Below the pieces are notes generated by a model. That model searched no databases, was not told the origin of the DNA, and saw only the letters and a program-made list of their open reading frames with translations. A stretch of DNA of 55,598 nt, filler included, from Sphacelaria rigidula (lineage: Eukaryota): assembly GCA_964200075.2 (NCBI GenBank). It is 5 parts of 5 records of this genome, joined end to end, with 100 filler letters (N's around TTAATTAATTAA, not from the genome) between each part and the next. Parts side by side here need not be neighbours in the genome. Positions count along the whole stretch, not along the records: positions 44,561 to 55,598 come from CAXNAA020005494.1; 4 more parts are not named here. One strand, written 5' to 3'. Position 1 is the first letter of the stretch. Every line of letters begins with the position of its first letter. Positions 1-55,598 of this stretch are shown one piece after another. A program made the position numbers and the translations under genes.

Positions 1-1879
1 CTATTGATCTCATTGAGCGTGGCGGCGGAAGCCGCCGAACCCCTTGTATATATATATGTGTGTATATATGCCTAGATACAAATTCACATGGGCCAGCACA
101 TCGCTGCGGCATACATGATGGTACCACAAGGCACCAAAGCACTACCCACCACTTGTAGAAAACAGCGCCACCCGTAGCTTGGGTTCATCGTCACTGTACA
201 TATGGAGTGTGTAACTCTAATGCTGGGTCTGACAGGAGCAACCCTAAACGCGACTATTGTACTGCCTGAGCGTGCGCAAATAACTGTTTCGTGCGTGTTT
301 GCGTATGTTGCACCGGTATGCACATGCAAGAGGCAACCAAGTGATCACCCATGCGGGTTATTCCTAAAGCTCCCACACGTGCACGGGTCTGACAATCCCG
401 CCTCGTGGCGAAAGTTTTGGATAAAGAATAGAAAATAACCGTGGCTGATCGAAAAAAGGCGGCGCTTTCAGCGGTATGAGTCAAATCATACAACGCATAC
501 ACGAATATCAAGCAATTTAATTCTTGTTTTTGATCAGTCCCTCTACGTTATAAAATGCAAACTTGACTTTAGTATGAACTCCGTCATGCTAATGTTTGCC
601 GGCCTTCTGCAGTCCGTAGCCGCACTACAGTACCGTGGTACGGAGAGATGGTATTGAGGAGAACAACGGCCTCACAAGGGGCGCTTTTGTCTTCCGGTAT
701 ACGGGTTGCTGTACCGAACGTTCGCTATGAGCGTCGTCGTGCCTGCGGTATGGTTGCGGTGGCTAGGGTTGGCGTTGGAGTCTCCGTTTGCGCTTAGCTT
801 GCTCCGGTATCCTGCACGCCTTTGGATACACGGGGTATGAGATACAATAGTGTTATCGCCGTCGTTGTGCGTTGCTTCATGCTGCCCGGACGGCACATCC
901 CCGAGGAAAGGACTGTATCGGCATCAATGTTACTGGCTCCCTATTGCTGGCAGTCGTGCTTCTGTTCTGGACGGCTCATGTTGATCGGTGCGTACATTAC
1001 CCACGCGATGCCCACTGGCGGACCAGGGTTGGCGCATCTTGCGGTAAAAAAATAGCTCGTACCGCGACAGAAAGTTGTCGCGAGGTGCAATGGCAAAGAC
1101 GAGAAAACACTCTGCACACGGGACATCACACAGCTAACGTCAACATGCGTCTCTCTTGCGTGTGCGACCCCGTGCGCTACAGCACCGCCCCCTTTCGACG
1201 GTATACCGTAAGCTTGCTTCATGACTTGGTGCCTGTGAAAATGTTATCAAAATATTAGGGCTGTGAACTGGACCAGTTTATACTGTGGATTGAAGTGGTA
1301 CTGGAGTTCAACCGGAAGCGATACGAGAAAACGGCATGTTGAACAGCATTGTGCCCGGTAGCGAATAGTATCAACTAGTATATATAGTACAGAAGATGCA
1401 AGTCTTGGGTGTCTCAGGATTTAGGACAGGTCATGCATAGCTTCACTTCGTGACCACGTCCAGTACATCGCACATCAAAAAACATTCTGCCCCAGTCGAC
1501 CTTGCGGTACGAGACCTTGCAGCACTCAACTCGAGAACAGTGACGAAATCTCGACGCACAAGACAAGAAAAAAACGCATGACTTGGGTACAAGTGCACGC
1601 TCAAGTCTCCCCGCTCTAGTTTCCGGAAACGCGTTTCTCACCTCGTTTGGATAACAACACCGCGAAGCACAAGCTGCTTCGTTGCCCGTGTTCCAGCTGT
1701 GAAATGTACGAGCCCTGCAGCCTTCGAACGGTTTCTCTAACGGGTGACCAGTGTAGTGTGGCCCAGCTTTCTGCTTTCCTTCTTTTTCATTTTGTCATGC
1801 TTACAGCCTGCCTACAGCCTGCCTACAGCCTACTCTGTTGCTTCTCTTTCTTTCAAAGTGATCTTCCCCCTTTCTCCAT

Positions 1880-1946
1880 TTTGTTTCGGCGAGCGTTCCG
1901 TTTATTGACCTTACCATTGCTGCTCCCGCGAATCAGTTCATGTGCT

Positions 1947-1977
<31 letters not shown>

Positions 1978-1980
1978 GCC
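1880..1980 (+). mobile_element. Short 3' tail of an (AATC)n-tailed non-LTR retrotransposon
   Basis: ...ccgtttattgacc...atcagttcatgtgctacAATCAATCAATC... matches the 3' end at 3550-3660 (ccgtttattatacc...atcagtcgatgtgccacaatcaatc). Confidence 0.55.
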
Positions 1981-2056
1981 AAGCAAAGCAACCAACGACC
2001 AACCGTAAGATGTACTTTCGTTATTCATTCCATGAGAAAAAAGGAACGTGGTTCAC

Positions 2057-5000
2057 CTGCCCAATCCGTTTCGCCTGCACGTAGCTGAGAACTCCAATGG
2101 CGGTGTTGATCACGTACACCACAAACAGCCCCATCTGAGAAACGCCGATTAAATTCAAATACAACGGGATGAGGGCACAAGGGTATGCCGCACAAAAACG
2201 ATCAAGAGATGTCGGGAACACCCTGCGGGGCACCATGTCATTGTTGAGGCACACCTGTGCCTTCAACTAGAGGGTAGGAGCACAATCTAAGCTAGCCTGC
2301 GTTCACGCTGGTGTACATGAACTTAGCCGTACAAAGTACAACATTATTCAAAGGACGTGGTTTGTGTCTAACCCTGACCCAGACTGTACATGTAACCTTA
2401 TGGGTGAAGCAGAGTGGTTCTTGACTACACTATACTCTGGGCCGCAGCACACACCCTTTCCCTTGAACGAGTATAGTGTTTGCTGTATCCGCCGGCGTCT
2501 ATAGTAGACCGATCGTGTACCCGGAGTAGACCTGAAAGTTGCAGACCGCACTACATACAAGAGCCTAAACCCGACCACACGAACTGGCCACCAGGAAATT
2601 CACGATTTCAACAATCAACCATTTGAGGGCTCAAGGAGGCTGGCCACCCCCCCCAAACACTGGGGGGATCGCTTCCAGGAGAACCTACGCGAACCAGCGG
2701 CTCCTGCACGTAAAGGATCACGACGGAAATGGTTCGCGTCTACGGAGTGGAGGTCAAAGACGCACACAATTGGGTCGCTGCAGCGAAAAAGTATATGAGC
2801 GATTGGCATCTTGGAGTCGAGAAAGGGGCGGGAAGAGTTAGAGGACGCCTGGCGACGCGAAGACGAACTCGAATCAAGCTTCCGCCACAAACGAGATGTT
2901 GCTGCATCGAGGGCGGCCAATCAGAGAATCGCCACCGCTGAGACAACAAGAGCAACAGCTGGCGAGGAATCCAGGATGAAAATAGTCCTGAGAGTTGCCC
3001 ACTTTATACCCGAATAGGGATGACTGGGAGAAACTGGGTTCACACGGACACTGGTGTACCGCCGTCTTCTCTTTCGGTTGTTGGCTTATTCCGTGGCCTG
3101 TGGTCTTGCAGTGTTCTCTGCCTGTTTCTTTTTTTGTATATACTGTGCCATTTCTTCGGGCTTGAACGCTTCTGTAGTTTGGTTCTTCTAATTTCTTCCT
3201 TCTTCTTTGTCCGTGCTACACAGGTAGCAGTACGGTGCCTTGATTCCGTAGGGCTCATGCGTGAGAGTTCACACACGAAAAATATTACCAAAATAGCTGA
3301 GCTGCGATCTACGTTGGTGCTATTTTGTTCCCTTGTGTGTATGAGTGCATGTGCCTTTTGCGCAAGACCTTCTTCACGGGAAACATATCTACTTCTGTCT
3401 ATCTCCAGCGCTTCTGCGTTCCTCTCGTTTCCCGTTTTCTGCTTTCTGGTTGGTTTTTGCTTCAATTACTCGTATTTTCAGTTCTTCAATTTACTCCCGT
3501 TGTTGTTGCCTCTTCTTGCTTTGGCCACTTTCCTTCGTCTCCTGGGAGCATTACCGTTTATTATACCCTCGGGTCCATCCATCTTATGAGCAAAGCATCA
3601 ATAGCATCAAAAGGTCCCTCGGGGATCAGTCGATGTGCCACAATCAATCAACCAAATCGAAACAAGCCATCTCAACCAACGATCATCTTCATTTATGACC
3701 ATCTCTGCAAACGATGAACCATCAACCTGTGTAATAAATGCCCTCACACAAAAAAGAGGCAACAAAAAAAATAACTCAAGACATGAAAAATAGTCAAATA
3801 AGCAAGCGTACCTTGAGGAATTCGCGCACGTCGTACGGCAACTCCGTCAACGGGAACCCTTGAAGTTCCACAAACCCGCACAATAGGGTAAGAGCCAGCA
3901 GCACCGTGTGGCCTGACTGCAGGTACGAATTGGCAATGCCCACGAACGGCTTACCCTCTCCCAGGAAGCTTGAAAACCCATCGTATCTGCCAATACCAAA
4001 AGGCAAGGAGCAGCTAGACTTGAGAGTAAATCTTGCAGGCACAAACGGCCGCGCTGGTTTCGGTGAGATGAGCGAAACATGAGTTAAGAGCAAAGTCGAT
4101 ACCCACAGTGGATGATTCTACTCCAGTACAATGGACACACGGTTGTCGCAGGCGTACAAGGTCTACGACGAGGACGGCCAAAAATAAAAAACAAGGCACA
4201 GCTGCCGCGAAACAAAAAGAAACATGGGATGCCGGACGCCTGGGTAAATCCTTCGCTTGCAACCGCATAGTCAGTAGCGACTGCATCGAAGACACCACAT
4301 CGCCCCGACACAGTTCGCTCTCATCACGTGCGGGAAGACAACCTCCTGAAATGAAAAGAAAGCGTCCGCAGAGGAAGCGAGCAGGCGGTGCACTCACGAT
4401 TCTGACGTGAACAGTCTGTCGTCGCTGTCGGCCTGAGGATCAAGCTCCAGCAGAGAGGTGAACGCAGCCAGGTCACTCCTGTCCACCTTCTTCGACTCCT
4501 CAATCTGAAGCACAACACAAGGCGTGAGGGGTAACACACATTTGTCGCGCTCTCGAGCGGCCACAGTGACTATGATGGCCAAGATACAACGTGTTTTTGC
4601 TGTGTGTATGACCTCTTATGCCACGCGGGCACCGAATGCGAAATGCGGGTGTACGCAAGGAGCAATGCGCAACGAGTTATCGCCATCGAATGCAACCGAT
4701 GGTTGGCAAGGTGTCCACCTCACTCTTCCAGCTTGGGTGAAAATACTGTATATGAATGCGTTCGAAACGGCAATCCACTTCTGATACGGGTAGACCAGCA
4801 ATCCAACGCATGAGAGACGGAGAAGACACTGTTGCACGCAGAAAATTATGACGGCTTGATGTCAACCTAGAAAGCAGCAGGGCGGACCTTAGAAACAAGG
4901 AGGAAAAGTCTATACACACGTCTCTGTAAGTTGCATCACATCGACAGACGATTGCGAGGTTATGATCTGTAGGCTACGGGCGTGTTCGGTAGGGTATGGG

Positions 5001-8000
5001 GTTTCTTACACAACTTACAGAACCTGTCGGGTACGGTATGAAGGTTGCAAGAAACCCTTACCTGAAACCGGGTACTTCTTCTACAAGGGCATACCCGTGC
5101 CCCGGGTAAGGGTGAAACTTTCGGATACCGGTGGAAGGCTGTCAGAACTCATAAGACCTGTCGGGTACCGGTATGAAGGGCTTACAGATGTCAGAGAACT
5201 GTCGGGTACGGGTAATACCCGTGTAAATACCCCGGGGTATACAAAAAAACGCACCCTGATTGATTGATTGTCGCACTTCAACTGACCCCCCAGGGGTCTA
5301 GCCGTGGTGTCATGATAGCCATACCCAACAAAAACGAAACTGAAACACGCCCTGAAAAAAAGATGGAACATAACAAAACAAAAAGTCGAACAGAACGACA
5401 TAGCAGACTAAGTCGTAACAAATTGGAAAAAAAAAAAAAACTACATGACACAAACTTGAAAAAGATTGCACACAACATGTCTCAACCTACTGAAGAGCTC
5501 CGCGGACGTTTTTTACCGTCGTCGTACATTCAGACAAGTCGAGTGCAATAATATTCAAGGTCCTGGGCAACGGCCAGCAAAGGTACAAAGGAGCGCACCG
5601 GCTGAAACATCAACCATGCGTTCGACACACCAGTCCTGCGCAAACCCGACGCGTCAACCTCTGCCCAGTGCAATCAACGACCCACCTCGATAACCTTCTT
5701 CTCTCTGGCCTTTTTCCGGGGCTTTTTCGCGATATCCTTCAAGTCTGGTAAAGGCATCATTCCCTCCGGCGTCGGTCCTCCCTGCATACACATACGCGCA
5801 AATCCACCAAGAATCGTTTTCGACGGGAATAACAATAAAGTTGACAAAAGCGGAGACGACTCTTGAAGCATCTTCGGCGAGTGAAGGAGGCATCCTGTAG
5901 ATGACTGGCTACTGTGCACTCGCGAGGCATCCGCGTGCAGCACACGTTGACCTTAACGCGTGAGTTCGTTGCACGTCTGTCCATGGTGTCCGGGTGTCAA
6001 CGTGGTAGGGTCTTGACACAGAGCCGTGCATCTCACCAGGGACAGATTTTGCTTCCCCGCTTGAGCGACTTCCGATTCCACCGGCAGCTCAGTGTCCAGA
6101 TCGAAACTGTACTTGGGCTCCTGCGGTTTGAGCAAAACCAGCACAGCGAGACGATAACGATATGACACATCATAATCACAATTCACCGGAGGGGACAAAC
6201 AGGGGAAACCCCAAATTCATGTACAAGACATGTTTATGGTAGTTTTATGAGCAATCTTTGGGGGGAGGGGGGAGGGGGAGGCGGTAGGGTTCAGCTTCAC
6301 CACCTCCACAAGCAACGGAACCAGCACATGCCTATAGATTTTCAAGTAAGTAAACAAAAGAGCTTCCTGCCACAGAAGGCTTCTTCGTGATGCCGGGGCA
6401 TACGGAGCTTACTCTCCACACTTGCACCACATCAAAATGGTTGCTGCTTTTGTTGGCGTATGTCGATGTCATGTCATGTCATGTTGATGTCATGTTGCTT
6501 TCAACGAATAGTAAGGCGAAAAGCCCCTCGAGAGTGCAATTGGAGGCAAGAGGGAGACGAGGTGATCGCCGTGATTGTAGGATTTTTGTATTACGTTTCC
6601 AATAAGCCTCCCACCGACGTTTCAATCGCGATCATTTTGCCGCGTTATACCGCGCTGAGTCAGACCATTTTTCAATTCTTCAGTTTCTGGTGGCTTGACC
6701 AATAACCGGGGGAAACAGGATTGCACAGCGCAGAAAGGTGTGCCCAGAGACAAACCCGAAAGTTACTCTCAACTGCGTCCACGCTTCAATCAAAGCTGAC
6801 GTTGCTAGGACCGTTCACGCTGGCTGTATACCGAGCGCCAGGCTAGAGCAGCGATCGAAGTTGTAGCACTTCTTGGGAAACTGCTCGCACATCAGAAAAC
6901 ATGGACTGTGTTGGCTTTCCGCGTGCTACATAATAGCCACTTGCCCACAAAAAACATTTTCAGTCAGTATTGTGCCCGCGCGGGCCTACGGGACGCACGG
7001 AACTTCGCAGTGCACGCACCATAGCTCGGAGCCTAGCCCTTGCTGGCTACTGACACCCGGCTTGTGAAGGCATAACTCTATCCAGTACGTCGGAAGCGAT
7101 GACCCCGTTGTGCTGACGTTAACTTTCATAGTCGTGTGTTGATAAAACTATGATATCGACTGTACGGTACGTGTCGCGAATTAACTTATACCAAGACATG
7201 CATCCGTGGTCATCATCCACGGGATACATGTACCCAAGGTAAATAAAACGGAAACACTCGCGAAAAAGAAAAAGAAAAAAAGGGATGGGGGGGGGGGAGA
7301 GGGAAAAGGCGCGAAAAAGGATACTGCGGGAATGACAAGTCGACCTGTGATGAGTGAGATACTGTGCTGTCCGTACAACCTGTTGGTAAACCGGTATGGC
7401 AACAGTCATGGTTCACGAAAGGTTTCCAGTCAAACCTCTCAAAGGCTTCTTCGAGAGCTCGAAACAGGGTTTCGTAGCCAATGGTACCGAACGATAAGCC
7501 CGTAGCTTTTGGGCGTGTGAGCACGAGCATATGGCAAATCCTACTAACATACCAAGATATCAAGAAAAACGGTCAAATACACTACATTCTGGTGTGTAGG
7601 AGGCATACAACTACGCTTCGCAACATACGTGCAGGGTCGTCATTTTGCGGACTCTTGAACATGGTCTCGAGCCTACCAGGTTCCAACGGATTCACCCTTC
7701 CACTGCGAGTCCCCACAGACCGGCTGATATCGTCTCAGGTCAACTTGGCTCCGGAACAATTGTTTTTGCCAGGGGCGCAGCACGCCTACTTACATGGAGT
7801 GATGGGTATTGAGCGTTTGTACAGAGATTGCTGCTGGGGAAACCCTGATCGTTTTCGAGCCAAGTCAAGCGTATGTACCTTGTCACTTGTCACTGGGCGA
7901 GTGTCGTAGGGCACACCCCTTCTTCCATGCTTTACAAGTGATACACAGTGGCTTGTCACTGCTCATGCGATATACGCAAACATACTGCCTGCCAGTGTTT

Positions 8001-10701
8001 TGTGGTGGTGTTGATTATTTTGGGGCATTGCTTTCGAACCGGTCGCCCCGGTGGCTCAGCTGGTAACCTCGAAAACTTTTGACGGTTGGGTCGTGGGTTC
8101 AATTCTCGGAGNNNNNNNNNTGGAGAGCGACCATGTCGTGGGTACACAAATTTCAACTTAACGGTCGACGAGGGAAAGGGACTGCTGAACCCCTCTCGCG
8201 ATAGAAAAATAAACGCAAGCACTGCAAACGGAAGGTGGAGTATTAAAAACAAATAAGAAACAGCTCCTGTGTTGACCTTCCTCCTGTGTGACCCCGGCTG
8301 GTGCGCCCACATATACCGAAAGGTGTAGACCGGCGTCCAAAATAGATGGGACGACAACACACACATTACTTTGATGCTGGAACACCTCGCCATGTTTTTA
8401 TGTTCCACTACATGTTGCATCATCTCAACCGCACCCGTGTCTTTCAACTACCGTACGGGACAGGTGGATTTTTCTTCATCACCGACGAAGTGCGAAAGTA
8501 CAAGAGATAGTCAATATGTTCGTCCTAAACCGAACGCAGTCTACATTGTTCATATCTATGGTTACTTCGCGTTCCTCCAAGAGTGTGTGCAGCAATCTTG
8601 GCAACAAAGCAAGGGAGCAACTAGGTGGCAAAGACTGGGCAAATAGGTGGCAAAGACCAAACAGCACCTCCTTTCTCGTGGGCTTGAATTGCCCATTAAT
8701 CGCTACGGTTATGGTCAAATACAGTTTGCCTGTGAGATAGACGACAGCAGACCATGAGCAGGGGAACATACTGAATCACTTAACCAGCCCAAATTATCGA
8801 AATGGTCGTCCCCCTCCTTGTTCAGCCTGCCGCTCGATCCAGATATTTCCTGAAAATGCGCATGGTTGATCCAACAAGCGTTTAGGACAAACTTTAAAGC
8901 TTAAAGTCTTACCGAAGATTCTTCACCATGGACTACCGGCACCCGAGCGATCTGAACAAAAGGCCTGGGTGCTCAAAGGCTACAAAAAGCGCGTTGCTGC
9001 GTCACGATTACGTTGGGATATACCTTCCACGAAGGATCTCTTTTCTTGCGAAGTGTAAGTACCAAACCTCAAAATATCTTCTGAAATAATCGACAATCTG
9101 GCGACAACGCAATTAGACGGGCAGTTCTACAACCATGCCTACTCTAGTGCTCACACTATGCCACGCAGTATGACAGCCTGTTGTTTCAACTCTCGACTTT
9201 GGATGAGGAAAATTCAGGAGCCGAGGAAGAGACGCCTGTTTTTTCTCCGGCCACTTCTGTAATGCTGCTGATCAGATACAAGGTTTATGAGCCGTATCCT
9301 GTGACCTTCACGTCTGTTAGTGCTGCCTCCTTGGATGGTACTACATAATCAGGATCCGCTGTTGCAATCTGCCGTGCGGACAGACAGTATAAGCTGCGTT
9401 TTACTCGCTCAGCTCTGCCGATCCTTCAGCGATCCCAACACTCACTTTTTTGGGTTTGTTCGTGACCTCCGTTTCGCCAGCGACCCCTCCCATCATTTCC
9501 AACTCGGGTACCTCCGTCCTGGGCACGAGGTTTGAAGGAGAAAACATATCTTCGCCCGCCAGCTCCTGTAAGACACGCGTCAAGTGGTATTGGTCGGCAA
9601 GGTGTGTATTGTAGCGAGTGTCGTTGGAGCACGTGAAAAGACCAGACAAGTTCATACCTTCTTCAAAGGTCGGACAGTGGCAAGCGACTCAACCATGTTG
9701 CATTCACCCGAAGTTTTCTTCCAATGTGTGATACCCAATGCACCCAGAAGTCGACGGGATGCGAATTTGCTGATCAAGTCAAATTGCCAGAGAGGTACTG
9801 AAAAAGAGGTAGGGCGATCCCTTGACACTAGAGACTGGTCCCGAGGAAGCGGGGAGAGATGGGATTTCAAGTAGGAAGGAAAAAAATCATGTACACAGCC
9901 GCAAATATGCTGACAGTCTCAGGAAATGAATTTGTTAGACGGTGTTGTGGGCACCGCGAGAACTTGTATGGAATGAATACTGTTCTAATACAGTTCGTGC
10001 GATTTGATAATGGTCCCATGTCGCGACAGTAGGACGGCCTGTGCGCCAACCAGATGTACGAAAAAGACGGAGGATGAATCGAAAGCTGCACCATGTAGGC
10101 GACGTGTCTAGCACACGAATGCGGGAACACAAACAAAAAATGTTTCAACTGTCGATAATCTATTGCTCCATCGCAAGCATCGAGTTCTTGACGGCGAAAA
10201 ACGCGCGAAGTAGCGGGCGACAGATGATTTTGTTCCACAGCAGGAATTGACCCCTGCGGGCAAGATATACTCAGATGCGATGGACAGTAGAAGTAGTCAA
10301 TTTCATCGGTATACAAAACGCACGGCGACCAAAATATCCAATGGAAAACATCGGGAGCATAACGCAGTACGGTGCAAAACAGTATATACGCGTTTGTTAC
10401 ACGCGGCATAAATAGAGATGGAGCACCTGCGCCGTCCGGACGGCGCCCATGCCGAGCTCCAACGGCAATGGCGGTACGACAACTCCTGAGCCATAGCTCT
10501 CATCCTCATCATCTCCGCCATCATCTCCCTGCTCTTCGCGCTCCACCTTTTTATTCTCACTTATTTGTGGTGGTTGTGGCGGTGATGGTTGTTGCAAGGA
10601 TTCACTCGGGGTGGGCTTGCTTTTGCTACTGCTGTCCCCTGGTGCTGAGTCATCGACCCTCCGTCTACGCCTTTTCTTCGCCATCATCACCACGGACGTG
10701 C
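2057..10701 (-). CDS. Multi-exon gene (5' and 3' partial): hypothetical, probably plastid-targeted membrane protein
   Basis: GT-AG bounded exons: 10701-10427 (TSVVMMAKKRRRRRVDD...AVRTAQ), about 9518/9511-9446 (VPELEMMGGVAGETEVTNKPKK), 6120-6037 (EPKYSFDLD...NLSL), 5781-5686 (GGPTPEGMMPLPDLKDIAKK...VIE), 4504-4398 (IEESKKVDRSDLAAFTSLLELDPQADSDD...), 3986-3812 (YDGFSSFLGEGKPFVGIANSYLQSGHTVLLALTLLCGFVELQGFPLTELPYDVREFLK), 2134-2057 (MGLFVVYVINTAIGVLSYVQAKRIGQ). Phases join from the second exon onward; the first junction is unresolved. Two hydrophobic segments lie near the C-terminus, and 'VVMMAKK' resembles the end of a heterokont transit peptide. Confidence 0.75.
2575..3665 (+). mobile_element. 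5'-truncated, frameshifted LINE (RTE-like): ORF2 C-terminus, 3' UTR and (AATC) tail, intronic
   Basis: Broken peptide DRFQENL..RKGSRRKW..GVEVKDAHNWVAAAK..DWHLGVEKGA.ELEDAWRRED resembles, from memory, the W-rich C-terminus of RTE-type ORF2. It is followed by a T-rich UTR ending in caatcaatcaacc. Confidence 0.55.
4975..5260. repeat. Small interspersed element with internal sub-repeats (agaa/agacctgtcgggtac(c)ggtatgaagg x3)
   Basis: Motif at about 5019-5044, 5154-5180 and 5195-5212. Non-coding and intronic; probably a non-autonomous DNA element. Confidence 0.55.
8045..8250 (+). mobile_element. tRNA-derived SINE-like element (interrupted by a 9-N gap at 8112-8120)
   Basis: GCCCCGGTGGCTCAGCTGGTA (A box) ... 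GGTTCAATTCT (B box) at tRNA-like spacing, but the anticodon and T stems do not pair. Confidence 0.55.
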
Positions 10702-11041
10702 CTGGGGACGTACGTGTTCAACGACTAGATGGCTGGGTGTGCCGCGTGTACCAACTGCTCATGTGCATGAAAGGACTTGTAACGTGAGCTGCCGACAGAA
10801 TGAGAAAGGCGGAGGATGATTTGCCTTTCAGATGACGAGAATCTAGCCAGGGGCAATGAACCTTATTTTGACCCACGGCAGGGGCAAAAATTTACAAGTG
10901 GGGGCAAGGTTAGGACACGCAAACAGGAGGCTGTACTGACTGCACATCTACGACCCACTATCTCCCCTATCGTTGTGTGATTGGTGCGGTCTGGAGAAGC
11001 ATGGGAGCTACAAGCACAAAAAGGGGGGGGGGGGGGGGGGG

Positions 11042-11141
11042 NNNNNNNNNNNNNNNNNNNNNNNNNNNNNNNNNNNNNNNNNNNNTTAATTAATTAANNN
11101 NNNNNNNNNNNNNNNNNNNNNNNNNNNNNNNNNNNNNNNNN
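11042..11141. other. Artificial contig-concatenation linker (N44-TTAATTAATTAA-N44)
   Basis: Identical 100-nt linker, with stops in all six frames, recurs at 11042, 22183, 33322 and 44461. The segments between are 11041, 11041, 11039, 11039 and 11038 nt, i.e. size-sorted contigs. Confidence 0.97.
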
Positions 11142-11231
11142 GTCAAAGAAGGCCAAAAACGCCGTTTTGGTACTAAAATCAAGTAGTTTCCGGTTTCACC
11201 GCGGTACGGCAAACTTCATCGCACAAAGCCC

Positions 11232-11517
11232 AAAAACCTCACACCGTTGCAAGGAGTTAGACCCTGGAATTTTGCACAACTGTGCTTTGGGACATTACGC
11301 AACTTTGGATGGACGAGGTTTTTATATCTTTTGCTTTATTACCGTTTTACGGGGGTCCGATTGGGTCGAGGTTTCCCCCCACAAGCTGGGACCCCGAAAA
11401 ACGGTGGAAAAAGTAAAAAATTAGAAAAAAAACTCGATCATCGAAAGTTGCGCAAATACCCATAGAACATTTGTGCAAAAACTCAGGGTCTAACTCCTTA
11501 AAACGGCGTGAGGTTTT
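11232..11517. repeat. Imperfect fold-back (palindromic) element
   Basis: aaaacctcacaccgttgcaaggagttagaccctg...gcaacttt...accgttttacgggggtcc (11232-11358) is the reverse complement of ggaccccgaaaaacggt...aaagttgc...cagggtctaactccttaaaacggcgtgaggtttt (11389-11517). Confidence 0.85.
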
Positions 11518-12109
11518 GCCGAAGAGTATTTTTTGGGTGATCACCGTGAAGCAGCCTGTATCCGATGTAAAAGAGGGATGAAATTCCCACAACAGCTACT
11601 AAAACCCACGCAACATTTCACGAAAGGGGTTAACTATTTTCGAGGCACAAGCAAAGTACAGTAACGCAATCATGTATTCTAGCATTTCGCTATCGCCACC
11701 CTGCTGCCTCAGCCGCTTTGTTGGCGTGTGGCTACCTGCATGCAGCCTTTCATATATCTTTTAGGCCCTTTGAGGCAACGCCGAGACACAGACGACAAGC
11801 AAGACGACATTTTCGGGAGTTCGTTCGTCGACGTTGTCGTCTATTGAGAGGCAAAATTGCAAAAATCCTCCGTGGATAAAATCCTTCCCACCGACGTTTT
11901 GGATTGATTTTTACGGAGCAGCTGACAGGCTCCTCGAGAGACACACGTCAGCAATCCACCCGAGGAAATGTCAACACACGTCAGCTACGACTTTGCGGGT
12001 CACGTTTAACGCTGACGTTTTCGGCATTACCAATGTCACTGTCACCACGATCACCATGTTGATGTTGATCACGATCGTATGTATTGGCTATTTGCCGTTA
12101 ATTATTCAC

Positions 12110-15100
12110 CCGTGGGCGATGACGTGTTCGCGGTTCGCTGGATCGTTGCTGAGAAGAGCTAGAATTGCCACCACCAGATCTTGAGCAGATCTGCGAGTCA
12201 GTATACGGATAAGAACAGTGCATGAAGTGATACGAGCGCATGGAATGGATGGAATGGATGGAATGGATGGAATGGATGAAGTGGAGCATGTAGATGGAAT
12301 GGCTGAGGTGCATGAGGCGGATGAAATGGATGAAGTGGATGGGGGTAGATGAAGTGGATGAAGTGAATGATATGGATAGGGTGGATGGCATGAATGAAGG
12401 GGATGGAGGTGATGGAGTGTGTGAAACTGATGGACTGGATGGAAAGGATGAAATGGAAAACATAGATGAAATAGATGAGATGGATGAAATGCATGAAGCG
12501 GATGATATGGGCGAAACGAAACTGGCGAAAAGTTCATTAACTTCACACACGTTGGTTATATTCAGATCAGAAAAGCGCAGTACAGCACCGATCGTCCGGT
12601 AGGCACACAAGCACTCTCCGCAGTCCCCCCACCCTCCCCGCCAATCACTGTCCTGTCACAAGAAGTCACGATATCTCCATTTCTGCGGCCACTTGGACTG
12701 CGGAAAGGCGTACTCGTAGAGGATCACTCTATCGTTGGCATGTATTTCACGCATTAAAAAAAAAAGAAGGCGATTGCCATCAGATCCAACAAATGGACCA
12801 CTCATCTTCACCACTTCAAGAAAATGGTTAAAATGGTGGCATCAAGGAAAGGGCACAGCGGTACTTGTTGGAAGACCAACAAACTTGAAAACTTGAAGGA
12901 CAAACAAAACAAAACAAAACAAGCGTTCAACGGTGACCTTATTACTATTACTGCTTCTACCCCTCCTCCTCCTCCTCCTCCTCCTCCTACAACTACCACT
13001 CTTCCTCCTCCTACTACTCACTATACAGAGACGAAATATACCGTTTTTTCCGCCATTCAACATTTCTTCCTTCGTTCTTCCCGTTCCTATTTTATGTAAA
13101 AAGAACGCATCTTGTCTTTTCACGCCCTCACATGAGCACATAGCTATTCATAGCGGTAACAGATGATGGGTACCTGACACCGGCGAGCTTCTCGAGCGCA
13201 GGCAAGACCCCCGTCTTTCCCACTCCGACTAAATCCTGCCGCAACATGGGGCACTCAACCGCCGCCCCCGCCAGATTGTACACCACAACGGCGCAGTCGT
13301 ACAGGGCACCAGCACCAGCACCAGCATCAGAAGTAGCATCAGCCCCGGCATCACCTTCTGCTGCCGAAGATGTCCTCGTCGTCGTCGCAGCGTCCACTAG
13401 TCTTTTAACCAGGCTGCCGGCCCCCTGCTCGGCCACGAGCTGCGCCATTCGCGAGGCTTCTTCTTGTGCTGTGCTGCTTGCCGTCAGGCCTGTTCATCGT
13501 GATTCGGATTTAGATTTTGTGTTCAATTGTGCGTGTGTTTTCTGATTTTTGGGCGGGCGGGTGTAATCTGATTCTGTGTGTGTTACGGGGGAAGGAAGTG
13601 TACTCATGTGTTGCCTGTCTTGATTCGTTTGACTATTAACCACAGATCTCTTTCCGGATGGAGCACCGTTTCTACTCCTAACAAAAGCACCTCTATTGGG
13701 CGCTCATAACATCCCTTCCATGTGTTACACAAAACCTTTTACATATCTCATTCCCTTCCTGTTTCGCCGTCTATGGCCACAGTATAGCGATCGCCTTTTC
13801 GTTGTTTCGCGTCACCTTCGTTTGCTTTTCCGCAGTTCCCCTTGAACACCAACACTTCCCATTCCTTACCGTCTAGTTTACGTTCTGCCACTGTATGCGT
13901 TATACTCTCTATTGCTTTGCCACAGGGACAATTCTGTGCATCTATTTCCTCCTCCACCCAACTACTGGTATACCTCTTCCTTCTTTCTGGCAGGTCCAGG
14001 TCCTCCACCCGAAATCGCACCTTCAACGTTTTGTCGTAGTTTATTTGGCCGTGTAGATATGTTTCCATCCCTATCCCTTCTCTCAACCCCCCGTATAAAC
14101 TCAGGCGCTCTTTCTCGTCTAGTCTTTGTCTTAGCGCTTGCTTTGTCCTTATATCTATATTTTCGTTTACTTGTGTCTTGCACCCACCAAACTCACCCAT
14201 GAGCATTATCTCCTCTCGATTTCCTCCTATGCCCTTCCATACTTTCTCGACTACGCCACAGGCTGCCCTTTCGTCACTTTCTTCCTTACACCTCTATCAA
14301 TGACTGGCAAACTCCTGCTTGGCATGTTCTTTTACGTTATATTGCCATGCCAATTTCATCAGGTCTCTATTTGTTTTCAAGTGGGTACCTCCCCCATTCT
14401 ATTCTCAATACTGTATTACTTGTCGTTTTTCAGCTCCCAAGTATTTTCTCAGGTGCTTGTACTGTTTGCAGCTACTTCACCAACTTGGTGCTTCCTTCCC
14501 ATACTTCTCTTGCATATTCTAGCTTCGGTACAGTTCACATTAACCATAATATATATCTTGATCCCAGTATCGATGTGTGAGTATCTTGGGATCACATCTA
14601 TCATGCCTATTTGTGCCTTACCGTTTTCTGCTACTTTATCTGTGTGTACATTCCCACAATAGTCGTTTTGAGATCTCTATAGCAAGGTACGTATACTGGC
14701 CTACAATCGGTGGTTCATCTTCTCTCCACTTCCATTTTCATTTGGCCGAGTTCTCTTAATCTTTGTTACATACAATTACCTCGCGATTTTTCACGTTCGC
14801 TCTTATATTCCGTTTCCTAGTGTATTCTACCGCCTTCCCTATTTGTTTCCCCAGTCCTTCTTGTGTTTCTGATACCCCCACGAAACCACCCACGAACATC
14901 GATGCAAACACCGCATCTTCCCGGATCTTGACTTCTTGCTTTGCTGCTTCTGATGCTGCTATCGTGTCATGAATAAATGCCTTGAATGAGGTACATGATG
15001 ACGCACATCCTTGTGCAACTCCTATGACCAAATCAACATATTTCAGTATTTCCCCATCTAGCATAATAGCACTTCTTGCACATTATGTATTTTTTTTCAC

Positions 15101-17932
15101 TATTCTCCACGTCTTTCCTCTGATTCCAGCTTCCCACATCTTTTTCTATAGCTCATTTCTCCATACTGTCTCATAGGCCTTCTGTACATCTCGAAAGAAA
15201 CAGTGCGTCGTTAGCCCCGGGTCTTTCCCACCTCGAATGATCTTACCAAATGCGTGAACATGATCTATGCAGCTACGGTTTGGTCTACACCCCGCTTGTC
15301 CCTCGCTGTTTTTTTTCCTCCTGAGTATTCCCCACTCTAACGTTCAGAGTCTTGCAAAACGTTTTCCCTGCGGTGCTTAGTGGCGTTATCCCTCTATAAT
15401 TCCCCGAACCAGCTTTTTCTCTTTTCTTGAAAAATTTCCCCACTACTCCTTCTCTCCACCTCTTGGGTGTGTACTCGTTTTCCCAGATGCAATTATGCAA
15501 CGTAACCATCATGATGATCATCCCCTCTCCCTCGTACTTCATAGATATTCATGATTTCGTCTGCCCTCGCTGTTTTTCTACTCTCGACTTTAGCCATATA
15601 CACACTCCTTCACTTCCCATTGTGTGAACTCTTCCTGCAATTCTTCTCAACTACTATCTTCTCGTTTTGATGCCTGTACGGTTGCCTGTACGGTTGCCTC
15701 TGCTCGCGCGTTGATTTCTTTCTCGGATTCCGTGTCGAACCTCTTGTTAGTTTTTGATGTTCCTAGCTTTTGTTAGTGCTGAACCATAATGGCACTTCTG
15801 TGTCTCCCTTCGAACTACTAATCATTTCAACGTTCTGTGTCCTTAGTGTGGCTATTCCCTTGTCTGCCTCCCCTGTCTGTTTGCTCGATATCCCTTTTAC
15901 CCCTTGGCACACTTGCTTCATCCCGCCATCAAAGCCTTCGTTTGTTTTATGAACGAATACATCTTATGCATATCCCCTTATTTTCTTTCTCTACCATCGT
16001 TTAACACCTATTTTCTAGCTTTAGCACACTTCTACAACCCTACTGTAGTTGTTGTCGGTGTTCATCTTGCGTGGTCCTCTTTCCTTACTCTTAGAGCCTC
16101 CTTCGCTTCCTCATCCCACCATTATACTGCCCTGCTGCATACAATAAGGTTCTTCCCTATGACTTTACTTGCTTAAGTCTTGACCAATCGCTCCCATCCT
16201 TCTGTCATCTTCGCTCCTACCCGATCCCTTGCTATGTCGGCATTGGCTGTATCTACGCTGTCCAACAGCTCGGAAAGCTGTACTGATTTTTTGGCAATCT
16301 TTGCTTGGATTTCTTGTTCGTTTTAATTTATTTAGAGTTTTATCTTATTTCCATTTGTATACCTTCCTACCCCGCCCATTTTCATGACTCTCGTCTCTCG
16401 GCTGTCTGTCCATATTAGGCAGTGATCCGCAGTTCCCACGTCCGCTGTGCATGCATGTAGTTCCATTTCCTTGCTATTCCCATACTCATCTACTACATAG
16501 TCAAGAATGGAGCTTTCTGTCTCTTTCTTTACATTTTTTAGTTCATGTTCATGCGTCCCTAGCTCTCGTGCTCTTACGTTCAGCGTGTTCATCTCGTTAT
16601 TCTCGAGGGACTTCAGCATATCTACCTCATTCGTGTTATACTTTGTTTCCCCGCATTGCCCAATGACATCATCCGGTTCATTTGCTTTTCCAATCCTTGC
16701 ATTAGAATTTCCCACTAACATTACTTTTGCTTGCCTTTATACCTCTATACATCTGCTGCTACCTCTCGAACTTCCTCTGTATACCGTTTACCCTGCTCTT
16801 CGATTCTGGAGGCATACGGATGTTCCCCACAAAAAAGTATTTTCGTTTTTCGCTCTCCTGGTATCCTTAAACAAAAATGCTCTCGGAATTTTGTGTCTTT
16901 GATCATTTGTGTAATGTCACACAGGCCTTCCTGGACTAAGAACCCTATTCCCCCCGCTCCTATTTTCGGGGTTCTGTCCCTTCCGCTTTTTGCCTATCCA
17001 TGCGTACTCTTCAACTTTGCATCCTATTTTCGCCCCCTCTTTCTGCCATGACTCTTGGAATCCCCTTACATCTAGGTTGCGCTCTCTTTTTCGTTCGGCT
17101 ATTTCCATTTATTTGAGCTCGTCCGTGACGAATCCACACACATTTCAACACCCTATCCTCAACTTCCATTTCGAATCATTATCCACTCTCCCTTTGTCTA
17201 TTGTCTTCTATCTCTCGCTTTTACTCTTACTTTTCCTTGCTTGACTTTCCTTTCCGTTTCCGGTTTGGTCCGTGTTTGTTTGCTTGGGCCCCTATATCCT
17301 CTCCTCTTCCCCTTCGGTGTATTTACTTGTTCCTGTTTCCCCACTCCTCCGTTTTACCCGAGGGCTACGTCTGAGACTCGTTGTTCCATTGGCTGAGTAT
17401 ATGCTCAGAAAATATTGACTGCTCCCTACCTTATTGTCGTTTGGAGCATGACCTGTGCGTATCGCGTGCACACGAGAAACTAAAGCAGCATCATTCCATT
17501 GGTCGGCCTACCTCCTGAGACTAAAGTGCCAGATTTTCCACGTGAACCTGCGACTCGCTACCGGTCCATCTCATAAGTTACAAAAGTGCGTCTTCCCAGG
17601 TATGTCATTGATAATGCCCACATGTGTGTATTCGAAGCAGCAATCATCTTCGTGTGTTTGTACATGCACCATGAACTGACCGTCGGACGGGCTAGCTACA
17701 GGACGGGGAAAGCCAACGAGTATTTTTTCAACTCGAAGAGAAACCTCATCGTATATGCATGCATGCATACATAAATATATACATACATGCATGCATACAT
17801 ACATACATACATACATACATACGTACATATATACATACATAATACATACATACTAACATAATACCTGCGATAGTAGCAATATCAGACAATAACAACAACG
17901 ATGATAACATCAATAATAAAGGTAGTAGAAGT

Positions 17933-17975
<43 letters not shown>

Positions 17976-18792
17976 GTAACACTAACAAGACGGCCCCAAT
18001 AGAAAGTCCTTTCTGGCTTACAGGAGCGACGCATCGACCAGTACTTCGCTCCCGTCGTGCAAGCAAAAAAAATCTCTCGAGCAAAACATATCTTCCCTAC
18101 TCGTAGTGTGATTCATTGATCGGTCGATCGGTTGGTTGGTTGATTGATTACTTGACTGCTTTATTGACTGCTTTATTGACTGCTTTATTGACTGGTTCAT
18201 GGATTTATCCTGCCGCGCTGCTTACGAAATACATTGATGTACTATACTGTACTGTACCCCGTTTTTTTGTGTCGCACTTTGAACCCCTCCCCTTCCTCGG
18301 GATGAGTCCGTGGTCTCAAGGGATCAACCCGTGTCTCGCCCCGTACACACCTTGCATTTTGGCCTCGCGGATTGGGTCATGACTGTCACCACTCCCGCAT
18401 CGCGTCCACTCTCGTAAAAACAAATTCAGTCGATTCCGTTTGTTTACTCACGTTCCACGCTCTTCACGGTGGAAATCATACATTACGTAGAAAAACTCGA
18501 ACGCATCGGGAATCGAACCCTCGTTCTCTCCACCCTAATGGCGACAGTCGGACCATTACACCGCCGGGGCGCGTTGGCTATGCAAATTGAACGTACATTC
18601 CACGGAAAAGACTCGCAAAGACAACAACGGCAACTCGACTACTGTAAAAGAAATACATGTAATCGTAGCACTAGTCGGCGTTGAGCAGATATCCTCACCA
18701 CTACTTGCCGCCCCGGTGCTGCTGACCGCGCAGCCGTCATCTCCGTCCACCGTCGTCCGCATTGGAGTCACCCTTGTCTTCGGCGATGTGAC
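12110..18792 (-). CDS. Three internal exons of a helical-repeat (ARM-like) protein, partial
   Basis: Exons 18792-18699 (VTSPKTRVTP...GAASS), 13489-13174 (GLTASSTAQEEASRMAQLVAEQGAGSLVKRLVD...ALYDCAVVVYNLAG...LRQDLVGVGKTGVLPALEKLAGVR) and 12190-12110 (SAQDLVVAILALLSNDPANREHVIAHG). All are GT-AG with matching phases (1, then 2). 'CAVVVYNLA...GVLPALEKL' and 'ILALLSNDPANREHVIAHG' are ARM-repeat-like. Confidence 0.7.
12235..12510. repeat. Degenerate low-complexity repeat (GGAATGGAT / GATGAA units), intronic
   Basis: tggaatggatggaatggatgg... and gatgaaatggatgaagtggat... Confidence 0.85.
12961..13020. repeat. (CCT)n/(CTA)n microsatellite
   Basis: cctcctcctcctcctcc...ctactactc. Confidence 0.85.
13587..17400 (-). 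mobile_element. Degenerate LINE with near-complete ORF2 (APE endonuclease - RT - C-terminal Cys/His motif), intronic
   Basis: APE fragments: LDVRGFQESWQKE...YAWIG, VGNSNARIG, ILDYVV, DVGTADHCLIWTD. RT fragments: PKRWREGVV..GNYRGITPLS, DVQKAYETVWR, GVAQGC, SMFVGGFVG (decayed FADD). C-terminal NCPCGKAIESITHTVAE. Many stops and frameshifts. The 3' end reads ...cacatgagtacacttccttccccc. Confidence 0.92.
17755..17850. repeat. (CATA)n microsatellite
   Basis: catacatacatac runs. Confidence 0.9.
17887..17987. repeat. (AAC)n microsatellite
   Basis: aacaacaac run, about 17933-17974. Confidence 0.9.
18262..18570 (-). mobile_element. tRNA-derived SINE, family A copy 1
   Basis: Minus strand begins GCCCCGGCGGTGTAATGGTCC (A box) ... 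GGGTTCGATTCCCG (B box). The body ends ...cgaggaaggggaggggttcaaagtgcgacacAAAAAAA. A homologous copy lies at 37520-37810. Confidence 0.75.
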
Positions 18793-18810
18793 CTGTTATA
18801 GGTACAAAAA

Positions 18811-19108
18811 ACAATGTTTTCGTGAGATTGAGAGTAGAGGATAAGATTGAGAGTGAAAAGCGGTCAATTAGGGAATGACCCGTTTCAGTTCCGAAATGCT
18901 CCTCCACGAGGCGGAATATGTTTCCTGTAGTAGCTTGCCACTGAGGCCCTTGATATCCCTGAGTAGGATACCGACGTGTAGCTGTAAGCACGCGTCAGTG
19001 ATGGGGGCAAAGAAAAGCACACACGGAATGAAAACTTGGCTACGTTAAAGCGAATGATCAAAGTCACTCTCAATCAGCGCTCTACTCTCAATCTCACGAA
19101 AATGTTGT
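18811..19108. mobile_element. MITE with about 45-bp terminal inverted repeats
   Basis: Left end acaatgttttcgtgagattgagagtagag..gattgagagtga; right end tcactctcaatc..ctctactctcaatctcacgaaaatgttgt. No coding capacity. Confidence 0.8.
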
Positions 19109-19929
19109 CAGAAGTACCTCACCTTGAAAAAAAACGCGATACTGCGAGGGAGAGAGGGTCACCCGGTCCTCAAGCGGAAGCGAAAATGCGAAGATTTCGG
19201 GGTGTCGCGAAAACGTTCGGCGAAAAACAACATACACACCGTATATACAGTATTCCTGGCACGTACATATATATTTTCAATTTGTTGGGTGCGTGATTCT
19301 ACGTAGGATAATCACTCTCCAGGCCACCCGAGCAAGGATTTGACACGAGTGAACCGATGAAGTGCGTTGTGTGGGAATGACCACTCGATGTATATTCCCG
19401 CGAAGTGAGGAACTTACAGGAACATGAGCAAAACGGTACCTCTCAACAACGGCATGCTCAGATCTCAAGCAAATTTGTGTTCGTCAACTCTGTTTCTCCC
19501 GTTTCGCCAGGGAACGGATGATCCTCTCTCCCAGGGTCACAAGAGATGAGCTAGACTAGAGCAATGATGAAAAATGCAAGCAAAGGCTACCAATGTCAAA
19601 ACGCATCTTTCGCACCAGCGTTGTGTGTGTGTGTGTGTGTTCAAAGAAAAATAGCACACCCTGGATAATGACAATCTTTTACACGGTCAAAAAATATACT
19701 GCGTACGATATCGACTATTGCGTTTATTACAATAGAACCTATATTCAATACTGTACGTAGTACACTTTTGTAGTACACTTTCGGACAACGTAATCTATCG
19801 CCATCATTCAGGATGTGAAAAATATCGAAGACATACAAACTCTCACGTATACTTGCTCCCGTCTGATAGAAATACGCGACAAGAATGTGTATTACTGGAA
19901 AGAGAAGAATATGAAAACAGCTCGATAGC

Positions 19930-20175
19930 TGCCCTCCGAAGTGCGGGAATGGTGGAAGTAAACGAAGGTGGCCACGGGCGGCGGAAGACGAAAAGGAATA
20001 ATATATATATATACACATACATATTTGTGTGATGTATGGAAGAGACGTGATGGGTGCCCGAATGTTGGAGGTGTGTTTATCAGGAGTAAGAACGGCGCTC
20101 CGTCTAGAAAGGGATGCGTGATCAGTGATCAAGTGACTGAAGCAAGGAACGAATGAGTACGCCCCCGCCCCCCCT
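19930..20175 (+). mobile_element. 3' fragment of the same LINE family, ending in a C-rich tail
   Basis: LCDVWKRRDGCPNVGGVFIRSKNGAPSRKGCVISDQVTEARNE* matches the C-terminus of the 20176-22153 copy and ends tgagtacgcccccgccccccctc. Confidence 0.85.
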
Positions 20176-22153
20176 CACGAACGTTATGGTGAATGAATTT
20201 CTGAAGCATGGGGAGGAAGGAATGATTGCCATGATGGTTATGCTATGTAACTGGATATTGGAAAACGAGTACACGCCAAAGAGGTGGAGAGAAGGAGTAG
20301 TTGTCAATGGTTCCAAAAAAAGAGACAAGGCTGACTCAGGGAACTATAGAGGGACAACGCTATTCAACACGATAGAGAAAACGTTCTGTAAGATTCTGAA
20401 TGATGGAGTAGGAATGATGCTAGAAAAGGACGAGAATATCAGCGAGGGAGAAGCAGGATTTACACCAAACGGTAGTTGCGTAGATCATGTGTGCACACCA
20501 GGTAATATTATTCAAGGTAGGAAAGACGCCGGGTTGACAACGTACTGTTCCTTTCTGGACGTGCAAAAAGCCTATGACACAGTATGGAGAAATGGGCTGT
20601 GGAAAAAGTTGTGGGAAACTGGGATCAGAGGAAAGATGTGGAGAATAGTAAAGAAGATGACAGAATGTGCCGAAAGTGCCATGATGCTAGACGGAGGAAT
20701 ATCCAAATATTTTTATATTCTACGAGGGGTTGCACAAGGGTGTACGTTATCACCCACTTTATTCAAGGCATTCGTTAATGACTTGATAATAGCAATAGAT
20801 GCAGCAAATCAAGGAGTCAAGGTGGGTGAAGATGCGATATCAGGATTGATGTTCACGGATGGTTTTGTGGGGATTTTAGAAACACCAGAAGGATTGCAAA
20901 AACAGATAGACAAGGCGCTAGAATACACCAGGAGATGGAGAGTGACAGCGGATGTTGACAATTGCGCGGTACTCGTCTGTGACGAAGATAAGAAAAACCC
21001 GGAGGAGTGGGGAGAAGAGGAACTGCCGATTGTAGACCAGTATACATACCTTGGCGTAGAGATCTCAAAACACTGTTATGGGGATGCACACATAAAAGGG
21101 TAAGGCATAGACGGGAAGGACGGACGTGATCCTCAGATATTCGCATCTAGACATTAGGATGAAGAGATCTAGCCTGATGAACGTGATCGTACCAAAGCTG
21201 GAATATGCGGGAAGAGTATGGGAGATGAAATTGGTGAAAAAGTTAGAAACAGTACAGATGGCAGCAGCTAAGAAGATACTTGGATGCTCGAAAACGACGA
21301 GTAATACAGCATTGAGCGCAGAGTTGGGACTGTACCCACTAAAAACAGAGACATGAGGACGTTGCGATGACAGTATAGCGTAAAGAACATGCAGAGACAG
21401 AGAGCCGTAGTCGATAAGGCTGTATGGAAGAAAATTACGATAGGGAAGGCTGGAATAAGGTGGGATATAGAAGTCGAGAAAGTATGTAAGGATATGAGAG
21501 GAAACTGAGACGAAGTACTGTCCATAGGTGAAGGCGCGGGGTACAAGACAAAAGTAAGAGACATGATATAAACAAGGGGAAAAGAAGCGCTCGGACGCAA
21601 AGTAGACGAGGAAGAACACCTAAAGATATGCGGGAGGTGGAGAGAGGGGATCGGGATGAAGACATATCTGCATGGCCTCATGGACGTGGCGAAAAAATGA
21701 AAATGCGATTTCGGGGTGGGGGACCTGGACCTACCAGAAAGAAGAAAAATACATCAGAGTAGTCGAGAGGAGGAGGAAGTAGATGCACAGAATTGCTCCG
21801 GTGACAAAGCAATAGAGGGTAGAACTCATATAGTGTCAGAATGTGAACTGTACAAGGAGGCACGGGACGTGCTAGAGGGGGAAATGCGGGACGTGAACGC
21901 AGGTGGCATGAAATCGTCTGATGCATTAGACAGTAGGGAGGGAACGATAGCTACACTAGGAGATAAATGGTGGCCACAGACGGCGAAACAGGACGGGGAT
22001 AGGATATGTACACGGTTTTTTTGTGACGTATGGAATAAACGTATTGAGCACCTGGATGTTGGAGGTGTCTGTAATAGGAGTAGGAGCGGTGCTCCTTCTC
22101 GCAAGGGATGCGTGGTCAATGATCACATGACGAAGACTAGCAATAAATGAGTA
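20176..22153 (+). mobile_element. 5'-truncated LINE: RT domain (pseudogenised) and C-terminus
   Basis: PKRWREGVVV..DSGNYRGTTL, EAGFTPNGSCVDH, FLDVQKAYDTVWR, GVAQGCTLSPTLF, LMFTDGFVG (catalytic FADD changed to FTDG), YTYLGV. Stop at 21103, then frameshifted continuation to GRTHIVSECE...KTSNK*. Confidence 0.93.
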
Positions 22154-22182
22154 CAATCATAGGGATGATTTCGAAATGATGT

Positions 22183-22282
22183 NNNNNNNNNNNNNNNNNN
22201 NNNNNNNNNNNNNNNNNNNNNNNNNNTTAATTAATTAANNNNNNNNNNNNNNNNNNNNNNNNNNNNNNNNNNNNNNNNNNNN
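22183..22282. other. Artificial contig linker
   Basis: Same N44-TTAATTAATTAA-N44 spacer. Confidence 0.97.
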
Positions 22283-22399
22283 AAGGCGAGCCTACGTCTG
22301 TGACCACGGGTTCGCGAGATCGGACTGATGTGCGGAAATAATGATAATAATGATAATGATAAAGTTGGCTCTATGGCTGAGAGATTCGTACGTGTTTGG

Positions 22400-22640
22400 T
22401 CCCATGTACGGCAAAGATGGCCATGCATGTACGGGGAAGAGGCCATCCACAGACAAAATGATGCATGAAAACAAAAGCACATGCACCGTCCCCCCCCAAG
22501 CATGGTAAACGGCTGCTGTACGGCTGTTGGTTGAAACCTTTTTTTCATATGTTCGGCATACATGGCCACGATGCAGTACGGAGAAGATGTCATCCACAGA
22601 ACAGAATGGTGTACGAAATAAAGAAACGCACGCACCGTCC
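22400..22640. repeat. Diverged direct duplication (about 145-bp period)
   Basis: atgtacggcaaagatggcc..gtacggggaagaggccatccacagacaaaatg..gcaccgtcc recurs as atgttcggcatacatggcc..gtacggagaagatgtcatccacagaacagaatg..gcaccgtcc. Confidence 0.65.
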
Positions 22641-22919
22641 TATCCACTCCTGCCAAGCACCCATGTCCTTCTAGCATTCATCTACGCGTCCATCTACGCT
22701 CAGAAAAAAAGCAAACAGCTTCTGAATACAGTCCTCGCAGGACTGTCCGTGGACGAGATATGGGAACAGAAAGCATAGGCAATGAACGGGTCGGTATGTT
22801 GTGCATTTTTGTGCATCATCGTCGGCAATGATCTTGGTTTTCTCGAGGCCAGCTGAACTACTATAGTATAGTAGTATAGTAGTATCAACTTACGGAAACA
22901 AAGGGCGGGCGTTACTTCG

Positions 22920-23252
22920 CACGCGGACATTTGGCTACCTCCAGAATTCCTCCAGGTGGGTAGACGTTTCGAGCCTCCAGAGGAATTAAACGCCTCCGGA
23001 GGGGTGCGCGGCCCGCCAGCCAGAGGAAATTTTTTGGTTTCCTCCGGAGGGATTAAACGCCTCCGGAGGCTTGTTTTTGCCTCTGGAGGGCCACGCATAC
23101 CCCCAAACTCCTCCGGGGGGTTGCGTGGCCCTCCGGATCGGTAGACTTTGGTTTCCTCCAGAGGGATTGAAGGCCTCCGGAGGCTTCCCCCTCCCCTGGA
23201 GGGCCGCGCATCCCTCCGGAGGCATTTTGGGGTGTAGCCAAATGGCCGCGTG
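22920..23252. mobile_element. MITE family B copy 1 (TIR CACGCGGCCATTTGGCTAC; internal CCTCCGGAGG palindrome array)
   Basis: Ends cacgcggacatttggctac / gtagccaaatggccgcgtg; about 10 internal cctc(c/t)(g/a)gagg units. A second copy lies at 47611-47957. Confidence 0.85.
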
Positions 23253-26200
23253 TATACGCGGAGAAAAGTACAACACACATCGACCGAGATACCATAATAC
23301 TACGTTTTGCAAATTTTGGGCTCACCAAAATGATATGATGTACCTACCCTTGGGGGGGGGGGTCGTGAGTTCTAGCCCATGGGACGCGTCGCCCAAACCT
23401 TAAAAAATCAATAAAACGGTCTCGGGGGGCAAACTCCTCTTTACCGTGGGTGAGGCCCGACTGCACAGCGACAGCAGCACACCAATAATAGTGAGTTATC
23501 CGCCCAAGGAACGCTAAACGATGAGGACATCAGAGTCCTCGTACTCGTGAGCTCGGATTGGACGGCATGCAGCTACGCGTGACATGTTTTCCTGTTCATA
23601 TTTATCCGATATATGACTATCAAACACGAACGATCAAGTCTACATATTGAATGGCCTCGATCTTCGAGAGACAACTGTAGACTTCTGAAGGTAAGTCTCG
23701 ACGTCGTTCGTGGACGGTCCGACGCCAAGGAGTTTCCTTATACCGTAGGGTTGGCGGGAACTGGGGTCGGAACCTTCTGTTCATGTGTCATACAAAGTCA
23801 TCTCATGGTTTCGCAATTGTGAAATATGACAAACATTTGTGGGATTTTCCCCTCTTGTGTGTAGTAGTATCTGCACTTCTTGCACGTGATGAATTCTGCT
23901 GTGTTATTCTCTGTTCAGGCTTCGATGTACTGACTGTTGTTTGAATACAGTATGTGTACAAGAGTAGTTCAGTCGTGACGTGAAGCTGGTATAGTTGAGT
24001 TGTTCGAAACGATACAATTGAATGCCGGGCGTATCATACAATTATCCCGACTAGTTCTACGTTCACTTGATGTGTTTACGTCCACCACGCACCCACCCAG
24101 ATGTAACCCATCAGCCGATGCCCTAGGGGCTGCGAATTCCACCACCTGGCTGAGTTTGAACAGTTGTTCAATTCGTATACTACACTGCACTCAGGTCAAG
24201 AGTCGGGACTATTGCATGTCATCACCGCTCGGCGCCTCGACCAGTTGGGTTTACGCCGAAGCAACGACGTCCCAACCTAGCCCACAGAAACCAGCATTGT
24301 TCGTGCTGTGCGCCTATAAGGTCTTGAACCGGTGGGACAGCGCAGCGCACACCCTACATAGATCTGCTGCTCAGACTGTATGCTAACCTGACATCAACCG
24401 TGCGTCGTGCACATGCCTCGGCAGAGCTGCCCTCTTCGTCGCCCCACGCTGTCCGTCGAAAAGAAGAGTTATCGCACGGAGCCGTGCTACACCTAGTGAG
24501 CCTGCTCCTCGGTTGGATAGCCTGACTGCGCTTGTGTCTTTTTTCGGCACTGGTGCGGTTGCCAAGAGCAGTCGACTTCGTCGACGTTGCTGCCTCCAAT
24601 CTCGCCTGCGCTCGCTTTGCGGACTGCAGGGGCAAAATTCCTTTTTTCCCAAACAACCTACTTGATGCCGCACAGATTTTTGGCGGGTACTTCGGATGAG
24701 CGAGACGGTCGAGGAACGATGACAGCTCGGTGCCGGCAGTCGTAATTGTTGTCGGGTGCTGCGCAGCAGTGGTAGATTCCGCTGACTCTAAACTAGATCT
24801 ATGTAGGTAGTTCGTGGTCTGCCTACCCGAGTCCCTGCTGCCGGGCATCAGCGCCCACGAGTTGGTGGCCATGAAACGTGGTCGAGATGAAAGCGTTGGT
24901 CCCGGTACATGATACCATGTTTCCAGATCCTGGCCATTCAAGGACGTGAGTTAGAAACGATTACACGCGTATACTGTTATCCAGGATACCAGGGAACGGG
25001 AGGAGACTCGCCCGCGCGAACCCAAGTTGAGCGCCTGCACACCTCATCGACATTCGTATGAGAGCAAAGTGGGTGAACCTGGACAAATAGGGTGCTTCGT
25101 TGCCACAGTACAAGCCGGTACAGTGGCAACCGTACAGCAAATGTTCATGTTCCTTGTGGCAGGCAGCACAGTCATGATGTATCTACCTGCACGTCCTTCG
25201 GCCGCCGCGACGAAATACATGTACTAGATTGAGCCGACCACGGAGGTGGAAACATAACCAAGGCACGCTTTCGGCTGTGATTTCGCTCTCGGCCGCAAAT
25301 CACTCTATCTCGAACTCGAAGCCTTATCGCGTAGGGCGGCAACGTTGAGCGGTGAGCGCGTCCATCTTTGTTTCCACGACTTTTCGTATGTAGGCGTTTC
25401 AACAGTGTGTTTCGAATTCCAAAATCAAATTGCGGCCATATTTTGTCGAACCACCCCCGTCAGTCTACACGAGCCGGGCTATTGGGGGAAAATGGAAGGA
25501 AACCGCACTAGATTGTGTCCATTTGAGAGTAAGGATGGATAGTATTGAATTTCGATATGACTGTGCATTACAACGGTAACGACAAGGAGATTATCCGATG
25601 CTTTGGCTAGTCGCCATCTGTCGGCGGGCCGTTGGAACAGACTCCCACGACGGGTCTTACCGTCATATTGTGAGGCGAATGTGGACGCTAAAGGACCCGC
25701 TGTGCTGTGGGTGCGGGGGGTTGACCCATTTTGTAGGGGCCCAAACAGCACAACTACAGAGCCATGAGTGACAGGTGAGCTCAGCTAAATTACCGCTCGA
25801 TCAATGCTTTATATAATCCCTTGTTTATCCTGGCCCGTGTACTTCTATCCTGGTTATATGTTTTTGCCTATCAATGCGATACTCACCTCTGCTATCTGTG
25901 TGTTCAAATCCCCTGTGCTTGTGCCGTCGGCCCTGTTCCGTCATGTGGTTAAACACAGTGATGATGATGTCCCTATCTCGGAGCTGACAGCATCAGCCAA
26001 GGTATTTATTCTTTGCACATGAGTAGGAACTAATTGGTAGATTCGGATGAAGGAACTGTTTTCTAGGTCGATCGGGGGCAATCTTCTCAGTTCCGTACCC
26101 TATTCCTAGTCGTTACTCCTGTCCTATATGGTCCTACAGTGTACAGTACAACAACAGTAGAGTATGGTACAGAACTACACGGTTGTATTACAGATGTTTC

Positions 26201-27939
26201 ACATATCAAGGATCCAAGTGGTGGGTATGACGTACATTAACTAGGCGTACTTCACGCCGAGGACCCCGAAGGCCATGCGCAGACTGCGGCGCTAGGGAGC
26301 AAGAAGTCTACTCTGCACTCCTCCCGGGTGGGAGTGGCGGTCGTGAGAGCGATATCGTGACGATCATGATCGCGAGCAGAAAATCGAGTCTGGAGACTCG
26401 TCGGTACACAAATCAAGCCGCGCCTTGGCGGGAGGTCGGAATAGGGAGCTTGAGGGTACGGAGGCGATACATGTGCATACATTGATGGGCCTCTTTTTTT
26501 TGTCAGCGTATGAGTTGGCGGTTTGGTCTACAGGGGCGTAGATCGATTAGCTCAAGTACCAGAGCAGGCACGACGACAGTGCCAGGGGTGAGGTCTATGA
26601 CGCCGTGGGGAGTTTGGTTGAGGACCCCGACGGCGGCAGGAGGGCTCATTCTATCCCAATACGAACACTACATCAATCGCTGGAGGGAAAATTATATTCA
26701 AATTACCATAGGGTCGATCCACGATCAGACAGATCAGTGCTGTTCACATGGATTTTGTACGATGAAACGATAAAATGTATTCAAACTAGATATTCAGGGA
26801 AAATTCCGAGTCCGGGATCGGAATTTGAACAATAGTGGATAACAACCACTGTGCACATGTATCACGTCAAATTTGATGTGGTGTGGAAGCCACCTGATAA
26901 TAATTATCAACCCGAAAATCGATTCCACGACATCAAAGTAGTGGAGATTGACCTGACGTGTATGGAAATCGAGTCACACCAGCCTGTGCAAATGCTGGAA
27001 AAATTGGCAGTTGCGACCGACGTGTCTTGAATATTTTCGACCTATACGCGGGAGATGTGGCCGGAAGTGAGGAGCTGTCTGCCTAACCGAACATTGATCA
27101 GCACTACAGTACAGCTTAACTCCGGGTATCCTAGTATATCTCTCCGTCCCCAAGGGTTTTGTCATTCGTAAGTTACAGGCAGAAAAACGGTGGGTAAGAC
27201 CCCCCTCAACATATTTCGACATTTTTTTTTTCGGCCCTGCGGTGGGAACGGTGGGAGGCTGCCATGAATGAATAGGATAGGACAACATGCTTTTGTCAAC
27301 ATCTCTCCCGTCCCGAGGGGCATCGTCCTTGGTACCGTACAGTGCCAAAACGTCAAATATCACTTCTTTTGCGCATATTTGAGATGAAACGATTCCCCGA
27401 GGATGATATCTGGAGGTGTTGTAATTGATTACTGGCGCAAGGTGTGAGCTTTCCAGCGATGCCTTTCCGGTCCCGATAGACATCGTCATTAGTACGTTTC
27501 GGGACAAAACGATAGATAATAGCCCCCTGAATGTACTTGGAAAGGAGATTACTCATTTTATCCCTAGAATGGGAAATGGCCATGTACCAATACGAGCTGG
27601 CTCACGCTGGTCACCCAAAATTCACTCATTCGCAAATGCTCACGCCGATTGTTGGAGTTAGATTATGAAAAATTGCACGCATATGTTATGGACCACGAAA
27701 CTCTCCCCGGTTCGGATGAATCAGAGTTCGTACGGACTGACTCCCCATGAATATTGAATGCGAATCATGTACCAAAGAGTCATCCGATATGAATCACGGA
27801 TGGTAAAATTTAGTGTTCAAGATCATACCGCACGAATCACGAACTGAGAACGTGTACACTCCAAGAAGTATCAGACGAATCAAGAGTGCGAAATATGCAC
27901 GAATCACAACTCCTGCACGATTCGTGGGTGGGAAACATG

Positions 27940-28975
27940 TACGTATGATTGATCTCGTATGGATGGAAGGTGAGGAACATGTACGCACGATTCATGCTGC
28001 ATGAACGGAAATAGGGAAATATGACCGCTTGATTCACCTCGTATGGATGAACGGTGCACAAGATGTGCCAATGATTCATGCTGCATGGATGAAAGGGGAG
28101 ATACATGTACGCTTGATTCACCTCGTATGAATGAAAGGTGGAAAACGTGTGTACCTATTTTTGATGCTCACGGACGCAAGGTGGAAAACATGTACATGAA
28201 TCACGCGATTCATGCTGTATGAATAATGGAAGATAAACAGCTAGAAAAATCACTGTTGTGCCATGCTGTACCGTACTGTCCGCGAACTGCAGAGTACGCT
28301 GCCGGATTTTCCCGAAAATCCCCGCGAGCATGCGAGGACGGCTCGTGCTCGTGCTGTGTTCTTCGCAAGTATTCGTGGTATCGTACACAGTATTTATTAG
28401 GTCGCTGTACCACAGAACACACCATGAAACCACAAAGGCTGTCAATAGCATGACTCGGGGAGATGCACTGGCTCTAGTAACCGCTCTGGGCACGCAGATG
28501 TGTGTGTTGTACTACAGTTGATGTGTTACGTGTGAGTGAAAAAAATGAATTTGGGTTTATTGCGGAGTTGGCTCTCGGGGGATACGCGACCTATACGCTC
28601 TTATCTGCTCACCCCACTTGCAAAAGGTTGCGCCACCGGAGTCGCGCCCCATGAAATGACAGGTAGGAAACAACATGCTCACATGATTTATATCGTATGA
28701 ACAGAAGGTGGAGAACATGTACGCATGGTCACGCTGCATGAATGAAGAGTGGGAAACCTATACACTTGATCCATCTTGTATGAACGAAAGGTAGGGAACA
28801 TATTTACGTATGGTTCATGCTGCATGAACGGGAATCGGGTATCATGTACGCTTGATTGACCTCATATGGATGGAAGGTGAGGTACGTGTACGTATGATTC
28901 ATGCTGCATGAACGGGAATTGGGTATTATGTACGCTTGATTCTCCTCGTATGAATGGAAGGTGAGGTACAAGTAC
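27940..28975. repeat. Two clusters of diverged ~85-bp tandem repeats (probably transposon subterminal repeats)
   Basis: Unit gattcacctcgtatggatgaaggtgaggaacatgtacgcatgattcatgctgcatgaacgggaat..tatgtacgctt at about 27945-28225 and 28670-28975. gaatcacgaa motifs flank it at 27790-27910 and 29800-29960. Confidence 0.8.
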
Positions 28976-30243
28976 TCCCTCTGTCCCACAAGATAAGCCC
29001 GTTTGGAACATCTCATTGGATAAGTCCGTGGTCAAAGATTGCGATAATGTACCCAATATAGTTGTTTTCGACATACGGACCTCCAACATGTGTTCCACAC
29101 ATGTTTGCCATCATGAAAACAAAAAAGCCCGAGGGGATCACATGTTAACATCCCCGGCGTGAAATAATCGCAAAGTGGGCTTATGTAGTGAGATTTTCCG
29201 AAGAATAGCCAGAGTTTTGGCAGAACTTTGACTCAATGTGCGATACGGGGGGTACAGAGAACCTTTTTTTCGATGCTCAGACCCACGGTAGTGTGTTTCG
29301 AGGTGTTGGAGACATGTGTGAGAACAAGAAGACCCTCCAGTCCCGGGGACAACATGATATTGTCCCCGGGATGGGCGCGTATACCCCCGAATCCGGTATG
29401 CGTGCTCAAAGAGTGCTGTGGTGGCGGCAGACTGAAAAATGACGGTTTCGGGCGGTTCTCCGCAACGCCTCGGGAACCATTGGAAAAACCGTTTCTCCAA
29501 AAATCGATGGGAAGGCTGTCAACCGGTAGATTCCGGTTGTGCACTACCGACACACTCTGATCGCCGTGAGTGTAGCTGCTGCTTGTCTAGTGGGGACTCG
29601 GCAAGAGCCTCGGTTTTGAGTCATGTTCCAAAACTCCACGAGAACAACAACAAAATCGCTCGGGATAAGCCGAAAATACGCACGAGAAATGCGGCAAAAC
29701 CTACCTCCAAACAGGCTTGTCTTGAGGGACAGAGGAAGCACCTGTTATTCACGCCATGCAAATGAAAGGTAGGAAACGTGTATCTTTGACGGTGTACCGT
29801 ACGAATCACGAACTTGGAATGTGTATTCTTCAAGTGGTGTCGTACGAATCACGAACCTGTAACATGTAGAAATCACGCTTGTGTACGAGTCGTATGATTG
29901 ATTCGTCCAAATGTTGAATGTGAATCGAATCACGAATTTTATATGTCAAAGCCGTGAATCTCTTAATGGATGGGGTCTTTCAATTTTTTGTTCCCGCTAG
30001 GTATCGGAGATCCCAGGGTTTTGGTTTTTTTGAGAGTTCACATGCCCTTTTGGGACCACCAACAGCTGGCGAAGAAAACAAGAATCGAAAGACCCCACTC
30101 CCGTGATTTATTTTTCGTAGTATATGTGGGCAAAGGTTTAGGATCTAACCCCTAGAATCGGCGTAAAAAATTGTGCTCTTTTGCGGTGAAGTGAGCTTGA
30201 AACTTGAGACATATTTTAACGTTCAAACGAGAACAACTGCGTG

Positions 30244-30827
30244 TGGGCGTCGACGGATTTCTACTCATGACATGCACTGAAGACCCATGAAGCCTCCAGA
30301 CAGTTTCCCTTACACTGCCGTAGAGAAGCTCAGATCGCCCTCAAACTTGGCAGTTCGGTATGTATTGATGCTCCAAATGGAGACATGTATTCTTGGAAAT
30401 ATTTCAAAATATCTCCGCTGTTGGTCAGCTTCCGGGGGTCCAGGCATGGAGACCTGACCGTTTCGCTGCGTTGACAGAGTCACAGTTCTCGAGTTACGTC
30501 AAGAAACTTTGTACAGGTGTTCTTCGGGCTACCCCGAGAAGCGTGCATATTTCAAAATTATATGTTGAGACATTCCTTTCCGGCTTTCGCTCCTAACTTC
30601 TCAAAGTATGAGGTCGGGTCTTCATGCCTGGACCCCCGGAAGCTGACCAACAACGGAGATATTTTGAAATATTTCCAAGAATACATGTCTCCATTTTAAG
30701 CACCAATACATACCGAACTGCCAAGTTTGAGGGCAATCTGAGCTTTTCTACGGCAGTGTAAGGGAAACTGTCTGGAGGCTTCATGGATCTTCAGTGCATG
30801 TCATGATTAGAAATCCGTCGACGCCCA
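30244..30827. repeat. Long near-perfect inverted repeat (216-bp arms, ~152-bp spacer); fold-back element
   Basis: 30244-30459 is the reverse complement of 30612-30827, with about 10 substitutions by eye and no indels seen. Confidence 0.95.
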
Positions 30828-31473
30828 AACCCGGCGTCACCAAAATGCCACGGTTTGGGGTATAATTCGATTCCATAGTACCCGTTTTCGAATGTTTCTT
30901 CAGTTGGATTTTCGAGCCGATGGTTACTATGATCATAAGCATGTGGAGATTGAGTAGGAATACTATTGGGATTTCATGTTTTTATAATATTGAATTTCAA
31001 AACGACTGGAGAGCCGCTGATTGGTGGAGGTACGTTTTTGCCCTTAGCGCCACCGCTATGGCCTTGGACAAAAATGCGGATATCTTACGCTCTCCAGTTG
31101 CTCATGGCGGCAAGTATGATACCATGTATGCGAACATTGGATATGTATACGAAATGATTTTGCTCATGAATATAGTCGGGTGATGAGCGTGAACCAGCTC
31201 GTATTAACCGCCATCGATTCAGCAGAGGTTTATTCTAGCAATGCGCGGTGACATTAAGAAGTCGCCAAAGTTTGCCGATTTGTTCAGCACAGCTTTAACA
31301 CACTGTGCTGCGAAGGCAAGCTCGCGGGCTGCACAGCGAGTTGTTATGACCGTTCGTCTGTGCATCCTGTTTCTGCATCATCCATCACCTACTTCAGGCC
31401 CGCACAAGCGTTAGCTGTCCCCCTCATTCCCGATCGACTCCGCTGTACATGCTCGTTTCTCTATTCCTTCAAG

Positions 31474-32553
31474 GCTGCCAGCAATTCGACGTCACCTCCC
31501 TCCGCCGACAGCGATGACGAACTTTCGCTGGCGGACCTGAAGAAGAAGGTGGGTCGGGTGTTTGTGTGCCGACTCTGACTAGCTCACCAGCTGCTGCGCG
31601 CACCCGGCGACTTTTTGCACGGGGTACGGTTGTGCATTTTCGTTTGAGTAAGTCCAACTCCCACCTAGTACTCTCTACCCGCAATCTAGCTGTGTGGGGG
31701 AGATGTGCGTTTGGAAGTACATTCTGCTTTTAAAGCGTACACCAGCTGTAATGGCTACCGACTCCAGTAGCACGATTGCAGCCTCAGGCCACTCCGTTCA
31801 ATTCTGAACTTTCGGCTGTCGTAAACAAGCTCTCCGAGCTGCGTTTGGCAATAGGGTGTTGTACGATGGGCGGAGGTGTGGCAGATCAAAGCCATTGCTA
31901 ACATACGGTTCACCTTAGGTGAGAACTAAGCTTGCAGTGTTTTACGGAACACGTTTCACATGGTACACATTTTGTCGGGCCTGCAGTTGGCTGTTGGCTG
32001 CTGCGAGCACTAGCTTCAGGTGGTGCGATCTGGCTGGCGCATTTTCCTCTAGGGCCCGCGATTAAGGGTGTTTCACCATCCAAGTATTGGCTATCTGTTG
32101 CTGTTAAAAAGCCAACGTGGTGTAATTTTGTCGTCTGCAACATGTGTGATTTTGATCTAGCTTCATGCTACCCCAGTGTACTCGATATGTATTTTGAATT
32201 CGAAGCACACAATGGTACACCCGCGAAAACTGATGAATCGTGTCATGTCTCTTTTCACGCAATAATCTCGTCATGTCAACCATCATTCGTGTTCCCTTCT
32301 GGTCTTACCCGTTCATCGCCATGTCTTTCCACTGCGATTACGTGTTTTGCATCACTATGAATTGGTGGGTAAATGTGGAATGCAGGCGGCAAAAGCGAAG
32401 ACTAAACCGGCAGCAAAGGCGAAAGCTACTCCCGCCAAGAGCAAGGCGGCGAAAACAGTAACGAAGAAGTCGGCCAACAATTCCACCGCTTCTGCCAAGA
32501 AGGCCGGCACGAAGGCGGCGAAAAAAACGCCAACCTCCAAAACGAAATCAGCG
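31474..32553 (+). CDS. Two exons of a Lys/Ala-rich (histone-H1-tail-like) protein, partial
   Basis: AG|31474-31548|GT encodes AASNSTSPPSADSDDELSLADLKKK. CAG|32386-32553|GTGAG encodes AAKAKTKPAAKAKATPAKSKAAKTVTKKS...KTKSA. Both are phase 0. No H1 globular domain is visible, and the gene runs off the contig. Confidence 0.7.
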
Positions 32554-33321
32554 GTGAGGGACCTTGAAACATACCGATTGCTCTACTGTTAAGTCACCGC
32601 GCCCGCCTGAATATGTTTTGTTTATTGCTGTCGTTCCCTCTGGTCTGCATATTCCTCGAGAAACCGACAGTGTACCATGCGTAGGGAGAAAACAATTTCA
32701 TTTTTTTTTACCCATTTTCTTCCTTCCTAACGAAGGAGATAATCCCTTTTTTCAAAATCCCCTTTCTGAAAAACGACCGGTGCTTGGTCGCTGCGATAGC
32801 CCCCCCCCCCAAAAAAAATCCTCAACGTGCACAGGAATCCCCTCTGGAGAGGGAATTCTGTGCACCTCGAAGGGGAACATTTATGTCCCGTTGACAGGGG
32901 CACATGCAAAGGCTTACCACACAACCCAACACAATCACAGCTGAACCTGAGGAACTTCATGGCCCCGCAAACCAAAAACACACAGCTCAAGCCGTAGCTG
33001 CTCATCATCTCTGCACATTGTGCGTGACCTTGCTCAAATCCTTTCAAAATCCATTGAGAAATGATGATTTGTGTGAGACGCGCGCGCAGCACACGCATAC
33101 AAAACTGTCAGCAACGACAAGTTTTCGGTTGTTTTTGACACGCAGGCGGCCGCCATTCGTCCCATACAGAACGGATTTTCGTGAAACAAAAACTGCCGTG
33201 TGTAGATTAGCAAGGGCTAGCGGTGAAACCAATGCGCGTGAGTGCTGGGTGTCTGTGCGTGTTTTTTCGGGGCTGGGTGTGTAGGTGTTGTGTTGCTTTG
33301 TTGCGTGATGTCTGCAGCATT

Positions 33322-33421
33322 NNNNNNNNNNNNNNNNNNNNNNNNNNNNNNNNNNNNNNNNNNNNTTAATTAATTAANNNNNNNNNNNNNNNNNNNNNNN
33401 NNNNNNNNNNNNNNNNNNNNN
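33322..33421. other. Artificial contig linker
   Basis: Same spacer. Confidence 0.97.
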
Positions 33422-33586
33422 AGAGCTTGCGACCTGCGTCCCCGACAACGCAGAGCACTGCCAGCGATCGCTTTCTCACAAACAAGCTCTTTACACCCCC
33501 CAGTGGTCACACTCTTCTCCACCGCGTCCTCTGTTACCGTCAAACACCAATTCCAACCGACAACAACTACAACCAACACCAGGAAC

Positions 33587-36500
33587 ATGGCACCTACGAC
33601 GGTCAACATCTTGCCCCTCCTGGCCCTACTTCTCACCCCTGCAACTCACGCCTTCGTGGCCCCTGCTAACACTCGCGGAGTATCGCTGATGGCCACTCTC
33701 CAGCGGCCGGCGGCCGCGTCCACCACAACGCTGTCGTCGGCCCGTACAGCACCACTGCGATCCACCTCTTCCGCTGCAGTAGTTCGCATGGCCGCGGATA
33801 CCAATGCTGCCGCCGAAACACCCGCCGCGGAGACTACCGAGCAGACAGTGGCAAGACTCCGCGAGACGGCCGCAGCGCTACGCTCGCAAGCTGTCGAGCT
33901 CGAGAGCAAGCGCGAACAAGAACGCCGCGCCGGCGCCGACCGCTCTTTCAATACCTTCGACTCCAATAACGACGGCACCGTGGACGTGCGAGAGCTGCAG
34001 GCTGGCCTGGTGAAGCCTCTGCGTCGGAGCTTCACCAAGCAGCTCACGGCACGTATGGGTCGCAAGCCCAGCGAAGAGGAGGTAGACGCCCGCATCGCCG
34101 AGCTCCCAGGAGGGACGCTGTTTCCAGAAGACCTGGCCCGGAAGCTCATTGCCGTGTACGACCAAAACAGCGACGGTGTGTTGCAGCAGTCCGAATTCGC
34201 GCCTACCGAGGAGCTCCGCATGAGACTTGAGAACATGTTCCGCGAGCAACGGGAAGAGGAGCGCTTGGTTAGGGTGGCGGAGCGGGAGCGGGAGATGGCG
34301 GAGAAGCTCGCGGCCGAGGATGGGGTGTCGGGAGATGTGGTTCTACGTGACGTTGAGGTGAACAACGGCGAGCCGACATCGACGGACAGGGCGTTGTCGG
34401 CGCTGGCGTACCTGTTGCCGCTGGTGGACGGGATGTCGTACGCGGGGCACTTGTTCACGTCGCACCCGGAGCAGATGGCTGTATTGCAGCCATTGGCGGC
34501 GGTGTTGCTGGCTGTCCGGTCGTTACCGTTCGCGATGCTGATCGGCTTCTTCGGGCTGTCGTCGTTGAGCAACAACCCTCAGATCAACAAGCTCGTGAGG
34601 TTCAACATGAGACAGGTGAGAGCTTGTGCTTGGTTGGGTTGATGTTTACGGTTGTGATGGTACGTGTGAGGGTCAGGGCTGTAGCTGCATTGGCATTCAC
34701 GTTGCCTGCCTTGTCGTTGCCTCTCCCCCACATATTCCCCCCCGCGCACGTCTCTGTGTTGTAGTAGTCAAAACACAATGCTATCACTAGTCGGTATCAA
34801 ATGATATTGTCGAGTTTGTAAAACAAAATCGACGTCGATCGGTGTCTACATGGGTTTCGGTGATCCTGTTCGTTGTAGATGTGTCATTTCGCAACACAGA
34901 CGTGTTTCATTTGCCGTGCAGTAGTGTAGATTGAAGAGCAAGAACTCACGCGCTGCACAGTTCGTCTCAAAGGCCGTCGGTGTATTTCCAAAGATGGATC
35001 CGGGGTGGCACCCGGCGAACCACATCAGTAAACGCCACCCTCGTCGAGCACGCACAGAGGTTGGTCATGATACGAAAGGGTACGTTGCCAACGGACGAAC
35101 CCTCCCGATATGTACAGCCGGTGATCACACCTCATGGAACTTCCCTCTTCGAATGTCTGACGTGGTTAGACTGCCATCGCCGTCCCCGTCCAACCCTCGC
35201 GTTACGATAGACATCGTATCCCACGGGGTCCTCACGCATCCCTTGTCAAGTTTTTTAATCGTATCCTCCGATAATACGGGAGATGCTACATGTGACCTGT
35301 AATACAAATGGATCGGATGTACGGATTCGAGGAAGTGATCCAGATCACCTCTGCGGACTGAACGTCCCGACATACGTCCGGATGTCTGTATAGTTTCCGC
35401 AACTAGTCACATCTTCTCTCGACGGGTTTCGTATCTCGTCGGCGAGGTGGTGTATCCGGGAAGGAATGCACATACTGTCGACGTCGCACGGATACCATTC
35501 AGTTTTCGGCGCGATTCAATCAACAACGTTTACATGTTCTTGTCCAGTGTTGGAATGTGAACACTGAGCATTGAAGAATGCATGAGATCCACGCGGTGAC
35601 TCACTGTTCTGCGAATGCCTAGTACTGTGCATGTAGCGTCAGCGTATCGGAAGCGAATCGCTGAAATTACTGCACCGCACCCCCGTAATGATAACGACTG
35701 TCGAACAAAAATGGACCTTCGATTTTTTCCGCCACCATTCTTCCCTCAAAGATATAGACCACTGCACAGCCCAACTACTTCGAACCGTCCGTGCATTCTT
35801 GATCGCGACATACGGCCGGAACGAAACAATGGCAGATCTCTGTCTCGCCACTTTGATGCTTTCGACACCGATCTCATACGTGCTTCCTTGCCGTGATGTT
35901 ACAAGTCCGACAACTACTGCACCATTTGATCGAGAAATAGCAAGAAGTGGGACATGAGTTTTATTCATGTACTGAGTCTCGTGTCCTCTGCGAATTCCGT
36001 GTGATTTTTCCGAATGAGTTGCAGCAAAAGTACGTCCGGCTTAAGACGTGGTCTGTTGTAACTGATATTCCTGATTTGCTTGTCTCGGGGAGACGAGCAC
36101 TCCGCTATCCTCGCTAGTCTTATTTGGAAAGTCCACATACATGCTGGGCGAGAGCACTATCGGAGGCGAAATGTTTTGAGGAAGAGTTCCATGGGGTTTA
36201 TTTCGAAACCAAAACCCACTCTCCATTTTGGTCTTTTCCGGGGAGTATGCGCTAGGTATGCACCGTCGAGCCGACCTCTTCAAGCGGAAAAACACGCGAA
36301 TCTGTCACTTTCAAGCCGAAAGGTCACGAACTACCGACGGCATTTCGAATCCGAATTGGGAGTGTAGATGATCCGCGGAAAAAGGAAGGAGCACGGATTG
36401 GATATCCAGCTTGGGCAAAACCGGATCAAGTCGGTCGAGTATAATATCAGATGGTGGCCCTGGTATATATCGACCCAATTTTGATGCTCTTCTCGACTTC

Positions 36501-36889
36501 ATCATGAATACCATATGTCGATCACACAGGTCGAATTCTCCGGTCGACGCAGAACATTGAACGTCATGTTGACCGCTCAACTCCCTTGCCCCCCCACCTC
36601 CCTGCCTCCCTCGAACATTCTCCTTGCCCCCCCTTAACATCAGGCGATCAACTTGGACATTGCACTTATCTTGCCCGGAATCGTGGGAGCCTTGGCCTCC
36701 GCTTCCCTGGGCAATGATGCGTACAAATTGGCACCGCTGACTAACGCCGGATCGGACGTGGTATTTGTGGCTCTCTTGGCGGCCGTAGCGTACTCCGTGG
36801 GGTCCTCCGCGTTTGGCGAGTTCCCGAACAAGCTACCATTCTTCGGGCGGATCAACCGCGAAAACCCGGAGCAGGAGGAAGAGTTGTGA
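33587..36889 (+). CDS. TIC20: Plastid-targeted EF-hand / Tic20-family fusion protein (2 exons, 424 aa)
   Basis: Exon 1 33587-34615 and exon 2 36644-36889 (CAG|GTGAG ... CAG|GCG, phase 0). Signal peptide ending THA-FVAP (ASAFAP type) plus a Ser/Thr/Arg-rich transit peptide. EF loops DSNNDGTVDVRE and DQNSDGVLQQSE. Tic20 domain DRALSALAYLLPLVDG...PF...FF.L...NNPQINKLVRFNMRQAINLDIALILP...YSV.S...GEFPNKLPFFG. Confidence 0.9.
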
Positions 36890-37519
36890 ATTTAACCATG
36901 GTATCGATGTAACGTTCTGTTGGCGAGAGTCGGTCCCAGATTCTCTCGTGTGTTTTTCGTGAATTTTGTGCTGACTGTAAAAAATAGTCGGTGGCGCGGC
37001 GCAAATTTATCGTGTTCTGTGGTTGTGGTTGCGTATATGAAGGCGAATATTGTGTAAATGACATTTTTTGTTGCTGTCGGGTGTGATTTGGACGTCAGTG
37101 ATGGGTATAGGTGTGGAGGTTGTGTTTTTGCTGTTGAGCATTACTTGATACACGATAGAATCTGCGGGAGCCGGTATTCAGTCGGTTCCTTCTCTACACA
37201 GTACATCCTTCCACGCGGAAGGTGTGTTGTCTGAAGATGCTACAGTACTTCGCAAAACAGCTGCCCGTGCATCACGATTTCAAACTGTGTATTTTTGTCG
37301 TCCTTGGTGGGATAGTTGTGACGGTACAGATATCACTGCGTTCTTGTTCTGTAAATATACGCCCCTCAAAGCTGAGGAGCGACCGAGCTTCGAATCGTTT
37401 CAAATGTTTTCGTGGATCGAAGCTTGCGACGTGCGACAATTTTCCTGTCGCTGTCTTGACTGCCGTTGACGTCCACTGCGTGGGAATGGACAAGTGTGGT
37501 AAAACATCTTTGTAATCTT

Positions 37520-37810
37520 GAATTTATTTGTCTCAACCTGAACGTCTCCCCTTCCTCGAGACGAGTAAGTCGTCACAAGGGACTAACCCGTCTCTCCCCG
37601 GTACACGCCTTGCCTTTTGGTCTGGCGGATTGCGATAGCACTGCTGCACCGGGTCAACTCACGTCAAACTAGCGTAGCCACCTGCTTCATTCATTACTCC
37701 CGTACTCACGGTTTGCACGGTGAAAATTATATATTTCGAAGAAGGAGCCGAACGCAATCGGGAATCGAACGCACTCTTTCTCTACCCTAACGGAGAAATC
37801 GATCAGATGA
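37520..37810 (-). mobile_element. tRNA-derived SINE, family A copy 2 (diverged)
   Basis: Colinear with 18262-18570: ctccccttcctcg..caaggga..aacccgt..gtacac(g)ccttgc.ttttgg..gcggattg..cacggtg.aaat..cgaacgca(a)tcgggaatcgaac..accctaa. Confidence 0.7.
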
Positions 37811-38828
37811 AGTCGTGCTGTGGTCCAGCCGCATGCGTGTTCGTATGTCAGCCCCGTCGGTGACTGGCGAGGCAAAATGCTCGTGCTCGACGTGCGATGT
37901 TGCCTGGGGCAGCGGGCCTCGATAGCGATAGTAAATTCATCTTGCATGCCATTTTGGGACGCGCAACGGTCTATCGCACAGTACTCTGAATACATGGTCG
38001 GTTCACGTTCGTCTCTGCGGAATGTGGATGTTCCTTTAACGACAAGACTCTTCGCGAAAGTCATGAAGACACGTTTTTTTCGATTTGTCGGGAGCGTGCG
38101 CTGGAGCGTATAGCAATTCTCAGCTGGATTAGAGATGACTAACATATCTCGTGGTGCGTGATTTTCGAAAATATTTTTCGCGTGCCAGCGGTTGTCCAAG
38201 TGAACGTATTATTCCGAAGCGTAGACGTCAGGGAATACTAGGCGTGAGCATCCCATTTTGAAAGAAAATGGCGTGTGCATTCGAAATCGAAGAACACACA
38301 GGCTGACCGTTTCTAGGAGATTTTTGGACTCCCCAGCCGCAGGTTCCAACACCCGAGTGTTTGCTCGAATGGGACAACCCCCTTTACTTGTGAACAAATG
38401 AGGCGGATGTTTTTTTTACACTAGTCTACTCGTTGTGTGAGAGCCGAAAAGTCGTGTTTTGGATCACTGACGGTTGTCAACGCCCCCTGATGAACGAGGT
38501 GCTTACTCAGTAAAACCCCGACAACACCAATTAAGAACCACGTCTCGAGCACGACCTTCCTGTCTCCTAAACATCTATCAACGTTGAGACTTTTCAGGGC
38601 CGAGTGACGGAAAATGCTGCTCGAGTAAAGTCAGAAAAGTACCCAAGAACGAAAATGGTCCAACTGAGCTCTGCGTAGCACAGGGGGGGTGACACAATCC
38701 TGATCCATCTCACAATTTTTTTTCACACATGTTGATTATTCATATTTTCCTGTTTATTGAGCTATAGCGGAAAATATTTTACACCTCATCATATATGGTA
38801 AATATGCAACAGACGAAAAGTGTACTGC

Positions 38829-38900
<72 letters not shown>

Positions 38901-38975
38901 TAATAAATAATAATAATAAAATAATAAAATAATAAAATAATAATAATAATAATAACAAAAAAAACAATAATAATT
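38829..38975. repeat. (TAA)n microsatellite
   Basis: Long aataataat run. Confidence 0.95.
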
Positions 38976-39289
38976 CTTCATCGTGTGGAATATTTGTATT
39001 TTGGACGAAACTACGGTCGAAAACACGCCTGTCAATTGAGCCCGCAAGCCGTTCAAACGTAAGCGCAGATGTTAGATGTGTTTCGGATTGTCGACTGGAT
39101 GGCTGGTATCTCCCAATCTCCAAACTGCGGGATCAAGCGTTCACTGGGACAAGCGGTGACACGCGACACAACTATACGAACTGGCTCATGCTTTTTGCCC
39201 AAATTTGTGTCATCGGCAAATAACACGGGATTTTACAAATCTAGGATGAAAACGTGGAGAATAGTAATTTTATTTTGATTAATAATTCA

Positions 39290-39660
39290 TGGACCAGAAA
39301 TTAGAAGGAGAACGTTGATAATGCGACGGGAGAGAAGAAGTTGAATGGGCTCCATGCGATCTATGATACTGAGGTGTAATATATGTGTATCTGCAGGAGT
39401 CATGGGAACATTAGTATAGAGTTTCTTTGTGAAACTCGACATCCTGATGTAGAGTTCCTCGTTCTTTTGACAAACTGTCACTCCATAGTGCCTTGGCGCT
39501 TTCCCCCTTCCTGGGCTCTGTTGAACATTTTGGCTGGACCAAATTGATGTTGAATATACCAGTATCATGAAGGAGATCCAACGGCACCTGAACCGACGAA
39601 GCTCTGAATGCGACCAGGGATAACTTCCATACCTGAACAGATGGCGCAAAAATGCACAAG
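39290..39660 (-). mobile_element. Possible PIF/Harbinger-type transposase remnant
   Basis: ELRRFRCRWISFMILVYSTSIWSSQ....PGRGKAP resembles the N-terminal FRRRFR.P...F..LV....W.......GR...P pattern of Plant_tran/Harbinger transposases. No DDE core was seen. Confidence 0.4.
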
Positions 39661-41788
39661 CTCAGACAAGGCGACGGTTCGCCGCTGTCTGCGGAGGTAC
39701 GTGCCTCCATACTACACGATTGGGACAAATGTGGACAGGGCGAACATGTAAACCAATGTTCTGTTCAGGTTCGAAGCTGCTACGTAACGGTGGGTAATAT
39801 CTTCGCTGGCTGTGCACTGTGTAACACTGCCCTCCCACAGCTTTTGCGCCTCGGCCAAACTGCTTGCGGCGGAGGCGATGAAACAAGCTGTGCCACGTAG
39901 GGTAAGGGCGGTGTCGCCAAACGTAATGTGGCGGCCGTTACACCTCCGACCGTGCTCATCTACGCGGTCTGGCAATTCTAGTGAGCGAGGCGGGGAGCTC
40001 CTATGAGGATAATCCCCACGTTCCGTTCCCTCTTCGACTCGTACGCCGAAATATCAGCGTTCAAATTTTCGGGGTATATTATTGACCCGAAAAACTGTCC
40101 AAATTCCTTGTTTTGATTTGCAAGTTTTTTCAACTACACGCAGTTCCTGTTGTGATCTTCACACATACGTGAGTAGCACACGTCACCCACAAAAGCAGCA
40201 ACAGCATTGTGCCTTGATCATATGCCTCACGGTCGATCGGAGAATGATCGTCACCCAGTCACCAAGCGGGGACAACAACAACCATGCCAGGAATTCGATC
40301 AACGGTGGCTTCACAAAAGGGAAGTCGACCACGACTTTTGGGCAACCACATGACCGCGCAGAACAAATCATTCGACATTGACGGAACTCGGAGAAAGTAT
40401 AAAACACGCACGTTCAACCTACTGACAATACACGGGGTTCAGCTGACCGCGCAGAATGCACAATTGAAGCCCCCACTTTGTGGATATCTGCGTAGCACAG
40501 AGGTTCTACGCGCTCTTCCTCGAATTGCATCACACACGCACACACAAATATCGAACCACACAACCACCAGCTCACCGAATACGAGATAAAAACACAGCAC
40601 ATGGCTCGGTTTTTGGAAGACAAGCAGGTTATGTCATGCCAAGGCAGTTCAAAATGGAAACCAGGCAATGGATCTCAAAGATCACCTCCTGTCCCGCTCA
40701 CACCCAGAAATCAAAATTTTCGACGAAGAACTATCTTCATTAACCCTACCCATTTGAACTCACAACGTCAATACCCTTTTACGTTGGAGGGAACGCAACA
40801 AGGGCACCTGTTGCATGCGTGCCTGTCTTCAATGTACTCCACGTATACTCCTGTCGCTCCCAGAATTACATCCGCCCACTCTGAGTAGTGCCACATTCCA
40901 CGCGGCACACCTGTGTCGGTATTTTAAATCTACCCGACCCTATCGTCGTGTCGCTCCCAGAAGTGAACATCCGCTCACTCCGAGCAATGAAAAGATGACG
41001 TGTACATACGCACCCGTCAGGTTTGTACTACCGCCCCTTCAACAGATGGATAATAAACGCTTGGTTGGAGTACTCCACGAGTTTATGTGGCACATTCGTA
41101 CCAGTTTCAACCTATCCGACCTTCCTGTCGCACATGAACAACCGCCCTCTTCGACGAGTACGAAATTCAGTTGAGTATGTGCGCCCTCGCCTCAACCCAC
41201 TCAATAACTCCTGTTGCTTCCGCAAGTGAAAACCAACCACTTACATCATACAGTGTCAATTACCCACGTCTACCTACTCGTTCACACTCACACTTTTATT
41301 TATACAGGCACTTGAGGTGCGGTCACGCTCAAACTCCATCCACTCAGGTGATGAGAAAGTTTCGCTCTTCATCGTACCTAGGTTGACCCATGATATCATC
41401 CCTGACTCACCACAAGCACCCCACTGTTTACGGAAACGCACTACAGCAAACTACACCCAACGCTCTCATCACCCACATATGTTGTGAGCGTTTCTTCTTG
41501 TCCATTGCTTCTCGATAGCTGAATCAATGCCGATTGTTTTCCGCCATCCTTGCGATTCTGCGCTCTTTACTCGGGACCCCACAGGCCATCTGCGAACATT
41601 ACGAAACACACGTGGCACAGGGCGGTGCAGGTCCGACGTCATCGATAAAACGAAATCTCTCGGGTGGAGTGTTGTGTGTGCACTCAATTCCTCAACTTCC
41701 CGCCCTTTCCTACGACGAATCCGTTCAGTCTCTGGGTATCGACTCATCTCTTTGATATGTCAGATGAGAAAAACAGTAAAGAATTTAC

Positions 41789-43446
41789 TCAGCAAGTCTC
41801 ACATTCAAGCTGGCGACAGCAAGTCGGTGTGTCGCAGAAGTCTTCCGAGCTCGAGGGGCTGGTGCTCGAGGTTACGGCGAAGTTGTTGATCTTCAAAGAG
41901 CTCTTAGCGACGGCGGATCTTAGCGTGCGGCGCCGGCCGCCGGTGCTGATGGCGGTCGTGTCGAGCTTCAAGCTGTCCAAATCGTCAAACCAAAAGCCGT
42001 ACGAAGGGGCTGCATCGAAGTCATCGTCAAAGGAGAAGTCGTAAGATGGAGCTCCATCGAAGTCATCGTCACCGAACGAGAGGTTATAAGAAGGCGCTTC
42101 GTCGCCGAAGCTGTACGAGGGGGCTCCATCAAAGGAATCATCGTCAAAGGAGAAGTCATAAGAGGGCGCTCCATCGCCCAAGCTGTAGGAGAAGATGCCA
42201 TAGTCTTCATCAGAGCCGTGCTTGCACTTCTTCGACGCGGCGTTGTCTATGGTGGTGAAGCCCGTGGGACATTCGTAGGACAGACAGCTGTCGTCGTGCG
42301 TTTGGGGCTCCTCTGTTGAGTGGGTTCCTATCGAAAAGGCAGGATAGGCGAGGAGGGGCAATGGGGAGGGGGATTGAACGCCGTCATGGCGTGCCAAAAA
42401 CTCATCACGTTAACTTCCATGACTAGACTTTTCGAAGACCGGTATTTTTCGTGCGGGGGCGCGTAAAAATATGGGTACAGCGTGTTCAACGCGTGCTGTT
42501 CACAAAACTTTCATATCAAAATGGGAAACAATATTTTTCCAAAATCTTCCCACTCACCACCATCGCAGCACTGTTCCTGGGTGCAGACGCCGTTTTGGCA
42601 CATGATCATGTCGGCGAAGGGAATGGGAGGGGCGGCGATGCACGCGAAGCTGGAGCAAAGCAACATACAGCACTGCTCCACCTCGCACTCGCCGCCTGAA
42701 CACTCCACGTTCCTCGCGTCGGCGATCGGCACGTACTTATTGGGGCAGCCGATGGAATCGCAGTATCGTGTAGGTGTTTGCTGTGGGGCCTGAGAGGGTA
42801 TTGCGGGGGTCGCAGCAACGTAGAAAGAAGGCGAGACTGTCGTTAACGAAGCGATACAAATGATTCGCTATATGTACTATAATCGATATATTTCGGGCAG
42901 CACTTTATGCAACAAATCTGGATACTGCGTCCCAGTTTTCAAGAGGTGTGCTTCGAAATTTCGTTGAGTGGGTTTCTATCGAAAAAGAAAAAAAATCATC
43001 GTTTTTCGTCATAATTTCCCCGACTACGGGGGGGAAGGGGGGGGGGGGATGATGAATGGCTCCACCTCCAACACGCACGCTACCACTTTTGGCGGCAAGA
43101 CGGCTAGAACACCCCCCCACGTCCTTTATCCCACACCGGTAGAGTGAGTGGGAGGACCGAAGCGAACAAGGAGCCGCTAGTCAGTACCTGGAGGGGTTGG
43201 CCATTTCGCCGACGGCATTATCCGATTGGAGCAGGTCTTGCGGGGAAACTGCGTCAATATGACACGCACCGACTCGATCGGGCGAGACATTCTGGGGTGG
43301 GCGAGATCGTGGGCAGTCAATCGGTAGCTCTATTACTGAATGTTCAGGGGGAAGGCCGACACGAAAACCCTTGCTCACCTCCGTCTCTGCGACCCTACGG
43401 TTGAACTGCGCACCGCGAAGTCCCGTCCACGTGCTGTGTGTGGCTC
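41789..43446 (-). CDS. Secreted-type cysteine-rich repeat protein (5' partial)
   Basis: Exons 43446-43379 (GATHSTWTGLRGAQFNRRVAETE), 42789-42558 (APQQTPTRYCDSIGCPNKYVPIADARNVECSGGECEVEQCCMLLCSSFAC...MCQNGVCTQEQCCDG) and 42327-41789 (GTHSTEEPQTHDDSCLSYECPTGFTTIDNAASKKC...FCDTPTCCRQLECETC*). Phases 0 and 1 match. Repeat module C-x3-4-C-P-x~13-C-x4-C-x4-CC. A possible signal-peptide exon ends at 44164 (ISEVLLLFSVG|GTGAG). Confidence 0.75.
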
Positions 43447-44460
43447 CTGCGAAACACAATATGCGGAAGGCAGAAAGTGAACAGCGACGGAAGAAGAGTG
43501 CATATTACAGGGTAGGTTTTATTTATATTTAATTAGGACTTGCGCGTGGGACAGCTTTAGCAGATATCGGCGCGGCCAGACTGCAGGTTCGGTAAACTCG
43601 ACTCGAATTCATGAGGTGTCCCTACCCTCATGGCAGCAAATGAACTGGTACATGCAGTCACTGTTGTACCACAGGTTACCCACTCCACACTTTCATCCGA
43701 AGATTGCGAGGGCAGAATCCTTCACCTGGTCAGGCAATTGAACAAGTCGACCGGCGAAAGACTTGTCGGGAAATCTAGCGTCCATACGTTCCTCGACAGT
43801 TTGTTCTAGGACTAAGAGTGTCAGAAAAACACCGACTTTTCTGTAAGAATGAAACGTCGAACATCAAATCCCGTCAAAGGCTGAAGCCGAATTCTTCACT
43901 TTTGCGCCGCACATGTAGAGCCAAGGACGGTGCATGTATGCATTTGACTCGATCTTCACCGCTTTTGTGCTCTTATGGACTACAGAAGTGGAGAAAATTC
44001 TAGGGTTGGGGATGATGCATAAACAATATATCGCTCGATACGATAAATTATGTATCGTCTCTCGACGGGGGCGATATATCGCAGGTAGACGAAGATACTG
44101 TACATGCCGTATACAGGGCAATAATTGAAGTTCAGAAGAGTGACACGAGTGACCATCCCTCACCGCCGACCGAGAAAAGCAGCAGAACCTCCGAGATCTG
44201 TCCTGCAGGATGTCTTTTTCGGATTTGTCGAGGTGTCGTACTCGGCCGGATTTCGAGTAATGCTGACTACAATTGTTCTGTGTGAGTACAGCTTCAGCAA
44301 TCGATGCGTTGGTCGTGCGTGGTGTCCGATTTGCAAGTGCTGGTCAAAGTCGGGAGGTGAGTCATGCTACGGTAGGGGTGCAGAAATAATTTCCGAGATT
44401 AGAATTATTAGAAGCCCCTTATCTCATCCAAAACACGACTTATAAAAATATGCGAGAGTA

Positions 44461-44560
44461 NNNNNNNNNNNNNNNNNNNNNNNNNNNNNNNNNNNNNNNN
44501 NNNNTTAATTAATTAANNNNNNNNNNNNNNNNNNNNNNNNNNNNNNNNNNNNNNNNNNNN
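44461..44560. other. Artificial contig linker
   Basis: Same spacer. Confidence 0.97.
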
Positions 44561-44737
44561 CCATCGCTGAAAGTGTGGGGAAAGCACTATTTTAGTCTTG
44601 AACCTCATTTCGGAGTTAAACCTTAATTCGCACAATTTGTTGTTACTTACTGTCCAGTGCGACAGCAGTCGGTCTGTCCCAGAAGACAGCGCCACATAAG
44701 ACGAGCCTTCCCAACACAACGTACGAGTGTCGCCGGT

Positions 44738-44975
44738 CGTGTGTTCGTCGACGATATACGGCGTTGTTTTCCGTTGCTGTGGGTGGAAGATGTCAATGCG
44801 TGTCTCCGTATGTGTTCATCAACGGTGGATGGTGGTCGTTATCCGTTGCTGTGGGTGAAAACGCGTCAACATGTCTCCGTGTGTGTTCCATCGACGCTGG
44901 AGGGTGTTATCCGTTGCTACAGATGGAAAACGTTGATTCGTGTCTCCATGTCTGTTCATCGACGCTGGTGGTTCT
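44738..44975. repeat. About 70-bp tandem repeat, ~3.3 copies
   Basis: gtgttc(a)tcgacg....gtt.tccgttgctgtgggtggaa....gtgtctccgt recurs three times. Confidence 0.8.
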
Positions 44976-45404
44976 TTCTTCACCCGTTCAGGTAGGTGAA
45001 GTTATCAGACATCAATAAAACTTTCCTCCATGCCTTATTCCTGGGACATACGCCACGCTACGTAAACGACAGAAGCAGTACACTTGGGAACTATGATCTG
45101 TGTCGTTACGCAGCGCGCGCAACGATGGCCTGTTCTCATGTATTTCGGCTGTGGATTTCATTGAGCGTGGCAGCAAAAGCCCGATCTCTCGAAACTGTAG
45201 TCACAGACGCAGGCTCGCCTTCACACTACCGTCACTACAATCCTGCCAATGAATGACACGGAAGCGCTCATTGAGCGGCGTAATCTGTGACGCCAAAACA
45301 TAGGCAAGACAAGAAATAGAACAACGGTGAAGGGGACACGTAAAGAAAACAAAAGAGGAGAAGCCCCCACCCAAGTTCGTCGAGATGTCGTGAAATAAAT
45401 AGAT

Positions 45405-45660
45405 TTGACCTGCCAAGTGGGCTTTGCAAACATCGTAAATGGCTACCCTAAGGCGTTTCAACAGCATGATATCAACGCAGCAAACACCCGCAACGCCAAC
45501 GGATACGCCGTCAACACGCGCCAGGAAGGAGCCATGGCCCTCAACGATGACCTCTATTCTCCAGTCGATGCATGCCGCCAGCGTATCGCCCATGAGATAC
45601 ATGCGGCCAACACCTCACGACTGCCGGCGAGGGTGGACGAGCTAGAAATCGATATATTTG
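45405..45660 (+). mobile_element. Possible Helitron Rep/Hel remnant with an internal deletion
   Basis: C..GYPKAFQ...NGYAV.TR resembles Helitron C.K.YPK.F...GY..YRR. LYSPVDACRQRIAHEIH...SRLPARVD resembles RYVS..EACWRIF...IH...V.RLPVH. Confidence 0.45.
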
Positions 45661-46270
45661 ACTTCGCTACTGTACATCTGATGGGGCGTTCGACGAGTGG
45701 TGGGGCGTCATTCTACTCAGTTTGGTCCTTGGTTCTTGGATAGGTTCTCTATTTATGAAGCACTTCCGGATTGGCGCCAACACGGCTAGACTTTCCGTTT
45801 ACGTAGTGGTCGCGGTTAAGTGTGGGGTTGGAAGCCCTCCTTTGCTCATACGCATGAATTATGGCTAACGTCGGGATCGTTTTTTGTACTTGGCCATTTT
45901 GCTCAATCCTTTCACGCATGCGAGACCCATGACGTTGATACGTGCGGCACTGCTGCCACGCGCGTCACCAGTGGCTCACCACTAGTTATGGTCATTAAAA
46001 TTATTACTATTAGTTCCGTCACATTAACTCGATATCTCGAATCCGCGCCCGTAAATCGATTAGCCAGCAGACGAAGGCGAAAGCCAAAGCGTTTACTCGA
46101 CAAAAAGGCACCTATACTACGAAAGATCCGTGAGAGACCGATTGAACAACAGGATAACTACCGAAAGCAAAAACGTCTCGTCGTGCGACCTCTCCGATTA
46201 CCTTGCCACGTACTGATGTCTACACAGTATAGTAACAGCAAGTAAGCCGGTACACGAAATGTCATAAAAT

Positions 46271-46478
46271 AACAAACGATCCCAAAATGAATATACTATC
46301 TAGCTATACAAAAACTTTACGTCCAATGAACCGTTGACATCTTGGTCTCATCATGCCAAGCTCTTGTTTCACAGAACAAGAAACGATCCCAACATGGATA
46401 TAGTATCTAGCTATACAAGAACCTTTCGTCGAATAAATCCTTGACACATTGGACTCGTCATACCAAGCTATTTATTTT
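46271..46478. repeat. About 107-bp direct tandem duplication
   Basis: aaacgatcccaa.atg.atata.tatctagctatacaa.aac...ttgaca..ttgg.ctc.tcat.ccaagct occurs twice. Confidence 0.85.
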
Positions 46479-46960
46479 GGCATTATCGTGAGTTGTTGGA
46501 AACGACCCTTACATCACTTGAGCCATTCCTCTCGGCCTATTCGTTATTCCACCTTCTGTTCTGTCTCTTCGGTTAACATGATAATCGCTACTTTGTTACT
46601 TCTCAGCTCAACCGTACCTAACTGTCACGCTAAACTCGAGTAGATGTTTGGAACTGTATTTTTCGTGATTCTCAGCAAAAAACACTCTTCACTTCAAGGC
46701 ATAGTACAGGTGACGTGAGCACAAGCCTACTAGCAACCACACATATGGTAGGAAGCTCCATGTATGGCCCAGCGCTCAGAGACAGCCTTCTCCATGGATA
46801 CAGGAACGCTCAAGCAGGTTTTCGTATCTTGGCGAGCGAGGGACAAAAATGCACGCGAGACTGCCGTCTATTTTTGAGGTCACAGAATTCGAGACATATA
46901 ACCGCCACAGTGTCAGATGATGAAAAAGAAATACAATAGTGCACAAGCTCTCAAGATACT

Positions 46961-49900
46961 TCAGCAAGTCGTCCCCGTTACAAGGGATATTTCGTCGGTT
47001 TCATCGAAGCACACATATCCCTCCAACGTGATATTGGCGTTGTTGAATCCGACATTTCCCGTCACCACGATGTGAGTGCTATCGGTCCATTCCGCCGTCC
47101 CAGCGACAGTGATCTCGTTGTTGATAAAGTCGATGCCATCCGACCCAGAGAAGTCGAAAGTGTAGTTACTCGTGATGGTGTTGGACTCGAAAACATTGTT
47201 CTCCCCATTCCACATTTTGAGAGCAGGCCTGGTAGATGAAAGGAGGGTGGAAAGGCGAAACGGCGGCGATGAAAACAAATATTGTATGTAGTGGCGTTTG
47301 GTGATGCGAAAATGTTGGAGACATGTCTACAAGGTGGTGACAAAGTGAGCGATTACCAGACAAGGCATATCACTAATTAAGATTCTTCGTCGGAAAAGGT
47401 TGCCTGTCAGTCAACTACAACATAATATCACATCTGTCCGAGCTTGATTCTCTTCGATCACCATCCCCACACCCAGATTTATTTTAATCGCGCCAACTAT
47501 GGTCATTCCCTCCCAGCTCGGATTCTCTCATTTCAGAGAAATATCAGTCACACCCAGCTGACACTCGCTCGCTTGAACCACCATGCGCATCCAGCTTGAC
47601 TACCACTGCACACGCGGCCAGTTGGCTACCTCCAAAATTCCTCCGGAGCGGTCAATTTTCGAGCCTTCCGAGGGCTCAAACGCCTTCAGAGGAATTGAAC
47701 GCATCCAGAGGGGTAGTTTTTGGTTTCCTCCAGAGGGATTAAATGCCTCCGGAGGCTTGTTTTTGCCTCGGAGGGCCGCGCATCCCTCCGGAGGCATTTT
47801 TCTACCCCGGAATTCATCCGGAGGGGTGCGCGGCCACCCAGAGCGGTAGGTTTTGGTTCCCTCCAGAAGGATTACAATCCTTCGGAGGCTTGTTTTGCCT
47901 CTGGAGGGCCACGCATCCTTCCGGAGGCATTTTTGGGGGTAGCTGAATGGCCGTGTGTGTGTACTCACAGGTAATTCGTAGGGTTCACCGTCACGTTGTT
48001 GCCATACACAAGGTTGTCATTGGAGCTACTCGTCAAGTAGATGCCATGCGAGGCGGCGTCGATCTTGTTGTTGGAGATGTCGGCGTTGGAACTGCTCGAT
48101 ACGCTGATTCCACGAGAGTAGGTGTCGTGCACGGCGTTGTCTGCGGCCAATAACAAGGTGCACCGCCCGTAGTAGTCACACACGTTCCGCCAGCCCAAGG
48201 TTAAAAAAGTCAAGTCAACCGCTCCACAACGTGCAAAACATCGAGAGAAATATCGCGTGCGCGTCCGGTAGAATAAGTACACGAGGCACACAAAAAATAC
48301 TCTCACTCGCTTTTTGGCTGAGAAGATGTTTCCAACTACAAATATATGCGTGTGGGTAGCGAGTCCACTCGTCCACCACGCTGCCACTCAGAACAGAGAG
48401 TGCAATTAGTTCCATACTATGGTGCAGGAACTATGATAATTCTGACGCCAATAAACATGCGAATGCTGTTGCGTCTCGTTTTTCGTCGGGATTCACGATG
48501 AATAGCGTGACTACAAGTCATTATCCATCGAGCAAAAATGCTGTACTTACTGTTGACGACGGCGTAGTCGCTGCCACTTTCAAGGTTGATGCCGTAGTAA
48601 AGTGCGTCCATGCCGAATAGCGCGTTGTTCTGGTAAAATGGACACAGCACAGCACCGCACATCAACGAATGGAGCCACCTAGGTTGACGTTCGCATCACA
48701 TGATGAAGCTTTCCACACGGTCATGTCGGCGAGCAGTATGTCATTTGCCACGTCTTGTCTTACCATAGATAGCATCTGCGGTACCTTCATGTCGGCGAAC
48801 AGGTTGTCGTTTGCCACGTCCTGTCTTACCATAGACAGCAGCTAGCTGCGGTCATCTCGAAATGGCCAGCATAACACGTGAATGTGACGGTTCGTGTCCC
48901 TTCAAGATCTTGTATTTTATCTACCAAGCTATCCACGCTGCCCATATCAACACCAAACACGATGCAAGCTGGGTGGGTAAGGTAAGAGGGGCACGCTGTC
49001 TGATTTACAATATAGTGATGTCGCAGTATCGTACATACTCGAAAGGTCCAGTGTTGATCAGCGCGCGGAACAAATCACTTCGTCCAAAAAACAAAAATCA
49101 AAATCACCTGGACAGAAGAGCCGGTAGACCCACTGATGGTTATGCCGTACGGTGCCAGACCGTCAACGAAAAGAATGATGTTGTCATGGATCGTCAACGT
49201 ATCTGAGCTCTCCGCACCGATCCCTGTCCAAGACAACGAAGATCGTCCAACCAAGCCCGTTCAGCGAACCCAAGATAATAAGAGTAAGGTCAAGTCAAGT
49301 GAACATACAGCGAACAACAACCCTCGACAGAGAAGGCCAAAAACGGAGGGCACAGTGTCGAATCAATTCTGGTCGAACCGACAAACAGATTAAAACGATA
49401 ACGAGGAAGAGATTAGCCATATCATGTGGCATGTTGCACATCGTGTGCTATGTGCTGTTTTGTGGTTTTTGGTCACTTCGAGCTAGGTCGTAACAAGAGG
49501 TCGGACGTTCTCCTGCACTCCACTCGTGCCGTGGCCCATCAACTCACACTCGGGTGTTGGTGCTTGTAGTTGTTTGATATCAGCCCTCGGAAAGGAAACA
49601 CACCATTACCAACAATTAACTTGTAGTCCACCTCTGCCACACCGCATATGATCCGGTGCAAAGTGGGGGCATTCAATAAGCCAAAGCTGGAGGTAGCGAA
49701 GAAAACCCGAGATACATCAGACCGAATTAACACAAGCCCCGAAACACAAGGAGCGGAATCCAGCTGACGGTGGGAAGAAAAAGATCGCTGCTTTTTTGCC
49801 TGTATATTCGATGTAACTCAGCGTGTTGCGGCGGATGTCACCCTTCTGGTTCCCAAGCATCTTGATGGCGGTGGACATGTGACGTAGCTCCGAGTCGTAA

Positions 49901-52900
49901 ACGTTCCCGTAAACGTAAACCGAATCATCAGGGCAGAAATCGTTAACCTGCAGAGAATTGGTTGACCGAAGTTACTTCACATCGATCACGTGAGAAACAT
50001 GATGAAAATATTCGTCGTGCCGAGGACGTGGCGATCAGCATGGGAGTTCAGGTCGGGGCATGGTCACTTGGGAATGAATTGTCTTGCTTCCATGGTTGTA
50101 CGCCACTACGCATAAATCAAGACATGCAGGCCCAGAAAAGTCGCATCCCATTTTGATCATCTGAAGTGCGAAGTCAGGAAAGGCACTGAATAATCTATGC
50201 AACCAACACAATGGTGAGATCAACCACGAGCAATGCCTACACGCTTGGTTGGTTCATGTGTGTATCTAAAAATTACCTTCCAGACGAGCGCCCTCAAGTA
50301 AGCCATCGCGGAATTGACGACGTCCTTTGGACCGCAGGACAAGAAATAAGAAGAAATACAACAAGAAAGCGTCAGCGGTTGAAATGGTAGTGTGTTGGGA
50401 TTGGCTCGACTTGGGTCATTCAGTCCACATCTACATTGACGTGCCGGAACAACCGACTTTGCGTCGGTACTAAAAGGAGAAAGTGCAGGCATTCGTTGAT
50501 GTACCATTGTGGACAAACACACAGTGGATCAATCGACGCCACGGCACGACGGTAACAGCAGTGTCGAACTCACCATTCGTGCTTCGCCCATGTCGCTTAG
50601 AGCCTCAACATCGCATGCGCTCTCGTCGGTAACTTCAGTGATTGCGCTGATATAGCTTTGTCCGTCGCTCGTTTCCGTGTCGTAAGCGTTATTCACCGTG
50701 TCCCATCCCACCACCTCAACAACGTCAACAAGTGTTGCAGATGAGTACGCTCACATTGGACATACTTCCTTGGAGCACATGTGTAACATACCGGTTAGTG
50801 CATAGCGCGCTCAACTCTTTGCTTTGCCGATTTAGGGCTGAGAAAAGTATTGTCTTTGCACGTCTGGTTTGTGAAGACATTCCTCTTCGAGACCTCTCCA
50901 CACCCAAGAAGGGTTCGGATGTAACGCAAGCCAAACGACAGGGACAGCCGACAGAATCTCTCGGGTAAGATCGGCACGAGTTTACACATCGGGCAATGGA
51001 CACAACAATAGTTCATTATTGCTTTATGGGAGAGGAAGCAAGTACATCGATACACTACGCATTATTGGATACTCACAATAAATACATGTGTCGAAAGCGT
51101 CCGCCATTAGTCCATCGTAATGCCAACGGATTAAAATACGTTGCCATGATGCACAGTGTATAAATGAATAGATTATGGGGTACTAAATCATCTATCGATA
51201 GCCTTCGCTAAACAGATAGGAGTGGAGCCAAAGCGTTGATGTACGTTAAGAGTTATACGCAGTCTTCGAGCATCAACGGCAGTAACACGACCATATCCAC
51301 AACCATTTGAGGCGATAGTACGTGATAGCCCATTGTGGAAGGTTAACTCCCCCTCCCCGGAAACGGATGCGTGGTCAATGGTCAAACGGCTAAGGCAAGT
51401 AACACATGAGAACGCCCCCCCCCTCCCCGGAAACGTTGTACAGGTAGTTACTGGTTGGCCACCGTGTGACCTGCTGTAGACCGAGACAGGTATTGGTGGC
51501 CCCGATGCAAACCCATTGATTGCCTGACAAGCAACAGCATTGATGGCCATGGGTTGAATTCGGTTTGACCAGCACGGGCGCTGATGGGCGTAATCCAGAG
51601 CCTATTACAAAGGAAATTCCATGACACAAAATATATTTACAATCCATTATGTTGACATTGCTGTTTTTTTCGTTCATTTAATCCAACGCTGCCTACAACA
51701 GCTATTGATGAACGGTGGTATTAATCGCTTGATGGTGATCATTCATTGAGATTTATATTTTCCGAGCCCATGTAGCGGCAATGTCCTATTACGCAGTCTG
51801 TTGTGTGGGGGTATACGCACATATCACAAACAGACGAAGAGTACTGCAGAACTCCAGGCGCCTTTGCCTATCCGAGAAAGAACCATCGATATCCACCCAC
51901 ATCACACCAACAACAAAGCTCATATACCTTAATCCACTCATGCACATAAACGTTCCGAATCTGTAGAAGCCTGAGATCATTTCGTTGAACCCATAATTTA
52001 GGTATCAGAAGAGTAGTTGCTGAACACACGCTAGATCACATCATAGGTGTGGCAAAAGAACATTGAGGGTATCTATCGATGGAAATCGCGTACCACGAGA
52101 GGTTCTGGGCTGTAATCATGACCCATGACTGAAGATGAAGAAATTTATCATCGAGAGCAATGCTGACGGTAATATCGGCTTCTATTGCAGCAGGTCATAT
52201 TACTCGTTTGTCCTTTTCCTGGGGTGGGAACTCGAAACACGGTGTTTGTTGCATCCCAGTGGTTGGTCACCCTTGTGTTCTCGAAGTCAAGGCTTCCTCC
52301 GTACGCCCGCAGGTTGATTACGGTCGCGTTTGAGTCGCCAAAAGAGGGATTGCTCAGGAGCCGCAGCTCGCTGACGTCCCCCCCCGAGTCAGGTCCCCAC
52401 ACCTGCAGCATTGCATCAGATTGCCATATTCAATCAAGCACACGATGTCGAAAACCAAAATCAAGACAAAACACCAAGTGGGGTATTGGATTTCAGGGAT
52501 GGATGGGGAGATGCACGGGTGGGACGGGGAGGGAGGGGGGGGGGGGGTGGCACGTAGCAGTCGCGTTTGTTTCGAGAAATCCACTGCCACGTTACCTGCG
52601 CTACCATCTACGGTGCCACCTAAAGGATACCCACGCCGTCGTGCCTTGTGCTTACCGGGCACAGCGGTGCCATCACGATTATCATGATGCCGAATCTTGA
52701 CTAAGAACCCCCTCCAACGTCAACTCTCAGACAATTTGATTATCCGAACCTCAACCAAAATGAACTTCACAGCGGCGCGGCTCACTACACGGTCAGAGGG
52801 TATGCAGCTATGCGTACATGCGAGAAGAGCACACGCCGGAACGTGATTTGTTGACCGAAGAGAGATCGAGAACTGAATGGTCGCGGACGGCTGACAAGGG

Positions 52901-53959
52901 AAAGGCAAGATCTGTACGCTTTTACCTCAGCAGAGAGACGACCACACTTCACACACACCACTGACATCTGAGACAGAGGAGCCAGACGGTCGCCAGCGGT
53001 CACACGAACGGCCCAGACAACAAGAGAAAAAGGGGGATTTGCGAGAGAGAGATAATCTACGCAAATGCCGATATGGGAACGACGATGGTAAGTGTAATGC
53101 GTGAGAGGACCGCGTGCTTAGAGGACCGCGCCGTAGTTCAAAATACCTCAGGATCGACGTTTTTCGAAACTCATCAGGTCAGTCCCCGCAGGTACCACGC
53201 CCCTGACCCTGACCCCAACACTAACCCTAACCCTAACCCTAACCATAGGGATGTTCAAATTCCGATGCAATCCTCTAAGCACACGGTCCTCTCACGCATT
53301 ACAGTAAGGTCACCAGGGAGCAACATTGGCACTCTATAGCCAAGTGAAACGAAATGCGGGCCTTTCAGCTCTCAAGAGAAAGAAACGTCGGCTAGTGCGC
53401 AGTGTTCAGATGTGTTCAGATGACACCTCTGCTTAAGGCAGGCAAGGAGATATGGGTACTGTTACCGCGACTGCCAGTTTGTGAACGTTCGATCGATTCA
53501 ATTGCTGTGTGTTAGGCTTGGCCATCGAGACTCTTCTATTGAATCGAGTGACGAGCCAGGCTAACCTTTTTCAAGACCGATGGGCCCGACATACAGTACC
53601 TGGAGGGTTATGCCGTCCTGTACGTACAGGTCCTGCTCCAGCAACCATGTGCCTGTTGCCTCGCTAGTGTAGGCATTTGTATCGGGGTCCACGGCATAGA
53701 GGGGGGAAGACGTGTCATCCCCTCCGAGCGCACGCCAGATATCGTCGATGGTGGCACATCCCCCGCGCTGCCCGGAATCCGCGGCTTCGACGTAAAGGAT
53801 CCCCGCAGTAGTATTCCTCCTGAAGCTCACTTCCTTACTGGCATCGCACTCAGGTTTCGGAATTGTCCCGCTTGTCGAAGAATCGCTGCTGGAGCCGCTG
53901 CACGAGCCCGGGCGCAAGAGGACCGCGGGGATCACCCACATCAACGCCTTGAACGCCAT
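46961..53959 (-). CDS. Mannuronan C5-epimerase-like beta-helix protein lacking the catalytic motif (9 exons, 487 aa)
   Basis: Exons 53959-53600, 52402-52271, 50714-50574, 50324-50277, 49947-49800 (GC donor), 49223-49108, 48629-48551, 48140-47969, 47228-46961. They total 1464 nt; all phases join with no internal stop. Signal peptide plus brown-algal ManC5-E hallmarks: LYVEAADSGQRGGCAT, TGTWLLEQDLYVQDGITLQV.G...GGD..ELRL.S, INLRAYGGSLDF.NT.V.GWD, DG.SYISAI.EV, MGEARM, VYGNVYDS, SDTLTIHDN, then parallel beta-helix repeats. Confidence 0.9.
47611..47957. mobile_element. MITE family B copy 2, in the last intron of the epimerase-like gene
   Basis: Ends cacgcggccagttggctac / gtagctgaatggccgtgtg, with the same cctccggagg array as 22920-23252. 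It ends about 10 nt from the intron donor at 47968. Confidence 0.85.
48721..48853. repeat. About 66-bp direct duplication, intronic
   Basis: tcatgtcggcga.cag..tgtc.tttgccacgtc.tgtcttaccataga.agca..ctgcggt occurs twice. Confidence 0.8.
51349..51435 (+). mobile_element. Extremely 5'-truncated (~53 bp) LINE 3' end with a 17-bp target-site duplication
   Basis: ccccctccccggaaacg at 51349-51365 and 51419-51435 flanks gatgcgtggtcaatggtcaaacggctaaggcaagtaacacatgagaacgcccc, which matches the LINE 3' ends at 22107-22153 and 20113-20170. Confidence 0.85.
53200..53244. repeat. Interstitial telomere-like (CCCTAA)n repeat
   Basis: ccctgaccctgaccccaacactaaccctaaccctaaccctaacc inside intron 1. Confidence 0.7.
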
Positions 53960-54389
53960 TCTAGAGTGCTAGATTGAGGCGTTCGTGGACAAAGGGCGAA
54001 GAAGAAAGCGGATGCCAGATTCTGTAGGTATGGAGAAGGAGAAAGGAGCGCAACGGGGTGAAGGGGGCGTGAAACGACGTTTTGGTTTACAAGCGTACGG
54101 TTTGCGGGAAGGCGGCGTCTAATAACAGTTCCCAAAGTGTAGGGTTGTACATTGAGTGGTACCGGGAAATAGTGATGTTGCAGTTGTTCTCAACACGAGC
54201 TGGGTCAGCAATAAATCTCGCATTTGCATGTCACACCATAGCTTATCAAGCTTACCAAATCAGTCTGACTTGAGTATACCGGTTTGACCTGCAGACCAAC
54301 ATGGTAACGCACGGGACCGCCGCTGAATTGAGAAAAAAAGGGGGAAAAATGTGCTGCATAACGTATCACCTAACCGACGGAACAACAAC

Positions 54390-54480
54390 AAAATGAATCC
54401 GTCGGGATTCGAACTCGTGACCTCCATAACTGGAGTCAACTGCATCACTTGGAATAAAAGAGCGCAGCCGTGCCAAACGG
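54390..54480 (-). mobile_element. Degenerate tRNA-like / SINE head
   Basis: Minus strand ggaggtcacGAGTTCGAATCCCgacgg is a B-box/T-arm match; no complete cloverleaf. Confidence 0.4.
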
Positions 54481-55119
54481 AAGGTAGGGTGCTGCGCCAA
54501 ATTTCTGGAATGTTTGGCCGGAATTGTGCCAGGATCTCCTCCACGCAAGGACCCACAACTACACTAAGGATACACCCGTATTTCTCTATTTTCATGGAAT
54601 TATAGCATTTTTTTACTTTTCCCAGAAACCTCAAATCCCCCGAACTTTCTGTTTTTTTTCTTGACATCCCCGGGTAGATTGTGCGTAGTGATGATCAAAA
54701 GGTTGTGTCAAAATTTCAGCGCCCAACGCTTCGGATTACCCACCACCTGGCCTGAATTCATTCGCAAACCACTGTCAGCTGGCCCAGCTCGTATTACCCC
54801 TTTTTCTAGAAATCTAGCGCCCGTGGTCACAAACCTGGGAGACACTAAACTCTGAGTCATCATTATCGACGCTGTGTTTCCGGATATCTCCGAATTTTTC
54901 GGACATTTTGGGCTCTAGGTCCGGACACCTCTAAAATGAAGCGTCTGGCTGTTTTCTCCAAAGCTCCATGTTTGGAGAAGTACCAACAATCCAAAATGCA
55001 GCGCAGCACGTGGGCGAGCTGCCCTGCGTGTTTCGCGTGGGACCCGCAAGCGTCAGAGAGTCACCGGGAACCTTGTAAGTGACATTCTCAGCCATGTCGT
55101 AAAAACACGGGATATTAGA

Positions 55120-55531
55120 AATTGGGGATGGATCTTTTGTTGGGGATGAGAAACCCGGAAGATTAAAATCTTCGTATCCACACCAAATCGTCGAGATATG
55201 GTTCCATTTTTTCACCTACTGATAGCTATTGACAACTGCTACACACCATAGATATTTGGATTTCGATAATCGAAATGTTGGGGGTCCCAGGTGATTTTTT
55301 TGGGGGGGGGAGTTCCGGGTGTCCGAACGGACGCCAAAATTATTCCAAAATAGGTTTTTCACGTAGGACCCCAACATTTCGGTTATCGAAATCCAAATTT
55401 CTATGGCGTGTAAAAGTTATCAATAGCTACCAGTAGGTGAAAAATGGAACCTTATTTCGGAGATTTGGTGTGAGTACGAAGATTTTGATCCTCCGGGTTT
55501 CCCATCCCCAATGAATGATCCATCTCCAATT
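55120..55531. repeat. Imperfect long inverted repeat (~167-bp arms); fold-back element
   Basis: aattggggatggatc...aaaatcttcgta...ggttccattttttcacctactg...tttggatttcgataa.cgaaatgttgggggtcc (55120-55287) pairs with 55366-55531. Confidence 0.9.
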
Positions 55532-55598
55532 AACAGCCGATTCTCAAAAATGGGGTTGAAAAATAAAATGAGACTCAACTCAAAAGCCGTGCTTTCCC

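Follow-up and report, generated by a model that had tools for sequence, protein, structure and literature searches.

A candidate catalytically dead paralog of mannuronan C5-epimerases in Sphacelaria rigidula

Here, we describe a gene of Sphacelaria rigidula (GenBank assembly GCA_964200075.2, record CAXNAA020005494.1) that we take, with a probability of about 0.55, to be a maintained, fast-evolving and catalytically dead paralog of the mannuronan C5-epimerases (ManC5-Es), and whose 487-aa product is probably a candidate non-enzymatic wall protein. It lies on the minus strand (53959-46961) of the window, the whole stretch of DNA that was analysed (55,598 nucleotides, filler included). ManC5-Es, which average 27 genes per genome, are among the largest brown-algal wall-enzyme families and are believed to govern the strength of alginate gels; the most recent family-wide survey has DPHD in every member, with all ManC5-E sequences of the brown-algal set of Mazeas et al. 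2024 possessing it, and takes gene counts as a measure of enzyme diversity (PMC11468063, excerpt). If the gene is maintained without catalytic machinery, part of the ManC5-E expansion is non-enzymatic, and if the reading is true, the gene adds an alginate-related protein without catalysis to a wall of which few proteins are known, as well as a natural scaffold-only variant for studying polymer binding by ManC5-Es. If it is a pseudogene, it is merely a caution for ManC5-E gene counts.

Gene structure and family membership

The preliminary description had claimed a complete, stop-free 9-exon open reading frame, which was borne out: the nine joined exons give 1464 nt (487 codons and TGA) free of internal stops, 17 and 21 stops occur in the two remaining frames of the joined sequence, and all splice sites are usable (AG acceptors in 8 of 8 introns; seven GT donors and one GC donor). 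Exon 1 (53600..53959, codons 1-120, ATG at 53959-53957) encodes a hydrophobic N-terminus followed by a Ser-rich linker, together with the KPECDA and RGGC cysteines, which are conserved, and matches the Undaria pinnatifida protein P0004 with 54% identity (tblastn, E=1.4e-26). Its first windows have 9-residue Kyte-Doolittle means of 1.3-2.4, and from this N-terminal hydropathy only is it called a putative signal peptide. The GT at the exon 1 donor position (CAG/gtactg) is read through in P0001 and P0002.

Exon 2 (52271..52402, codons 121-164; acceptor ctgcag/, donor AGG/gtgacc), with 23 of 44 residues identical to P0004, is followed by exon 3 (50574..50714, codons 165-211; acceptor gttgag/, donor ATG/gtgagt) and by exon 4 (50277..50324, codons 212-227, DVVNSAMAYLRALVWK), which is 7 residues shorter than in relatives. 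Exon 5 (49800..49947, codons 228-276 and 1 nt) ends ...RRNTLSYIEYT-G at the GC donor (CAG/gcaaaa, 49799-49798), and exon 6 (49108..49223, codons 277-315) begins (G)IGAESSDTLTIHDN, versus (G)FDPHDDSDFLTIHDN in relatives. Exon 7 (48551..48629, codons 316-341 and 1 nt; donor ACA/gtaagt) and exon 8 (47969..48140, codons 342-398) lead to exon 9 (46961..47228, codons 399-487 and TGA), which has the family-typical C-terminal CFDE...TC ending and a start that agrees with P0007, P0008, P0010 and P0011; all nine exons are on the minus strand. The GC donor is absent from the preliminary description. A weak, in-frame alternative GT donor for exon 5 follows 49818, 18 nt upstream, and would give a product 6 residues shorter; if neither it nor the GC donor is used, the frame breaks.

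All exons lie in order along P0004 (tblastn), with E values ranging from 1e-26 for exon 1 to 3e-7 for exon 9, although exons 6 and 7 score weakly by themselves (E=3.8 and 2.2), and 198 of 487 residues are identical to P0004 (MAFFT). Exon 8 matches beta-helix Pfam models by itself, namely NosD (PF05048; 31.3 bits, cut-off 23.6) and Beta_helix (PF13229; 28.5 bits, cut-off 25.9), which are the families on record for P0003, P0004 and P0006, while the 7 other exon pieces scanned singly against Pfam gave no family over its cut-off. By homology, the 487-aa product is a ManC5-E family member, and the earlier assignment to the brown-algal ManC5-E scaffold stands, as that of a collinear homolog by sequence similarity.

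Loss of the catalytic motif and of groove residues

At the position of the catalytic motif, relatives read GYGFDPHDDSDFLTIHDN and the 487-aa product reads EYTGIGAESSDTLTIHDN, with YTGIGAESSD standing where YG(F/I)DPH(D/E), DPHD included, would be expected. The degenerate motif site (49180..49827, minus strand) is split by intron 5 (576 nt) into N-T-L-S-Y-I-E-Y-T-(G) at 49827-49800 and (G)-I-G-A-E-S-S-D-T-L-T-I-H-D-N at 49223-49180; the exon 5/6 junction is ...RRNTLSYIEYTG/IGAESSDTLTIHDN, versus ...RRNKMHDNSGYGFDPHDDSDFLTIHDN in P0003, P0004 and P0006. The claim that the D-P-H-D core is gone while the flanking SD.LTIHDN is kept is thus confirmed at this junction. No alternative exon 5 or 6 restoring DPHD was found: neither exon 5 donor (GC or upstream GT) restores it, and a motif scan detected no DPH-coding segment in six frames across 46000-55598. 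The only PHD in 46000-55598 lies within intron 5 (49429); that it might be an exon 6 relic was rejected, since its DNA has no similarity to that exon (local score 15; shuffle mean 17.3, SD 2.2).

The His of DPHD is the proton abstractor (PMC4444821, excerpt), and Y149 and H154 variants have ~0.5% activity or less (PMC8824271, excerpt). With Tyr, Asp and His all lost, we infer that epimerisation of the AlgG/AlgE type cannot occur in this protein, in agreement with the preliminary description. P0004 aligns with Pseudomonas AlgG (PDB 4NK6) at E=5e-14, and the equivalents of AlgG Tyr314, Asp317, His319, Asp320 and Arg345 (numbering derived from the alignment and from PMC4444821, excerpt) are all absent from the 487-aa product.

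Although real, the loss of the D-P-H-D core understates what has gone, which also includes the SxSYG loop, the HGII His, the Arg345-aligned position and other groove residues. Exon 4 is without the GYHDSESYG loop (7 residues), the counterpart of AlgG GYNQSKSYG, and a further 7 residues (KSNPEVF) are absent relative to P0004-type relatives, both 7-residue deletions being in frame. Exon 6 reads YGITISGS where relatives read HGIIASKR, changing the HGII His to Tyr, and the position aligned with AlgG Arg345, a Lys in relatives, is a Gly. Six of 8 family cysteines are kept, and the equivalents of both P0004 C313 and C385 are gone. Compared to P0004, the core falls from 10 to 4 His, from 13 to 9 Lys+Arg and from 32 to 19 Asp+Glu, and the product has 5 N-x-S/T sequons versus 0. 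At 56 positions identical in P0004 and AlgG 4NK6, which were read by eye from the alignment of these two proteins, ionisable residues (D/E/H/K/R/Y) are kept at 1 of 15 and others at 25 of 41 (Fisher p=2.6e-4), the two classes being the analyst's choice and the MAFFT alignment being uncertain close to gaps. Such a contrast between ionisable and scaffold residues points to selection, since unselected decay should strike both classes equally.

In the mechanism that we propose, the gene would have arisen by duplication inside the brown-algal ManC5-E family, and its 487-residue product is predicted to be secreted and to fold as a right-handed beta-helix, the fold being read from the sequence. Fold-defining scaffold residues, 6 of the 8 cysteines and the N- and C-terminal regions are retained, and the catalytic constellation (YGFDPHD Tyr/Asp/His, SxSYG loop, HGII His, Arg345-aligned position and other ionisable groove residues) is replaced or deleted. 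Such a protein would neither abstract nor re-donate the C5 proton and would therefore act without catalysis, with a remodelled groove that most likely occupies or organises a cell-wall polymer, the protein serving as a binder, spacer or decoy. It may have evolved fast, yet under selection to remain folded and translatable. The lectin, scaffold, regulator and new-substrate roles put forward in the preliminary description are likewise candidate functions.

Evidence for maintenance and rival explanations

The earlier proposal that the gene is maintained rather than decayed gains quantitative support from the scaffold contrast, from GC3, from a survival simulation and from the exon 9 rate, whose interval includes 1. 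GC3 is 0.707 overall and 0.60-0.875 per exon, versus an intron GC of 0.486, and is relaxed toward the intron value in no exon. In neutral simulation, the chance that the frame survives together with its ATG and 32 splice bases is 0.11 at 3% divergence and, from 0.075 neutral substitutions per site upward, at most 0.4%, indels uncounted. All indels relative to Undaria proteins are inside exons and frame-preserving. Exon 9 and P0007 are identical at 55 of 80 residues and share the same terminal residue, and the intron-derived flank is identical at 17 of 32 codons in the same frame (distance ~0.30 substitutions/site). For this one exon and one relative, the ratio of the exon 9 rate to that of the intron flank has a median of 0.53 (95% interval 0.28-1.09; P(<1)=0.95), its neutral yardstick being 32 codons of a single ungapped alignment adjoining the splice acceptor. 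Substitutions between exon 9 and P0007 are no more conservative than neutral (mean BLOSUM62 -0.24 vs -0.50, SD 0.31), and the observed exon 9 value is reached by 21% of stop-free neutral simulations.

Sequencing runs with matching sequence numbered 10, none on record as RNA. Contigs of run X1 (DNA) have 0 differences over 49694-49970 and 48690-49241, an accuracy check that is not independent since X1 is possibly the source sample of the assembly. Run X5 (0.21 of words) was considered as an RNA source and rejected as low-coverage DNA because its contigs lie within introns. Non-repeat cover of the runs guessed to be RNA consists of one bin each, with exon 6 (X8) or exon 3 (X9), and X9 provides one 151-nt contig on 50642-50716 that leaves the locus at the exon 3 acceptor. 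Contigs of X5, X1, X8 and X9 contain no joint at any predicted intron and are uninformative on expression. A divergent second haplotype is seen over exon 1.

Large expanded families usually include dead copies, and a divergent ManC5-E paralog that died recently, keeping its frame open by luck as a young unprocessed pseudogene, is an unlikely explanation that nevertheless carries appreciable weight. The non-canonical GC donor of exon 5, the exon 9-P0007 substitution pattern indistinguishable from neutral, the upper bound of 1.09 on the rate ratio and the lack of a transcript in the guessed-RNA contigs (X8 and X9, one exon-containing bin each) all agree with it, as does the failure to find a full-length or annotated ortholog in the protein collections searched by words (exons 1, 6 and 9) and by HMMER (exon 9). 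Against it, 14 of the 15 ionisable residues that are deeply conserved have been substituted, and two in-frame 7-residue deletions have occurred with the scaffold kept, which exceeds the change that a frame survives by chance (0.11 at 3%, 0.004 at 7.5%); the unrelaxed GC3 of every exon (0.71 vs 0.49 in introns) and the frame-preserving indels speak in the same direction. Maintenance of frame and scaffold would also suit a neofunctionalised enzyme, with a groove rebuilt for other chemistry (e.g. lyase or esterase) on alginate or another wall polysaccharide, and a groove replacement that is near-complete, not partial, fits remodelling as well as loss; such a groove could use, for example, the Glu of AESSD or the Tyr that sits one position upstream, and lyases as well as epimerases with related sites are found on the beta-helix fold (PMC4444821, excerpt). 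We consider such an enzyme improbable: a single sequence does not allow a new conserved catalytic motif to be named, the core has fewer His, Lys+Arg and Asp+Glu than P0004, and the SxSYG loop is deleted, not replaced.

A wrong gene model, in which the real transcript uses other exons or those of a neighbouring gene and the DPHD-less product is artefactual, seems to us very unlikely. One junction does require a GC donor, and the X9 contig at the exon 3 start has no continuation into exon 2 at 95% likeness. GC-AG introns, however, make up 4.7% of Ectocarpus introns (PMC3787667, excerpt), and the second haplotype could account for the X9 contig leaving the locus. Moreover, every exon is collinear with relatives and none is left over, the scan across 46000-55598 offers no DPH in any frame for another exon to supply, the position of intron 1 is where P0001 and P0002 read through, and the start of exon 9 fits P0007, P0008, P0010 and P0011.

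Known systems and relatives

Like the Undaria ManC5-E/MEP proteins (P0003, P0004 and P0006), the 487-aa product has the KPECDA/RGGC region, beta-helix repeats, the LTIHDN strand and the CFDE...TC ending; unlike them, it is without YGFDPHD, the GYxxSxSYG loop, KSNPEVF, the HGII His and the Arg345-aligned Lys. Among solved structures, the one nearest to the canonical relatives is that of Pseudomonas AlgG, a periplasmic poly(beta-D-mannuronate) C5-epimerase (PDB 4NK6, 4OZY and 4OZZ). The AlgG protein is reportedly, in 2003 work ascribed to Gimmestad and to Jain, required for polymer formation independent of its epimerase activity, which would make it a family member with a non-catalytic role. Non-catalytic paralogs of carbohydrate-active enzymes include the chitinase-like lectins and PsXLP1 of Phytophthora sojae, a decoy of the GH12 protein PsXEG1. 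The likeness to these proteins lies in a secreted enzyme fold kept, catalytic residues lost, rapid evolution and a role that may lie in binding or in acting as a decoy, but they have other folds and come from other organisms, and the protein of this locus is known from its sequence. AlgY of Azotobacter vinelandii is a secreted-epimerase homolog without activity on mannuronan (PMC4444821, excerpt); compared by description, it is likewise an inactive family member kept in the genome, but it is an AlgE-type protein of a bacterium, carries R-modules and represents an independent event.

We tentatively suggest that brown algae carry an unrecognised lineage of secreted, dead, ManC5-E-derived beta-helix proteins, selected, fast-evolving and non-epimerising, that would include this gene and that of P0007. 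Members of such a lineage might act as caps or spacers on alginate chains, limiting the formation of G-blocks locally, or might be decoys for factors targeting active epimerases. No report of a DPHD-less brown-algal epimerase was found in the literature searched, and metagenome scans with exon 9 and P0007 and with three Undaria proteins returned 273 and 538 pattern stretches with no relative among them. A protein search with the exon 6 frame gave no candidate, and one with exon 1, set to longer lengths, gave 6 proteins from 495 candidates, all 47-57% identical, of which the 3 full-length ones have DPHD. With exon 9, a word search restricted to near lengths retained P0007 only (1 of 4 candidates), and an exhaustive HMMER search gave 5 matches at E<=0.001, of which P0007 alone is close. 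P0007 and its like each form a Logan cluster with a single member, on contigs of 1.2-8 kb, and P0007 covers the last exon only.

Gene model and family

Translation of open stretches and tblastn with P0004, a full-length Undaria pinnatifida mannuronan C5-epimerase (ManC5-E), define a single minus-strand gene at 53959-46961 with nine exons collinear with P0004. Boundaries were set on AG acceptors and GT/GC donors, giving exons 1 (53959-53600), 2 (52402-52271), 3 (50714-50574), 4 (50324-50277), 5 (49947-49800), 6 (49223-49108), 7 (48629-48551), 8 (48140-47969) and 9 (47228-46961). The joined exons span 1464 nt and form a stop-free frame of 487 codons closed by TGA (17 and 21 stops in the alternative frames), reproducing the exon number and protein length of the preliminary description. 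Seven donors are GT; that of exon 5, which the preliminary description did not mention, is GC (CAG/gcaaaa), with a second candidate, a weak GT, 18 nt upstream and also in frame. Since Ectocarpus introns are reported as 95.3% GT-AG and the remainder GC-AG (PMC3787667), one donor of this kind in eight introns is unremarkable. The protein relatives P0001 and P0002 read through the GT directly past the end of exon 1, and the single-exon fragments P0007, P0008, P0010 and P0011 start at the start of exon 9, so both intron positions fit the relatives. Sequencing-run contigs placed on the locus contain no splice joints, and none of the runs matching the locus is annotated as RNA.

Homology places the predicted product in the brown-algal ManC5-E family, from which it differs in failing the defining catalytic features. 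Mazeas et al. (2024) describe DPHD as present in all ManC5-E sequences of their brown-algal survey and treat this universality as proof of genuine enzymes (PMC11468063). Our literature search found no report of a brown-algal ManC5-E without DPHD, two metagenome scans yielded no relatives, and tblastn with P0004 found no second ManC5-E-like sequence within the window. The AlgG protein has a non-catalytic role in polymer formation. A precedent for an inactive family member is AlgY of A. vinelandii, described as an inactive bacterial homolog (PMC4444821). The gene's place as a family member without DPHD is conditional on transcript evidence.

Catalytic motif and groove residues

The full-length Undaria relatives P0003, P0004 and P0006 (499-522 aa; Pfam PF13229 and PF05048) carry the motif RRNKMH(D/N)N(S/K)GYGFDPHDDSDFLTIHDN, where the window's product reads RRNTLSYIEYTG/IGAESSDTLTIHDN over the exon 5/6 junction (slash). 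No DPH is encoded in any of the six frames of 46000-55598, bearing out the earlier claim that the D-P-H-D core is missing. Contigs of DNA run X1, which may be the assembly's own sample, cover both flanks of the junction with 0 differences. The sole PHD in 46000-55598 sits in intron 5; considered as a relic of exon 6, it was attributed to chance, as intron 5 and exon 6 show no similarity at the DNA level (score 15, against 17.3, SD 2.2, in shuffles).

P0004 residues 203-414 align to the Pseudomonas epimerase AlgG (4NK6; E=5e-14), and the 56 positions identical in this alignment were looked up in a MAFFT alignment of the window's product. Only 1 of 15 shared D/E/H/K/R/Y positions is kept (D250), against 25 of 41 G/N/S/P/aliphatic positions (Fisher's exact test, p=2.6e-4, with classes of our own choosing, positions read by eye and an alignment uncertain near gaps). 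In P0004 numbering, the losses include motif residues Y281, D284, P285, H286 and D287; loop residues Y214, S217, S219, Y220 and G221, in the counterpart of AlgG GYNQSKSYG, where exon 4 has lost 7 residues in frame; and H305 (HGII to YGIT), R337, E361 and R380, while K311, aligned with AlgG Arg345, is replaced by Gly. The loss in the predicted product extends well beyond DPHD. Proton abstraction is described as probably due to the His of DPHD, with the proton-donating water positioned by AlgG Tyr314 and the carboxylate neutralised by an arginine in AlgG (PMC4444821), and AlgE7 variants at Y149 and H154 are reported to have activity of about 0.5% or less (PMC8824271). Because these literature-assigned catalytic residues are lost, homology would rule out the known mechanism of epimerisation for any protein made from the gene. 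The product has five N-x-S/T sequons (residues 49, 145, 390, 420 and 464) and P0004 has none.

Maintenance and decay

We consider it most likely, with a probability of about 0.55, that the gene is a ManC5-E paralog that is catalytically dead, evolves fast and is maintained. Its product would be a secreted beta-helix, a fold predicted from sequence, with the scaffold retained and the groove remodelled, and would act non-catalytically in the wall by binding, spacing or decoy, any specific role being speculation. Scaffold positions are kept far oftener than ionisable ones, which appears unlike the pattern of unselected decay. Codon bias is retained (GC3 0.707 overall and 0.60-0.875 in each of the nine exons; GC1 0.494, GC2 0.447, intron GC 0.486), all length differences from the Undaria proteins lie within exons and preserve frame, and 6 of 8 family cysteines are kept, C313 and C385 both being gone. 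With indels uncounted, frame and ATG survive in 12%, 4.6% and 1.4% of simulated neutral coding sequences at 5%, 7.5% and 10% divergence, and together with 32 unchanged splice bases in 2.5%, 0.4% and 0.06%.

The sole close relative found, P0007, is a 125-residue Logan fragment that covers the last exon plus 45 residues translated from intron by read-through. Exon 9 matches it at 55 of 80 residues, gapless and with the same terminal Cys, and the intron flank, in the same reading frame, at 17 of 32 codons. In likelihood profiles from simulated neutral change, the flank distance, in substitutions per site, is ~0.30 (support interval 0.18-0.50) and the neutral-equivalent distance of exon 9 is 0.16 (0.12-0.24); if the former is near 0.3, the share of divergence on the lineage of this gene would be well above the 7.5% step of the survival simulation. 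The exon 9/flank rate ratio, from one exon and one relative, has a median of 0.53 (95% interval 0.28-1.09; P(<1)=0.95), which denotes fast, weakly constrained evolution rather than strong conservation. Exon 9 substitutions are no more conservative than neutral ones. The earlier view that the gene is maintained rather than decayed is favoured by the scaffold/ionisable contrast, GC3 and survival simulation, and weakened by a ratio interval that spans 1 and by neutral-like substitutions. A young pseudogene is the less probable reading, the extent of change at formerly invariant sites being hard to reconcile with an intact frame; a neofunctionalised enzyme is unlikely, and a wrong model of the gene, whose exon 5/6 junction and expression are predicted from genomic sequence, is more doubtful still.

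A second version of part of exon 1 (53795-53903), at about half depth in X1 and also present in DNA run X5, has 8 differences in 109 nt, 4 synonymous and 4 changing residues (S25I, A40D, R47W, N49D). This is a divergent allele or else a paralog of very recent origin, and such within-sample variation adds little to the question of decay or maintenance. X1 depth is raised over 50460-50947 as well.

Repeats and other features of the window

High-copy repeats sit in the gene's introns. Intron 1 holds an inverted-repeat element (53093-53303) with 46-nt arms (53093-53138 and 53258-53303; 85% complementary) on either side of a telomere-like (CCCTAA)x7.3 array (53201-53244); its summed contig depth in X1 is 10^4-10^5 times that of flanking unique sequence, and it is therefore a very high-copy, MITE-like repeat. 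Further high-copy repeats lie in intron 8 (47532-48019), with two direct copies of ~100 nt (47702-47801 and 47835-47934; 133 nt apart, 84% identical) that abound in CCTCCGGAGG-like palindromes, and in intron 2 (51192-51435), the most deeply covered bin in the runs presumed to be RNA. Intron 6 contains a 57-nt direct repeat (48721-48843) in two copies 66 nt apart and 88% identical.

N's in the window number 361 (one run of 9 and eight of 44, pairs ~11.1 kb apart; positions 8112, 11042-11141, 22183-22282, 33322-33421 and 44461-44560), and the runs look more like masked or withheld stretches than assembly gaps. A Pfam scan of 20 long open frames in the window gave matches in two. The 320-codon plus-strand frame at 20141-21103 (RVT_1, E=6.7e-21) is a predicted reverse transcriptase from a retroelement remnant or copy. 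The 422-codon plus-strand frame at 33374-34642 has an EF-hand pair above Pfam cut-offs and a weak Tic20-like stretch (25.8 bits, just under the 28.6 cut-off), and is possibly a gene for a calcium-binding plastid-envelope protein.
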